Of a stretch of DNA of 64,000 nt, positions 1 to 64,000 are shown piece after piece (the first letter of the stretch is position 1; each line of letters begins with the position of its first letter). Made by a program: the position numbers and the translations under genes. The notes under the pieces were generated by a model, which saw nothing but the letters and a program-made list of their open reading frames with translations, made no database searches and had not been told where the DNA came from. Source of the DNA: Thecamonas trahens ATCC 50062. Taxonomy: Eukaryota > Protista > Apusomonadida. The stretch lies in assembly GCF_000142905.1 (NCBI RefSeq), contig NW_013657651.1:62001-126000 (forward strand), given 5' to 3'.

Positions 1-219
1 GGTTTTTTTCTGAGTTGGGGCGAGTTGGGTGAGTTCTCCGTCCTGCGGGGGCGGTGAGTGTGTGCCAGCGGGAGAGGAGGAGGGAGGGGGAGGGAGGGAG
101 ACAAGCCGAGTCGCATTGCCAACAACTTCCAATTGATAGTAAAAAGAAGGATTGCTCCACCGGCGTGAGGAAATTGGAAGCTTTGAGCGGAGAATGGAGC
201 GGTGGCGGCCTGCGGCGAG

Positions 220-2010
220 ATGATGACGACACAACAGGCGCTCGAGCGAGGTCATGACAGAGCAAGGGCAAGGGGACGGGAAGGCTTGCAGACTCGGCCA
301 CTCGTCGACCAGGTCAGGTGGAAGAGTATGGCTGGAGGAAAGGCTGTGGCAGGAGAGCATGGCAAGGGGATGAGCGAGTCGGAGAAGTTTGCCAAGACGG
401 TGAGCACGGGCAAGACTGTGCGGAGGCTAATCTTTGTGGTTCTCATCGTTGTCTGTCTTGGCGTCTTTGTGGGTCCAATTGCCCGCATGGCATGGGGTGC
501 TGGCACGGGATCGATGGAGGAGAAGGAGGCCGTGTGGCGTGCGTATTGGATCATCGCCGTCTTTGGCGGCCTCCTCCCATTCATCCCGTTGTTCTGGAAG
601 GTGAAGAAGGCCAAGTCGTGGCTCTCGGCCCGTCCGCTCTTTGCCAACATTGTGGTTATTGGGGCTGGCCTCATCGCTGCCACACATGCCGGCATGGTGG
701 CGGCGGTACTTGAAGCTGGTGTCGGCTACGGATGGACCATGCACTCGGAGTCGGGCTCGCTGACCACCGCCGCAAAGGCGCTTGTGGCGTTTGATCTGTA
801 TCTCCTCTGGTGTATCACCGTCCAGCAGCTCGGCGCGCTGTTTGTCGGCCTCAAGTCGCCGATCTACTTGTGGGTCGTCTCGTATCCGGCGACGCTTGGG
901 TACTCGACCGCACTGTTTGGCTGCATGCCGCTGGCGATTGTCCACGCGGTGGCGTCGGGCCCAGAGCCCGCGGCGGTGGTCGCGGTCGCCGCCTTTGGCC
1001 TGGCAGCCTTTGGGCTGGCACAGTCACTCCTCGACTCGCCTTGGGAAGAGGTTACAGTGACTGTTGAGTCGCCTGCGGGCTTTGACGCCGACGCTGGCGG
1101 CTCGCGCGAGCCGCGCGATGGAGTCTATGCCGCGCGCGGGCGCCACTCGGGTAAGACCCGGCTCGGCCCGCTCGAGCTGAGCCGTGGTCGCGGGGGAGAC
1201 GAGCCCGGCCGCCCACTGAGGATTGTGCAGATTACCGACCCACACATTGGCCCCTTTATCTCGATCCGGCGGATGAACGCATTCTGCGAGCAGACCGTTG
1301 CACTCGATCCCGACCTTGTGCTCATGACCGGCGACTACTGCACGACCGAGGCGCATCTGACTCCCGGGTGCTTGGCGGCGGCGTTTGCGCCGCTGGCTGC
1401 GCTCAAGGGCAGGGTATATGCCACGCTCGGCAATCACGATCACGAGGTGCTGCGGTTTGTCAAGGACGAGCTTGCTGCGCTCGGCGTCATCCTCATTGTC
1501 GACGCCGAGGCACTCGTGGAGACCCAGGCTGGGCTTGTCCAGCTCGTCGGTGTCGACTTTTTCTTCCACGACAAGCCGCGGCTGTACTCCAAGGTCATTC
1601 GGCGATTCCCACCGAACGCTCGCGCCGCCTACCGCATCCTGCTCATCCACGATCCGGGTGCATTTCGGTACGTGCCGGCCGACGACCACGCGTTGGTCCT
1701 CTCGGGCCACACTCACGGCGGCCAGATCGGCCTTGTCTCGTGTGGCCTCGAAAAGTGCACCGCAGTCTCGGTCGGCTCGATCGGCCGCATCCCGGACCAC
1801 GGCGTGTGGCAGCTTGGGACCAACAGGTTGTATGTCAACCGCGGACAGGGAACCCGGTTCATGGGTGGTAACTTCCTTGTCCGGTTCGGTGTGCCGGCTG
1901 AGGCCTCGGTTCTTGTGGTCACCACCGACTCGACGGGCGTCGACGCGCCCGAAGTCTCGGACTCGGTCTTTACCCGCCACGAGCGCGAAGAGGGCATGGT
2001 TGGTCAGTGA
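220..2010 (+). CDS. Membrane-anchored calcineurin-like metallophosphoesterase (YkuE/YaeI-like)
   Basis: Several N-terminal hydrophobic TM segments, then the motifs QITDPHIG, MTGDY, LGNHDH, LIHDP, SGHTHGGQI and YVNRGQG. First ATG is at 220; alternative starts at 328 and 370. Confidence 0.88.
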   Translation: MMTTQQALERGHDRARARGREGLQTRPLVDQVRWKSMAGGKAVAGEHGKGMSESEKFAKTVSTGKTVRRLIFVVLIVVCLGVFVGPIARMAWGAGTGSMEEKEAVWRAYWIIAVFGGLLPFIPLFWKVKKAKSWLSARPLFANIVVIGAGLIAATHAGMVAAVLEAGVGYGWTMHSESGSLTTAAKALVAFDLYLLWCITVQQLGALFVGLKSPIYLWVVSYPATLGYSTALFGCMPLAIVHAVASGPEPAAVVAVAAFGLAAFGLAQSLLDSPWEEVTVTVESPAGFDADAGGSREPRDGVYAARGRHSGKTRLGPLELSRGRGGDEPGRPLRIVQITDPHIGPFISIRRMNAFCEQTVALDPDLVLMTGDYCTTEAHLTPGCLAAAFAPLAALKGRVYATLGNHDHEVLRFVKDELAALGVILIVDAEALVETQAGLVQLVGVDFFFHDKPRLYSKVIRRFPPNARAAYRILLIHDPGAFRYVPADDHALVLSGHTHGGQIGLVSCGLEKCTAVSVGSIGRIPDHGVWQLGTNRLYVNRGQGTRFMGGNFLVRFGVPAEASVLVVTTDSTGVDAPEVSDSVFTRHEREEGMVGQ

Positions 2011-2025
2011 ACGAAACAGACGTCG

Positions 2026-3162
2026 CTACTCGCGCGCACACAGCTCTGCTGCCCGCGCATCAAGCTCGTCGCATTGGCTCGAGCTGAGCAGCGCATACCG
2101 CGTCGGTGAGCTGGCTAAGACGTCCGGTGCAAGCGCCACCAGCTCGTCCGGAAGCTCGATGGCTAGGACGGCACAGAGCGGAACGGTGATGACTTCCAGG
2201 GCGCGGCAGACCGAGGCCGGCACGCCGCCGACAACTCGCAGCGCAGCTAGCGCTGGATCGCGTAGACGCGCCGATGGCGGGCGATACTCAAACGTGTGGG
2301 TGTGATCGACTACCAGAGCCGAGTCCGGGTTGTTGGCCACCGCCAGCACATGTTCGCCGTGGAGGAGCTTGCCGTCGCGTTGGCCGACAAGAAAGTGCAG
2401 CGCGAGTACAGTTGCATAAAACTCGGTCCAGGCCATCGCATTCGGATCGGATTGCACATCTGGGGCGCGCGTTGCAAACTGCCTGTGTGCTCGCGCCTCA
2501 TCCGCTGAGAGAAAGAGATGACCAAGCTCAACTGGCTCGACATCGGTCCGCCACCGGGATGCTGCCGCCAAAGCCCAACGGTCTGCGAGCAGCGCCGAGG
2601 ACGGCAGCTGCGGGCTGAGGCCGGTCTCCTCAAGCGCATCGACTTGGACAGCCACAAGATAGGAGGCAGGGACAAGGTGTCCAAAGCCAAGAGCATTTGC
2701 CAGCGATGCGACAAGGAGCTCATTGAGCGCACCGCCCGTCGCCGGCGCCGCCGTCTCGGGCACAAACCGGAGTCGGGCCGCAGAGCGAGCAGTTGACGGG
2801 GTCGGTGGTGGGAAGAGGACCCCCAGCGGGCGCCACTCAGGCTTCAGTAGCCATGTTGCGCCGCCGTTCTTGCCGTCATCGTCGCCTGTCACTGCGTACT
2901 TGTTCTCCAGGCCAGGGACTTTGCCCAGAGCTGGATTCGGATCGTCCCAGCTCGCGGCGGTGAGGCCGGCGACGGGGGCGGCGAGGACGGGCCTTAGCCT
3001 CACAAAGTGTGTCTTGGGGCGGTCAACGTGGGCTTCGCCGACGCCATCAGAGGTATAGCGCAGCGTGTCAGTTGCAAGTTGGTGTGCGCGGTTTGCAGTC
3101 AAGATGGTGGTGAGAGCGGCAGAGGCGGCGATGATGAGGACAACGAGCAGACGCGGCCGCAT
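2026..3162 (-). CDS. Type II membrane or secreted protein with an atypical kinase-like fold (FAM20/PI4K-II/HipA-like)
   Basis: N-terminal signal-anchor MRPRLLVVLIIAASAALTTIL. Motifs WLLKPE, NELLVASLANALG, HLVP, FLVGQRD and VVDHTHTF appear in kinase order. Confidence 0.6.
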   Translation of the reverse strand: MRPRLLVVLIIAASAALTTILTANRAHQLATDTLRYTSDGVGEAHVDRPKTHFVRLRPVLAAPVAGLTAASWDDPNPALGKVPGLENKYAVTGDDDGKNGGATWLLKPEWRPLGVLFPPPTPSTARSAARLRFVPETAAPATGGALNELLVASLANALGFGHLVPASYLVAVQVDALEETGLSPQLPSSALLADRWALAAASRWRTDVEPVELGHLFLSADEARAHRQFATRAPDVQSDPNAMAWTEFYATVLALHFLVGQRDGKLLHGEHVLAVANNPDSALVVDHTHTFEYRPPSARLRDPALAALRVVGGVPASVCRALEVITVPLCAVLAIELPDELVALAPDVLASSPTRYALLSSSQCDELDARAAELCARE

Positions 3163-3272
3163 TCAGCGGCAGCAAGCGGGAGAGTAAGGTGTGGGCAGAC
3201 TCGGCCATCGCCATCGACAGGCAGCGTGCCGACAAGCATCGCTCGGGATATGTTCAATAGCAGTACTTGAGG

Positions 3273-4646
3273 CTAGTCGTCATCGAGAACCGCTAGCTTG
3301 CGGTGTGGACAGAACCAGCGGTGTTGGTAAGCTGGATCAAGCGGGGACGGGTTGGCCAAACGCGTGCTGATGGTGCCAGCAGCGCCGGTCTTGGCCCGTT
3401 TGGCAGGTGGGGCTGGGGATGGGGGTGATTCGTGGTGTGACGTGGTGGTAGCCGCAGCTGCGGGCGGTGTGGCGGGCGGAAAACACCACAGCGGGACCGC
3501 CCGCATACAGAGGCCGCATTCGACGGTGGTGGCCGGGCGGGATGAGGTCGACCAGCCCCAGAGCGCAAGGATGGCGGCGGAGCGCGAGATGGGAGCAAAG
3601 CCAGGTTGTGGCGCGATAAGCGCGGTAACGAGCGCTCTAGCCGCGGGCGGAGCGGCGCCCGGCAAGTCGGTGAGCGGGAGGGCCGAGCCGGCATCGGTGA
3701 CAAGAGCACGGGCGAGGTCGAGGAGCGGGCGGATGGCGGCCGATGAGGCCGGGTTCCGCAGCGCGGCAGTGGTGGTGCGTGGCAGCGCAGCCCACGCTTC
3801 CGGGCATGGATTGCGCGGCCAGCGGCAGTCGGCGGAGTGGGCCTCGCTGGAGACACGGGCAATCTGGGCGGCGAGGACGTCCGGAGCGTCCGGGCGGACA
3901 CCGGGCTCGAGGCTCACGACAATGCGGCCCGAGCACGACACACAGATCGCCTCTAGCGGAGCACTCGCTTCCATGCCGTATGCAGCAGCGAGGAGCGGTG
4001 AGAGGCGAGTTGCCGACGAGATCCAGAGCGCCGGCGTGAACGAGGCCACCCGGCGGCGGAAGGCCTGGCGATCCCAAGGCATGTTGCTCCGTGTGGAGCT
4101 GCCGTTGTCGTCGTCCTCGCCTGTCGGCATCTCTTCCGCCAGCTTTGCCAGCGCCGCCCTCAACCGGGCCACAACCTCTGGTGTCGTCGGCGGAGGGCCC
4201 GCACCCTGCTCGCCATCCAGGCCAGCACCGGTGCCAGCTGGGTCTGTAGCATCCGCCGCTTCCGACTCTGTCCTCTCGGCCAAAGTCGATGAAGAAGCAT
4301 CGATGGTTGCCATTTCCGGAGCGTTAGTCTTGTCAACTGCCGTCATCATGTCGGCTGCCGTTGTCATGTCTGCTGCTGTGATCTTGTCCGCCTCTGCATT
4401 CTTGTGGTGCTCCACGGCAGCGACCTCGTGCCCAGAGGAGCCAGCGCCGCCACCGCCATCATTCCCGCTTGCAACAAGCATGGTCATGTCCAAGTTCTTG
4501 TTCTTCACAAACTCATCTTTGACTCTCACACTGCCTCCTGCTGATGACGTCGACGTCGTCTTTGTCGCTTCCGCCCCCTCGGTCGTCCTCCGCGTCGTCG
4601 TCGTCGTCGTCGACGACGTCGTCTTGCTCGAGCTGTGCATGGTCAT
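3273..4646 (-). CDS. ZC3HC1: NIPA/ZC3HC1/Rsm1-like C3HC zinc-finger protein
   Basis: PWDRQAFRRRVASF...LSPLLAAAYG...CVSC...H.ADCRW..NPCP, and a second module LALWGW...CGLCMRAVPLW...LDPAYQHRWFCP. First ATG at 4646. Confidence 0.85.
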   Translation of the reverse strand: MTMHSSSKTTSSTTTTTTRRTTEGAEATKTTSTSSAGGSVRVKDEFVKNKNLDMTMLVASGNDGGGGAGSSGHEVAAVEHHKNAEADKITAADMTTAADMMTAVDKTNAPEMATIDASSSTLAERTESEAADATDPAGTGAGLDGEQGAGPPPTTPEVVARLRAALAKLAEEMPTGEDDDNGSSTRSNMPWDRQAFRRRVASFTPALWISSATRLSPLLAAAYGMEASAPLEAICVSCSGRIVVSLEPGVRPDAPDVLAAQIARVSSEAHSADCRWPRNPCPEAWAALPRTTTAALRNPASSAAIRPLLDLARALVTDAGSALPLTDLPGAAPPAARALVTALIAPQPGFAPISRSAAILALWGWSTSSRPATTVECGLCMRAVPLWCFPPATPPAAAATTTSHHESPPSPAPPAKRAKTGAAGTISTRLANPSPLDPAYQHRWFCPHRKLAVLDDD

Positions 4647-5136
4647 GGGCCAGGGCCAGGCCAACGTCACTTGCTGTCTCCAAACACTCACAACAAATGT
4701 AGTGTTTGTGGTTGTGGTCGTGAAGTGGTTGTTGTCGTGAACGTCACGTGGTCAGAATGGTGGCCTTCGTCCTCGTCGTGCTAAAAGAGGTGCCGCGTGG
4801 GCTCGCTCCCGCCGTCGGCTTGGTTGCCTTTGACCGGATGCGTTTGGGATGCGAAATAATTTTTGGCGGGTTTTTTTCGGGAGGGAGTTGGGGAGAGAGA
4901 GGACCCACGGTAAATTAGCTCTATTTTTGGAGCTAGTGGCGAGAGAGAGGTTGAGTGGGGAGCTGGAGGGCGGGCAGGGAGGTGGATGGGGGAGCATGTC
5001 TTTGGGTGGCTCTTCAGGAGGGGGGGGGGGGTATGGATAGGCACAGTGGTGTTTGAAACAAGAAGTGGAGTGCGGATTGACCAGATGTCGCGGCAAGCGC
5101 AGGGTCAAGACAGGCGACGGGATGAGGCAAAGTAAA

Positions 5137-5706
5137 CTACGATGCGTCGGCCACGAGCGCAAACAGCTGCACATCGGCGACACGGGAAGCAGCCGCAATC
5201 TTGTCGGAGAGTGCGTTGGCCCGGGCCTTGATCAAGTTGGCCTTCGAAGCCGACACCGCCGTCCTTGTGACGTTGGCAGCCCGAGGAGCGTTTTCCTTGT
5301 CGCCAGCCGCATCGCCGCATCGACCAGCAGCAGGACCATCGGCGGCAACGTCGCCAGCCTCAGCATCAGCGCCGAAGCTGTTGACAGGTGCGAGCTGAGG
5401 GGAGGCGGCGAGTCGGACCCGATGAAGGCGGGCGCCGGCCGGCAGCGCATCGCCATCAGCATCCGAGGCATGCGATGACGATGAAGCAGCACGATGGCTG
5501 GCCACAGCACCACGCTCTGACGACGCCATCACGGCCAGACTCTCTGCATACATCCTCCGCGAGGCAGCGACAGCGCCCAGACCAGCAGCAGCAGCCTCGC
5601 ACTCCTCGGCTCTCTCAGCCAGACGTGCACGTGCGCGGGCGATGGCTCGCAGGACCTGGGACGAGGCATCAGAGTCGACACTTCCACACGACAGAGTCTT
5701 GTGCAT
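5137..5706 (-). CDS. Hypothetical Ala-rich coiled-coil protein
   Basis: ATG follows a C-rich leader like those of other genes here, and codon usage is coding-like. The frame stays open upstream to an ATG at 6078 through the 21-bp repeat. Contains a KEN motif. Confidence 0.5.
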   Translation of the reverse strand: MHKTLSCGSVDSDASSQVLRAIARARARLAERAEECEAAAAGLGAVAASRRMYAESLAVMASSERGAVASHRAASSSSHASDADGDALPAGARLHRVRLAASPQLAPVNSFGADAEAGDVAADGPAAGRCGDAAGDKENAPRAANVTRTAVSASKANLIKARANALSDKIAAASRVADVQLFALVADAS

Positions 5707-5822
5707 GGCAAGGGTATGTGGTGAGGAGGGGGGAGGGGGGGGAGGGTCAGGTGGTGGTGGATGTTGATGTGTTTGTGGAGGGAGGGAGGGGGGGGGGGGG
5801 GGGCAGTTTGGCGCCAAAGCAA

Positions 5823-6100
5823 ATGCATTGTCATGGTCAATTAATGCATGGTCATGGTCAGTTGATGCATGGTCATGGTCAGTTGATGCATTGTTATGGT
5901 CAGTTAATGCATGGTCATGGTCAGTTAATGCATGGTCATGGTCAGTTGATGCATGGTCATGGTCAGTTAATGCATGGTCATGGTCAGTTAATGCATGGTC
6001 ATGGTCAGTTAATGCATGGTCATGGTCAGTTAATGCATGGACACGTTCAACTTGTGCATAATCACTCGAATTATGCATGGTCACGATTGGTTAATGCATG
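5823..6100. repeat. 21-bp tandem minisatellite (ATGCATGGTCATGGTCAGTT[A/G]), about 10 good and 3 degenerate units
   Basis: ATGCAT recurs every 21 bp from 5823 to 6033, then in degenerate copies. No unique spacers. Confidence 0.95.
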
Positions 6101-6213
6101 GGCGCGCTCAGTGGCAAAAGGCAACGGACGGACGACTGGCGTGACTGGGCAAATAGCGGGAAAGGCAGAACACCCGTCCCGTTGCAGGCCAGAGGTGGCA
6201 AGGGGCGTAGAGT

Positions 6214-6622
6214 ATGACAAGTCGAGGCGGAGTGTTTGATTCTTCTTCATCAGATGACGACGTCGAACTCGCTGCGCTGCTTCATACCGCCCGGCGAGGC
6301 GCTGGTCGACCGGCGGTCCAGCTGACGCCGGCCAAGGCGGCAACCACAAGAACGTCGGCTGGTGGCCAAGGACAAGGACATGGGCATGGTGTTGGTACAG
6401 GAGGGACAGTAGACACGTCCGTCATGTCGGTGGCTCTCTCATATACCACCCCCGGGAGGCAGCAGGGCCCGTCCACTCGCAAGCCGTCCTCGCCCGACTG
6501 CGATGACTCTCTCCAAGCTGCTGATGCGACTCGTACAAGCGGTGATGCGGGCTCTGGCCCTGGTGGTGATGGTGCTGCTGCTGGGCGTGTTCCGATGGGT
6601 TCGCTGGCTATGTCGTCGCCAT

Positions 6623-6659
<37 letters not shown>

Positions 6660-9600
6660 TGCACCAGCGCCGGCGGGCTATGGTCCAAACTCGGCCATCA
6701 CAGACATGGCGATGCTTCTGGCAGAGCTGGTGGAGACTGTGGAAGCGCGGACGAGGGACATTTCCGCCGAGGAGAGGCTGCTGGCCAGAGAAAGGTCCGA
6801 TGCCGAGCGTGAGGGTGAGCTGCTTGATGACGAGCGGTCGCGACTGGAGCGCGAGTGGAAGCGGATCGAAGAGGAGGAGCGCGCAGTGGCTGAGCGCGAT
6901 GCGTCAGTCGCAGGCATGGTGGCCGAGCGAGGAGCGCTAGCGGCATCAGAAAAGGCCGCCACCGAGCCGGACTCGGAGGAGCTGGCAGTCATTCGCGAGC
7001 AGATTGCGGAACTCGACAGTGAGATTGCCCGCCAGCAGACCAATCTTGCCACTCTTGTTGCTCGTCTCGACGAGGTCCGCGCTGCGTATAAGCGCGACCT
7101 CGGCAAGCTCGAGCGCGACGAAACGGTGGCCGCCGAAGTTGAAGCCGGCTTTGCAGAGTCTGAGGCCAAGATTGCTTTTCTCCGCTCGCTCAACGACCGC
7201 GACCGTGCCGAGATCATGCGTCTGGAGGCGCTGTTGCCCAACTGGCGCGAGGTGCTTGCCGAGTTGCAAGTGAGCAACGCAACGAGCCAGTCGCCGTGGC
7301 ACAGTCCGGTGCCGCGAGCCTCGCCGGCACGGGCCCCAACGGTGCAAGTTGCACCGGCTGAGGTTGTGCATGCCACGACTACGCCTGCGCCCGTGCCTGC
7401 GCCCGCGCTGACTTCTGATCCGAGCGCCGCCATCCTCTCTGCGCAAGAGGTGATGGCCCGGATCAAGAACCGGCTGGCGGGTCGAGGCGGGGCGCAAGTC
7501 GATGCCCATGACGAGAGTGGCCTCGCCGAACTGTCCGCGTTTGGCGGTGATCGCAACGGGTCGATGGCAACGATTTCGACGGTGTCGCGTGCGCCGTCGG
7601 CGGGCGTGGACGAGTCGCGGGGCGATTGGCCGTCGTATGCGGCGTCGTTCATGCGCGGTCCGCGGTCGCCGGAACAGGGCTCGTCGCAGGCAAAGCCAGG
7701 CTCGCCGCTCCGCTCGCGGCTGATGGCCGAGCTGGACGAGCTGGAGGCATCGATCACCCACGAGGCATCGCTTCTGGCGGGTGTGTCACGGACAAGCCGG
7801 ATGAAGCCTCTGCTCCTGAACCGGCCGCGGCGATCGCGGCGGGAGAGTGGGACTGGCTCGCCGCCGCGCTCGCCGTCGGCCATGCGCCGCCGTGGCAGTG
7901 CCTCGGGCTCGCCACCGCGCTCGCCGTCGGCCATGCGCCGCCGTGGCAGTGCCTCGGGCTCGCCACCACGCTCGCCGTCGGGCCGAATTGTCGATCGGAG
8001 CCGGCTTGTCCGGCGCGAGGTCTTCACGCCGCCGCGGCGTGCCAACCAGAGCGGCATTGGCGCGCTGGCGTCGCTCAACGTGTCAGAGCGGAGCAAGGTG
8101 GTGACAACCGCAGCCGGTGATGAGATTCAAACGCTGGTTTCGCCGGGCGCCAAGCGCAAGGGCGCTGGAACTCAGTCACAGCTGTCCTACATGCCGTCGC
8201 CGGGGCGCGGAGCACCGACGGCGTTGGCGTATGATGCCCTGCTCGAACCTGCCACGCTCAACGAGCCGATGTGGCACTCGCCGGTGGCGCGGCCCAACGG
8301 GCCGGCGCCGGGCGTGTTGTACTCGAGAACGAAAAAGCAACTGGCGATGCTTGACGAGCTCGATGTTGACGCAGTGTACAAGCGGCAGCTGGCGCACGAG
8401 CGCGAGCTGCGGGCGGCCCACCGGGCTCAGCTTGCCACCGTGGCGCAGCAGCGAGTTGATGCAGATGTGGCGTATATTCGCGCGGCAGTGGCGACTGGCG
8501 GCGAGGTGCCTGCGATCATTGACCGACGGCGAGCGGCACACGCGCGGTCGTTCTCGACTACGCGGGTGGATGCGTCGTCGCTCGATCTCGCCTTGTCGCC
8601 GGTGGCGAGCGCGAAGCACTCGCGTGCGCTTGGTGTCGGTCGCCCGTGGGACGAGAGTGAGCTTCCTGCGTCGCTGGCGGTGGCCGAGTGGGAGCGCGAC
8701 CAGAAAGCGCTCATCGATGCGGCAACCGCCACTCTAGTGCGGCAGCTGGAGGCCGAGACTGAGACCACAGTCTCGCTTGCCAAGCATGAGGCGATTGGCG
8801 CCGAGGCGCGTGCGATGGAGGCCCGGGCCGAAGAGCTCCAGACGTTGGCGGAGCTTTCGCTTGAGAGTCAGCTGGCGTATGTGGAGGTAGAGGTGGAGCG
8901 GGCGGATGCGCTGCTTCTCGACGTGGCCGGCGACGCGGTGCTACTGCAAGAGCCGTCGACGGCAGCGCGTGTGGCACGAGCGGCGCGGCGGCGGCTGCGG
9001 GGTCATGCTGGGCTGAGCGTGGCGTCGGCCGAAGATGCGGCCGAGGACGACGATGACGACGATGTGACCGACATCACTGCGCTAGTTGCGGCTGCGCGGC
9101 ATCGACTCGAGTCGCGGCGGGCGTGGCTGTGGCGGCGGCGGCTGGTGGTATTGCTCCAGCTGGGAGCGGCGGCGGCAGAGCGCGAGTACGCGGCCGGTGG
9201 GATGGTGGCGCCTGGCTCGCGGTCTGCGGCGTCGTACCGTGAGCAGGTTGCGGCCGAGCTGGCTGAGGCGCAGGTGAGTCTTGACGCCGATTTTGCCGAG
9301 CTTGCCAGTGACGGGGAAGCAGGGCGGCTGCCGCTGTCGCCGATGCCGCTTGTGGCGACGGCGACGGGGCGCGTCGTGCCGACGCACAAGGACGAGGCTT
9401 CGCTCGATGCCGGAGTGGCGCCGCCTGTGCCGGCGTGGCGCACGAGCGACGTCGACGATCACGGTGATGGTGATGGCGACGGTGATCGGGTGCGCAAGCG
9501 GGTCCGCAAGCGGATCCGCAAAAGGCCGCGGCCTGTCCTTGGCCTCATGCACGACCCCAAGTCGACGGGTGCCGAGTCGATGGTGGTGCGGTCTGTGCGC

Positions 9601-10217
9601 CTGGGGGCTGGCTTTCTGTTCTCGAGCGCGACGACGCGAGCGGCGAGTACGTGCAGACGCTGACCAAGCGCAAGCCGAACGATCCAGACGGGGTTGTCTG
9701 CCTCCGGCTGGGAAAGTCGCGGACGTTGCGGCTGGTGCTGGGCCTGCGCAACCCGTCCGAGGCCGGCCCGCTGCTGAGGAGCCTCGACAAGCTCAGTGTG
9801 TCTGTCCCGGGTTCCGGCGATGTCGAGCTGGAGGTGCTGCAGAAGACGGTGCGGGCCGACGGGACCGAGCTTGTGGCCACCATTAAGTGGCCGGAGCCGC
9901 TGGATGCCGGGCTCGGGTGGCACAAGCCATGCGAGGCCGGCGAACGGCGGCCGATTGATGTCGACGCGCTGGTCTCACTCAACGACGCGGCACGGAGCCA
10001 GGTCCGGGTCTCGATGTCGCTGGTGTGCAAGTTGTACGGCGCGGCATCCAAGGTGCAAAAGAGCAAGTCACGGCTCGCCGAGGGACCGATGATTGCCTTT
10101 GAGCGAGTCATCCGTGTTGCCCCGCGGGTCGGTGTGTACATTGTGGACATGGGCTTTGACGTGGATGGGGCACTGGTGGTGGCGCGACTCGCAACTCGCG
10201 AGAAGCGGCACAAGTAA
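6214..10217 (+). CDS. Large coiled-coil/low-complexity protein with a C-terminal kinesin-3 DUF3694-like domain; one frameshift at about 9605
   Basis: ORF 6214-9663 joins the frame of 9651-10217 if one G is added at 9603-9607, giving RSVRLGGWLSVLERDDASGEYV...DPDGVVCLRLGKSRTLRLVL. Confidence 0.7.
7854..7983 (+). repeat. Coding 51-bp tandem repeat (GSPPRSPSAMRRRGSAS x2.5)
   Basis: Near-identical units are visible in both DNA and protein. Confidence 0.9.
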
Positions 10218-10246
10218 AGAAGACGCGGAGCTGGTGGGGACGGTGT

Positions 10247-11735
10247 TTAGCGGGACTCGCGCATCGCCTCCATTCGCGACAGCAAGAGCGAGGCGTTTGG
10301 GTCCTTGGCGACTGGGTACATGTGAAAGAACGGGCCGTTGGATGCGAGGCGGGTGACGACGAGGCCCTTGACGGCGTGGCGGGCGGGATCAAAGCCGGAG
10401 CTCGGGTCCGCAGCGAGAGCGGCGTAGAGTGAGCAGTGGTCAAAGTTGATCATCTCATCGAGCTCGTGGTAGAACAAGAGGCGTGGGCCGGAGACGGCTT
10501 TCCAGGCGGTGGCAGCATCGAGTTTCCAGCCAAAGGCAACAATGAGCCGCGAGCCAAGCGGCGCGAGGGCGCCAAAGTGGGCGAGGGCGAGAAAGAGCGG
10601 GGCAGCAGCAAGGAGAAACTGGAAAAAGTGCAGGGCGAGGCGGATGGCGATGAACCATGACGAGAGTGGCGAGCCAAAGAAAAGAGCGCGCCGATAGCGA
10701 GGACCGGGACCGAGAGCGTGGCAAAGGCGACGGTGCGATGAGAGGTATGTGCGGCGAGCGAGGCCCACCAGTGCGGCAGCTTGTCGCGTGGAATGCTGGC
10801 AGCGTTGTTGGCTACGAGGTCCGAGATGGCGTACGCCATGCCCAGCCAACAGGCGACGGTCCATGCAGCGACCCACGGGCCGAGCGAGTCAGTGGTGGAA
10901 GAGAAGAGCATGCCAAGAACGGCAGCGAGGACGGCGACAAATAAGCCGACAATGAGCGCCATCGGCCCGGAGCGGAGATGGTGCGGGACAACAGCAGCGA
11001 GCGAGGCAAACGAGCGGTCCGAGACAAAGGTTCCCGCCGGGCCACAGGCTGCGCGGGCGAGCGCAACCGCGCCGCCGCCCATCGAGTGGCCATAGAGCAT
11101 GACGTCCTCGGGAGCGACGCCAAACTCGGAGCCAAGAAAGGCGATGGCGCCGAGGACATCATCGACGAGGTCATCGCCGCGGAGCGGAACGCCAGTCGAC
11201 CGCCCGACGCCGCGATAGTTGAACAGCAGCAGCGAGGTTGCGGCGCCATGGAGAGACGAGGCCTCTAGCATGATCTCCTCGTAGCACACGCCATTGGCGT
11301 TGGCCATCACCATCCATGGGCCACTGCCGTTGGGCGATCTCAGATACAGCACTCCGTCCAGGACCGGGGACGCCTCGGTCGAGACGGCGGAGGACGAGCT
11401 CGGGCCGGCCGAGGGGAAGGAGACGCAGCGCCAGTTTGTGGGAGCAGAATCGATGGCCTCTTGGCGAAGCTCATCGTAGACCTCGGGCCGCATACGCGAG
11501 ACGATTGTCGAGGGAAGCAACAGGGAGACGACAACGAGGTTGCGGACGAGGATGATGGCGGCAGTGGCGCCGAGGGAGGAGGTGATGGCCCAGATGATGA
11601 GGAGGGGTAGCGAGGTCGGCGAGGGGGAGGGGGGAGACGAGGGAGCGAGGACGGCACAGGAAAGCCACCATACGCCCGACGAGAGTGCGAGGGCAGTCGC
11701 CGCCGCTGGTGTGGTGAAGCCACGGGTGGGGCCAT
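10247..11735 (-). CDS. Membrane-bound alpha/beta hydrolase (ABHD12/13, Bem46-like); two apparent frameshifts
   Basis: FNYRGVGRSTG, nucleophile elbow YGHSMGGG, DRSFASL. After a frameshift at about 10682 the frame continues with YHELDEMI (Asp) and FFHMYP (His). The start MAPTRGFTT needs one extra C at 11728-11731. Confidence 0.8.
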
Positions 11736-11856
11736 GGGCTAGGGATTGGCGTGGAGTGGCGTGGAGCGGGGGGAGGGGGGGGGGGGGGGGGGGGGGGGCA
11801 GCGTTGTCTGCGGCGAGACTCGCCCGCCACGGGTGAGCAACATGGCCACGCCCAAT

Positions 11857-11965
11857 CCACATCGATCCTCTCCTACGCAGACCCCAACCACCCATGATCC
11901 ATGTATGCCCCACATCGATCCTCTCCTACGCAGACCCCAACCACCTATGATCCATGTATGCCCCA
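11857..11965. repeat. 53-bp direct tandem duplication
   Basis: CCACATCGATCCTCTCCTACGCAGACCCCAACCACCYATGATCCATGTATGCC occurs twice with one mismatch. Confidence 0.9.
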
Positions 11966-12502
11966 CCGGTCGCACCATCAGCCATCGCTCAACATCCGCT
12001 CAAGCGCCTAGATGTGGTCTCCATCTCTCTGGCATTCTCATCAACAGGCGATCGCCCGTTGTTGCGGTTGTGCGCCAGACTGGCTTTCGCTTGGGCAACG
12101 CTAGGTGGCGCGCGTGTCATGCCGACGACACCGACGTCGCGGGCTGGCACACCATCCAATCTTAATCTGTACATGATGCTGTTCACGCTGTCATCGTTAC
12201 CAGGCCGGACGCTGAGATCCGTTCCGATAAGGAGCCGCCAGGTAAGCTGCCGTGGATCTCGTCGTCGTACCATGGCGAGCAGCTCGATTGCGACCCAGAC
12301 GCATAGCTCCGTCCGCCCCATCTACTCCCCCAACAACCACAGTTAGCCACGCCTGCCATCAACACTCATCCTCGCCATCCCTGTCCCAATCGCGCGCCCA
12401 TCTCGCCCCCAATCTGCCCGAAAGAAATTGTTCGCCAGAAACCGCACCCCCCTCTCGCCGCCGGAGCCGTCAACCCGGCCGCCGACCACCCAACTCGTGA
12501 CC

Positions 12503-13045
12503 ATGTCCCGGGTCGGCTCGTGCGCATACCTCCTCCAGCAGGGCTCCCAGGTGTACGCAGTCACGTCGTCTGACCCTCAACTGCGGAGCACACGGAGGTC
12601 TGGCCGAGCCATTCTTGCTCGTCGTCGCCAGGCAGCTGCTGCAGCTGCCGCCGCTGGCGTCACGGACCCGACTACCACCCGCGTGCCAAGACCGACACGG
12701 TCGGGTGAACGACTGGCGGCTTCGGCCATGGCTCGGCGACCGAGATCAGTGCCTCTTGATCAGCGTATGGCTTCAAAGACTGATTACTCGGCAAACTACA
12801 TCGGATTTCCTGTTCAGACCGTGGCTTCCTTGAACAAGGTCCCCGTCCCCTTTGCCCCGTCCGCTACCCGCAACCGCATCGCCTCGGATGATCTCCGCCG
12901 CCCGCGCAAGAACGCATCAGTCATCGCCATGGGTCCCGACAAGGGTCCGTTCCGCCAGCTGCCGGCTGCCACATACCGATCCACATACGACGACTCGTAC
13001 ACATACACATCTACCCGCAACCCCAATGCGGTCCTCCAGATCTAA
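12503..13045 (+). CDS. Hypothetical basic protein, possibly a ciliary microtubule-associated protein
   Basis: 180-aa ORF after a C-rich leader, with two short Tyr motifs (KTDYSANY, YRSTYDDSY). Confidence 0.6.
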   Translation: MSRVGSCAYLLQQGSQVYAVTSSDPQLRSTRRSGRAILARRRQAAAAAAAAGVTDPTTTRVPRPTRSGERLAASAMARRPRSVPLDQRMASKTDYSANYIGFPVQTVASLNKVPVPFAPSATRNRIASDDLRRPRKNASVIAMGPDKGPFRQLPAATYRSTYDDSYTYTSTRNPNAVLQI

Positions 13046-13106
13046 ACCTCTTTGCACTCGCCCACAACCACACCCATGTCACCATCTCTCCATACATTGG
13101 CCATCT

Positions 13107-16100
13107 CTATCCATCGGATGAAAACGAAAACGAGGAGAACTCCGTCGACTCGGGCCGGAAGAGCACAACATCGGGCACTGCGGTCAGCTGTGGCGTACCT
13201 GCGACTGCATCACGGATACCCTTGCTCTTGTCCTTGCTCTTGGCCTTGCTCTTGCTCTTGCTCTTGCTCTTGCCCTTACCCTTGGCCTTGGCCTTGCTCT
13301 TGCCCCTGCCCTTGCTCTTGTGCTTGGCTTTGGCTTTGGCCTTGCTCTTGGCCCGATCACCGCCGCCAGTGCCCGGCATCGCCAGCGATTGCGCAGCCAG
13401 GCGCCGCTCACGCCGCCGTCCGAGCCCATCGCCGTCAACAGCCGCTATTGGCGCAGCCTCATTGTTGCGACCGGTCGACAGCGCCCGTGCTTCGCTGTAT
13501 GGCGCCAGCACTGTCCCGCGCCACATAGCCCGCCCGGCGAGCCAAGCCTCGCGCCGTGTCGCTGCCAACGCCGCAAATCGTTCGCTCTCGTGCCGCACAA
13601 TGCGCGCCCTCATCTTGGCCACCGCCGCCCGTGCACCTTCCGCCCGTGCACCTTCGCCGCTCTTCTCGGCGGCGGCTACCGCCGCTCGCCGCCGCTTGGA
13701 CCGCTTGCTCTCAGCCTTGGCTGCAGCCTTATTTCGCGCCGCGTCGATTGGTCTTAGCGCAGCCGTGAGCCGCACCTCGATCGCCGTCCGCGTCTCGACC
13801 AGCTCAGCAGAGTTGAACCACCGCAGAAACTCGCCGGTGTCGTACAACGGGTCGTACTCATCCATCTCGTCAGGATCCACAGCGAGCACCCCAGGCAGTC
13901 GTGCAAAGTAGTTCTCCACATGCGGATCGCGAATGATCCGCCGCAACACCTTGGCGTTCTCCGCCACAGGCGCAAACACATCGCGCAAAATCTCAAAGAT
14001 CCGCGCCTGCACCCCGGGCAGCTCGGCCGCATGCAGAAACAGCCGGAGAAGGAGGACGAGCCCGCCAGAATCGCGGAATAGCGGCTGCGCCGCAATCGTC
14101 TCAAAGTTGAAATTGACAAAGAACGACGAGAGCTCTAGAGGCGTCAATCGCCCGTCGAGCAAAACACCACCATGGCGTTGTGCACCTGCAACAAGCCCAC
14201 GTTCCGAATCAGCGTCCGCACTTCGGGTGTCGCGCGCCATGTCAGCGCGTGGATCGTGTTGATGATCCGCTCGCACAAGTTGGGCGAAAAGCCAGGCACG
14301 CTCTGCAAGCCCGAGAAGAGCACCACAAGACCCTTGACAAACGACGCGACCTCAAAGTTGCCCACGCCCTCGGCAGACCGCTCCTCGAGAAACCGCAGCA
14401 GCGAGCCGCGCGGATGCGCACCGCGTCCGCCGCCACTTGCAAGGATCGGGTACGCCGCCACAACGTCAAGCAGCGCTTCGCCAACAAGGAGTACAAACTG
14501 AGGCGCGTCCGTCATCCCGAGCAGCTTGCCGAGGAGCACAGGCCGCTTGCTCCCCAGGTCAAAGAGCAGCGTCCGCTGAAGAACAGGGAGAAAGCCAACC
14601 ACAACACGCGGCTCCGCCGCAATCCCGTCGCCGTCTCTACCACACAGCAGCTCCCGGCACCACTCCAGCCACGGCACATCCCACAGCTGCACCAGGTTTG
14701 CCTCGCGCGAGAACAGTCGCTCCAGCCGCGCAAAGATAAATGACGCCACGTCGTCGCCCACCCTCTCGCCGCCCTCGCCCAACACAAGCAGGAGGCTCTG
14801 CACAAACGCGACGTGCCGAACGAGCTCGCCGCGAGACAGCGCGCCCTTGCCTCCGGTGCCGTCAACCATTGCGGCGCGGAACGCCGAAAACCACTTGGCT
14901 GCCCCACGTGAGCCAAACTCGGTCGGTCCGGCCAGCCCGCTCGTCCCGGCCTCGTCGCGCTCCTCACCGCCGTCACCGTCGCCACAGCCATTCTCGTCGC
15001 CATCGTCACTCACATCTCCGGCCTCCTCGCCTAGCATGATCGAGTCAGAGCCTTCGTCACCCAGAGCCTCGAGCCCGGCCCCGCCTGACGCCATCAGCAC
15101 AAACGACGGCGAGAATAGCATCGGCGGTCCGGACCTCCCGCGCTCACGCCCGCTCACGCTCCCGCGCCGCGTCTCGCGCGCGTGAAACTCCGCTCCGTTG
15201 ACAATCAAGCTCTCCAGCGCGCTTACTCCGGGCTTGTCCATCTCGAACCCGCACAACGCCTCGCCCACCAGTCGCGGCAGCGCAAGCGCCTCCACCGCCT
15301 GCAAGCTTGTCTTCGGCCGATACTGCAGGAGCAGCGAGAGCAGCGAGAGGGCTGCCTGTCGCATACGCGCGCTGTGAGAGCCCACAGCCACGGCCACAAA
15401 CTCAAAGAGCCGCCGCCCTAGGCCGAACACCTGCTCCAGCAGCGGTGACACCACCGCAACCTCCTGCACAACCATAAGAAAGAGCTCCACACGCACAGGC
15501 GCCACTTCCTCGCTCGACTCGCGCTCGTCCATCATAAACTCAAACAATGCCTCGAGCTGTCCGCACGAGAGCCAGCCCACCACACTTCGCATCAGCCGCA
15601 CCACAATGTGCGCAAGCTTCGGAAACACAAGTCCGATGCGGAGCATCCGCGGCAGCGCGTGTGGAAGCGCGAGGAGCGCCTCTACGTTGCCCGCTTCCGC
15701 CACTATCACGTCCACCAGGCCGTGCACCACCCGCCGTGGCACGCGTTCACTCCCGCTTCGGCCAAGCACGTCCAGCAGCGTCGCCACATACCCCGCGCGC
15801 AACACCGCGAGTTGCACACCGGCCCCGGTAGAAATCTCAGCTCCCGCAAGCCCGGACACAAGCGGGTACACCAGTGCAAACGGAATGTCGGAGCTCTCCT
15901 CAAACTCGGATCCCGGCAAAAGGTAGCGCACTAGCTCGGCGCCCGCAAGGTCGTCGTGAAGCTGTCGTCCCAGGCTTCCGCCTGCACTTCGCGCCGAGCC
16001 CACCGCCACACACAGCCCGAGAAGCTGGAACGAGGCAAACAGGACCTTGTCGCGTGCCTTGCGCATCTGCACCTCGTCTGGCCCGCGCACAAGCGCCGGA

Positions 16101-19100
16101 AGCACGCCCACCATTCCGCCAAGCACATCGATGCTCGACGCGAGGCTCGGCTCGTCTACCACCGCTTCGGTGCCTCGCACTCCGCGCACGCCAGCCAGCA
16201 GCCTCAACTCTGCCGTCGTGATGGCGCCCGCCCGCTTCGCTGGCGAGCCGAGCCCGCCAGAGCCCGAGCTCTTGCCCGACGGTGAGCCCGCTGCAGATCC
16301 AGGAGAGTGCGCGCTGCTTCCAGCTAGTGACACCGCTTGCGACGCAACCAGCTTGCCGCGCACCATCTCGTGGTCGCCTGCGCCGAGCTCGTACCAGGCC
16401 AGCACCTCGTCGTCGCCGACCGCCCCACCCACCACGTACACGTCCGAGACAGCGCCAGAAAACCCGCCGCCGTCGGTGCCGACCTCGACCCGTGCCGCAC
16501 CTCCGCTTGCCACCTCGCGCGCAACCAGCTCCGCCTCTTCGACCTCGGTTGTTACACTCGCCCCGTTGATGTACACCCGCGTTCGCCCAGCCCCGTTCAC
16601 GCTCACCACCAGAGCATTGAACTGCGAGTTGCCGGCAACAAGCGCGTGAGGCAGCACAACCTGCGCCTCGCCCACCGTCACTCGCACCATATACATCCGG
16701 CCGTCGGCTTTGCTCACAGGCCCAACACAGCCGTCGTTTGTCAGTGTCGAGCCCGACGAGACAGACGCCGAGTCGACCGTCCGCGACTCGGCCATGGCGC
16801 CGCTGCTTCCGCCGCTGGCCGCCCGGTCGCGCGAGCACGACCGCTGCCGTCGGGCCGGGCCGCTCAGCAACGGCACAAAGGCGAGCTCGAGTATCACTTC
16901 GCGATCATTCTGCACGCGAAGCAGCACCATTGCACTCTCGCTTCCGCCGTCAGCGCTGGTCCAAGTGCTCGCTTCGAGCGCGACCCAGCATGAGATCGCC
17001 CACGGTGAGTTAAGGGCCGTAGCCTCGAGCTCGGTGAAAAGCGCGCTGTCGCTGCCAGCTCCGTACGGTCCGCCGGGCGCGGCGCTTCCAAGCAGCACCA
17101 CAGTCCGCGGTCGTGCCGAGTACGCCATTCCAGCAAGGGCATGGAGAATGTCCTCGCGTAACCGGTCGCGCTCGCGCCGCGCAAGCACGAGGCCCAGTTC
17201 GCTTTCGCTGCCCCATAGCCCGTCTCCAAGCCCCGCCAGAGCGTCGAGCGTCTTTTGCAGTTGCTGCGGCCAGATGGCCGTCGCACCAACCAGCCGCGCA
17301 AGGTCAAGATACATGGTCCGAGTCGACGGCAGCAGCTGGCTCGAGGGCGTCAGCGCAAGGTCGAGAAGTGTGGCGTAGCCCGAGGCCCGCGCAAACACAA
17401 TCGCGTTTCCGCGCGACGCCTGCACAAGCGCATGCACCAGTAGCAGCGGCGAGAGCGGATCGAGATCGTCCAGCAGTGGCAGCGCCGCGAGCACAAGGCT
17501 GGCCCCGGCCACAGACAGGAAGCGCACCCCGCGCAGCGCTTCTGTCGCCAGCGGTGAGTGGAACGCCGACGACGCTGTCAGCTGCGCTGCAGGCCGCGAC
17601 GCCACAACGTGGCCCGGCTCTACCAGCCCGCCACGGTAGACAACCCGCCGCCCGCGAATCCGCGATCCCGAGCTGCTCCTGCGCTGCGACGCCGACTCGG
17701 ACGACCGCCGTGACGATGACGACGCCCGCGACCGGATCCGCGATCGCGCAGACCGCGACGACGCCCGCGATGCCGATGGCGCTGTTGACGTGTTTGAGAC
17801 TGTTGTCGAGATCGACGAGACCGAGCCTGTCGATGAGACCGACAACATCGCCCCGCCTTCGCCACCCACCGTCTTGGATGCGGCAACAGAGAGCGCAATG
17901 AGGTCTTCCGTCGAGGTGATGGTCCGGAACGAGGCCACCGAGCTGGCCCGCGCATTGCCCAGCGACGGCGATGGTAGCAGCAGCATGTCACCTTGGTACG
18001 CTGCATGGTGCTGCGGGCCATGCGAAGTCGACATCGACGCAATCGAGAGCGACGACGCAGACTTGTGAATCGGCTTGGCAAACGCCGGTCCCGAGCTCGA
18101 GCCCGAGCCATGCACAACCGGTTGCGCCTCTCGCACCAGATCGTGTGCCGTCAGCAAAGCCCGCGCCGAGCTGAGCGCCAGCGGCAACGTCGGTTCGCTG
18201 CGATCAACCTCAGCCATGACCGCGGCCAGCTTGGGCGCGCGGACCGAGTCGCCCAACGACGACGAGACCGTGGTCGTGGTCGATGGCAGCAGATGCAGCT
18301 CGCTGAGAACGGCCGTCACCGACGGGCGCACGGCCATGTCCACCAGGCGGTAGAAGAGAGGCAACGGGAGCTGCGTCCGCATCCCGCGCTCGCCCAGGCC
18401 TACCAGGACCCGTGTCAGCTGCTCCATCTCGCTTTGGCTTGCCCGTCCAGCCCACAGCCGGCAGAGCGTGTCAACGACGGCGAGCGCAATCGTCGGTGGC
18501 GCTCCGGGTGCCTCGAGCGTCCGTGGAAGAGAGAGCAGGACCATAAGCGTCTCGCGTGACGCCGCCATCGCTCGTCCAGCGTCTGCCGACGTTGACACCA
18601 GCGCGTTGATTCCGTGCAGGAGCGCGGCAGCGACGCCTGCGCTCAGCCCAGGTGCAGAGAGCAGAGCCGTGTAGACTTTTGCGGCGTCCGGTGTAGCAGA
18701 CGGCAGTGTGATGAGGGTATTGAGAAGCCAGATAAGGCCGTGAATCAGTTCGGTAGGCGGTGGCGACGCCGATCGCGATCGCGGCACCAGCAGCGTTTGC
18801 AGGTGTGGCTGGACCATGGCGAGTGAGAGCGGCTCTGACGGGAGCCGTGCGAGAAGTACCAGCACCTTGATGACGCCCAGGCCGAGGTCAGCCGGTGGCA
18901 GGGAGCGTGGACCCGAGGTGGCTGACACCACAAACGGTTCCCGGGTGAGCAGCGCGCACACGTTGGTTGCCAGCGCTACGTACGACTCGGAGGCTACTGA
19001 CGGATGGGCCAGATGCAGGCTCAGCGCCGATGCCAACGAGTCCAGCAGCTCGGCCACCAACTCGGGCGCCAGCGGCGGCTGCGAGAGAAGAAGCTTGGAG

Positions 19101-20887
19101 AACTCAAAGAGAACCACACACGAGTGGTTGGTGAGAAGGAGCGAGCTGTAGTCGAGGAGAGCGAGGAGGCAAGGCCCGAGCCGCCCCACCGCATCGTCAT
19201 CAAGATGGACAAGGGCGAGGACCAGTCGCCCGATGCCGCCCGAGAGGAGGAGCATAAGTGCGTTGCACGGGTTTGCCACTAGCACGTCGAGTAAGCATTG
19301 CAGTGCGCTGACGACGCAGCTTGTTGCTGCGGGCCGCCGCACGCCGCTCTGCACCCGCACACCAACCTCGACCAACACCTCGAGCGCCCACAAGTTGCCT
19401 ACCAGCCTTGAGTTGCGGCCCTGGAGGACGAGGACAAAGAGTGCGTCAAAGGCGCGAGCGGCAAGAGCTGGTGGTGCCGCTGCCAGAGCCTCGGACGCCA
19501 GCACGCTCTCCATGGCCACTGCTGCTCCGGCTGAGGCCACCATGCGGCTTGCAGCCCGAGACGTGACTCCGAGCGCAGCAAGAAGGACAAGGCCGGCGGT
19601 CCGGGTCGCTACCGACGCGGCCTGTTCGACAGTCGCCACAATGGCCGCAACGTGGGCCATGAGCGGGTGCATGTCCGCGGCAGCCGCCGCCGATGGCGGC
19701 GCCCGCGCCTGCTGTCGCTGCAGCTCGTCAAACTCGAGCTGCGTGTCCGCGAGCTGTGCGGCGGTCGGGATGTGCTTGGGAAGAACGCGGCGAGAGTCGG
19801 TGCCGCTCACGTCATCGTCGATCGAGCCCAGCGACGGCGTCGGCCGCAGCGTCGCCGCAGTCTTGGACTCGAACATAGACGACATCATCGATGCCGCGTC
19901 AGTGAAGAGGCTTGCCACGTTGGTGAGGAGCGAGGGCTTGACCTCGGTCGCCGCGGGACCGGCTGGCGGCAGGCTGCCAGGTTGAGGTCCAAACCCGACA
20001 AGCGCCAGCGTAAGGACTCGGAGCGCAGCAGCAGCGACGTCATCAGCGACATCGTCTGCCCGTGCCCCTGCGTCGCCGGTCCCGCCTCCGGTGCTGGCGT
20101 TGCTCCCGTTGGTCGACGCACCGAGCTGAACCAGCCCCGCGAGCACATCCGGTGTGCCGCAGACCAGCGCATCGACTGCCGGTACGCCAATGACATGCGC
20201 CAGCATGCCCATGATTTTGCGAGCGGCATACAGTGAGGAATGTGCGGCCGCCAGTCCCGCCCTGGCCAACAGCAGGCCTAGATGTGGGACAGTGGTGGCA
20301 AGGCGCTTTCCGTCCGAGCTCGTGATCAGTAGATCCAAGACAGCAAAGGCCGAGCGAGCGTCCGGACGAGAAGCATGTGGATCATTCAAGATCCAGGCGA
20401 GCATACAAGCAGTCTCTTCCGGTCGCTGGAGCAGGGCAGCTGGCGAAGGGCGATCTGGCGACGAGGCCGGTGAGGCAAAGGCTAAGTCCGAGTACGCCGA
20501 GTGAAAGGCATTGGCAAAGGCGGTGAGAGCATCAGTAGCTTCATCACTTGGCAGCGGTGGCTCTATTCTCTCTGCCATTGCCCCCATTCTTGTCATGGTC
20601 TCGATCTTGCTCCCATGGCTCTTCTCCATGCCTAACTCTTCCTCCCTCCCGGCCAGTGCCTCCATGCCCACCTCCACCATTGCCAAAGAGGCATATCTCT
20701 GCCATAGCCGGTCCAAGCTCGTCCGCTCCCCACCTGGTGCAAGGGCAAGTAACGACCGCATCGGAGAAGGGGGAACGTTGTGCTGGAAGGGGTGGAAAGA
20801 AGGGAGGTGTGACCTGTCGTCTTCGTGTGGCCTGGCCTGCCCGTCTCCGGTGAGCTCTCTGGCGCGACCTGGTCCCTCTCTCCCCAT
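13107..20887 (-). CDS. Very large (about 2590 aa) helical-repeat plus ConA/LamG-like protein resembling the N-terminal part of neurobeachin/BEACH proteins; one frameshift at about 14162
   Basis: 2247-aa ORF joins the frame of 13107-14276 if one T is added (VVFLLDGRLTPLELSSFF). Motifs WAISCWV...FSGAVSDVYVV...EVLAWYELG and SSIDVLGGMVGVLP. Lys-rich tail. Alternative start at 20761. Confidence 0.7.
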
Positions 20888-21108
20888 CCTGGCCTGGTGG
20901 TCTTCGTCGTCTTATCTTCATACTCATACGAATGACCAATTCATGCGCCAAAAAAGGACATGAAGGATCGAACCTGTCATGGTGATTGATGAGGAGGGTG
21001 TGTGTGGTCATACGGCTGATCGGACGAACGTATGTGGGAAGGGTATGGCTCATCGATTACGATCCTGGGAACCAGGATCATCATGGGCAGAAAGGGCAGA
21101 ATGAGTAT

Positions 21109-21148
<40 letters not shown>

Positions 21149-21566
21149 ATACTACTCACCAGGCTTTCACAACTTGGTTCGCGATGGACAGATAGATGAT
21201 TCCTATCGCGGACGAGCTGGACAAGACACAAGATGTGACTGTGCGTGGCAGTTGCGGCCAGTGTAGGCAAGGTGAGTCATGGGTAATCGATGAGCCATGG
21301 AGTTTGTTATCGATGTGGGCCATGGGCTTTCGATGGGCCATGGGTAGTCCCATTGTTAGACTCTTGCGATTGTTCAACGTTGGATTTGTCATGGCAGGCG
21401 CGCACCTCCTGCCCCTCACCACACACACACACACCCATACCCATGCCACCACATACACCGCTCGCACAAACACGCACATACACACACACTCACACACACA
21501 CACACACACACACTCCCTCATACACACACTCCGTCTGCCTGTGTATCCCCCCCCCCCTCCAACACC

Positions 21567-24500
21567 ATGGACCGTACAGGAGGGGACCAATGGAAAGGTC
21601 GCGATTCGGCACCGGGCAATGGCAGTGACAGTGACAACGTCCGCGCATCCACAAGCGCACCTATGACAAGACCGATGGCGAACAATGGTAATCAAGGACG
21701 TGAATGGTCGACATCGAGTGCGCCGCAGTTTCAGGAGCAGAACGCGCAAGCTCCGGGCGCATCGGCAAAGTACATCGCGCCGGCCAAGCTGCTGGCACCG
21801 CCACCGTCTGTGCTGGTGTGGCAGGCTGTGGCTGATAATGATGTTGAGGCTGTGCGGTGGTGGATCGAGTCGACTCGTGTCGCTCCAGGATCGCCGGATA
21901 CCCATGGAAATACCGCTGTTCACGTTGCTGCGCATCACGGCCGTGTTGACATCCTCAGGATCCTGCTCGAGTCTGGCGGTTCGCCCGACTTTCCGGATGC
22001 CGCCGGAAACACCCCGCTTCATCTTGCGGCACACTTTAATCATCCGGCTGCGGTGGCGCTGCTGCTGGAGACCCACGCTGTACCGACGCTGCGGAACTCG
22101 TTTGGCGCCACGCCGCTCGACGATACGCCCGACGATGCCGAGCAAGTCCACACCCTGCTGTTGGCGGCGATGGAAAACGAGATTGTGACGCACTACCTGG
22201 AAGATGTTGACAACAGGCGGAAGCGATACGAATTTGTTCGGCTGACACTGGTCAACACCGTGCTCACGGTGGCGCAAGGTGCCATCGGCACTGCAGGCAA
22301 AGTTCGCATCGTCACCTACAAGTCGATCGATCGGGCGTACGCTGCACTCGACAAGCGCCTCGAGGGTCTGATGGCCCGTGGCTGGTCTGAGGCCCGCATG
22401 GGTGCCCGCCTCTACCGCCACACCGTCAACAAGGCCAAGGTCGCCCGCTCAGACAGGCACATTGCCGCCTACCAGCGGCAGCGCGCTGCGATCGAAGCTG
22501 GCATGCTGATTGTCGGCGAGCCGCCGCTGCCCACGTCACCGCCCCAGCAGCAGCAGCAACAACAACAACAGCAGCAGCAGCAGCAGCAGCAGCTTCCCTC
22601 CGCGACCACTTTGCCGCCGCCCAATGACAACGGGAGCAGCGAGGTTGGGGGCGTCGACTGGGCGCCGTTTGAGTCGGAGACCTCGGGCTCTGTCCCGTTC
22701 TTCTCCGAGGCCTTTGTCGAGAGCCTTGCGGCTTCACCGCAGTACATGGCGCGGGCACGCAAGGTTGTTGCCTCGGCCGCCATGCACCCGCGCTACCGGC
22801 GCGGGCCGATGCTCTCGGCGCTATGCACTGGCTCGCGCAACGAGACGTACAGCGTCCGGGTCCGGTTTGACCCCAACGAGGTCGACCCTACCGGCCGCCT
22901 TGTGGCCATTACTCATGCCAACTGCAACTGTATGTCTGCATCGACCGACATGCCCGGCCGGTGCAAGCACATCCTCGCCCTGCTCCTGCACTGGCTCGAC
23001 GATCCGTCCGAGACCTCGTTTGTGGTGCCGGCGTACCAGGCGTTGCCAACCAAGTTCTTTGAGCGTCTCTTTGGCGTTTTCCTCAGCAATGACGATGCCA
23101 CCACCGCCGCAGCTGCACAGGTCTGCTCGGTCTGGCGCACCATGGTGGCCCGGTTTGGGACCGGTCGCTGGCACTCGGCCGTCTTTACGCCTCCGCCCGA
23201 GGGAGGCAGAGGTGGGCTGATCATCGCCCGCGCCGCGTCCGCCGTCTCATTCTCGGGCCTCCAGCCGTACACCATCGAGACCTGGTTGAGGCCGCGGACT
23301 AAGTCGAGCTCCGGCACGTTGGTGGCCAAGGTTGACCGCGGCGTCGGCGCCGAGTATGCGCTCGAGCTCCACGACTCGGTCCTCCGCGTCTTTCGCAACA
23401 TCGAACCGTACGTGCTCGACGGGACGACCACTCTCGCTGTGAACCGCTGGTACCACGTGGCGGTCACCTTTAACCAGATGTGGGTCCGGCTCTACCTCAA
23501 CGGCGAGGAGGAGGCTGCCATGTCGTGGGGCCCACACAACGCCGCCACCGGCATCCCGCTCTGCATTGGCGGCGTGCTCGACGCCGGCGTCCCGGCCTCT
23601 TTCTTTGACGGCGACGTCCAGGAAGTCCGCATCTGGGCCGCCTCCCTCCCGCAAGCCCGCATCAAGCAGTCGATGTTTGCCTCGCCTGGCAGCGTCGTCG
23701 CCGCCGCCGTCGCCGGTGGGAGCTCGGCACCGCGGCTCGTCTCCCGCATCCGGGTCTCGGCCGCCGCCGACGCGGTGGTCGACGATGCCAACGGTGTGTC
23801 GGACCTCGAGCTCATGGGGGCCGATGAGTGCGTCGCTATTGCTCGCGCCGGCTTCCATGCCTTCTTTGGCCTGGCGCAGCGGGCCGCCGCGATGGCAGAG
23901 CGAGCCCGCCGGGCCGAAGCCGGCAAGAGCAAGGGTGCTGACGACGCCGGTGCGTCGTCGTCCGGCAGCCACAAGGCCGTAACCACCGGCGACGGTGACG
24001 CCGACGTCGTCCTCCACAACGCCATGCGCGAGCCGTGGTACATCTTCCCGGACGAGGTGACCTTCGGCGAGCTGCTGGGCTCGGGCGCGTTTGGCGCGGT
24101 GCACGCGGGCGAGTGGCGAGCTGCGCCAGTGGCCATCAAGAAACTCCTTGACGCCGAGATGGGCGGAAAGGAGCGACTGGAGACGTTCCGTCGCGAGATC
24201 TCGATTGTGGCACGGCTTCGCGGCTCGCCGTACGTAGTCCAGTTTCTCGGCGCGTGCATGCATCCGACTGCGCACTTTATTGTCACCGAGCTAATGTCGA
24301 ACAAGAGCGTCGAGTATTGGATCCGCAGCCCAGACAAGGTGCTGTCGGTGCCGGAGCGGGTGCGGATGGGCCTCGACGCTGCGCGCGGCATGCTCCACAT
24401 CCATGCCGAGGGGCTCATCCACGGCGACCTCGCGCTCCGCAACTTGCTCGTCGACGACACCTTCCGGGTCAAGGTGACCGACTTTGGCCTCTCGCGCGTC

Positions 24501-24842
24501 CGCACCGGCTCTCTCAACGAGGTTTCGCAGGCCATGGGCACGCCAGTCACCATGGCGCCCGAGCTCATCCAGGGCCACGCCATCTCGACCAAGGTCGACG
24601 TCTACTCCTTCGGCGTCGTGCTTTGGCAGCTCTACACTCGCGACGACCCGTTTCCGGGCCTTACTCCCATGCAGGTGGCCTGGCGGGTGGTCATGCAGGG
24701 CGAGCGGCCGGAAATCCCGGCCCACACTCCAAGCTCGCTGACACAGCTCATCGAGCGCTGCTGGGCTGCGTCGGCCGACGACCGGCCCGACTTTACCGTG
24801 ATTGTTCGCGAGCTCTCGCTCATCGCGGTCCAGCCGCTGTAG
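21567..24842 (+). CDS. Multidomain TKL protein kinase: ankyrin repeats - WGR-like - polyQ - SWIM Zn finger - F-box-like - LamG - kinase
   Basis: GNTAVHVAA and GNTPLHLAA; CNC...CKHILALL; WYHVAVTF...LYLNG...FDGDVQEVRIW; GSGAFG, VAIKKL, HGDLALRN, DFG, MAPE, DVYSFG. Confidence 0.92.
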   Translation: MDRTGGDQWKGRDSAPGNGSDSDNVRASTSAPMTRPMANNGNQGREWSTSSAPQFQEQNAQAPGASAKYIAPAKLLAPPPSVLVWQAVADNDVEAVRWWIESTRVAPGSPDTHGNTAVHVAAHHGRVDILRILLESGGSPDFPDAAGNTPLHLAAHFNHPAAVALLLETHAVPTLRNSFGATPLDDTPDDAEQVHTLLLAAMENEIVTHYLEDVDNRRKRYEFVRLTLVNTVLTVAQGAIGTAGKVRIVTYKSIDRAYAALDKRLEGLMARGWSEARMGARLYRHTVNKAKVARSDRHIAAYQRQRAAIEAGMLIVGEPPLPTSPPQQQQQQQQQQQQQQQQLPSATTLPPPNDNGSSEVGGVDWAPFESETSGSVPFFSEAFVESLAASPQYMARARKVVASAAMHPRYRRGPMLSALCTGSRNETYSVRVRFDPNEVDPTGRLVAITHANCNCMSASTDMPGRCKHILALLLHWLDDPSETSFVVPAYQALPTKFFERLFGVFLSNDDATTAAAAQVCSVWRTMVARFGTGRWHSAVFTPPPEGGRGGLIIARAASAVSFSGLQPYTIETWLRPRTKSSSGTLVAKVDRGVGAEYALELHDSVLRVFRNIEPYVLDGTTTLAVNRWYHVAVTFNQMWVRLYLNGEEEAAMSWGPHNAATGIPLCIGGVLDAGVPASFFDGDVQEVRIWAASLPQARIKQSMFASPGSVVAAAVAGGSSAPRLVSRIRVSAAADAVVDDANGVSDLELMGADECVAIARAGFHAFFGLAQRAAAMAERARRAEAGKSKGADDAGASSSGSHKAVTTGDGDADVVLHNAMREPWYIFPDEVTFGELLGSGAFGAVHAGEWRAAPVAIKKLLDAEMGGKERLETFRREISIVARLRGSPYVVQFLGACMHPTAHFIVTELMSNKSVEYWIRSPDKVLSVPERVRMGLDAARGMLHIHAEGLIHGDLALRNLLVDDTFRVKVTDFGLSRVRTGSLNEVSQAMGTPVTMAPELIQGHAISTKVDVYSFGVVLWQLYTRDDPFPGLTPMQVAWRVVMQGERPEIPAHTPSSLTQLIERCWAASADDRPDFTVIVRELSLIAVQPL

Positions 24843-24860
24843 ATGCCACTGAAAGGCGGC

Positions 24861-26590
24861 TCAAGCAAACTTAGTCTGTTCACACACGTGGTTGTACCGC
24901 TTGGCATGGCCGACCGACCTGCTCTGGGTTCGGCACGCCGAGCCCCAGTGGCAGTTTGGCCGTGAGGTAGCGTTGGCCGGCAGCGCGCTGCGCGGCAGCG
25001 ACATGAGGTAGTCCGGAATGAGGTCGCGGAACACGTTTGAGGCGCATCCGTGGCATGTGGCGGTGGCCTCGGTGATGCCGACCGCAGGTCCAGCTCCGTC
25101 TGGCGAGTATGTGTAGCTGCCGGCGGAGAGCCCGCCGAGCACCGCCTGCCACAGCCCATCGACTGAGAGGCTGGCAGACGCCATGTACTCGTTGAGAAAC
25201 TTGATCTCGACGAGGTTGTCCCAGAGAACGTGGGCCGGGAGCCGCGGAAATTCCCATGAGCCGAGTGCGCGCAGCGCACCCTGGCCAAGCAGTGAACGGC
25301 AGCCCCAGTAGAGATCGCAGAACGGGGTGAGGCAGAGCGCACACTGGATGGCCGGGCCGTCGTACCCAGCCTCGTCGGTGCGCTTCGGGAGGAGCTCGAG
25401 GCAGACCGAGCACGTGAGGTGCGTCGGATCAGATCCACTGCACTGATGACCACTCGATCCTGGAGCGCGGCACTCGCGGCACTGAGTGTTGGAGACCCGA
25501 GGTGGCGCGGCCGACGACGCGGTCGAGCTGGTGACGCCGGCCGCCGCCGGCACCGGCGGTGCGCCAAAGGCAAACGTGAGTCCACCCCATGCGTGGCCCG
25601 AAGGATGTGCGCTGCTTCCAGGCAACGCCTCGCCTTCGTACTCGTCGTACTCGTCGTACTCGTCGTGGCCGTGGTGGAGATGGAGCGCAGCGGCTGCCGC
25701 TGTCCGCGAGCGGTACGGCGAGGTCGGCGGCGAGCGACGCGAGACGAGACTCTTTGCGGCTCGGTCTAGCGCGGCCAGCTCATCGGCGTTGCGCGCCTGG
25801 TCGGGGTGGTCCTTGAGAAAGGCCTCGACAAGGTTGCGGATAGTGTGGTTGTCGGCGGCGTCCGAGACGGTGGCCCGGCACATGGGGCACTCGTGCGAGT
25901 TCTTTGCCCACTGGGCGTAGCAGCCGGCGCAAAAGTTATGCATGCACGGGACCAACGCCATGGCCTTGTGCATAATCTCTTGGCAGATGGAGCAGGTGAG
26001 CAGCTCGGCGTATGGTGTGGCATCTGCGACGGCGTTCCCTCCGCCGCCGCCGCCGCCGCCGCCGCCTCCTCAGCGGCGGCCCCTGCGAGCGACTTTGCCC
26101 GCTTGGCCGGCGGCGGCTCGGTGGCTGCAAGTTGCGGCGAGGGCGAGCTCCCGTCGTCTGACACTGTTGACGCCATCTCCAAGGTAGCGTCCAGATCGTC
26201 ATGATCGGAAGAGACCCTGGGGCGCTTCTTGGAGACAAGAACGACCGACCAAACAGCAGCAGGACAAGCTGAGGGCGAGTCATTTGTGGCAACTTGCGGA
26301 GCGACGAGAGAAATGACATCGCCCGAGTTGAGAGCATGCGATGCGCCATGAGCGAGACGGAGATCATTGACAAAGGTTCCATTGGTGGAGGCATCCGTGA
26401 CACTGGCAGACGAGCCATCGTCGCTGACAGCAATGGTCACATGACGACCAGAGACCCGCCCGTCAGGAATCCTAGCTCCATTGGGGAGGTTCTTAGACCT
26501 TCCAAACACCATAGAACATCCAGCTTCGATCCATACTGCTGTCCTCTCTCCCTCCTCGCCATCCCTTCGCTCCAGTCGCACTCCTGCCAT
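24861..26590 (-). CDS. CHFR: CHFR checkpoint E3 ubiquitin ligase (FHA - RING - Cys-rich/PBZ); one frameshift at about 26038
   Basis: FHA (FGR...VSGRH...DASTNGTFVN), RING (LTCSICQEIMHKAMALVPCMHNFCAGC...CPMCR), and C-terminal NCHWGSACRTQ...HAKRYNHVCEQTKF. Confidence 0.92.
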
Positions 26591-26673
26591 TCCCTCCCCT
26601 CCTCCGCCCCTAAATTCAAGTCTCAGCTGCAGACGAGTGTCGCCCGGTGACCTCCCCAAACACCACCATCACT

Positions 26674-26747
26674 CGCTATCGCCGGCTCCGCCCCTGTCAT
26701 CGACGTCTAACATACGCTATCGCCGGCTCCGCCCCTGTCATCTACGT
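26674..26747. repeat. Short direct repeat (about 33 bp, period 41)
   Basis: CGCTATCGCCGGCTCCGCCCCTGTCATC occurs twice just upstream of CHFR. Confidence 0.85.
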
Positions 26748-27316
26748 TGAATCCTTTACGGTACGGCTCGCGTCAGCGTAGAGCCCGTACGCATGCATTG
26801 ATGGGCGCGGCGTCCAGAATCCAGTACACGACGGCGTGCCACCACTTGCGCGGCCACGCCAACCGGCAAGCTCGTCCGTCGCACGAAGATCCACAACATC
26901 CTCACGCTCTCTCGTCTGGCCGCTGTGTTCAACTCTGTCATGCTCTCCTTCCCGGTCGCCGGGGTCGTCAACGACAAGCTCCGCACCGTCCGCGCCCGCC
27001 GATCCGGAGGAGCGGCGCTGTTCGGCACCTCGCGCGCCTCGCTCATGATCCCAGGTGTCTGCCACCGCGACGGCAACTTGAGCATCCTTCAGGCGGGCGT
27101 CTACATGTCGGGCGCCATCACGTGCGGGCGCGCCTCCCACCTCAAGCCGCACGCCAAAAAGGCATCGCGCAGCGTCGGCCACGTGACCTGGAAGTTAAGC
27201 ATCATCGAGTTGTTCACTTTGAGATGCGCGACAGCACGTCCGACCGACCGAACCGTTAAGAGTTATGAAAACAGGCTGCAAGCGGAATGCGGATCACCCT
27301 TCCCTCCCCCCGCGCG

Positions 27317-28078
27317 CTACATCAAAAGCCGCTCGAGGTTGGGTGCAACGACACGGACAAGCGAGATCGACCAGTCGATTCGGGTGAGGCCGAGATCAAG
27401 AACGCGGAGGCGCGGGAGGCGCGGGACGACCTCGCGCCCATTCGAACATCGCGCAATCAACATCTTCGGGTTGTTGATCGCCCGCCATACGTTGCAGAGT
27501 GAGAGCCACTCGAGAGAGGACTGCAGAATTGAGTTGAAGAGCAGTGCGCGGACTCCACGATGGGTGACTCTCGTGCAGAGGCCGAGATCGAGCACCCGCA
27601 GCGACGGCATCGCATCCAGGTCGGCTAGAGCGACAAGCGCGTGGTCGGTGACCGCGATGCACCCACGGATCCAGAGCGCATGCAACCGTGGCAGTTGCTC
27701 CACCGCGTGGATCACTACATCGTCGGTCACTGCCCTTCGGCAGTACGAGAGGTCGAGGCCGGTCAGCCGCGTCCAGCCCAAATCTAGGCCGCGCGCCAAG
27801 CCCGACCTCGTCAGCGCGCGGCACTTGACCATCCGCAGCCGATCCAGCGCCGCGCCCAACGCCTGACCTGCCGCCACCAGCTGCTCATTTGTCACATCTC
27901 GTGCCATCACTAGCGACTTGTCCTGCCACACACTCCAGTCGTGTGCGATCCGCCGCAACCGCCGGCATGTCGCGCCCAGCGCAAGCAGCGTCGACGCCGG
28001 AAGCATACTCATCACGTACGCTAAGACCTCATCCGGCAAGTCCAGCACGCCTTTCCTCGCCGAACAAGCACCAGCCAT
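27317..28078 (-). CDS. F-box/leucine-rich repeat protein (FBXL/AMN1-type LRR)
   Basis: F-box LDLPDEVLAYVMSMLP...TCRRLRRIAHDWSVW; LRRs LTGLDLSYC..VTD, LWIRGCIAVTD and LRVLDLGLCTRVT. The 3' end is uncertain. Confidence 0.85.
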   Translation of the reverse strand: MAGACSARKGVLDLPDEVLAYVMSMLPASTLLALGATCRRLRRIAHDWSVWQDKSLVMARDVTNEQLVAAGQALGAALDRLRMVKCRALTRSGLARGLDLGWTRLTGLDLSYCRRAVTDDVVIHAVEQLPRLHALWIRGCIAVTDHALVALADLDAMPSLRVLDLGLCTRVTHRGVRALLFNSILQSSLEWLSLCNVWRAINNPKMLIARCSNGREVVPRLPRLRVLDLGLTRIDWSISLVRVVAPNLERLLM

Positions 28079-28987
28079 GTCTAGCACTCGGAGAGAGCAG
28101 TGATTACGAGTGATGGCTCCCGTCTCGATGGCATCGTTCCCTTGACTTTTGTCGGCGTGAGTGACAGCGCCGACCAGCTGCATTGGCCAGCTGCACAAGG
28201 TACCGATCTCGCCTCCTATGACTCAGATCCGCACGCAAGCCCACACGCACACGAATGCGCATGTAAGCACAGGCAACAGTCGCTCATCGTGGGTATGCTA
28301 ACTTGCTACCGCCCAGCAGCCGTCGATAACTCGTGCCTTTGGCATCACAGCCGAACTCACCACAACATGTGTGTGATCTTTGACGATCATTGCACCCGCT
28401 TCCGTCCCGTCAACCCATAGATCCCATGAAGCGATCCTCCGATTACCCGAATGCCCCTCCCCCTCCCTTCCTCCCCCCTCCCCCATTCCTCCCCCTCATC
28501 TCTAATCCCCCTTCACCCAAAGCCCTCCAGCTCCCAAACCTCCCCGCATCACTCCCTCCTCCTCCCCCCCCCCAAAAAAAACAGCGACGACGAAACACAC
28601 TCGCCAGCCAATCGTTGCCAATAACAATAATCGTTCGCCAACCACAATAATAGCCAACAACCATAGTCGCTGACTTCTCACCTCTCCAAACCCTTTCGAA
28701 CATCGTTCGTTGGTCGTTCGACCAACTTCTCGCGCGCAGCACAGAAGCACCCCCCCCCCCACCCCCCCCCCCCCTCTCTTCCGCCTGGCGTTTATAGGAA
28801 GTCAACAGTGTTCGAAAAAGATAGTTCGAGGAACGACTGCACAAGTTCCAGGATGACGGCAATGCCGTAAAAGATCTATGTTGCGCCCCTGCGCCTACTT
28901 GTGCTGCCAAAGATACTCGAGATGCTCCAGAGAGGGTCACGGAGCCGGGTTTGGTTTTTACAGGGACGTAAGGGCAGCAACATCTTG

Positions 28988-29087
28988 NNNNNNNNNNNNN
29001 NNNNNNNNNNNNNNNNNNNNNNNNNNNNNNNNNNNNNNNNNNNNNNNNNNNNNNNNNNNNNNNNNNNNNNNNNNNNNNNNNNNNNNN
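28988..29087. other. Assembly gap (100 N)
   Basis: Run of N. Confidence 1.
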
Positions 29088-29147
29088 AAGGAAGGAGAAG
29101 GGACCCCCACCCACCACACACACACACACACACACCAAGACAAAAGT

Positions 29148-30872
29148 ATGCGCATCCGATACAGCCGAAGGCAACTCCTGAGTATCCGTGAGCAACTCGG
29201 ACGTGTGTCTCCCCCGGCTGTGGCCCTTCCAAGAGACATTGTCCTCCCAGCCGGGAGCAAGCCAGCTACACTCTCACCTTTGTCTGGAGGCTACACGGGC
29301 GCTTCCTCCACCAACACGACAACAACGAGCACAACAAGGTCAACGGTGACCTCCTCATCACCTCCTTCTTCATTGTCTCTCGCTGGCCACTCTGCTCGCT
29401 CCTCTGCTCGTTCGCTCAGACCGCTCGAACCGGCTGGTGGTGAATGGCTCCCCTCCTCGGACCCGATCCTGTCTTCCTTGGCAGGAGCCCAGCCTGCATC
29501 AACCAAGTCAACCAGGAGGGCACGTGGCTTGGCTTCCGGTCCTCTCTCATCCTCTCGCTCTTCTCGCTCTTCCAGACATCGTAGGAACGGTGACTTTGAT
29601 GCTCGTAACGATGAGACCTTTGGCGATGCTATGGTTGACGTAGACTCGTCGGCGCCCTTCTCCTTTGGCTCGGACGCCTTTGAGGCGGAGCGGAGGCGGA
29701 TGAAGGTCGAGCATGAGGAGCGGAGGAGGGCGGCAAAGGCTCGCGAGTCGGCACCGGCTGCTCACTCGCCGCCAAAGGCCATGATGGACGACTTGGCCGC
29801 CCGTGAGCGCCAGCTCGAGCACGAGTACGCTACTTTCCTTGGCTTTGACGACGACGACGACAACAACCATCTCGCCCGCCCGATGCCGCCCGCTGCCGCT
29901 CCTCATGCCGCCCGCACCCACCCCCGCGCCGCTGCGGCAGCTGCTGGCTACGCCCGCGCTGCGCCCGCTCCGCCGTCGGCTTCCGCCGTCGACTACGAGC
30001 TGGAGCCGCCGTTCACCCCCACGCTCGACTTTCTCGACTCGCCCAACACCACTCCAGCCCGCTCGCCCATGGTGCCCGCTTCGGAGCCGTCAGCTCCCGG
30101 CCCACCAGGCTTTGGCGCCCACCCGGTGCATCATCCGCGTGCCGTCCAGAGCCAGCACCACTCGCATGGCCAGAGCCAGCAGCACGCGGCCGTAGTGGCC
30201 CACTCACATGCCCTAGCACAGGCACAGGCACAGGCACAGGCCCAAGCCCAGGCCCATGCACAGCTGCAGCTGTTGCAGCAGAGGCAGCTGCTCTACCACC
30301 AACAGCTGCTCCAGCAACAGCAGCAACAGCAGCAGAGCCAGCAAAAGGCGGTCGACTCGGGCAAAGCCATGTCCGCCTTTGACAAGCTCCTCTTCTCGGT
30401 CTCCAAGGAGCAGGTGGCGTCGATGCCAGCCATGCCGACGGCGGCGCCGACCGCTGCGCCGACCGCTGCTGCGCATACTGCACCTTCTGGAGGAAGCGGC
30501 CCTGTGTCCGTCTCAGCCTTTGACAAGCTCCTCCTCTCGCTCAACCCCAACCAGGTGGCGTCGATGCCTCCCATGCCGCAGGCCCAGGCCGCTGCCCAGG
30601 CTGAGGCCCAGGCCAAGGTCAAGGCCGAGGCCCAGGCCCAGGCCCAGGCCGCCGCCCAAGCCCAGGCCCGCGCCCAGGCCATGCTCCAAGCCCAGGCCCA
30701 AGCCCAGGCCCAGGCCCAAGCCCAGGCCCAGATGTACCAGCACTACTATGCGCAGCAGCAGTACCTGCAGCAGATGCAGCAGCATCAGCTCCAGCTCCAG
30801 AAGCAGCAGGCACAGGCACAGGCCCAAGGCCAAGCCCAGCACCACCTGCCGCAGCCGCAGCACCACCCGTAG
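29148..30872 (+). CDS. Low-complexity Q/A-rich protein with an N-terminal eIF4E-binding motif (putative 4E-T/Pat1-like repressor)
   Basis: MRIRYSRRQLLSIRE matches YxxxxL-phi. Also NDETFGD, a duplicated SAFDKLL motif and a (QA)n/polyQ tail. Confidence 0.7.
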   Translation: MRIRYSRRQLLSIREQLGRVSPPAVALPRDIVLPAGSKPATLSPLSGGYTGASSTNTTTTSTTRSTVTSSSPPSSLSLAGHSARSSARSLRPLEPAGGEWLPSSDPILSSLAGAQPASTKSTRRARGLASGPLSSSRSSRSSRHRRNGDFDARNDETFGDAMVDVDSSAPFSFGSDAFEAERRRMKVEHEERRRAAKARESAPAAHSPPKAMMDDLAARERQLEHEYATFLGFDDDDDNNHLARPMPPAAAPHAARTHPRAAAAAAGYARAAPAPPSASAVDYELEPPFTPTLDFLDSPNTTPARSPMVPASEPSAPGPPGFGAHPVHHPRAVQSQHHSHGQSQQHAAVVAHSHALAQAQAQAQAQAQAHAQLQLLQQRQLLYHQQLLQQQQQQQQSQQKAVDSGKAMSAFDKLLFSVSKEQVASMPAMPTAAPTAAPTAAAHTAPSGGSGPVSVSAFDKLLLSLNPNQVASMPPMPQAQAAAQAEAQAKVKAEAQAQAQAAAQAQARAQAMLQAQAQAQAQAQAQAQMYQHYYAQQQYLQQMQQHQLQLQKQQAQAQAQGQAQHHLPQPQHHP

Positions 30873-30940
30873 CACTGCCTGCCGCAGTAACTTGAAGTTT
30901 ACCAACAACAACTCGGAGCGAAGGAGGCGACAGCCACAGC

Positions 30941-33133
30941 CTACAGCTTGGCCTTGGGGTAGTGCGAAGTGTACTCGGCAAGAGCCCAGAGCGGAAAGAC
31001 GTTCTTGTAGGCGAGGTACGAGATGGAGCAGTTGGCGTTAAACACGCCCTTGATGCGCTCCTCGGTCCAGTTGCCGTCCGGCAGCTGCTTGGAGACAAGG
31101 TAGCGAATGCCGGCATCGATGGGGACGCGGTCCGGGTGGCGAGCCTTGATGAGAGCAAGGAGCGCCCACGCGGTGTTGACCACTTGCGACTCGCACGGCG
31201 AGTACACTTTTTCCGACGACGAGAGGAATGACTCGCCCCAGCCGCCGTCGCTGTTCTGGTTGGCAACCAGGAAGGCGCAGGCCTTGACAAGCGACTTGGC
31301 CGTGGGCTTGCGGCCTGCGGCAATGAGACCCTCGACGCCAAACCAGGTCCCGTAGGTGAAACACACCGCCCACGAGCCGTACCACGAACCGTCAGGAAGC
31401 TGGATGGACTCGATGAACTTGACGCCGCGCTTGATGGCGGCGCGGATTTCCTTGGCCCGGTGGTCCGGAAACTGGGCATGGAAGGCGACGAGAGCCTGGA
31501 CACACTCGGAGGTGCACTCGACGTACTCATAGTCGACCATGATGGCGCCAAAGGTCTCGGACGGGTTAAAGGCCTCGATCCACGGCGGCGACCGCTGGAG
31601 CTCGTACGTGGCCCACCCGCCGTTGGCGTGGTTGTTCTGCAGCGAGAGAATGACGTTGACGGCGTCAAAGAGGCGCTCGGGCGCGATGCGGTCGGCGCGC
31701 GGAACGAGCGAGCTGAGCTGGCGAATCGAGAGGCAGACGCGGAGCGCGAGCGAAGTGCAGTCAGAGATCGGGTGGGTGTGGATGCGCGTCGAGAACGGCC
31801 ATGCGCCCTTGGACTCGTGCCGGTAGTACTTGACCATGTTGGGCACGTTGTCGCGGACCTGGCAGATGTTGATGTACTCGTATCCCGCGTCGAGCGTCGC
31901 TATGTACCGCTCCTTGAGCGGCGAGGCGAGGTAGGCGTGGAGGGTGAACGCCGTGTCCCACAGCTGCGACCCGTTGTAACCCTGCATCTTCATGCCATCG
32001 CCGGCGAGCCAGAGGTAGTCAGCAAGGCGATCGGCGTGCTTGGTCACCGCCTCCGAGACGCCGCCATCGGCAAAGAAGCGGCAAAGCATGTTGATGGCCT
32101 TGTTGACCGGCCCGATGCAGATGTACGACGAGTTCTCGTCCTCGGCCCGAATGTGATCGATGGTCATGTCGAGCGCGGCCTGCCGCAGCGTCGTCGAGTG
32201 GACCGCCTCGTACGCTGCAAGGCTCTTGAACAGCGCCCGGTGGAGAGTGGTGTGCGGGGTGTAGTAGTCGGCGGGGCAGATGTTGGCCCGCGCCGCCGGC
32301 CAGTCGATGGAAAAGTACGGCGCGTTGTAGAGCTCGTTGCGGAGGGCGACAATGAGCGGGGTGATCGGCCCCACAGCCTTGCGTCCGTAGAGGTAGCCCA
32401 TCGGAAGGTACACAATGCGGCAGTGGACCCACCACCGCGACGGATGCAGCGGGAGCCACTCGGGGAGGAGCCAGAGCTCCGGAGGGACCGGATAGAGGCC
32501 GTCCCACTCGTAGACGCCGAGAACCGCGAGCCAGAACTTGCCCCACGACGGCACCGACAGCGCCGATCCGTTCTCGCGCATCCACGCCCGCGCCCGCGCC
32601 ATCCTCGTGTCGTCCGCCGGCACGCCGAGAATGCGCATTGAGACATAGTTGAGGGCAGTGCCAAACATGGTGGTGGGGGACTCGATGTGGAGGCCCCAGC
32701 CGCCCTCCTCGGTCTGCTTTCCGGTCAGGTAGCGGATCATCTCCAGCTTGACCGGCTCACCAAGCTCAGTCCCGGTAATGTATGCCGTGATGATGAGGCC
32801 CGGCATGAGGAAGAGCGGGCCGCCGTAGTCGTTGGCCCAGTGGCCATCCTCGGTGATGATGGCCGAGAGAAAGTCAAAGCCACGGACCATAGCCTCCTCG
32901 GGACCAGAGGGAGGCGCATTGGACAGAGGCACATCCTCTGAGGTATCCATCCACAGATGATAGCGATCAACAACTGACTGCAACTCGGCGAGACCTTGGT
33001 CCGACACCTCATCAGCTGGGTGATACACCCACCTCTGCCGTCCCTCGTCCACCTCGAGCGTCCACCTCCTCAGGTCCGTCCCCTCTACCCCACTCCCTAC
33101 AACGTTGGAGAACTGTTCCGCACTTGCTGACAT
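30941..33133 (-). CDS. CAS1: Oxidosqualene cyclase, cycloartenol synthase type
   Basis: QW repeats, DYGGPLFLMPG, GGWGLHIE, MQGYNGSQLWD, AWPFSTRIHTHPISDCT, DGSWYGSWAVCFTYGTWF. Confidence 0.95.
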   Translation of the reverse strand: MSASAEQFSNVVGSGVEGTDLRRWTLEVDEGRQRWVYHPADEVSDQGLAELQSVVDRYHLWMDTSEDVPLSNAPPSGPEEAMVRGFDFLSAIITEDGHWANDYGGPLFLMPGLIITAYITGTELGEPVKLEMIRYLTGKQTEEGGWGLHIESPTTMFGTALNYVSMRILGVPADDTRMARARAWMRENGSALSVPSWGKFWLAVLGVYEWDGLYPVPPELWLLPEWLPLHPSRWWVHCRIVYLPMGYLYGRKAVGPITPLIVALRNELYNAPYFSIDWPAARANICPADYYTPHTTLHRALFKSLAAYEAVHSTTLRQAALDMTIDHIRAEDENSSYICIGPVNKAINMLCRFFADGGVSEAVTKHADRLADYLWLAGDGMKMQGYNGSQLWDTAFTLHAYLASPLKERYIATLDAGYEYINICQVRDNVPNMVKYYRHESKGAWPFSTRIHTHPISDCTSLALRVCLSIRQLSSLVPRADRIAPERLFDAVNVILSLQNNHANGGWATYELQRSPPWIEAFNPSETFGAIMVDYEYVECTSECVQALVAFHAQFPDHRAKEIRAAIKRGVKFIESIQLPDGSWYGSWAVCFTYGTWFGVEGLIAAGRKPTAKSLVKACAFLVANQNSDGGWGESFLSSSEKVYSPCESQVVNTAWALLALIKARHPDRVPIDAGIRYLVSKQLPDGNWTEERIKGVFNANCSISYLAYKNVFPLWALAEYTSHYPKAKL

Positions 33134-33299
33134 GCTCTTGCTCCAACAACTACCTTCTACTTCTACTCTGTTCTCTTGGCGTCAACTGTCTGTCTTCCCC
33201 TTCCCCCTCTCCCGCTCCTGCTACGTGGCAGCAACTCCCCCTCCCCAGCCCCGAGTCACCCTCTCCTTGTTGGTGGCCACTCTGTGAAATGATGGCCGA

Positions 33300-33315
33300 A
33301 ACGTCACGTGGCCAA
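33300..33315. promoter_or_regulatory. Candidate E-box element (AACGTCACGTGGCCAA) in a divergent promoter
   Basis: CACGTG core. Flanks are shared with elements at 4740-4751 and 51286-51296. Confidence 0.4.
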
Positions 33316-33459
33316 CGACACATTGCTCAAAAGCACGACCTTTTTTTGGGGCAAAGGCCACAGTAGGCAGGCAGATGCGTGGTCGCCAACCGCCCCCCCC
33401 CCCCCCCCGCCCCGCCCACGCCGCACTTTTCTCTCCTCTCCTTCCACACGACAACAAGG

Positions 33460-34026
33460 ATGAGCACGGCGGAAGACAAGGTTATCAAGGTGTATGGGAG
33501 GTGTGCATGTGAGGCGTACGCTGTTCGGGCAGATGGGCCTCTTTTGTTCTCCAGCCTCTGCCATTGCACCATCTGCCGCAAGTGTTCAGGCGCGCCTGTC
33601 TCGCACCTCATTGGCTTTGCCAACCCGCGGTGTGTGAGTGTGGCACCGAGTAGCTTCTTTGAAGCCAACGGACGTGATGCTGATGTATCGGCTGCCGATG
33701 AAGAGGCTACCTTTGCTGCCCTCATCTGCCACAAGACCTCGGAGACCATGTGCCGATACTCGTGCCCACACTGCGGCTCCTCGCTCGTCAACGTCTCGCT
33801 CCTTCCCGAGTCTGCTCCGCCTGGCCCCTTCCGTGATCTGCCTACAGGCATCCTCGAGCATGACGACAATGGCAAGCCCATTGGCTATGCTGACTTTGCC
33901 CCGCAAGCCCACATGTTCTACACCCGCAGGCTTGCCGACCACCTCGACGGCCTCCCCAAGTTTGGCACCTACCCAGGCACCGACCTTGTGCCCGAGACCG
34001 ATGCCGAGCCAGAGTCGGCTGCCTAG
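33460..34026 (+). CDS. GFA/CENP-V (Mss4-like) zinc-binding protein
   Basis: GRCAC, CHCTICRK, RYSCPHCGS, PQAHMFY..R. Confidence 0.9.
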   Translation: MSTAEDKVIKVYGRCACEAYAVRADGPLLFSSLCHCTICRKCSGAPVSHLIGFANPRCVSVAPSSFFEANGRDADVSAADEEATFAALICHKTSETMCRYSCPHCGSSLVNVSLLPESAPPGPFRDLPTGILEHDDNGKPIGYADFAPQAHMFYTRRLADHLDGLPKFGTYPGTDLVPETDAEPESAA

Positions 34027-34274
34027 TTTGAGCCAACCGCATCCGGGCTGGCCACACTCGGGCTGGACACACCCGGGCCGATCACGCCCGATCACGCCCG
34101 ACCAAGCCCCACCCGACCGAGCCGACCGAGCCGACCGAGCCTTCGACGAGTCGCCAGCAGCACTCTACGATCAGTCGACACACATACCCAACCAAACCCT
34201 GACCCGCCGCCACCCACACCTCTCCACCACACCCACCACACCCACCACACCACCACCACCACACCACCACCACC

Positions 34275-34313
<39 letters not shown>

Positions 34314-34316
34314 GCC

Positions 34317-36356
34317 ATGTCCTCGTACTCTGAGTCCCAGCTCAACCGCATTGGTACGCCACCCCGTCCTCTCCCCCACCACCCTCCATCTCCCACCACA
34401 CACACACACCCACTCCCTTCCCCTCCCTCCCCCGCCCCCCCCCTCCTCTCCTCCTCTCTGCCACCGCCACACTCACCCATCTCTTCATACGCAGAGAACC
34501 TCATTGACAGCAAGCATCAGAAGGAGGCAGCGTCCCCACCATCGTCACCGGCACGGGGAGTGGCCATTGCAGGCTCTGCGCCCAATGCTGTGTTTTCTCT
34601 CTCGGGCACTTCACCAAAGGTGGCCACCGTCATCTCGGGCAATGCCATGGGCGATCTGCTGCACTCGAAGGAGTCATCGCTGCCTGGTTGGTCATCAGAG
34701 CAGGATACCAATGCTCAGCCTGGTGGCTCCACTTCGTCAGGGACTACCTTCCGCAAGACCGCTCCGAGAGGCTCGTCAAGAGGCCCGCGCAAGCCCTCGG
34801 CTCTCTCCGCCGCCCTCGAGGCAGAGGGCAGCGCGCCCCACCCGGTGACCGATGCTGTTCGCACGCGCTCGCGCTCGCGCTCGACCAGTGCACAGCGCAA
34901 GCTCGTCGCCGATCTGGATGCTGCAGGCAGTGCCGAGGCCCACAAGGGCGGCAACAAGGGTGGCAACAAGGGCGGCAACATGGGCGGCAAGGGCGGCAAG
35001 GGCGGCAAGGGCGGCAACAAGGGCGGCAAGGGCGGTGACGGCGAGCAGGCCGGCGGCAAGCGCAAGAAGATGACCAAGGCCGAGCGTCGTGCGCTGCAAG
35101 AGGCGCAGCGGGCTGCCAAGGCTGAGCGGCTGGCGGCGGCAGGCAAGGACGGCGGCAAGGGCGGCAAAGGCGGCAAGGGTGGCAAGGGTGGCAAGGGTGG
35201 CAAGGGCGGCAAGGGCGGCAAGGGCGGCAAGGGCGGCAAAGACGGCAAGAGCGGCAAGAGCTGCGGTGGCGACAAGGGCGGAGAGGCCGGAACCGGTCGG
35301 CTGGCGGCGCAGTTTGCACACCTGGAGCAGTTTGCGGAAAAGTCGTCGTTCTCGCTCGGTGTTGGCTTTGCCGCTGACGACATTCACCCCGCGGTCCTCA
35401 AGGTCGGGCTCAAGATGGCCAAGGGCGTGCTTGTGGGTCCGAACGAGCGTTGCGTGGCCATGCTGCGGGCGTTTATGCGTGTGGTGGAGGACTACGTAGT
35501 GCCGGAGAACAAGTCTCTGCAGCGCGATCTGGAGCCGCACTTTAAGCCGCTCATCGGGTTCCTCGTCAAGTGCCGGCCGCTCTCACTCTCGATGGGCAAC
35601 GCCATCAACTGGCTCAAGTTGGCAATCTCGCAGCTGCCGGTCGGCGGGACCGAGCACGCCGTCAAGGAGCTGCTCCTCGACCAGATGGAGCGCTACATCC
35701 GCGACAAGATTGTTGTCGCCGTCCGCTCCATTGCCCAGCTCGGCAACTCGAAGATCCGCGACCGCGATGTCATCCTCACGTACGGCTGGTCGCAGGTTGT
35801 CTCGGCAACGCTCATCGAAGCCGCCGCCGCCGGCAAGTCGTTCCGGGTCATTGTAGTCGACGCGCGGCCCGAGCTCGAGGGCAAGATCATGCTCCGCCGC
35901 CTCACCGCGGTCGGCATCAAGTGCTCGTACGTGCTCATCAACGCCGTCTCGTACGTCGCCCGCGAGGCCACCAAGGTCTTCCTCGGCGCCGACTCGCTCT
36001 TCACCAATGGCGCCGTCCGCGGTCGCATCGGCTCGGCACTCATCGCCTCGGTCGCCGCCACCGCAAACGTCCCGGTCATCGTCTGCTGCGAGGGCTACAA
36101 GTTTTCCAACAAGGTCCACCTCGACGTCTTTGTCAACAACGAGCTCGGCAATCCCGAGGCGCTCGCAGCCTCGGACTCGGCTACCCCGTCGCCGCTCGCA
36201 GACTGGAAGGACAACCCGAACCTGAGCCTGCTCAACCTCCGCTACGACATCATTCCCATGGAGTACGTCTCTCTCATGATCACAGAAGTCGGCCTCCTCC
36301 CGCCTACCTCGGTCCCGGTCATCATCCGCGAGTACCAAGAGCAGGGTGGCCAGTAG
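34317..36356 (+). CDS. EIF2B4: Translation initiation factor eIF2B subunit delta; probable intron 34354-34494
   Basis: TKAERRALQEAQRAAK, IHPAVLKVGL, CRPLSLSMGNAI, FRVIVVDARPELEG, VPVIVCCEGYKF, NELGNP, LPPTSVPVIIR. Confidence 0.95.
   Translation: MSSYSESQLNRIGTPPRPLPHHPPSPTTHTHPLPSPPSPAPPLLSSSLPPPHSPISSYAENLIDSKHQKEAASPPSSPARGVAIAGSAPNAVFSLSGTSPKVATVISGNAMGDLLHSKESSLPGWSSEQDTNAQPGGSTSSGTTFRKTAPRGSSRGPRKPSALSAALEAEGSAPHPVTDAVRTRSRSRSTSAQRKLVADLDAAGSAEAHKGGNKGGNKGGNMGGKGGKGGKGGNKGGKGGDGEQAGGKRKKMTKAERRALQEAQRAAKAERLAAAGKDGGKGGKGGKGGKGGKGGKGGKGGKGGKGGKDGKSGKSCGGDKGGEAGTGRLAAQFAHLEQFAEKSSFSLGVGFAADDIHPAVLKVGLKMAKGVLVGPNERCVAMLRAFMRVVEDYVVPENKSLQRDLEPHFKPLIGFLVKCRPLSLSMGNAINWLKLAISQLPVGGTEHAVKELLLDQMERYIRDKIVVAVRSIAQLGNSKIRDRDVILTYGWSQVVSATLIEAAAAGKSFRVIVVDARPELEGKIMLRRLTAVGIKCSYVLINAVSYVAREATKVFLGADSLFTNGAVRGRIGSALIASVAATANVPVIVCCEGYKFSNKVHLDVFVNNELGNPEALAASDSATPSPLADWKDNPNLSLLNLRYDIIPMEYVSLMITEVGLLPPTSVPVIIREYQEQGGQ
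34944..35260 (+). repeat. Coding (GGK)n 9-bp repeats
   Basis: Two blocks of GGCGGCAAG/GGTGGCAAG in the eIF2B-delta N-terminal region. Confidence 0.9.
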
Positions 36357-36420
36357 CGGGCGAACGCTCTGGCCTCGCGCTCGCCCTTCAAATGAAAAAA
36401 AGCAGCTTGCTTCACGCCCT

Positions 36421-36957
36421 TCACACCACATCGCGGCCCGCCCACCGGGCAGGATCCAGCGCCCGCAGCGCAGCAGCCTCGGCCGCGACCATGACCCGGT
36501 ATTCGTCGTCGTCCTCGTGATCATGCCCGAGCAGGTGCAACATGCCATGGACAACCACCCGCGGCAGAGCATCATCCATCAGTGACAAGCCGTCTCCATC
36601 AGCATCAGCTGCCACCACCGGAAGGCAGACAACGACATCGCCAAGGTCAGCCCCTGGCGGTACCTCGTTGCTTGCCACCACAGCTGTCACGTCGCCACCA
36701 GCCGGAGTGCCGGCGCCCTGGTCGGGCCGCCGCAGCTGAGCCACAGCGTCAAGCGCAGGCACAGCAAGCACGTCTGTCGGCCCGTCCTTGCCCCGTAGCT
36801 CCGCATTGAGCTCGGCCATCTGTAGCGTCGACGCCAGCCACAGTCCCATGTCGGCATGGTCGATGCCAAGTATGCCGCGCAGCGCCTCGGCCGTCGTTCG
36901 CGTCGCCATCACTTTCGCCACCGACAGGCCTCGGCAGGAGACACGCAGCCGGAGCAT
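36421..36957 (-). CDS. ybeY: Endoribonuclease YbeY, probably mitochondrial
   Basis: MAELNAELRGKDGPTDVL, LGDVVVC, and the zinc motif VVHGMLHLLGHDHE. Basic N-terminus MLRLRVSCRGLS resembles a presequence. Confidence 0.9.
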   Translation of the reverse strand: MLRLRVSCRGLSVAKVMATRTTAEALRGILGIDHADMGLWLASTLQMAELNAELRGKDGPTDVLAVPALDAVAQLRRPDQGAGTPAGGDVTAVVASNEVPPGADLGDVVVCLPVVAADADGDGLSLMDDALPRVVVHGMLHLLGHDHEDDDEYRVMVAAEAAALRALDPARWAGRDVV

Positions 36958-37030
36958 GACAATGTCGAAGTTGGAGTTGGGTCGATGTCGTAGGGCAGAC
37001 AAGATGCGATGAGGATGAGGAAGATCAAGG

Positions 37031-37059
37031 TGAGGGTTAGGGTTAGGGTTAGGGTCAGG
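37031..37059 (+). repeat. Interstitial telomere-like repeat TGAGGG(TTAGGG)3TCAGG
   Basis: Seen directly in the sequence. Confidence 0.8.
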
Positions 37060-37148
37060 TAGAGGGGGACGGGGCGAAGGGGGGGGGGGGGGGGGGGTCA
37101 CACACTGCTTTGTTACACGCTCACATTCATTGCCTCTTCGCTCTTCGC

Positions 37149-37847
37149 TCACGAGTCATCGTCGTCAGCAAGGGCGGCATCGGCGCGGGCAAAGGCGGTC
37201 ACGGCCATGCGGAGCAGGATCTCGTCGAGGGCGTAGTGAGCCTTGTGATACTGCTCGGCAGGCATGTCGAAAAAGTAGGCCGCTAGTGAGCCCTGGATGA
37301 CCTCCTGTGAGGCTGCGAGCATGGCCTTGACCTGCGAGAGCCACTCGATGGAGAGCCGTGAGCCCTCACGGTCAATAAAGGTCTGGAAGAGCGTTGCCGC
37401 CCGACGGATGCGCTCCTGAAGGAAGAGGTCGTCGTCGGCGAGGTCCGCCAAGTTGAGGATGCTGTCCATTAGCGCCCGGTTCTCCGCCAGCATGGTTGCC
37501 ACCACAGCCTTGCGCTTCTTCCGCATCTTGGCCTTGGACTTGCTCTTGCCCGACGAGACTGAGCCTGCTGCACCGCCGGCACCGGCCTCAGTCTTGCCCT
37601 TGCCCTTGCCCTTCTTGCTCTTGCCCGTCTTGCTCTTTCCCTTGTCCTTGCCCTTGCCCTTGCCCTTGCCCTTGCCCTTGCTGCTCTTGCCCTTGCCGCC
37701 CTTGCCCTTCTCCACCTCTTCGCACCCTCCGGCCTCGCCCGACGAGCCCGACGACTCGTCATACTCTGAGCTCGTTTCTATCTCACCATGGCCCACCACC
37801 ATCATCGCCATGCCAGTCGCCGCAACCAGCACCCGTCCCCGGTCCAC
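37149..37847 (-). CDS. Hypothetical protein with a (KG)n Lys-rich tract and helical C-terminus; 5' structure unresolved
   Basis: Coding-like 3' half (LAENRALMDSILNL...YHKAHYALDEILL). A possible upstream exon lies at about 37900-38190. Confidence 0.55.
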   Translation of the reverse strand: MDRGRVLVAATGMAMMVVGHGEIETSSEYDESSGSSGEAGGCEEVEKGKGGKGKSSKGKGKGKGKGKDKGKSKTGKSKKGKGKGKTEAGAGGAAGSVSSGKSKSKAKMRKKRKAVVATMLAENRALMDSILNLADLADDDLFLQERIRRAATLFQTFIDREGSRLSIEWLSQVKAMLAASQEVIQGSLAAYFFDMPAEQYHKAHYALDEILLRMAVTAFARADAALADDDDS

Positions 37848-38335
37848 CCCCCCCCCCCCCCCCCCCGCCCCCGCCCCGCCCCAGTCCCCATGTCACGCAC
37901 CTCCCTCGACAATGTGAGTCAGGCGACCAGCGCATCGAGTCGGGCGGCGACCACGTCGTCACCGGGCCGCCCATGTAGAGGGCTTTTTTGAAGAGCAGCA
38001 AGGAAAGAAGGTGAGGCCGACAGAGGTAGCCTCTCCTTCCCTCTCGCATGCTTCCCTTGTCTACTACCTCTGTCACTCGCCTTGCTAATACTCTTTCAAA
38101 TGCGTACCCTTCCGTGCCTTCTTCGCCATGTTGCAACAGGTAACGAGCCGAGTGACCCTCGACAACCTCAAACCGCTCCCCATCAAACACCTTTGCCCAT
38201 CACTGCTCCCCCCACCAGCAAATATTCAATAAAAATAGTGTCACCCACCCCCCATCCTCCCCACCCACCCACCCCCTCCTCCCCCTCCCCTCCCTCACCC
38301 CCACACCCCCACCCCCCCCCCCCTCCACACACACC

Positions 38336-41300
38336 ATGGAAACCGCAGCCATGTTTGACGCTGCGGTGGAGACACTGATGCCTAGCGGCGGCGAGAATGG
38401 CACTCAGGCTATGCTCGGTCTGGCGTCACCACCTGCGGCTCGGAAGGATGCTCTGGCGTACTTACAGACTCTTGCTGGCTCGCATGAGATGTGGAACTTG
38501 GCTCTGTATCGCGTCCGTGAGCCTGATGGTCTTCCGGCGGCTCGTCACTTTTGCCTTAGCCTCCTCGCTGACCGTCTCGACTTGCTGGTGGCCGATGGCG
38601 ATGCCGATGGTCTCGCCCGTGCTCCGCTGGACAAGCTTGTCGGGGTGGCCATGGATCAGGTTGCTCCCAATGGGGTTCTCTGCCCAGGCTATGTGCTGGG
38701 CAAGCTGGCGCAAGTCGTTGTCGCCGCAGTCAAGGCCCGCGCTGCCCTTCAAGGGCCCGAGGCCTTTGTTGACGGCCTCTTTGCCAGCCTTCTCCTGCCG
38801 GCGCTCAAGACCGACGAGCCGGCCATGGTCGCCTTCTTTCTCGTTGCCTGCAAGGAGATGCACCAGGCCATCATCGACAACGACATCCGCCGCTCGAATC
38901 CGGACGCCGCACTGTGCAGCGCCATTCTCAAGCACATGCGCGAGTCAGGCCTTGCCGCAGCCCTTGTCGACGCCATCCTCCACATCGCAGACGCCCACGG
39001 CCACGACTCGAGCCTGGTAGCTCTTGCGCTCGAGGTCCTCGCCGAGGTCACTGCCTGGGTCGACGCTCACCTGGTGGTCACAGATGAGGTCCTCTCGCTC
39101 CTCTATGCCCAGCTGCTCTCCACTCCGCGCGGCGCCACCGCCCAGGCCATCGACGCACTCGAGGAGCTTGTCTCCAAGGGCATGCCGCCGGCCGAGAAGC
39201 TCGCCCTCATCCAGTCGCTCGCTCTCCCGGCCTTGCTCGACGGCATGGCCCTCTCGCCGCACACTCCGCCAGACTCGCACGAGTTTGACGTCGTCGTCGC
39301 CCTCGCTGGCCTCGTCAAGGCCTGCGTCCTCACCCTCTGCTCCTCGTGGTTCAAGATGGTCCGCGACGAAGCCAATCTCGCCACCGACGACGACCACCTC
39401 ACGGCCTCGTACCTCCGCGACGCCATCTTTGAGTGCCTGCAGATCTCGCTCGCCTTTGCCGCCGCAGACGCACCCGAAATCGTCGCCCACACCGTCGCCG
39501 GTGCCACAGACTTTGTCTCGCGCTTCAAGCGGGCCGCTGCCTCGGGCCCCATCACAGCCTCGCTCATCCTCGATGGCAACATGGCCTCCCTCCTTGTCGC
39601 CCTCCTCGAGCTCGTCTCTATCAAGTCGCGCCTCCCGCCGGGCTACACCCCGCACGACCCGGAGAACACCCATTCGGGCCCGTGCCTCTCCATTCTTGTC
39701 GACGAGTCGTCCATTGAGGCCTTCCGCGCCTCGCTCCTCTCGCTCTTCAAAAACGCCGCCGGCCTCTCGCCCATGCTCACCATGGCCTGGCTCCGCACCG
39801 CTCTCCAGGCTGGCCTCTGCGACCCGGACCGCGCCATTGTTGCCGAGCCGCTGGTAGGCATGTTCTACGCCCTCGGTCACGTCCTGCAGGTCGAGTTTGC
39901 TAGCGCCGTCGCCGGCGAGGCCACTCCAGGCATCGGTCGCCACGCCCAGCTGCCCACCCTCGACGGCATCATCGCCGCCGCCGAAAACACCCGCCACGGC
40001 CTCGCTCTCGGCGACGCCGGCGACGTCGGCGCCGTCTTCCTCATCGACACCTTCCTGGACATTATCGATGCCGACCTGCTCGCCGACGACGACCTCGCCC
40101 TCAAGCGCGCCATGTATGAAGTCCTCGCCCGCTACTGCCCGCTCCTCAGCCACGCCGGCAACTCGGTGGCGCCGGTCTTCCTCTCGCTCCTCGACAAGGG
40201 CGGCATCCAGTGCGGCCACCCGTCGCTTGTCCCGCGCTTTGGCGCCCTCGTTGTCAAGCTCGCCACCGAGCTCACCCACCAGCTCGCTGCCCACCTCGAC
40301 GTCATCCTCAACACCGTCCTCCTCCTCCTTGTCCCGTCGTCCATCGACGAGGTCTCGCCGGCGGCGCCGGCCGTCGCCGAGGCCGTCGGCATCCTCCTCG
40401 TCCACAACGAGTCGAGCCTCTCCGACGACGCCCGCCACTCGGTCCTCGACCACCTGCTCGACGGCCTCTGTTCGCTCATCGAGTCGGTGGTGGGCAACGC
40501 GTCCAATGGCGCCCTCTCGTCCGACGACGCCGCAGACGTCGTCACCCACTTTGTCTTTGTCGCCGCCTCGCTCTCCAAGGCCATCACCGCCGCCTCGGGC
40601 CTCGGCCACCACTTTATGTCCGCCTACGAGCGCATTCTCTCGGCCGTCTGGCAGCTCGGCATGCTCACGCCGCCGCTCACCTCAAAGGTCTTCTCTTTCG
40701 TCCACTGCATGGTCGACACCCTCGGCGACGGTGTGCTCTCGGGCCTCAACCCACTCGCCACCATGTTCCTCACCCTTCCCGAGGCCTACGATTCGGACGC
40801 AGTCACATCGGTCGCCCTCTTTATCGGCCTTCTCAACCAGCTTGTCGCCCGCTTCAAAGACGCCGTGGTCCCTGTCGCCGCTGACATCCTCCCGCGCGCC
40901 GTCGCCGCCGTCGAGACCGCCGCCGCCTCGTCGCCATCAGGCCACTACGGCCACCGCGCAGCCCACGGCGTCCTCTCCGAGTACGACCGCGAGGTCGACG
41001 GCCTCACCCGCGCAGCCCTCGCCTGGCTCGTCACCATGTTCACCCACGGTGTGGCCGAGCAGGTCTTCTCTGTCGCCGCCGCATCGTCTGATGACGTCGT
41101 CGCCCTCCTCACCACCCTCGCCGCTGTCGCCCGCCCCGGCGGTACACAATGCCGCCGCGCTCTCTTCCAGCTCGCCCGTGCTGTTACCTCCACATGGCTC
41201 ACTCCGGGCTCGTCCTCGCTTGCCGGCATTGACTCGTTTGTCTACGACACTGCACTCTCACTCGGCTTCTCCATCGTCCTTGACCCCGCCTTTGACATGA

Positions 41301-41524
41301 GCGACGCCCGCGCCGCCTTTTTCGTCGTCTCGGAAGTCGCCGGCCTCGTCCGCGCCGTCTACTCGGCAGACCCAGATCGCGCTGCAGCCTGGCTCCAGCA
41401 CCACCTGTTTGAGAATCAGGCCCACGCAAACGCCTTTCCGGACTTTATGGAGCGGCTCGCCAACGCGTCCGACAAAAAGTGGTCCGCCTACTTTCGCAGA
41501 GTCCTCAACGAGCTGCGCTCGTAA
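38336..41524 (+). CDS. XPOT: Exportin-T (tRNA export receptor, Los1)
   Basis: HEAT-repeat protein with RHFCLSLL, YVLGKLAQVVV, IIDNDIRRS...ILKHMRE, WVDAHLVVTD and ELVSKGMPPAEKLALIQSL. Confidence 0.85.
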   Translation: METAAMFDAAVETLMPSGGENGTQAMLGLASPPAARKDALAYLQTLAGSHEMWNLALYRVREPDGLPAARHFCLSLLADRLDLLVADGDADGLARAPLDKLVGVAMDQVAPNGVLCPGYVLGKLAQVVVAAVKARAALQGPEAFVDGLFASLLLPALKTDEPAMVAFFLVACKEMHQAIIDNDIRRSNPDAALCSAILKHMRESGLAAALVDAILHIADAHGHDSSLVALALEVLAEVTAWVDAHLVVTDEVLSLLYAQLLSTPRGATAQAIDALEELVSKGMPPAEKLALIQSLALPALLDGMALSPHTPPDSHEFDVVVALAGLVKACVLTLCSSWFKMVRDEANLATDDDHLTASYLRDAIFECLQISLAFAAADAPEIVAHTVAGATDFVSRFKRAAASGPITASLILDGNMASLLVALLELVSIKSRLPPGYTPHDPENTHSGPCLSILVDESSIEAFRASLLSLFKNAAGLSPMLTMAWLRTALQAGLCDPDRAIVAEPLVGMFYALGHVLQVEFASAVAGEATPGIGRHAQLPTLDGIIAAAENTRHGLALGDAGDVGAVFLIDTFLDIIDADLLADDDLALKRAMYEVLARYCPLLSHAGNSVAPVFLSLLDKGGIQCGHPSLVPRFGALVVKLATELTHQLAAHLDVILNTVLLLLVPSSIDEVSPAAPAVAEAVGILLVHNESSLSDDARHSVLDHLLDGLCSLIESVVGNASNGALSSDDAADVVTHFVFVAASLSKAITAASGLGHHFMSAYERILSAVWQLGMLTPPLTSKVFSFVHCMVDTLGDGVLSGLNPLATMFLTLPEAYDSDAVTSVALFIGLLNQLVARFKDAVVPVAADILPRAVAAVETAAASSPSGHYGHRAAHGVLSEYDREVDGLTRAALAWLVTMFTHGVAEQVFSVAAASSDDVVALLTTLAAVARPGGTQCRRALFQLARAVTSTWLTPGSSSLAGIDSFVYDTALSLGFSIVLDPAFDMSDARAAFFVVSEVAGLVRAVYSADPDRAAAWLQHHLFENQAHANAFPDFMERLANASDKKWSAYFRRVLNELRS

Positions 41525-41534
41525 ACCCGCTGTC

Positions 41535-43945
41535 TCACCCCATGCCAAGCGTCGCCCGCAGCCGCACCACACCCGGCTCGCCGACCGGCCAGCTGGCATC
41601 GGCGGCAAACGCCCGGACCGGCGCCCAGTCGGCCGCGCTCACTGGCGAGCCGACCACACCCGGCTGCCAGCCGGGCGGAAGGACGAGAATCATCTCCAGA
41701 GCCCGCTCCGCGGCGGTCCCAGGCGCGCTCGCCCTCACGCCCTCCAGCGCGGGTAGCAGCCGCGTGTGGATGTAGCTGCCAAAGAGCGTGCGCGCGAGCG
41801 ACGCCCTTGTCAGTGGTCCCTCGCGCCACGGCACGAACCCATCCCACGACGAGATGAGCCGCAGCGCCTTGAGGGCAAGCTGAAAGTAGTGCGCAAAGAC
41901 GGCAGCCATGCCAGGCGTCGCGTACATGCCAGGCGCGCGCGCCAGAGGCGGGAGCGGCGTCGCCGATGGCTGCACCATAAGTAGCATGGCCGACTTGAGG
42001 GCGCTGATTAGTGGCTCGAGCGTCGCTGTCGGCGCCGCCGCCTCAGACCCACCGAAAAACTCGGTGACCAGTGCCAGTGCGTCCTGCAGCGCCTGGTTAA
42101 ACTTGCCCGAGAGCAGCGCCCACCGCCACGTCGTCCGCACCATTTTGGTCAGGTGCGGCACGAGGTGCGCCGCAAGGAGGTCCGCCAGCAGCGCCTCGTC
42201 GTCGGGCAGGCTCCCGGTGGTGCCAAACTCAAAGACTGGCTCCAGCCACGGCAGCGCGTCCTCAAGCGACGCACCGCGATGCGGCTCCCAGCCCAGGAGC
42301 GACGCCCGCACAAACGGCGCCAGTGCCGTCCGCAATGCCAGAGAGCCAAAGGCGTCGCGGTACGCCCCGGCATGCTCGCGGCGCCAGTTGGCAAAGACAC
42401 CGACAACCGCCTCCGCTGAGCCAAACTCAGGCGTGACGTTGGCAAACGGAGCGGCGTCGGAGGGCGGCGGCGGAAAGCTGGCATCGGCACTCGCCTCGGC
42501 GGCATCGTCGTCCGAAAGCCACGGGTCGGCTGGCAGCGACGTCGTCGCCAGTGCCTGCAGCCGTGCGGTCCGCGCCTCAGCGGTAATGACAGTGTCGGGC
42601 GCGAGAAACACCGGCCGTGCTGCATCGACGTGCTCCGAGGTGAGCGCAAAGACCCGTCAAGAAAGGCCAGCGAGGCGCGGGTGTGCCGATCCCGGGCCTG
42701 TGCACTGAGCGCAGTCCAGTAAGCGGCCTCGGCCTTGTCGACTAGCGGAAGTTGGGCCACTAGGCAGTCGCCAAGCTCGACCACAAACTCGCCGAGCTGC
42801 TGCACAAAGGCGAGCCGGGAAGAGAGCTCCTTGATGGCTGCGAGCCGGTCGGCGAGCGTCGTCTGTGCGCTCTCGAGCGCGGCCCGGGACTGGGCCGCGG
42901 CATCAGCTGCGGCATCAGCTGCGTCCTGGGTACCGGCTGCCCGGGCCGCAATGCTAGCAAGCACGTCGCTGATGCTCGGTGGCGCGTACCGCTCGGGCAT
43001 GGCCAGATACAGCTCGGTCCGCTCAAGTGGAACAGCGGCGCGAATGGCGGCCGCGTCGGCTGCTCGCGAGGTGCCCTTGGCCACAATGGCAGCTTCGGCG
43101 TCAGGATCCAGGTCAAGCTGAGTGGCTTTAGCCGGCTTGGCACGGGCAGCGTTCTTGCCCGGCGCGCCAAAGGCAAACGAGTCGGCATAGTGCTCGCCGT
43201 CGAGAAAGGCCAGCTCATCAGCGTCAGTAGCCATATCCTCAGCCACCAGCCGGGCACCAGACCTCGCTGCTGCCTTGCTGCTCTTGGCTTTGGCCTCGTC
43301 TCCTTCTCCCAGCAGCGGGATAAAGTCGCCCTCGGCCACGCCAATCTGATCCGTCTCCTCCTGATCAGCCACCATCCTAGCCTGTCTCCTTGCGTCCCTC
43401 GCACGCTTGACAGCAGCCTGCGATTGAATGCCGCTCTCGTCACCCTCTACTGCGTCTTTGTCATCCCCATCATCATCGGCATCGCACTCGTCGTCGACCA
43501 CCACCCGCACCTTGGTCTCTGCCGCCAGCTCTGCCAGATGCTGCGCCGAATACGACGGCCGACCGATGGTGCCCGTCCCGTCCAACTTTCCCGCCATGGC
43601 CACCGCCGGCGATAGCCGCACCGTCCGCTCTCCTCCTACAGCGATGCCTCGCCGTGAGCTCTTCCCGCCCTTTCCGCCCTTGCGCCTCCTCGATGAGCCC
43701 ATGACCGACACAGCAGCAGCAACCGCATCTGTAGCACTTGCGCCCGTTGATGGTGGTGCTACCAAGCCAACGATGGACGATGACAGAGGTGACGATGACG
43801 CCGATGGTCCTCCCGCAAGAGTTGGTGCCTCCAGCAGCGTCTCGCCACCCAGAGTGTCCGAGGTACCCGAGGTGCCCGAGTTGCCCGAGGAGACGGTGGC
43901 AGTCGTCGTGCGGGCTGCCGCTCGTTTGCGTCGCTTCTTGAACAT
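41535..43945 (-). CDS. PAXBP1: GCFC/PAXBP1/Ntr2-like spliceosome disassembly factor; one frameshift at about 42654
   Basis: YSAQHLAEL, AVKRARDARRQAR, DFIPL, and FANVTPEFGS...FANWRREHAGAYRDAFGSLAL..ALAPFVRASLLGWEP. Confidence 0.8.
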
Positions 43946-44359
43946 AGTGGTGGTGGGGGTGGTGAGGGTGGTGTGGTTGGGGTTGGTGGCTTCGGAGAGG
44001 TTGACGGCCGAGTGCGACACGGCTGGTGAGGGTGGTGGCGGGACCGACTTGGGGTGAGTCTGCCACACGCCTGCTCCACTCGGCGACTCGGCGCGGCCAC
44101 AAGAGACCATTCGAGAGCTACGGATGATCTGATCCGATTCTGAGGTTTGCAGCCCATGATCTTGTGGCTTGGGGAGTGGGGGGGGGGGGGGAGGGGGGGG
44201 GCGAATCGTTTCCTCAGCCAGCCAGCCAATCTGGCGTCTGCTTCTCTCACCCCCGTCGCCGTCACCGACACCGACACTGACACCGACACCGACACAAAGA
44301 CCGACACCGATACTTGCACCTCAAGTCCAGCTCGTCACACTCGACCTACAAAGCTAACC

Positions 44360-47300
44360 ATGGGCATGAATGTAGTAGAGGAGTTTACGCATGCGGCACA
44401 CAACTTTTCCGTACGCTAGCCCTCCTGTGTCATGCAGATATGGTGGAAGGTGTGGTGTGTGTGTGGGGGGGNNNNNNNNNNNNNNNNNNNNNNNNNNNNN
44501 NNNNNNNNNNNNNNNNNNNNNNNNNNNNNNNNNNNNNNNNNNNNNNNNNNNNNNNNNNNNNNNNNNNNNNNCCTCCACCCTCTTCCCTCTTGCAGTTTAT
44601 AGATGTTTTTTGGCAGGGCCGGTAAATTGTTTTTTCGCAACCACCCCCTCTCTATCGCTGGCATTTACAAGCCTTTTTTTCCTCGTCTAGGGAGGAGGGT
44701 ATTCTTCTCAAGTAGGGGGGGGGGAGGGCCAAGAGCGCGCCGAGGATCGTTCGTGCCAGCGCCAAACTCACTCGACACCGGACGGACATGGCCGACGGGG
44801 ACCGCGACATCGAAATACCACAACAAACATCGGGCGCGCCAATGATGATGATTGCTACTGCTGTCATGTAGTCACCAGACTCATCAGCTTGTCAGGACTA
44901 CTTCCAGTCACTGAGAAGAGCTGACGACGCTCTGCAGATCTGTCAGCAGGTCCTCGATCAAGCTGGCGCTTCCTACCCAGTCGACTCGCTTGTGATCTTT
45001 CATGCCTTTTCTACCCTCACCGCGGTACTTCCCAACCGTTGGCACATGCTCGAGGCTGAAGACCAAAATGGCTGGCTTAGCCTTCCGCTCGACTTTGTCC
45101 GTCGCCTCGCGCCGGATCGCTCGGCAAAGCTCTCGTCGTCCGCCCGCAGGCAGGCCATCGTCCTCCTCGCTGCCGTTCTCAAATGCGGCTGGCTTGACGC
45201 ATCCGACGAGCTCTGCATCTCTCGCATTAGCGTTTTGACCGAGCCGCTCCATGCCGCCTCGGGATCGCCCGAGGACGAGCTCCATCTCGAGATCCTCGTC
45301 CATGTCGTCGAGCAGTTCTCGCCGCGCCATGACACCACCCGCATCGGCCTGCCTGTGGAAGCCCACCTTGCCACTGCCGCTACCTTTCAGAACTTGGCCC
45401 TTCCGCGCATCTTCCACGCCGCCGGCTGCCTCCTCGACGTTTTAACGCTGCGCCCACGCTCGACTCGCCGCGGACCGTCATCCGCCTCGCCAATCTCTTT
45501 GAGCTTATCCTCGAGTGGAACTTTGACCTTCCTTCCATCGCCGCCGCCCCAGGCTCCTCGCGCGCACTGCAAACGTCGTCGTCGAGCTGCCCACTCCTCC
45601 CCCCACAAGAGTGGTGGGAGGTTATCCTCTGCGACCCGTTCATCACCGCCATCTTTGCCCTCTACCGCCGCTGCGCTGACGCTTCGCCGGCGACCCACCT
45701 CCGCAATCTCATTCTCCGCCTCTCCTCGCTAGACGTCGCAAGAATGGTGGCGGATGCAGGCTCCGACGTTCTCGCCTTTGCCGGCCACATCGACGCCCTC
45801 CTCCTCGCTCACATCTTTGAAATCCTTGCCCGCTCTGGGCCCGAGCCCGAGGTCCTCGCTATGGCCGAGGCCATCAGCAACGTCGTTGTCCATGGCACTT
45901 GGGCCACCCTCACCGCTGCGCCCGATGCCGAAGCTACCCTCGCCTCCATGTGCGAGCTCACGCGTTCGCTCCTTGTTGCCGCCTCAGGTGACGACCTTGA
46001 CGACGAGTGGCTCTTTGAGGCCTACGACCACCTCCACGTTGCATGGGTTCACATGGCCACCTCTACCGACTACTCCGACGCCGCGCCGTACCTCGCCTCG
46101 GTCACCCCGAGCTCTTCTCTGCATACATGGCCTTTCTTCTCGGCGCAAACAAGTCGCTTGAAGCCTTTGACGCCGACGCCGCCCTTGCCCTCGACCGCGT
46201 CGTTGACCAGATGCGCGGTCACGGCCTGCTCGCCCGCCTCGCCCTTGGTACCAACCTTGCTGCTCTTCGTGATTGCATCGACTCGGCGCTCGGCTCGCTC
46301 CTCTCTGCTCCGCACGCTTCCGAGGCTCTCCGCTGGTCGCTCTACATGCTCGCCTTTGTTCTCTGCGACGTGCCCGAGGAGTGCTCGCTGCCCATCGTTG
46401 CGCCCGCTCCGCTCGCCGCCACCGTCGACCTCACCTCGCCGTCCGGCTCGTCGCCCGCATCAGCTCGCCTCTCCTCTGACGTCCCGCTCATCCCTGACGC
46501 TGTCATTGCCGTCAGCTCTGGCTATGACGAAGAGCCCGACAGTGACCCGGTCCTCGGTGTTGCCTTTGCCGTCCTCGGCCTCCTCACCCAGCCTGAGCTC
46601 CTCGCCCGCCTCCCACTCTCCACCTCGCGTGCCATCCTTGCTTTTGTTGGCATCTGGGCCCGGACCTACGTCCTTCCGCAGCGGCAGGACTACGCCGCGC
46701 TCCCGAGCCATTTTGCCGCCGCCCTCTCGTCAAGTTCACTCGTCGAGTCGCTCGTCTCCGCCGTTGTCCTCCAGCTTGAGCTCTGCGGCTCGGCATGGCG
46801 GGTTCAGCGCGAGAAGCTCGGCCTCGCCGCCGCTGCCTCGCACATGCTCTCCTCGGTCATGGACTCGCGCCCGCTCGCCCGCGTCGCCCTCGCCGCGCCC
46901 TCGCTCCCGGCGCTCTACACAGCTTACCGTGCTGTCTGCGACGAGCACCCGTCGCTCGACCTGGCGCCGGACGCCGCCGCCACCTCGGTCGCCTTTCACT
47001 ACCACATGCACTACGCCCTCGGCGCCATGCTCGAGGGCGGTGTCGACCGCTCGGACCTCATTCAGCCAGCATTTGACCAGATCTGTACTCCGCTTGTTGC
47101 GCGTACCCTTGCTACCCTCGAGCCACCGCTGAACCTCAGAAACCTCGAGCCAGTCACCTCAAGCCTCCTCACCGAGCATCTCGCCTCCCTCCGCGGCATT
47201 CTCTCGGTCTCGGTTCCTGTCACCGCCACTCCGCTCGCCGGCCTGCTTACCGGCTCGGACCTTGGCGGCCGCCTCGTTGATCTTCTCGGTGCCGCTCTTG

Positions 47301-48256
47301 CCGCCATCGCCAGCCTTGGTGACGATGCCTCACCTCCTGCTGCCGACGTCTACGCAGCCATTGCCACCGACGTGGTCGCGGTCTTTGGCGCCGCCGCCGC
47401 CGCACAGCTCCCGCACTTGGACCTTGACGCCAGCTCGGATCTCTGCGCCACCGTTTTTCACGTCGTCGAACTCGCCGCGCAGTTCTGCGCCGCCGCGTCG
47501 GAGCTCCGCGCAGCCTCCGACGTCCTGCCCGAGCTCCTCGCCCTCGTCCTGGGCCTGGTCCACTCGGTCGGGCTCAAGGACATGTTCGATTTTGGCGGCT
47601 CTGGTGAGTCGCTCACAGACCTTGTCTGCGCCTTTGTCATGCAGGCTCTCGCGTCGCTGCTTCCGGTCATCGAGCCGAAGCACATCCGTATCCCTGGCCT
47701 CGCCGCCGCCGTCTTTGGCCTCCTCGAGTTTGCCTCCTCGCGCTGGCCGGCCGCCGTCGTCGAGCTCGACCCCCCTATCTTTGCCGCCTTTAACGCCATC
47801 GCCACCTACGGCCTTTACGACGCACACCAGCCGCTTCAGGCCAAGCTCGCGCTCGACGTCCTCTCCAACGTTCTCTTCTACCACGGCTCCCAGCTCGCTG
47901 CCGGTCGCGAGCCGCACCTCGGCCGGCACATCGACGCCAACCCGGAGCTCCTCACCAGCCACCTCCTCTCGCTTCTCCAGGCCACGCTTCTCGATGAGTT
48001 TGATATGAACCTGCTGCCGGCCGCCTCTAGCGTCCTCTTTGCCCTCATCTGTACCATCTCGTCTGAGTTTGAGGAGCTGGCCCTCTCGCTCGTGAGCTCA
48101 GTTGCCAAGCCGCATCTCCAGCAGCGTCTCATCGACGCGCTGCACTCTCTTGGCGACGCCATCACCCCACGCTTCGAGCGCGCCCACCGTCGCACTTTTG
48201 CTGCCGCCTTTAAGACCTTTGTCTATGACGTGCGGCCGTTTCTCTGCATCAAGTAA
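44360..48256 (+). CDS. XPO4: Exportin-4-like karyopherin; intron 44411-44871 and two frameshifts (about 45442 and 46107)
   Basis: Exon 1 MGMNVVEEFTHAAHNFS ends at a GTACGC donor, with a phase-0 TAG acceptor at 44871. Then QDYFQSLRR...ICQQVL...VIFHA, KCGWLD, VEQFS...TRIGLPVEAH, WARTYV and the C-terminus FKTFVYDVRPFLCIK. Confidence 0.8.
44472..44571. other. Assembly gap (100 N)
   Basis: Run of N inside the predicted intron. Confidence 1.
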
Positions 48257-48896
48257 ACTTGCTTAGTTTACTTGCCCAGCGTGCTCAACTCGCACCTTGC
48301 CGCATCGCACGATGGGTAGGGTTGAGCTGGTGCGGGTGGATCGGATAGCGTGCCGCAGGTGCGGATCTGAGCCAGAGAAGAATCGGCAGCATGTGGTGCA
48401 GTTGACGAGGAGGGGGGAGGGGAGGTTGTCATTTGACAAATGATGGACATCGATGAGCCGATGTTGCAAAAGGTATACGGCTGATCGTTGTGGGGAAGGA
48501 GGGGGGGGAAGGGGGGAGAGGGAGGGAGGGAGACCGGCCGAATCACATTGGGTCAGTCAGGCACGATTTCGGCAGAGTCACGAAGCTACAGACAGCCCGG
48601 ACGACCACCCGTCTAACCACCACATACCGCAGGCAAACAGAAAGGTAGAGTACGTGACATGCATGAGTGGATAGGACGTGGGAGAGGGAGGGGGGGGGGG
48701 GGAGGGAGGGAGGGGAGAGAGAGGGGGAGGAGGCGGTGGAGGTGAAGGGGGTGGTGGAGGAGAGGCTTCCATCGAAGTCGGACATGCGGTAGAAGGGGTG
48801 AATGGCGGGAGAGGGGAGAGGGCATTCGATGGGCTTCGATGACTTATTTGCTACAAAAAGAGTGCCAGGGAAAGGAGCAGGTGGTAGCAGGACATT

Positions 48897-51002
48897 ATGG
48901 CAGCAACAAGAACAACAGCTGCGTCGTCAGTTTTATCGTCATCATCATCATCAGCATCAGCATCAGCAGCCAAAGTAGAAGCAGAAGCGACATCATCATC
49001 TTTACAGTTGGGTGAGACCAAGGCAGGCCCAAAGCCGCTGATACAAGAGCCAGCAGTGATGACAGTCGACGATTCGGCGGCGCTAGATGCCATGGCAAGG
49101 GACTTTGACGAGTTTGGTTCCGACTCGGACTCGGACGATGGGATCGAGGTCGGTTCTGAGGCGCGACCGGACGGCGAGTGCGGCATGGCGCGGCCGCCGA
49201 CGGCGCTGCTCTCAGACGACAGCGAGGACGTGGCCGGGGTGGTGACTCAGGTACGGGCTGCGATGCTGGTGGGCCAGGGCGAGGCCATTGTGGAGGTGGG
49301 GGTGGACGCCGATGGCGCGGCCGAAGGCCTGACCATGGAGCAGCTGGAGGACGCGCTGGAGGTTCTCGAGGAGCGGGCTGCGACGGAACTGGAGGCGCAG
49401 ATGACGCGGCTGCGTGTGCGTGAAGTCGAGGGTGGGGCTGTGGCGGAGGTGCTTGTGCGCGCGCTGCCGAGCGCGGCCGAGTTTTGCGAGATCCGGGTGG
49501 CGGTGGTGGGCAACGTCGACTCTGGCAAGTCGACGCTGCTCGGGGTCCTCACACGGGGCAAGCTCGACGACGGGCGCGGTGCGGCGCGGTCGTGCGTGTT
49601 CCGGCACTCGCACGAGATCGAGTCTGGGCGGACGTCGTCGATCTCGCAGGAGATCCTGGGCTACGACGCCGGGGCGGAGATTGTCAACTACACGTTTGAG
49701 CGGACGCCGTCGTGGTCTGCCATCTGCGTGGCGAGCTCCAAGGTCATCACGTTCCTGGACCTCGCGGGCCACGAGCGGTACCTCAAGACGACGCTGTTTG
49801 GGCTGACCGGGATGAACCCGTCGTACGCGATGATGATGGTGGGCGCAAACGCGGGCGTGATCGGGATGACCAAGGAGCACATGTCGATTGCGCTTGCGCT
49901 CAAGGTTCCGGTGTACATGGTGGTGACCAAAATCGACATGGCGCCGCCCAACGTGCTGAAGCGGACGCTGCGCCAGCTCTCCAAGCTGGTCAAGTCGCCG
50001 GGCGCGCGCAAGGTGCCGATTGTGGTCAAGACCATGGACGACGTGGTGGTGGCGGCGCGGTCGTTCCTCATGCACCGCATCTGCCCGATCTTCCTCGTCT
50101 CGAACGTGACGGGCGAGAACCTGGACCTGCTGCGGGCGTTCATCAACCTGCTGCCCGCGCGGACTGAGTGGTCGCAGCTGACCGAGGCGCCGGCCGAGGT
50201 GTGCATCGACGACACGTTCTCGGTGCCGGGCGTCGGGTGCGTTGTCTCGGGCACGGTGCTTTCGGGCGGGGTGACTGCTGGTGACTCGCTACTCCTGGGG
50301 CCCAACGCCTTTGGCGCCTTTGAGCCTGTGACGATCAAGTCGATCGAGGTGCGGAGGCACCCGACCAAGGCGGTGACGGCCGGGCGGTCGGCCTCGTTTG
50401 CGCTGAAGAAGATCAAGCGGTCGGCTATCCGCAAGGGCATGCGCCTGCTCGCGGCCGAGCTCGAGCCGCAGGCCGTGTGGCAGTTTGAGGCCGAGATTCT
50501 CATCCTTTACCACTCGACCACCATCTCGCGGGCGTATGAGGCTGTTGTCCACTGCGGCAACGTCCGACAGGTTGCCAAGATCATCGACATTGTGTCTGCC
50601 TGCGACGCGACAGGCGCGCCGCTGGCCGACGCCGACATGCCGTCGGACGCGCGCGACCTTGTCCTTCGCACAGGCATGCGCGCCAAGGTCATCTTCCGCT
50701 TCCTCTACGCGCCGGAGTACCTACCGGTTGGCTCGCGGCTCATCTTCCGCGACGGTCGGACCAAGGGCGTTGGCCGAGTCCTCACCTGCCTCGCTGACCC
50801 GGTCGACGTTGGGCCCATCCGCCCGTCCGACCGTCGCGCCGCAAGCAAGGCCCGCGCCGCCAGCAAGCGCGTCGGCCGCCCCGCCGATGGCGCTGCTGCC
50901 GCCGGCACACAACCGGTCGCCACCGCCGGCAGCTCCTCGCAACGCCGCAAGAAGCGTGGCAAGAAGCAGAAGACTGTGATCAAGCCGATCTCAGTGGCAT
51001 GA
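48897..51002 (+). CDS. GTPBP1: GTP-binding protein 1 (translational GTPase)
   Basis: RVAVVGNVDSGKSTLLGVLT..LDDGRG, FRHSHEIESGRTSSI, DLAGHERYLKTT, TKID, and EF-Tu-like domains II/III. Confidence 0.95.
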   Translation: MAATRTTAASSVLSSSSSSASASAAKVEAEATSSSLQLGETKAGPKPLIQEPAVMTVDDSAALDAMARDFDEFGSDSDSDDGIEVGSEARPDGECGMARPPTALLSDDSEDVAGVVTQVRAAMLVGQGEAIVEVGVDADGAAEGLTMEQLEDALEVLEERAATELEAQMTRLRVREVEGGAVAEVLVRALPSAAEFCEIRVAVVGNVDSGKSTLLGVLTRGKLDDGRGAARSCVFRHSHEIESGRTSSISQEILGYDAGAEIVNYTFERTPSWSAICVASSKVITFLDLAGHERYLKTTLFGLTGMNPSYAMMMVGANAGVIGMTKEHMSIALALKVPVYMVVTKIDMAPPNVLKRTLRQLSKLVKSPGARKVPIVVKTMDDVVVAARSFLMHRICPIFLVSNVTGENLDLLRAFINLLPARTEWSQLTEAPAEVCIDDTFSVPGVGCVVSGTVLSGGVTAGDSLLLGPNAFGAFEPVTIKSIEVRRHPTKAVTAGRSASFALKKIKRSAIRKGMRLLAAELEPQAVWQFEAEILILYHSTTISRAYEAVVHCGNVRQVAKIIDIVSACDATGAPLADADMPSDARDLVLRTGMRAKVIFRFLYAPEYLPVGSRLIFRDGRTKGVGRVLTCLADPVDVGPIRPSDRRAASKARAASKRVGRPADGAAAAGTQPVATAGSSSQRRKKRGKKQKTVIKPISVA

Positions 51003-51579
51003 TGACGGCGGCCACCGCGCCATGAGTGGCGGCCATGTTGAAAATGAAGCCGTGACCAAGTTCCGCTACCTCGCGCACGCACACGGTATATCTAACTGTA
51101 CTCGCCTGCAGCTGAGCCCTTACAGAGCGAGAGTCCAATACACTTCAGCGACAGCGCGAGCAAGTAAAGCATGTACGCAGATAGAAATCTATGGATGGGG
51201 ATTGGGAGTTGGGAGGGGGAGTGTGCCACGGCGGAGGAGACCAAACAGAGTGCCTGAATTTTGCAAGAAAACCCAAGCAAACATCCACGTGGCCAAAGAC
51301 CACGGCGGGAGAAGAGACCGAGACCGAGGCGGCACACTCCTCGACGAACAACACAGTACGTTAGGCGGCATATCCAGGCCAAGGACCAACAGCCCCCCCT
51401 TTCCCCCCACACACACACCCTACACCACCACCACCACCCCTTTTCTACCTAATCCATCCCACCCCCACCCACCATCTCCACCATCCACTATCCCAATCCC
51501 CATCCCCTCTCCCTCCCCTCCCCTTCCCTCCACTCGGCGGGGATGGAATGACGTGGCATTGAGCCGCATCCACCGCTCA

Positions 51580-51752
51580 ACCACCACCACTGCCACCACC
51601 ACCACTGCCACCACTGCCACCACCACTGCCACCACCACTGCCACCACCACCACCACCACCACTGCCACTGCCACTGCCACTGCCACTGCTACCACACACA
51701 CACTCACACACATACACTCACACACACACACACACTCACACACATACACACA
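51580..51752. repeat. (ACC/ACTGCC)n and (CA)n microsatellites
   Basis: Seen directly in the leader of the ACL gene. Confidence 0.9.
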
Positions 51753-51813
51753 CTGACTCACCCCACCACCACCCCCACCCCCTCACCTCCCCCCCCCCCC
51801 CCCGCACACAGCT

Positions 51814-53711
51814 ATGGCCGCCACATCGTCGAATGCAGTGCCTGCCACGGATGCGCCCACCTGGACCAATGACACGCCGCTGTTTTCGCCCACTACCCGG
51901 TGCCTGATCTACAACCCCAAGCCCAACCCCATTCAGCGCCAGCTTGACTTTGACTACCTTGCCCGTCGGGGTACGCCCTCGGTGGCGGCGCTTGTCTCGC
52001 CAGGTGCTGCTCGTGGTCGGCACAAGGTCTTCTTTGGCTCGCAGGAGATCTTCCTTGACATCTTTGGCAACATCGCTGATGCTACCGCTGCCCATCCCGA
52101 GGCTGATGTCATGCTCAACTTTGCCTCGCAGCGATCGGCCGCCGCGTCGACCTCGGAGGCCCTCGACTACCCCTCCATTCGCACCGTCGTCATTATTGCC
52201 GAGGGCGTGCCCGAGAAGGAGACCCGCAAGCTCATTGCCAAGTCCAAGCGCCTGAGCAAGTGGATCATCGGCCCGGCCACCGTCGGTGGCATCCAGGCCG
52301 GTGCCTTTAAGATCGGTGACACCGCCGGCACCGTCGACAACATCCTTGCCTGCAAGCTCTACCGCCCGGGCTCGGTCGGCTTTGTCTCCAAGTCGGGCGG
52401 CCTCTCCAACGAGTGCTACAACATTCTCTCGCGGACGACCAACGGCCTGTTTGAGGGCATCGCCATCGGCGGCGACGCCTACCCGGGCTCCAACTTTGCC
52501 GACCACATCCTCCGCTACCAGGCCATGGACCAGGTCAAGCTCATTGTCATGCTCGGCGAGCTCGGCGGTGACGCCGAGTACGACGTCGTCAAGCTCCTCA
52601 AGGACGGCACCATCACCAAGCCCGTCGTCGCCTGGGTCTCTGGCACCTGCGCCACCATGTTCAAGACCGAGGTCCAGTTTGGCCACGCCGGCGCAAAGTC
52701 CGGCTCCGAGGCCGAGTCGGCCCAGGCCAAGAACGCCGCCCTCGCCGAGGCCGGTGCCGTCGTTCCCACCTCGTTTGAGGGCTTTGAGCAGGCCATCGCC
52801 GACACCTACGCCAAGCTTGCTGCCGATGGCGTCGTCCCGGCCTTTGACCCCAACGAGCCCGAGCCGCACGTCCCGCCCACCATGCCCGTCGACTACGAGA
52901 CCTTTGCCGCCGAGGGCCGCGTCCGCCGCGCCACCGGCATCGTCTCCACCATCTGCGACGACCGCGGTGAGGAGCCGACCTACGGCGGCGTTGCCATCTC
53001 GGACCTCATGGCCGCAGAGCGCGGCATCGGCGATGCCATCTCGCTGCTCTGGTTCAAGCGTGACCTCCCGCGCTGGGCCACCCGCTTCATCGAGCTCGTC
53101 CTCGTCCTCTGCGCCGACCACGGCCCGTGCGTCTCGGGCGCCCACAACACCATCGTCGCCGCCCGTGCCGGCAAGGACCTTGTCTCCTGTGTTGCCTCGG
53201 GTCTCCTCACCATTGGCCCGCGCTTTGGTGGCGCCATCGATGGCGCCGCCCAGGTCTTCCTCGACGCCCACGACCGCGGCCTCGAGCCCGATGAGTTTGT
53301 CGCCGACATGAAGCGCCGCGGCCTCCGCATCCCGGGAATCGGCCACCGCATCAAGTCGGCCGACAACATGGACCAGCGTGTCGTCTTTATCACCAACTAC
53401 GCCCGCGACAACTTCCCCTCCACCACCCACCTTGACTACGCCCTCGCCGTCCAGTCCGTCACCCTCAGAAGGCCCGCAACCTCGTCCTCAACGTCGACGG
53501 CGCTGTTGCAAACGCCTTCCTCGACCTGTGGGCCTCGAGCTCGTCCTTTGGCCGCGAAGAGATCAAGGAGATGACCCAGATCGGCTACCTTAACGGCCTC
53601 TTTGTTGTCGCCCGCTCCATCGGCCTTGTCGGCCACTCGCTCGACCAGATGCGCCTCAAGCAGCCGCTCTACCGCCACCCGTGGGACGACACCGCCTACT
53701 ACTGCGAGTAA
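51814..53711 (+). CDS. ACLB: ATP-citrate lyase, CoA-binding/citryl-CoA lyase subunit (plant ACLB type); one frameshift at about 53467
   Basis: QRQLDFDY, IIGPATVGGI, SKSGGLSNE, QFGHAGA, ADHGPCVSGAHN, GIGHRIKS. Adding one A gives TLKKARNLVLNVDG...LYRHPWDD, ending at TAA 53711. Confidence 0.95.
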
Positions 53712-53760
53712 CGGGCTCTCGGTCGCCACGCAACAAACACACATACATAGCCGCTGCCTT

Positions 53761-54609
53761 TCACTCTGCCGCATAGTTGAGCGAGTGCACTGCTCCGCCG
53801 CCGCCGCTCATCTCGGGCCGATCCGTGACCGCCGCCACCACCGCTGCCATCACCACAAACACCGTCACAAAAGTGACTATCGGCTTGAAAAGCCACAACG
53901 CGGTCGAGGACGACGACGACGGCGGCGGCATAGCTCCCGCTCCCGTTCCTGCTCCCACTCCGCGAGCGGCATCCGCACCCGGAGCCAGCGACGCCTGGAA
54001 CAGCTCCACGCGCGCCGCAGCATCGGCGGCAGACAGCAGCCCGTCCATCGGGTGCTCGTCCAGTCCGAGCGTGACGTTGATGAGCGAGACGGCAAAGAGG
54101 CGGACGAGGAAGACGCGATACGCCGCCAGTGCTGGGAGCACCTCGGACGCCGGCTCGGCTCCAAACGCCGCCACCAGCAGATCGTCTTCGGATCCAGATC
54201 CCGCCGCCGCTACCAAAGCAGGCGAAGTGGTGACCGATGCCAGCCCTGCTGCGTCTAGCCCGGGAGCCAGCATGGCCAGCGCTGCCGCCAGAGCCGAGCC
54301 TTCGACGTGAAGATCCCAGGCGGCTCGACAGAAGGCGGCCCGTGATTCTGGAGCCAGACTCGCCCAAAAGCCTGTCCATGCCGACCGCAGCGGGACACAG
54401 GCCCGCGCAGCCTCGACCAGCGCCTCGCCTGCTGTCTCCAGCCGCTCCGCTGCAGCATCGACGTGTCGGCTCAGGTTCGGATCGCCCAGAATGGCCGCCA
54501 CCGCCGCCTCGGGCTCCACCCCGCTCCCGCCAGCAGCCACCAGCGGTCCCAGCACCTCGGCGAAGAGCGCAGGCAGACTCTCACCCATGCCCTCTCCCTC
54601 TTGGCTCAT
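53761..54609 (-). CDS. Hypothetical Ala-rich protein with a C-terminal TM anchor
   Basis: 3' part of ORF 53761-56265, from MSQEGEGMGESLPALF. TM segment LWLFKPIVTFVTVFVVMAAVVAAV. Confidence 0.6.
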   Translation of the reverse strand: MSQEGEGMGESLPALFAEVLGPLVAAGGSGVEPEAAVAAILGDPNLSRHVDAAAERLETAGEALVEAARACVPLRSAWTGFWASLAPESRAAFCRAAWDLHVEGSALAAALAMLAPGLDAAGLASVTTSPALVAAAGSGSEDDLLVAAFGAEPASEVLPALAAYRVFLVRLFAVSLINVTLGLDEHPMDGLLSAADAAARVELFQASLAPGADAARGVGAGTGAGAMPPPSSSSSTALWLFKPIVTFVTVFVVMAAVVAAVTDRPEMSGGGGAVHSLNYAAE

Positions 54610-54898
54610 CGTCGTCTGTCCGGGCCTGGCACGTGAGAGGTGGCTTTGTGCTCCCCACCCCCACCCCCCCCCCTTTCCCCTCCCCTTTCCTTCGGCACTG
54701 TGCCGACGACCACGCGGCGGCTGACAGAGCCGGCTGACTGACAGGCGGTCGGCCGAGCCGAGTGACACGCGGGCGCCACTAACCGGACGATGGGGCAAAG
54801 CAAATGAGGAGGTGGAGTAGGGGAGGGGGGAGGGGGACTTGGCCTGGTATCGGGCGATAATTGGGGGATATCTGGGTGTGCTGATGGTATGGCCGAGA

Positions 54899-56265
54899 TC
54901 AGGTGGGAGGGTCAGGAGAAAGCGCTGCTGCCAGCCGCGCAGCGAGGGTAGAGTGGCCAGAGGCGGATGCGCGGCGGATGCGGTATGGATGACGTCGGAT
55001 GTGGTTGAGGAATGGGCGAGGAGGAGATCGACCGACATAGAGTCGCCGTTTCTGGCAGCGGCGACTATCGCCGACGTCGGCTGGGTCATGCTGGCATCGG
55101 CTTGTGGATGGGCAAGGAGCGCGGCGAGAAAGTCGGTCTGGCGCGCCATGACTGCATCGAGAAGAGCGATGTTCGGATCGGTGAGTGGATGGGCGAGGAG
55201 AGCGTTGGTCACAGCCATGCTACCAGTGCGACAGGCTACGCGGAGCGCTTCACACTCGGTCGGATCGACCCGCGGATCGGCCAAGAGCAGCGCGACAGTC
55301 TCGACGGCACCGGCGGCGACAGCAATTCGCAGCGTCCGGTTGCGCCGCGAGCTCGGGTCGACTTGCGGATGGAGGATGAGCTCGTTGACAATGTCAAAGT
55401 GGCGATTGGTGGCAGCCCAGTACAGCGCGATGTTGTTTCTGGCCGACGGATCGGTCCGTGGATCGTCACAGAGCATGCGGACAATGTCGAGGTGGCCGTT
55501 CTCTGCGGCGTGGCTGACAGCTGCAGAGTCCTTGGCGGCCGGATCGACCCGCCCACAGGCCAGCAGCCCCGCTACTGCCCGATCCTTTCCAAGCAGAGCA
55601 CATCTCCGTAGCAGCACGCCCTGATCGATGCCCAGTGCAAGCTCGCCGTCATCATGGAGGAGGAGCCACTCGACGAGCGCCTCGTTGGCCACCATTGCCA
55701 CCGCCCGCACCATCGCAGCCCGCCCGACGCCATCCGAGACATGAAAGACAGCTTTGGCAACGTCCGGCAAGCCGCTCAGCACCGCACTCGCCGCCATCGG
55801 CCAGCACGGAACACCATCGCCAGTGTGAGTGAGTGCGCCTACCCGAGCCAGCGCCTCGACTAGGGCCAGCCACTCCGAGTCGCCCAGCGGCGGCGGGTCG
55901 AGATCAAACAGGCCAGCGAGCGGAGATGGCACCTGGGCCCAAAGCATGTTGCGGTCGTCCGGGCGAGTGACGGCGAGCGCCATGGCGGCTGCACGCCAGC
56001 GGGCGTGGTGGATGCAAGCGGCGAGACCTGTCCGGGCGGCGGCCTTGTCTGCGGCAAAGGCGTCGGCGAGAAGAAAACGATGCATGCGGGAGGAGGTGCA
56101 GGCGAGGGCAAGGTAGGCCTGCGCGGGGAGGTACACTGCTATGCCAAGCACGAGCTCCGGTGGAAGTGCCCCGAGGCCACGATCGGTCTTGCTCGCCTCG
56201 GATCCCGCCAGCCGCCCGCCCGACATGGAGACGTGTACCAACGCTTTGCGTGCCAAGCTTAGCAT
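54899..56265 (-). CDS. F-box plus ankyrin-repeat protein
   Basis: F-box LGALPPELVLGIAVYL...LACTSSRM; ankyrin repeats DPAAKDSAAVSHAAENGHLDIVRML and DPSARNNIALYWAA. The stop at 54899 is inferred via a frameshift at about 54947. Confidence 0.75.
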
Positions 56266-56552
56266 ATTGTCCGCCTCACATCACATGTCACATGCACATG
56301 TACAGTGCTGTGCTGTGCTGTTGGATCATGTTCAAGAAGATCAGTCTTCATGACGCAGATTAGCCCGCAGATCAGATACTCTCACAACCAGACCTGCCTC
56401 GCCAAACCCGATCCCCCGCCCCCTTCCCCCCCCCCCCCCCTCGATCCCCATCGCACCCAATCCCTCCGCCAATCAACCCCACTATCAACCCCAGCACTCA
56501 ACTTGCCCCCTCCTCCCAAGGCCAGCCGCCTTATGGCGGTGGTCGTGGTCTC

Positions 56553-56652
56553 NNNNNNNNNNNNNNNNNNNNNNNNNNNNNNNNNNNNNNNNNNNNNNNN
56601 NNNNNNNNNNNNNNNNNNNNNNNNNNNNNNNNNNNNNNNNNNNNNNNNNNNN
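56553..56652. other. Assembly gap (100 N)
   Basis: Run of N. Confidence 1.
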
Positions 56653-56856
56653 AGCCGCCAGCCGCGCGTCACCCGCCCGCCCCACTCGGCCCGCTCGCCC
56701 CTCCACCCACAGCCTCTCCCCCCCTCCTACCACCTACGTCTCTATACTCCACCCCCCCCTACCACCACCACCACCCCCTACACACACACACACACCCCTC
56801 CCCCACACACACATACACACCACACCTACCTCCTCCCTCCCCTTCCTCCCCTCACC

Positions 56857-57645
56857 ATGCTCGCAGCCGTCCGCCCTGCTCTGGCCCTGGCCCGGAGTGT
56901 GGCATCCACCGCTGGTGTCCGAGTGGTGCTGCAGCCGGCCATGGAGCCTGCCACCGGCATGGCTATCAAGATTATGGGCATGGAAATGTCTGCTACTCGT
57001 TGCTTCTCGGCCTCGTCTGCTGCTGGTGCCAAGGATCCGCCGCCGCCGCCACCTACAAGCTCGCTGCTGGAGGTGGCGGGTGAGGATGTGGCGGTGGAGG
57101 CGACCGTCGGTGGCGTGGCGCCCGAGCTGGCTCAGTCGATGAGGTCGATGGTCTCGACCGCCATGGCCAAGGACGTCAAGACCTCGCAAAAGAAGGCTGA
57201 GGAGCTGCTCCGTCTTGTTCGCGGTCTGCCGGTCACCGACGCCCTCGCTCAGCTCAACTTTGTGCCCCGCAAGGCTGCCGTTCCGCTGGCCAAGCTCCTC
57301 CGTTCGGCCATGCTCTCGGGCGAGAACAACTTTGGCATGCGCCGCGAGCGCATGGTGGTCGATGCCGCCTGGTCTGGTCGCTCCACCCCGCTCAAGCGCA
57401 TCATGTTCCACTCCAAGGGCCGCATGGGCCACAAGCACCGCCCGCGGACACACCTCTACGTCCGTCTCGTCCACAAGCCCTACGTCGAGGGCGAGGTTCG
57501 CCTCACCCGCAAGGGCCGCCGCCACTCGCCCGTCGACATCGAAATCGCAAAGGCCGTCGACCCTGTTTACCGCGCCCGCCGCGCCGCTGACGCCGCCGCT
57601 GCCGATCCCGCCGCAGACACATCAGCCGACGCTCAGCAGCAGTAA
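56857..57645 (+). CDS. MRPL22: Mitochondrial ribosomal protein uL22m
   Basis: Presequence MLAAVRPALALARSVAS; TSQKKA..LLRLVRGLPVTDALAQLNF..RKAA...LKRIMFHSKGRMG...RPRTHLYVRL. Confidence 0.9.
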   Translation: MLAAVRPALALARSVASTAGVRVVLQPAMEPATGMAIKIMGMEMSATRCFSASSAAGAKDPPPPPPTSSLLEVAGEDVAVEATVGGVAPELAQSMRSMVSTAMAKDVKTSQKKAEELLRLVRGLPVTDALAQLNFVPRKAAVPLAKLLRSAMLSGENNFGMRRERMVVDAAWSGRSTPLKRIMFHSKGRMGHKHRPRTHLYVRLVHKPYVEGEVRLTRKGRRHSPVDIEIAKAVDPVYRARRAADAAAADPAADTSADAQQQ

Positions 57646-57667
57646 AGCCAGCCATCCAGCACCTCGT

Positions 57668-58780
57668 CTACGCCACATCCAGCCGAAATGCCCCGCCGCT
57701 TGCGTGCGTCGCGTTAAACGCCGAGACCCCGCCCGAGACTACTACCAGCCTCCCGCTCGTCGCTGCAGACGCGCCCGCCAGCGGGACCGGCAGCGTCAGC
57801 GCCGCATCTACCGCCCATCCGCTGTCAAGGTGGTAGACCTCGACCGAGTCGAGGAACGCCATCTCAGGATCGCGCCCGCCAATGGCGTACAGCGCCCCGC
57901 CAACCTGCGCTGCAGCCATCATGTCGCGTGCATAGACAAGCGGCTGGAGTACGGTCCATCCAGAGGAACTCGCCGCAAACTGCTCCAGCGTGTTGAGCGC
58001 CGGCGCGTTGTCGGCCGATCCGCCAAAGACAAACACCGTGTCCTTGCCCACTTCCTTGCCATGCACGCCCATCCCGCCAAAGCAATGCGCGTATCGCGCG
58101 TGCGGGAAAACCTGCCACGCCGCAGCAGTGGCGTTGAGGCGGAGCAGCTGCTGCGCGCACAGATTGTAATTCCGCCATCCGCCGGCCAGCCACACCCCAC
58201 CAGCATCACCATCGCCGCCCGCGGTCATTTGCACGCCAAAGATAGCAAACGGTAGCGGCGGTGCGGGCTCAACGGTCCCGCGAGCAAAGTCGATGAGCCA
58301 TACATCCCGGGTACCCGTCGCCGACCCGCCGGTCTCGCCCGATCCGCCCGCGGCCAGCACCGCCGTCTTGTTCCACCGCGCCACCGCCAAGCCGTACATC
58401 GGCCTCGGCAGCTTCAACTGAGGCAAGACCGACCACGCCTTGCCATCATTCACCAGACACTCGATCGAGTCCAGCACCTCTAGGTCCGGCAGCGAGCCGA
58501 GGTGAGCACCATCACCCATGCGCCGCACCGCCGCCTTGCCCATCACATGCCCAGCCTCTGACGCCCGCGGCAGACTACCCACTCCGCCCAAAACACATAC
58601 AGCTTCGAGCTCGGCCGGACCGACCGCCACCGCCACCGAGGCGTGCAGCAGGCGCGGGTGGACGAGCGGCGGGAGGCGGGTCCAGCCAGTGCCACGAGCG
58701 TCGACTCCAGGCAGAGCCACAGCGACCGACACGCTTGCAAGCATGGTCACACACAGTGCCAGAATCAAAGCAGAGTCCAT
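57668..58780 (-). CDS. Secreted Kelch-repeat beta-propeller protein
   Basis: Signal peptide, then repeats of the type VLGG/AAGG/VFGG/AIGG...VEVY...W. Confidence 0.85.
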   Translation of the reverse strand: MDSALILALCVTMLASVSVAVALPGVDARGTGWTRLPPLVHPRLLHASVAVAVGPAELEAVCVLGGVGSLPRASEAGHVMGKAAVRRMGDGAHLGSLPDLEVLDSIECLVNDGKAWSVLPQLKLPRPMYGLAVARWNKTAVLAAGGSGETGGSATGTRDVWLIDFARGTVEPAPPLPFAIFGVQMTAGGDGDAGGVWLAGGWRNYNLCAQQLLRLNATAAAWQVFPHARYAHCFGGMGVHGKEVGKDTVFVFGGSADNAPALNTLEQFAASSSGWTVLQPLVYARDMMAAAQVGGALYAIGGRDPEMAFLDSVEVYHLDSGWAVDAALTLPVPLAGASAATSGRLVVVSGGVSAFNATHASGGAFRLDVA

Positions 58781-59361
58781 ATCCAGAGGGAGAGAAATGG
58801 GCGATGCGAGTGAGATGGGCCGGCGAGTGCTTGCGGGCGGCTTGGTCGTGCGGGCCTGCGAGCGTTCTCAGGTCGGACATGTGCCGCACAGCGACGATCA
58901 CAAGCGATTTGCGCGTTTCCAGAGTGATGGGGATATATCAAGTGATACATGGAGGGAGGGAGAGGGGGGGGAGGGAATGGATGGGGAAGGGGATCGAACC
59001 CGGGAGGATTGCACGTGGGGCGGATCGGGTGAAAGAGATAGTGCATCATCAGGACAGAGGCGATTAAAAGAGAGGGACGAGGAAGAGGAGATCGGGCAAG
59101 GGGATGCAAACAAGGAGTATCATGTTATTCGATGGCTAAGGCTGAGATGTGGAGGTATGGGCCAGATACGGCTCAATGGCCACTTGTTTGTCCTCGCAAC
59201 GCGACCCGGGGCGAGACGGCAGCCCCAGCCCCAGCCCCCCAAGCCACACGCCCCAGCCCCAGCCCCCCCCAGCCACACGCCACAGTTGCCACCTCACCCC
59301 CCCCCTCCCTCACCCCAACACACACACCCCTCTCACTCTCTTTGTCCTTGCCTCGCATATC

Positions 59362-59538
59362 ATGCGCTCTGTCGTGGGCATCTCCAAGGGCCTCCGTGTC
59401 GGGGTCATCGTCCTCGGTGCCCTGGTGGTGGTGGGCAAGATCGGTGCCGAGTGGTCGCCCAAGCGCGGCCTGCCGCATCACATGCCGTACAAGGGCCCAC
59501 AGGGCGAGCAGACAAACATCCCTCCCAGCCGAGGATAG
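59362..59538 (+). CDS. 58-aa single-pass membrane microprotein
   Basis: MRSVVGISKGLRVGVIVLGALVVVGKIGAEWSPKRGLPHHMPYKGPQGEQTNIPPSRG. Strong GC3 codon bias, after a C/CA-rich leader. Confidence 0.6.
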   Translation: MRSVVGISKGLRVGVIVLGALVVVGKIGAEWSPKRGLPHHMPYKGPQGEQTNIPPSRG

Positions 59539-60192
59539 TTGGGATGGTGGTCTTGCTGATGCGCTTGCTGGATTATGCTCTGCTTGCTCTCCAGCTGTGT
59601 ATCTGTTCTCTTCGTCGTCCTCCCCGCCCGACCCGCTCTCCGTCTGACCGCCCCACTCCCCATCGCCTGCCCCGATCTGATCTGATCTAACTCGCTCTTA
59701 TCCGATCCCTCACTGGCTCTCTCTCTCTCTCTCTCTCTGCTCCCGCCACTCCTCGCTATGTTCCACACACCCGTGACGATGGTGTAGGATGTGTCGTCAA
59801 TGGGGCTGGCTACGAGTCTCCCACTCTTCCCGCTTCTTCCGCTCCGCTTGACTCGCTCTTGATCTCTGTGGCTCGCGCCATGCGCGGCCGCCGACATCAT
59901 CTTCTCCACAACCCACCGTGCCCCCCCCCCTCCACAACCCGCCAAGCTCGTCCACGAGCTATCTGTCGGCGTATCATGCGCCTCCTCCCCCCTCACACAC
60001 ACGCGCGCAAGCAAGCCGATCACCGACCAAGGACAAGCGCAGGTCGATCGACGTAATCACCTACCCATACCTATCCAACTAAACGGCTAGCAACCCCCCC
60101 CCCCCCCCCCTCGCCACTGCCTCCATCACTCGCCGAATGCTACCGGATGAGCGGAACGAGTGCGGAACAGCCATGGCAGCACGACCACAGAC

Positions 60193-63100
60193 ATGGCCAC
60201 GACGGACGACAGAGGGCACACCCGTCGCAGCGGTGTAGGGTGGGGCATGGGGAGCAGGGAAGGAGCAAGCACACCGCGTGTGGTGGCGGAACTCGCAGGG
60301 CTCTTTGCAGACATCCAGGCGGCAGCAGGGCCTGCCGGTGGCGCCTCGCTCCGCGACACGGCCGGTCTGCTCTCGCGGACCCGAACGGTGCTGCGGGCGC
60401 TGGCCGGGACCTCGCTGTATGCTCCACGGCGCGGGGCCGGGTTGATCGGTGCATCGCGTGCTTCGGGCCTACGAGGAGACTCGGATGCCGATATAGCTGC
60501 TGCCTCGGCCGCACGGACCATGTTCCGCGCCCTCGACTCGTCGCCCCCGATCCGCTGCCCGCCTAACGACCCGCGCCTGCTCATCGTCGCCGCCGCTGCT
60601 GCAAACATCCCCGATCTCCTTGAACTTCTGGCCGATTGCGACGCACCGCTCGAGGCAGCCGAGGCCGAGTCTGGCAAGACTGCCCTGCACGCCGCCGCAG
60701 ACCTCCTCGCACTCGATGCCCTCGCCATGCTGCTGGAGCTGGGCGCAATGGTCGACGTCGCCGATGCTCAAGGCCGCACTGCACTGCATGTCGTTGCCGC
60801 CGCTCACGAAGTTGATGCTGTATCGGGCGCACGTCGCGCCATCGAGCTATTGGTCGGCGCAGGCGCCTCGGTCTCGGCCCGCGATGCCGCAGGATGCACC
60901 CCTGTCGCCGCCGCAGCCGCCGCTGGGCATCCAGCAGCCATCGCGCTGCTGGCGCGGTACGCGCCCGGCTCGTCATCAATCGCCGACGCTCGCGGCTGCC
61001 ATCCGCTGCATGCTGCGCTCCTCCTCGCCCCGACCCATACCTCGGTCGAGACCGTGTCCGAACTGCTTAACTCGGGCGCCGATGTCGACGCGCCGTTCGC
61101 CCCGCTCGAGCCCGACGATCCGCTCACAGGCTACTCGCCGTTGCAGCTGGCCGTGGCCATCGTTCCCGAGTCTGACTACCAGGAGGCTCTTGTTGGCGTC
61201 CTCCTCCGCTCCGGTGCATCGAAGGACTCGCTCGACCCGACCATCCCACCACCGCTCTGCCTCGCTGTCAACGCTGGCCGCGCCCGGACCCTTGCCTATC
61301 TTGTCCAGATGGGCGTCGATGTTAATGCTGCAGATGCACATGGTGCAACCGCCCTGCACTACGCTGCTCGCACCGGTGCCATCGCAATGGCCACCGCCCT
61401 CCTGGACGCTGGCGCCGACCCGAACGCATCGACGTTGTCCTACCCGCTTCATCTGCGAGTTTCTACCGTCTCCATCCCCACCCATCTGTGGCAGCAAGTC
61501 GACGGTGCCACCCCGCTGCACTTTGCTGCCGCCCGCGAGCTTGAGCCGCTGGTCGAGGCTCTCGTCGGCGCCGGCGGTAACCTCGCGCTCCGTTCCGCCG
61601 CCGGCAATACCGCCGCAGACCTAGCAACGTCGTCATCGCGCATCCATGAGCTTGTCCTCTCGGTCTTTCAGCTGCCGCCGCCGTGGGCGGATCGGGTCCA
61701 TCCGCCCGACGACTTTGCCAACCACATGGCCGCCGCCATTCCCTCCAAGGCCATGGCCCGCGTCGCTCTCTCGCACGAGCTCTACACCCTTGTGGCAGCC
61801 GCACCGCTTGAGCCTACGCCCATGGAACAGACCATCATCCCGCAGGCACTCGACCTTGTTGCTGCCGGCGCCTCGGTCTCGGCCGTCGACGCCTCAGCCG
61901 TCCCTCTACTCTTTGCTGTCATCCGTAAGCTCCCCAAGCGGCACGCGCGCACTCCGACACACGTGCGTGCCGCCACGGCGCTCGTAGCTGCGCTTCTCTG
62001 GCGCTCAGAGCTCGACGACGTCGAGCCGTGGCCTTTGGCCTCAGAGCAGCTCGACGGCCAGCCGAGCTCGATTGCACCTGGCGCGCTCCGCGCCTCGCTC
62101 TCCAGCGATGCTCTCGCTGCCCTCAACCTGGACGATGTCGACAACTCGAGCGGCGAGGCGCAGACCCTGGTCCATCTTGCTGCGGCGTACGACATGGAGG
62201 CGTTGGTGGTGGCGCTTGTCGGCCTCGGAGCCAGCTTTGATGCTCGCAACGGGCTTGGGTACACGCCGGTCGATGTCGCTGCTGGCGCGCAGTCGTCGTA
62301 CGCGCTAGCAGCGCTGCTGGCGGTCGGCGCATCAGTGACCTGCGAGCTGAGCCGGGTCGAGGCAACACTGGGCGCAGTGGGTGCATCAGCGCGGCTGGTA
62401 CACGAGCTTGTGACCCGACACGGCGCCGGTCCGCCTGGTGCCGGCGAGCTCAGCCTCGGTCCAGTTGCCTTTGAAAGCGCTATGGTCAACGCGCTCCTTG
62501 CGCGAGACCATGAGCTTGTCCGGCTCCTCTTGGCACCGCCGATCTCGGTTGATGTCCATGCGACGGTAGAGTGGTCGGCAGAACTTCCCGTGCGATCGCG
62601 GACGTCGCTGCTCCTGCTTGCGGCGCTCCTCGCTGACCACATAGCCATGATCGAGTTGCTACGTGCTGGAGCTGATCCGCGTGCGGCCGATGCGAACGGA
62701 CTCACCCCTCTCCATGCACTGGTAGTCCAAAACTCGATGGCATCGCAGCGCGGAATCGACTTGCTTCTGGGCGCAGAGCGGCCGGCTGTCAACGCGACCG
62801 ACCTCCACGGTCTGGCGCCAATCCATTATCTTGTCGACGCGCAGTTGTGGGATCCAGACTCACTGCGCGCTTTCAAGCCGGCATTGCGCGAAGCGCGGTT
62901 GAACGCGCTGCTGTCAGCCGGCGCAGATCCCAACACGCCGACCAACTCGGGCGAGACGCCGCTCGGGCGCACGCTTATTGGCTCGGCCGGCTCGACTGAG
63001 CAGAGCGGCTTTCTTGCAGCACAGTCACGAATCGCCAGCATGCTGCTTCAAGCCGGCGCCGACCCTAATGCGCGTGATGCCGATGGGCGGACCATTTTGC

Positions 63101-64000
63101 ACCGTCTGGCGCATCTCGGCCTGGCTGCGGCAGCACTGTGGCTACTCGAGGCTGGTGCCGATCCGACTCTTGCCGACAGCACTGGAAAGACAACGCTCCA
63201 CGTCGCGGCTCGATCGGTAGCGACGTCAGAAATGGTGGCGACGTTCATTCCCGCGCTACTGCAAGCCAGCGGCTCGGCCCAGTACGTCAACTTGCGCGAC
63301 GGCGCGGGGCGGACGGCGCTGCACTATGCGGTGCTGGCCGGCTCGACCCCGACGATCCAGCTGCTGACTGCAGCAGGAGCGTCCGCGGTGAAGGACAATG
63401 ACGGCCTCTCGCCGTATGATCTGGTGCTGGACGCTGGCGAGGGCGGCGAGGCTGGCGGCGGGGGGAACGGGGCCAGCCCCGGGCCGGGTGGCCTCGGCAC
63501 CGTGCTAGTAGGCTCGGCAGCCGCCGGGCAAGAAGCGCGGCTTCGCGTTGCGCAGTGGCAGCGAATGTTTGATCAGCTCAAGGGTATGATCACGCTGGTA
63601 GTAGCAACGATCCAGCTGGCGGCGTTTGCGCTCGAGCTCGAGCTCGCGTGGCACTCGTCGGCGCAGGTGGCGGTGGACATTGCAGCTGCGCCACTACTTG
63701 CAGCCGCGCTGAGAAACGTCAACTTTGCGCTGCTGTTCTGGGCGGTGGCGAGCGGGCTCTTGCTCTTTACGCTCGCGTTCTGCTTCCGACGGTTCCGGCT
63801 TCACAAGATCGGGGCGGTGCTCACCTGGCTCTGCGCTGACATTCTGTTTGTCCCACTGCTGCGGGTGCTCGTTGCCAACTTTCGGTGCACCGATGGCGAG
63901 GTGGCGGCGGCGCCCAGCCAAGCCTGCTTTACAGGCTCGCACACGTACATGCTACTTGGCGCGACGGGGATGCTTGCTCTGTACATCCCGCTCACCTTTC
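60193..64000 (+). CDS. Long ankyrin-repeat protein with a C-terminal multipass membrane domain (3' partial; absent from the ORF track)
   Basis: Frame 1 appears open from ATG 60193 to the window end. GKTALH, GRTALH, GATALHYAA, GATPLHFAA, GLTPLH and GRTALHYAV repeats; TM segments from about 63580. Confidence 0.88.
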   Translation, partial: MATTDDRGHTRRSGVGWGMGSREGASTPRVVAELAGLFADIQAAAGPAGGASLRDTAGLLSRTRTVLRALAGTSLYAPRRGAGLIGASRASGLRGDSDADIAAASAARTMFRALDSSPPIRCPPNDPRLLIVAAAAANIPDLLELLADCDAPLEAAEAESGKTALHAAADLLALDALAMLLELGAMVDVADAQGRTALHVVAAAHEVDAVSGARRAIELLVGAGASVSARDAAGCTPVAAAAAAGHPAAIALLARYAPGSSSIADARGCHPLHAALLLAPTHTSVETVSELLNSGADVDAPFAPLEPDDPLTGYSPLQLAVAIVPESDYQEALVGVLLRSGASKDSLDPTIPPPLCLAVNAGRARTLAYLVQMGVDVNAADAHGATALHYAARTGAIAMATALLDAGADPNASTLSYPLHLRVSTVSIPTHLWQQVDGATPLHFAAARELEPLVEALVGAGGNLALRSAAGNTAADLATSSSRIHELVLSVFQLPPPWADRVHPPDDFANHMAAAIPSKAMARVALSHELYTLVAAAPLEPTPMEQTIIPQALDLVAAGASVSAVDASAVPLLFAVIRKLPKRHARTPTHVRAATALVAALLWRSELDDVEPWPLASEQLDGQPSSIAPGALRASLSSDALAALNLDDVDNSSGEAQTLVHLAAAYDMEALVVALVGLGASFDARNGLGYTPVDVAAGAQSSYALAALLAVGASVTCELSRVEATLGAVGASARLVHELVTRHGAGPPGAGELSLGPVAFESAMVNALLARDHELVRLLLAPPISVDVHATVEWSAELPVRSRTSLLLLAALLADHIAMIELLRAGADPRAADANGLTPLHALVVQNSMASQRGIDLLLGAERPAVNATDLHGLAPIHYLVDAQLWDPDSLRAFKPALREARLNALLSAGADPNTPTNSGETPLGRTLIGSAGSTEQSGFLAAQSRIASMLLQAGADPNARDADGRTILHRLAHLGLAAAALWLLEAGADPTLADSTGKTTLHVAARSVATSEMVATFIPALLQASGSAQYVNLRDGAGRTALHYAVLAGSTPTIQLLTAAGASAVKDNDGLSPYDLVLDAGEGGEAGGGGNGASPGPGGLGTVLVGSAAAGQEARLRVAQWQRMFDQLKGMITLVVATIQLAAFALELELAWHSSAQVAVDIAAAPLLAAALRNVNFALLFWAVASGLLLFTLAFCFRRFRLHKIGAVLTWLCADILFVPLLRVLVANFRCTDGEVAAAPSQACFTGSHTYMLLGATGMLALYIPLTF

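What the first reader, a model, noticed from the sequence alone, without database searches (positions are those of the whole stretch)
21567..24842. Unusual six-module kinase: Ank - WGR - SWIM - F-box - LamG - TKL
Seen in one uninterrupted ORF: ankyrin repeats (about 21820-22170); a WGR-like domain HYLEDVD...YEFVRLTL...VAQGAIGTAGKVR...ARGW (about 22190-22390); polyQ; SWIM YSVRV...CNC...CKHILALL (about 22850-22990); F-box-like LPTKFFERLF...AQVCSVWR (about 23040-23140); an intracellular LamG domain; and a kinase. Known: WGR binds nucleic acid or DNA breaks in PARPs, WGR and SWIM co-occur in bacterial proteins, and F-box recruits SCF. Inference: a single-chain nucleic-acid or damage sensor coupling phosphorylation to ubiquitylation (stress or innate-immune signalling). 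I do not recognise this architecture from described proteins.
Basis: partly seen in the sequence, partly recalled or inferred. Interest (0 to 1): 0.8.

Follow-up and report, generated by a model that had tools for sequence, protein, structure and literature searches.

The report
Kinase fused to an F-box receptor
A single-copy gene of the protist Thecamonas trahens really does join six modules (ankyrin, WGR, SWIM zinc finger, F-box, LamG and an active TKL kinase) in one protein, so it probably couples phosphorylation to SCF-type ubiquitin ligation, but nothing shows that it senses DNA damage.

Summary
The 1091-aa ORF at 21567-24842 (+) is real. It is the Thecamonas trahens gene annotated only as "TKL protein kinase"; the database model is identical except for one in-frame 105-nt poly-Q "intron".

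- **Ank, LamG_3, kinase:** clear Pfam matches.
- **WGR:** borderline by Pfam (24.0 bits cut out, 18.7 in context). Its fold matches WGR domains, but the W and R residues are not kept.
- **SWIM:** weak by Pfam. It is homologous to bacterial SWIM proteins, has invariant CxC...CxH, and matches ZSWIM8's SWIM domain (Z 12.4).
- **F-box:** missed by Pfam. A profile of 30 of the genome's own F-boxes matches it at 94.9% (P 4e-8; shuffles at most 2.8%). A predicted complex with Thecamonas Skp1 scores 0.80 against 0.02 for the best control.

One collinear ortholog (39% identity) exists on an independent assembly, which rules out a chimera. No other protein with this SWIM–F-box stretch turned up among 1.84 billion representatives.

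Best reading: an SCF substrate-receptor module (SWIM–F-box–LamG) fused to an active non-RD TKL kinase. The closest functional analogues are MAP3K1 and ZSWIM8. DNA-damage or nucleic-acid sensing is unsupported. This is a new domain architecture built from known parts, and its function is untested.

The parts
21567..24842 (+). Whole ORF, 1091 aa, about 118 kDa, pI 6.35. Thecamonas trahens gene annotated as 'TKL protein kinase'.
   Evidence: Single copy in the genome.
21822..22151 (+). Ankyrin repeats (aa 86-195; Pfam core 86-174).
   Evidence: Ank_2 E 1.9e-14, Ank_4 E 1.9e-15.
22191..22397 (+). Divergent WGR domain (aa 209-277). Basic (pI 9.8). The WGR motif reads QGA.
   Evidence: Pfam 18.7 bits, 24.0 bits as a cut piece, 24.2 bits in the genome scan. 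hhalign P 1e-4. AF2 core pLDDT 72-93. Foldseek top hits are 2ra8 and the PARP1/2/3 WGR domains. Motif, charge.
22535..22639 (+). Poly-Q / low-complexity linker. It is removed as an in-frame 105-nt GT..AG intron in the database model. Whether it is spliced is unresolved.
22695..23042 (+). Extended SWIM zinc-finger domain (aa 377-492). Zinc ligands C453, C455, C466, H468 lie at 22923-22970.
   Evidence: phmmer hits to bacterial SWIM proteins down to E 1.6e-8. Ligands invariant in 33 sequences. AF2 pLDDT above 90. VIA Z 12.4, rmsd 2.2 A over 102 residues to ZSWIM8 residues 113-223.
23034..23153 (+). F-box (aa 490-529; begins with the LP dipeptide at aa 492-493 and ends just past the VC..WR..V motif).
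   Evidence: Pfam F-box-like is the only hit, 15.2 bits, E 0.018. hhalign against 30 own-genome F-boxes gives 94.9%, P 4.3e-8, with negative controls. Predicted Skp1 complex 0.80 against 0.02 for the best control, interface aa 489-524.
23244..23663 (+). LamG_3 / concanavalin-A-like beta-sandwich (aa 560-699). Cytosolic.
   Evidence: E 2.8e-20. No TM segment or signal peptide.
24060..24815 (+). TKL-type protein kinase domain (aa 832-1083). GSGAFG, VAIK, HGD (non-RD), DFG and APE are all present.
   Evidence: E 4e-58. Motifs. Nearest natural solved kinases are CTR1, ZAK/MLT and TNNI3K.

Best explanation
This is a genuine, conserved, cytosolic multidomain signalling protein of the apusomonad Thecamonas trahens. 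An SCF substrate-receptor-like module is fused to a catalytically competent non-RD TKL kinase. The module is a SWIM domain, then directly an F-box, then directly a LamG beta-sandwich. Ankyrin repeats and a divergent WGR domain sit at the N-terminus. Proposed mechanism (inferred): the F-box docks the protein on Skp1 and so on a cullin-RING core. The SWIM domain stiffens and organises that docking region, as it does in ZSWIM8. LamG, and probably Ank, hold a target protein. The kinase in the same chain phosphorylates either that target or the receptor itself, so phosphorylation and ubiquitylation of one target are coupled in one polypeptide, as in MAP3K1/MEKK1 (SWIM + RING/PHD E3 + kinase). The WGR domain is most likely a regulatory or ligand-binding module whose ligand is unknown. 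Shown here: the six domains, their order, their conservation in an ortholog, intact kinase motifs, and the presence of Skp1, cullins and a large F-box family in the genome. Inferred: Skp1 binding (model only), the substrate-receptor role, and kinase-ubiquitin coupling.
For: The ORF and its domains. A collinear ortholog, P0027, has 39% identity over aa 362-1087 and 47% over the WGR, with an Ank ORF directly upstream on its contig. SWIM: 32 bacterial SWIM proteins hit at E up to 1e-3, CxC..CxH is invariant, and ZSWIM8's SWIM domain matches at Z 12.4 with the next hit at 3.2. F-box: hhalign against a profile of 30 own-genome F-boxes gives 94.9%, P 4.3e-8. Each ortholog alone gives 82.5% and 93.7%. 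Forty column shuffles reach at most 2.8% and the bacterial post-SWIM profile 0.3%. Homology to bacterial SWIM proteins stops exactly where the F-box begins. Skp1 complex: score 0.80, best of 3 controls 0.02. That mark was reached by 51 of 78 solved complexes and 2 of 108 mismatched pairs; on eukaryotes by 39 of 65 solved pairs with no like older complex and 2 of 126 unrelated pairs. The runs agree in at least 76% of contacts and the partner's pLDDT is at least 71. The interface uses the C-terminal helices of Skp1 (99-162) and aa 489-524. Skp1, at least 4 cullin genes and at least 101 F-box-like matches are present in the genome. Kinase motifs are intact. In ZSWIM8 the SWIM domain is the 'central organizer' of a cullin-RING receptor superdomain (PMC13083262). 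The MEKK1 SWIM domain is a substrate receptor for c-Jun ubiquitylation, and its PHD domain is an E3 (cited in PMC4356348).
Against: No experiment exists. The Pfam F-box-like score is below cut-off (15.2 against 24.3 bits), and the genome-wide scan did not list this site at E <= 0.01. The ortholog has LS instead of LP at the start of the box. The complex predictor may score high from memory of solved Skp1-F-box complexes, so a pass shows likeness rather than binding. Some F-box proteins bind Skp1 without forming an SCF ligase. The WGR model was built with true WGR domains in its alignment, so that fold match is partly circular. Only two sequences carry the architecture, so conservation evidence is thin.
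Confidence: 0.55

Rival explanations
1. The F-box serves the kinase rather than a substrate. Skp1/SCF binding controls the kinase's own stability or localisation (auto-ubiquitylation and turnover), or Skp1 is bound in a non-SCF complex. LamG, Ank and WGR are then ordinary targeting domains of a TKL kinase.
For: It rests on the same F-box and Skp1 evidence. Ank plus TKL kinase is a common pairing; TNNI3K is among the nearest solved kinases. From general knowledge, F-box proteins are often themselves SCF substrates and some act outside SCF.
Against: The order F-box followed directly by a beta-sandwich is the standard layout of a substrate receptor. Nothing tested here distinguishes the two readings.
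Confidence: 0.2
2. One reading: WGR, with SWIM, senses nucleic acid, DNA breaks or poly(ADP-ribose), and this switches on the kinase and SCF recruitment in a damage, stress or innate-immune pathway.
For: The WGR fold matches PARP1/2/3 WGR domains at rmsd 1.4-2.1 A over 62-68 residues. The WGR core is basic in both orthologs, pI 9.8 and 10.2. Thecamonas uses WGR in DNA-repair contexts such as PARPs, BRCT-WGR-Macro and SAP-WGR. ZSWIM8 has weak sequence-independent RNA affinity. The non-RD catalytic loop HGD/HQD is conserved. A CHFR-like RING gene lies next door.
Against: The Trp and Arg of the WGR motif, which contact DNA and neighbouring domains in PARP1 (general knowledge), are not kept: QGA here, TSR in the ortholog. 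There is no PARP regulatory or catalytic domain, zinc-finger DNA-binding domain, BRCT or SAP domain in the protein. The best structural hit is a bacterial WGR protein of unknown function (2ra8). Gene adjacency means little in a eukaryote.
Confidence: 0.12
3. The helices after the SWIM finger are not a working F-box. They are a structural or dimerising extension of the SWIM domain, in the position of the D-domain of ZSWIM8, so the protein is simply a multidomain TKL kinase.
For: Pfam is below cut-off. In ZSWIM8 the segment after SWIM is a dimerising D-domain. Bacterial homologues also have helices after SWIM. AF2 pLDDT of this segment is only about 74-77.
Against: Profile homology to bacterial proteins ends at aa 493. 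The bacterial post-SWIM profile does not match F-boxes (0.3%), whereas this segment does (94.9%, P 4e-8), and so does each ortholog alone. The Skp1 model uses the canonical surface.
Confidence: 0.12
4. Artefact: an assembly chimera, a fused gene model or a decaying pseudogene.
For: The architecture is very rare. GC3 is lower in the N-terminal and Ank part (0.59-0.63) than in the rest (0.75-0.89).
Against: The frame is open for 1091 codons. The same module order occurs on an independent contig from another sample at 39% identity, which implies purifying selection. All catalytic and zinc-binding residues are intact.
Confidence: 0.02

Closest known systems
MAP3K1 / MEKK1 (animals)
   Same: One polypeptide joins a SWIM zinc finger, a ubiquitin-ligase element and a protein kinase. 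The MEKK1 SWIM domain acts as a substrate receptor for c-Jun ubiquitylation (PMC4356348). So MEKK1 works the way I propose this protein does.
   Different: MEKK1 carries its own RING/PHD E3 domain and a STE-group kinase. This protein has an F-box (adaptor to SCF), a TKL kinase, and in addition WGR, Ank and LamG. No RING or PHD domain was found. It is an analogue, not an ortholog.
ZSWIM8 (cullin-RING substrate receptor for target-directed miRNA degradation)
   Same: It is the only strong structural match to the SWIM domain: Z 12.4, rmsd 2.2 A over 102 residues, 22% identity. In ZSWIM8 the SWIM domain is packed against the adaptor-binding box and organises the E3 superdomain, with a substrate-binding domain downstream (PMC13083262).
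   Different: ZSWIM8 uses a BC/CUL3-box N-terminal to SWIM and binds Elongin B/C-CUL3. It has a D-domain and HEAT repeats and no kinase. Here an F-box follows SWIM. By sequence, the SWIM domain here is nearer to bacterial SWIM proteins.
Canonical F-box proteins with a C-terminal beta-sandwich (for example FBXO45 with F-box-SPRY, FBXO2 with F-box-FBA; from general knowledge)
   Same: An F-box followed directly by a concanavalin-A-like or beta-sandwich substrate-binding domain. Thecamonas has at least 101 F-box-like matches plus Skp1 and cullins.
   Different: None of these carries a kinase, SWIM or WGR. Eight long F-box ORFs sampled from this genome had WD40, Ank or nothing, never a kinase.
Ankyrin-repeat TKL kinases (TNNI3K, ILK) and Raf-like CTR1 / ZAK
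   Same: The kinase domain is closest to CTR1 (E 7e-49), ZAK/MLT and TNNI3K. N-terminal Ank repeats plus a TKL kinase is a known pairing.
   Different: Those proteins lack WGR, SWIM, F-box and LamG. Here the catalytic loop is non-RD (HGD).
Bacterial ~590-aa 'SWIM zinc finger family proteins' and the E. coli yeh cluster
   Same: The SWIM region, aa 375-493, is detectably homologous to these bacterial proteins (E 1.6e-8 to 1e-3). One has a VWA gene upstream. In E. coli K-12, WGR genes (yehF; yehH/I) and the SWIM gene yehQ lie in one cluster with a MoxR ATPase and a VWA protein.
   Different: No pairwise similarity to YehQ or YehF themselves. No WGR gene lies beside the three closest bacterial homologues examined. 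The bacterial proteins lack F-box, LamG and kinase.
PARP1-3 WGR domain
   Same: The predicted fold superposes at rmsd 1.4-2.1 A over 62-68 residues, and the Pfam WGR model matches.
   Different: The W and R of the motif are not conserved. There is no PARP regulatory or catalytic domain. A DNA-break sensing role cannot be transferred.

Membership tests
WGR domain (PF05406) | Score at or above Pfam's gathering cut-off (22 bits) | tested here: inconclusive
   18.7 bits in the whole protein, 24.0 bits as a cut piece, 24.2 bits in the six-frame scan. The ortholog scores 16.7 bits at the homologous place.
WGR domain (PF05406) | Antiparallel beta-sheet plus helix fold, as in the PARP WGR domain | tested here: met
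   AF2 core pLDDT 72-93. Foldseek top hits are 2ra8 (E 2e-4) and the PARP1/2/3 WGR domains. Caveat: true WGR domains were in the input alignment.
WGR domain (PF05406) | Conserved Trp-Gly-Arg motif | tested here: not met
   QGA here and TSR in the ortholog, against WGR/YGR/FGK in other Thecamonas WGR domains. The following IG.AG is kept.
SWIM zinc finger (PF04434) | CxCx(n)CxH zinc-binding signature | tested here: met
   C453, C455, C466 and H468 are invariant in all 33 aligned sequences.
SWIM zinc finger (PF04434) | Pfam gathering cut-off (19.6 bits) | tested here: not met
   9.9 bits and 12.9 bits as a cut piece. However, its phmmer relatives pass the cut-off at the aligned position.
SWIM zinc finger (PF04434) | Fold of a solved SWIM domain | tested here: met
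   ZSWIM8 9rwz_N: Z 12.4, rmsd 2.2 A, 102 residues aligned; the next entry scores Z 3.2.
F-box (PF00646 / PF12937) | Pfam gathering cut-off (24.3 bits for F-box-like) | tested here: not met
   15.2 bits, E 0.018, the only family hit for the piece. Not reported in the whole-protein scan.
F-box (PF00646 / PF12937) | Profile similarity over the whole three-helix core to bona fide F-boxes | tested here: met
   hhalign 94.9%, P 4.3e-8, aa 490-529 against profile positions 5-41. Shuffles reach at most 2.8%, the bacterial control 0.3%, and each ortholog alone 82.5% and 93.7%.
F-box (PF00646 / PF12937) | Binds Skp1 through the C-terminal helices of Skp1 | tested here: inconclusive
   Prediction only: score 0.80, best of 3 controls 0.02. 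The mark was reached by 51 of 78 solved complexes and 2 of 108 mismatched pairs. Runs agree in at least 76% of contacts and partner pLDDT is at least 71. The interface is Skp1 99-162. The pass may reflect memory of solved complexes. Physical binding cannot be tested here.
LamG_3 / concanavalin-A-like (PF13385) | Pfam gathering cut-off (27.6 bits) | tested here: met
   73.4 bits, E 2.8e-20, profile positions 12-150 of 151. The ortholog scores 71.8 bits.
Eukaryotic protein kinase, TKL group | Kinase profile match plus the catalytic motifs (G-loop, VAIK Lys, HxD Asp, DFG, APE) | tested here: met
   PK_Tyr_Ser-Thr 197 bits. GSGAFG, VAIK, HGD, DFG and APE are present. The nearest natural solved kinases are the TKL members CTR1, ZAK and TNNI3K. 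NCBI names it 'TKL protein kinase'.
Eukaryotic protein kinase, TKL group | Arg of the HRD motif (RD kinase) | tested here: not met
   HGD here and HQD in the ortholog, so this is a non-RD kinase.
PARP-type DNA-damage sensor | WGR coupled to PARP regulatory and catalytic domains and DNA-binding zinc fingers | tested here: not met
   No PARP, PARP_reg, zf-PARP, BRCT or SAP hit in this protein, whereas the genome's true PARPs show them.
MAP3K1/MEKK1 | RING/PHD E3 domain and a STE-group kinase beside SWIM | tested here: not met
   No RING or PHD hit and the kinase is TKL-like. The resemblance is functional only.
ZSWIM8-type CRL receptor | BC/CUL3-box before SWIM and a D-domain after it | not tested
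   The structural alignment covers only the SWIM domain (ZSWIM8 113-223). The segment after SWIM matches F-boxes instead.

The most novel reading that the evidence does not exclude
A self-contained 'write the degron and read it' device. A bacterial-type WGR-SWIM sensing unit gates an F-box receptor whose own kinase creates the phospho-mark on the target held by LamG or Ank. One protein would then perform signal detection, phosphorylation and SCF recruitment. That would be an apusomonad-specific analogue of MEKK1 assembled independently, and possibly a cytosolic non-RD-kinase surveillance receptor.
Probability: 0.15. Interest if true: 0.75.

Novelty: new variant of a known kind. Interest (0 to 1): 0.5.

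Why it matters
Kinase-E3 fusions are rare; MAP3K1 is the textbook case. An independent fusion of a kinase with an SCF receptor module would show that coupling phosphorylation to ubiquitylation in one chain arose more than once. It sits in a lineage close to the root of Opisthokonta and so bears on the ancestry of animal signalling. It also gives a second natural context, after ZSWIM8, in which a SWIM domain sits against a cullin-adaptor box, which supports a general structural role for SWIM in CRL receptors. In practical terms, three of the six domains are invisible to routine annotation, where the gene is called only 'TKL protein kinase'.

Tried and rejected
- **PDB sequence search of aa 195-538:** returned only poly-Q noise.
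- **ESM Atlas:** no usable hit.
- **Word-based homology search with the window protein:** found only itself plus Ank-only and LamG-only proteins.
- **Word-based homology search with P0027:** found only P0027 itself. It even missed the 39%-identical partner, so those blanks mean little.
- **Own-genome paralogue searches:** none found for aa 195-538 or for LamG plus linker.
- **Pairwise comparison with E. coli YehQ (SWIM) and YehF (WGR):** no significant similarity, so I do not call the module 'Yeh-like'.
- **Neighbourhoods of three bacterial SWIM homologues:** one VWA neighbour and no WGR, so a ready-made bacterial WGR-SWIM cassette as the source is not shown.
- **Post-SWIM helices inherited from bacteria:** rejected by hhalign and by Pfam controls on three bacterial pieces.
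- **Recurrent F-box-kinase theme in the genome:** eight long F-box ORFs were sampled and none had a kinase.
- **Literature:** searches for WGR+SWIM, the Thecamonas kinome, the SRA run of the ortholog and F-box-kinase fusions found nothing on this protein.
- **Spliced model:** They were searched and folded apart, by reference (aa 195-323 and aa 359-545).


Full report
**What and where.** The window is Thecamonas trahens ATCC 50062, at G000:C29:62001-126000. The ORF at 21567-24842 (+) is open for 1091 codons. The public model, 'TKL protein kinase' (P0001, 1056 aa), is identical except that it removes 105 in-frame bases. These are 22535-22639, with GT..AG ends, encoding the poly-Q linker aa 324-358. 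Whether that segment is spliced cannot be decided here, and it does not touch any domain. Everything was searched and folded piece by piece, by reference.

**Strong domains.** Pfam finds Ank repeats (aa 86-174), LamG_3 (aa 560-699, E 3e-20) and a Tyr/Ser-Thr-type kinase domain (aa 832-1083, E 4e-58). The kinase has GSGAFG, VAIK, HGD, DFG and APE, so it should be active. The Arg of HRD is missing here (HGD) and in the ortholog (HQD), which makes it a conserved non-RD kinase. The nearest natural solved kinases are CTR1, ZAK/MLT and TNNI3K, all TKL members. There is no hydrophobic segment typical of a signal peptide or membrane helix; the highest 19-residue Kyte-Doolittle mean is 1.45.

**WGR.**
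- Pfam gives 18.7 bits (E 0.002) in the whole protein, 24.0 bits (E 4e-5, above the cut-off of 22) for the cut piece, and 24.2 bits in the genome scan.
- The ortholog hits the same model at the homologous position with 16.7 bits.
- A profile of the two orthologs against seven other Thecamonas WGR domains gives hhalign P 1e-4, but only 56% probability.
- An AF2 model has a confident core (pLDDT 72-93) with four strands and a helix. Its best Foldseek matches are almost all WGR domains: bacterial 2ra8 at E 2e-4, then PARP1/2/3 at rmsd 1.4-2.1 A over 62-68 residues. The input alignment contained true WGR domains, so this test is partly circular.
- The name-giving motif is not conserved: QGA here and TSR in the ortholog, against WGR/YGR/FGK elsewhere in the genome.

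I accept a divergent WGR fold. I do not accept transfer of the PARP DNA-break function.

**SWIM.** Pfam is weak (9.9-12.9 bits). An exhaustive phmmer search of 1.84 billion representatives with aa 359-545 returned 34 hits:
- the query's own public gene model, P0001;
- one eukaryote-type ortholog, P0027;
- 31 proteins, many about 580-640 aa and the rest shorter. Those I scanned carry Pfam SWIM at the aligned place, and those with a name are bacterial: Myxococcota, Deltaproteobacteria, Armatimonadota, Abditibacteriaceae;
- one repeat protein, P0037, which I disregarded.

C453, C455, C466 and H468 are invariant across 33 aligned sequences. The AF2 model is confident over the domain, with pLDDT above 90. 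It matches the SWIM domain of ZSWIM8 at Z 12.4, rmsd 2.2 A over 102 residues, with the next entry at Z 3.2.

**F-box.** Pfam did not report it in the whole protein. For the cut piece the only hit is F-box-like, at 15.2 bits and E 0.018, below the cut-off. I made three further tests.
1. Profile homology to the bacterial SWIM proteins stops at aa 493, exactly where the putative box starts. Post-SWIM pieces of three bacterial homologues give no F-box hit.
2. I built a profile from 30 bona fide F-box-like domains of this same genome. It aligns to aa 490-529 over its whole core with 94.9% probability and P 4.3e-8. Each ortholog alone gives 82.5% and 93.7%. Forty column shuffles reach at most 2.8%, and the bacterial post-SWIM profile gives 0.3%.
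3. I predicted a complex of aa 478-545 with Thecamonas Skp1.
   - The score was 0.80, against 0.02 for the best of 3 controls.
   - That mark was reached by 51 of 78 solved complexes and 2 of 108 mismatched pairs. On eukaryotes it was reached by 39 of 65 solved pairs with no like older complex and 2 of 126 unrelated pairs.
   - The runs agree in at least 76% of contacts and the partner's pLDDT is at least 71.
   - The interface is the C-terminal helices of Skp1 (99-162) and aa 489-524.

A pass of this kind shows likeness to known Skp1-F-box complexes, not binding. The genome has Skp1, at least four cullin genes and at least 101 F-box-like matches.

**Not a chimera, and rare.** P0027 (905 aa) comes from a 4.3-kb contig of run SRR30952585. 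It is collinear with this protein: 47% identity over the WGR and 39% over aa 362-1087, covering SWIM, F-box, LamG, linker and kinase. An Ank-repeat ORF overlaps its start, and its modelled N-terminus looks like mistranslated low-complexity sequence. The ortholog therefore most likely has all six modules. Among the 1.84 billion representatives no other protein matches the SWIM-plus-F-box stretch as a unit. The genome has no paralogue. Eight other long F-box ORFs sampled from the genome carry WD40, Ank or nothing, never a kinase.

**Mechanism.** SWIM, then directly an F-box, then directly a beta-sandwich is the layout of a cullin-RING substrate receptor. [quoted passage not shown] In MEKK1 the SWIM domain is a substrate receptor, and the same chain carries an E3 domain and a kinase (references in PMC4356348). 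I therefore propose an SCF receptor fused to its own kinase, with Ank and LamG for target binding and WGR as a regulatory module of unknown ligand. Only the domain anatomy is shown; Skp1 binding and the coupling are inferred.

In E. coli K-12 the WGR genes yehF and yehH/I and the SWIM gene yehQ lie in one cluster with a MoxR ATPase and a VWA protein, so the association exists. This protein shows no pairwise similarity to YehQ or YehF. The bacterial SWIM proteins closest to it have no WGR neighbour in three contigs, though one has a VWA neighbour. The SWIM domain is closer in sequence to bacterial than to eukaryotic SWIM proteins. That is compatible with lateral origin, but no tree was built.

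**Verdict.** This is a new domain architecture built from known parts: an annotated gene whose WGR, SWIM and F-box modules escape routine annotation. Interest is moderate. It would be a credible second, independent kinase-plus-ubiquitin-ligase fusion in a lineage near the base of Obazoa, but it has only two known members and no functional data.

Noticed in passing
window 24864-25973 (-): A RING finger plus zf-CRD (CHFR-type cysteine-rich domain, E 5e-34) ORF lies tail-to-tail with the kinase gene. Its stop is only about 19 bases from the kinase stop codon. No FHA domain is present in this ORF.
   Followed up: partly
window 27920-28045 (-) and 56068-56172 (-): Two further F-box-like matches in the same window (46.0 and 24.8 bits in the genome scan). 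The first belongs to the neighbouring gene that another reader called F-box/LRR.
   Followed up: no
window 14144-20887 (-): A 2247-aa ORF just upstream on the opposite strand has no Pfam family at E <= 0.001.
   Followed up: no
L008:940-1881 (-), L003:736-2484 (+), L004:784-1887 (+), L009:670-1833 (-): Thecamonas uses WGR in several non-PARP contexts: WGR + SUKH/SMI1_KNR4 (a bacterial-looking pairing), BRCT-BRCT-WGR-Macro, triple SAP + WGR, and a WGR-only ORF.
   Followed up: partly
window 21567-22151 against 22152-24839: Third-position GC is clearly lower in the N-terminal and ankyrin part (0.59-0.63) than in the rest of the ORF (0.75-0.89). Unexplained.
   Followed up: no
P0027 (contig of SRR30952585): The ortholog's gene model begins with a CVCVCVCAC-type low-complexity stretch and overlaps an upstream Ank ORF. 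It probably contains an unrecognised intron or frameshift, so the true protein is longer.
   Followed up: partly
L053:2379-7184 (-): An ARMT1-like damage-control phosphatase domain, an F-box-like match and Ank repeats lie in one 1602-aa open frame of the same genome. This is another unusual F-box fusion.
   Followed up: no
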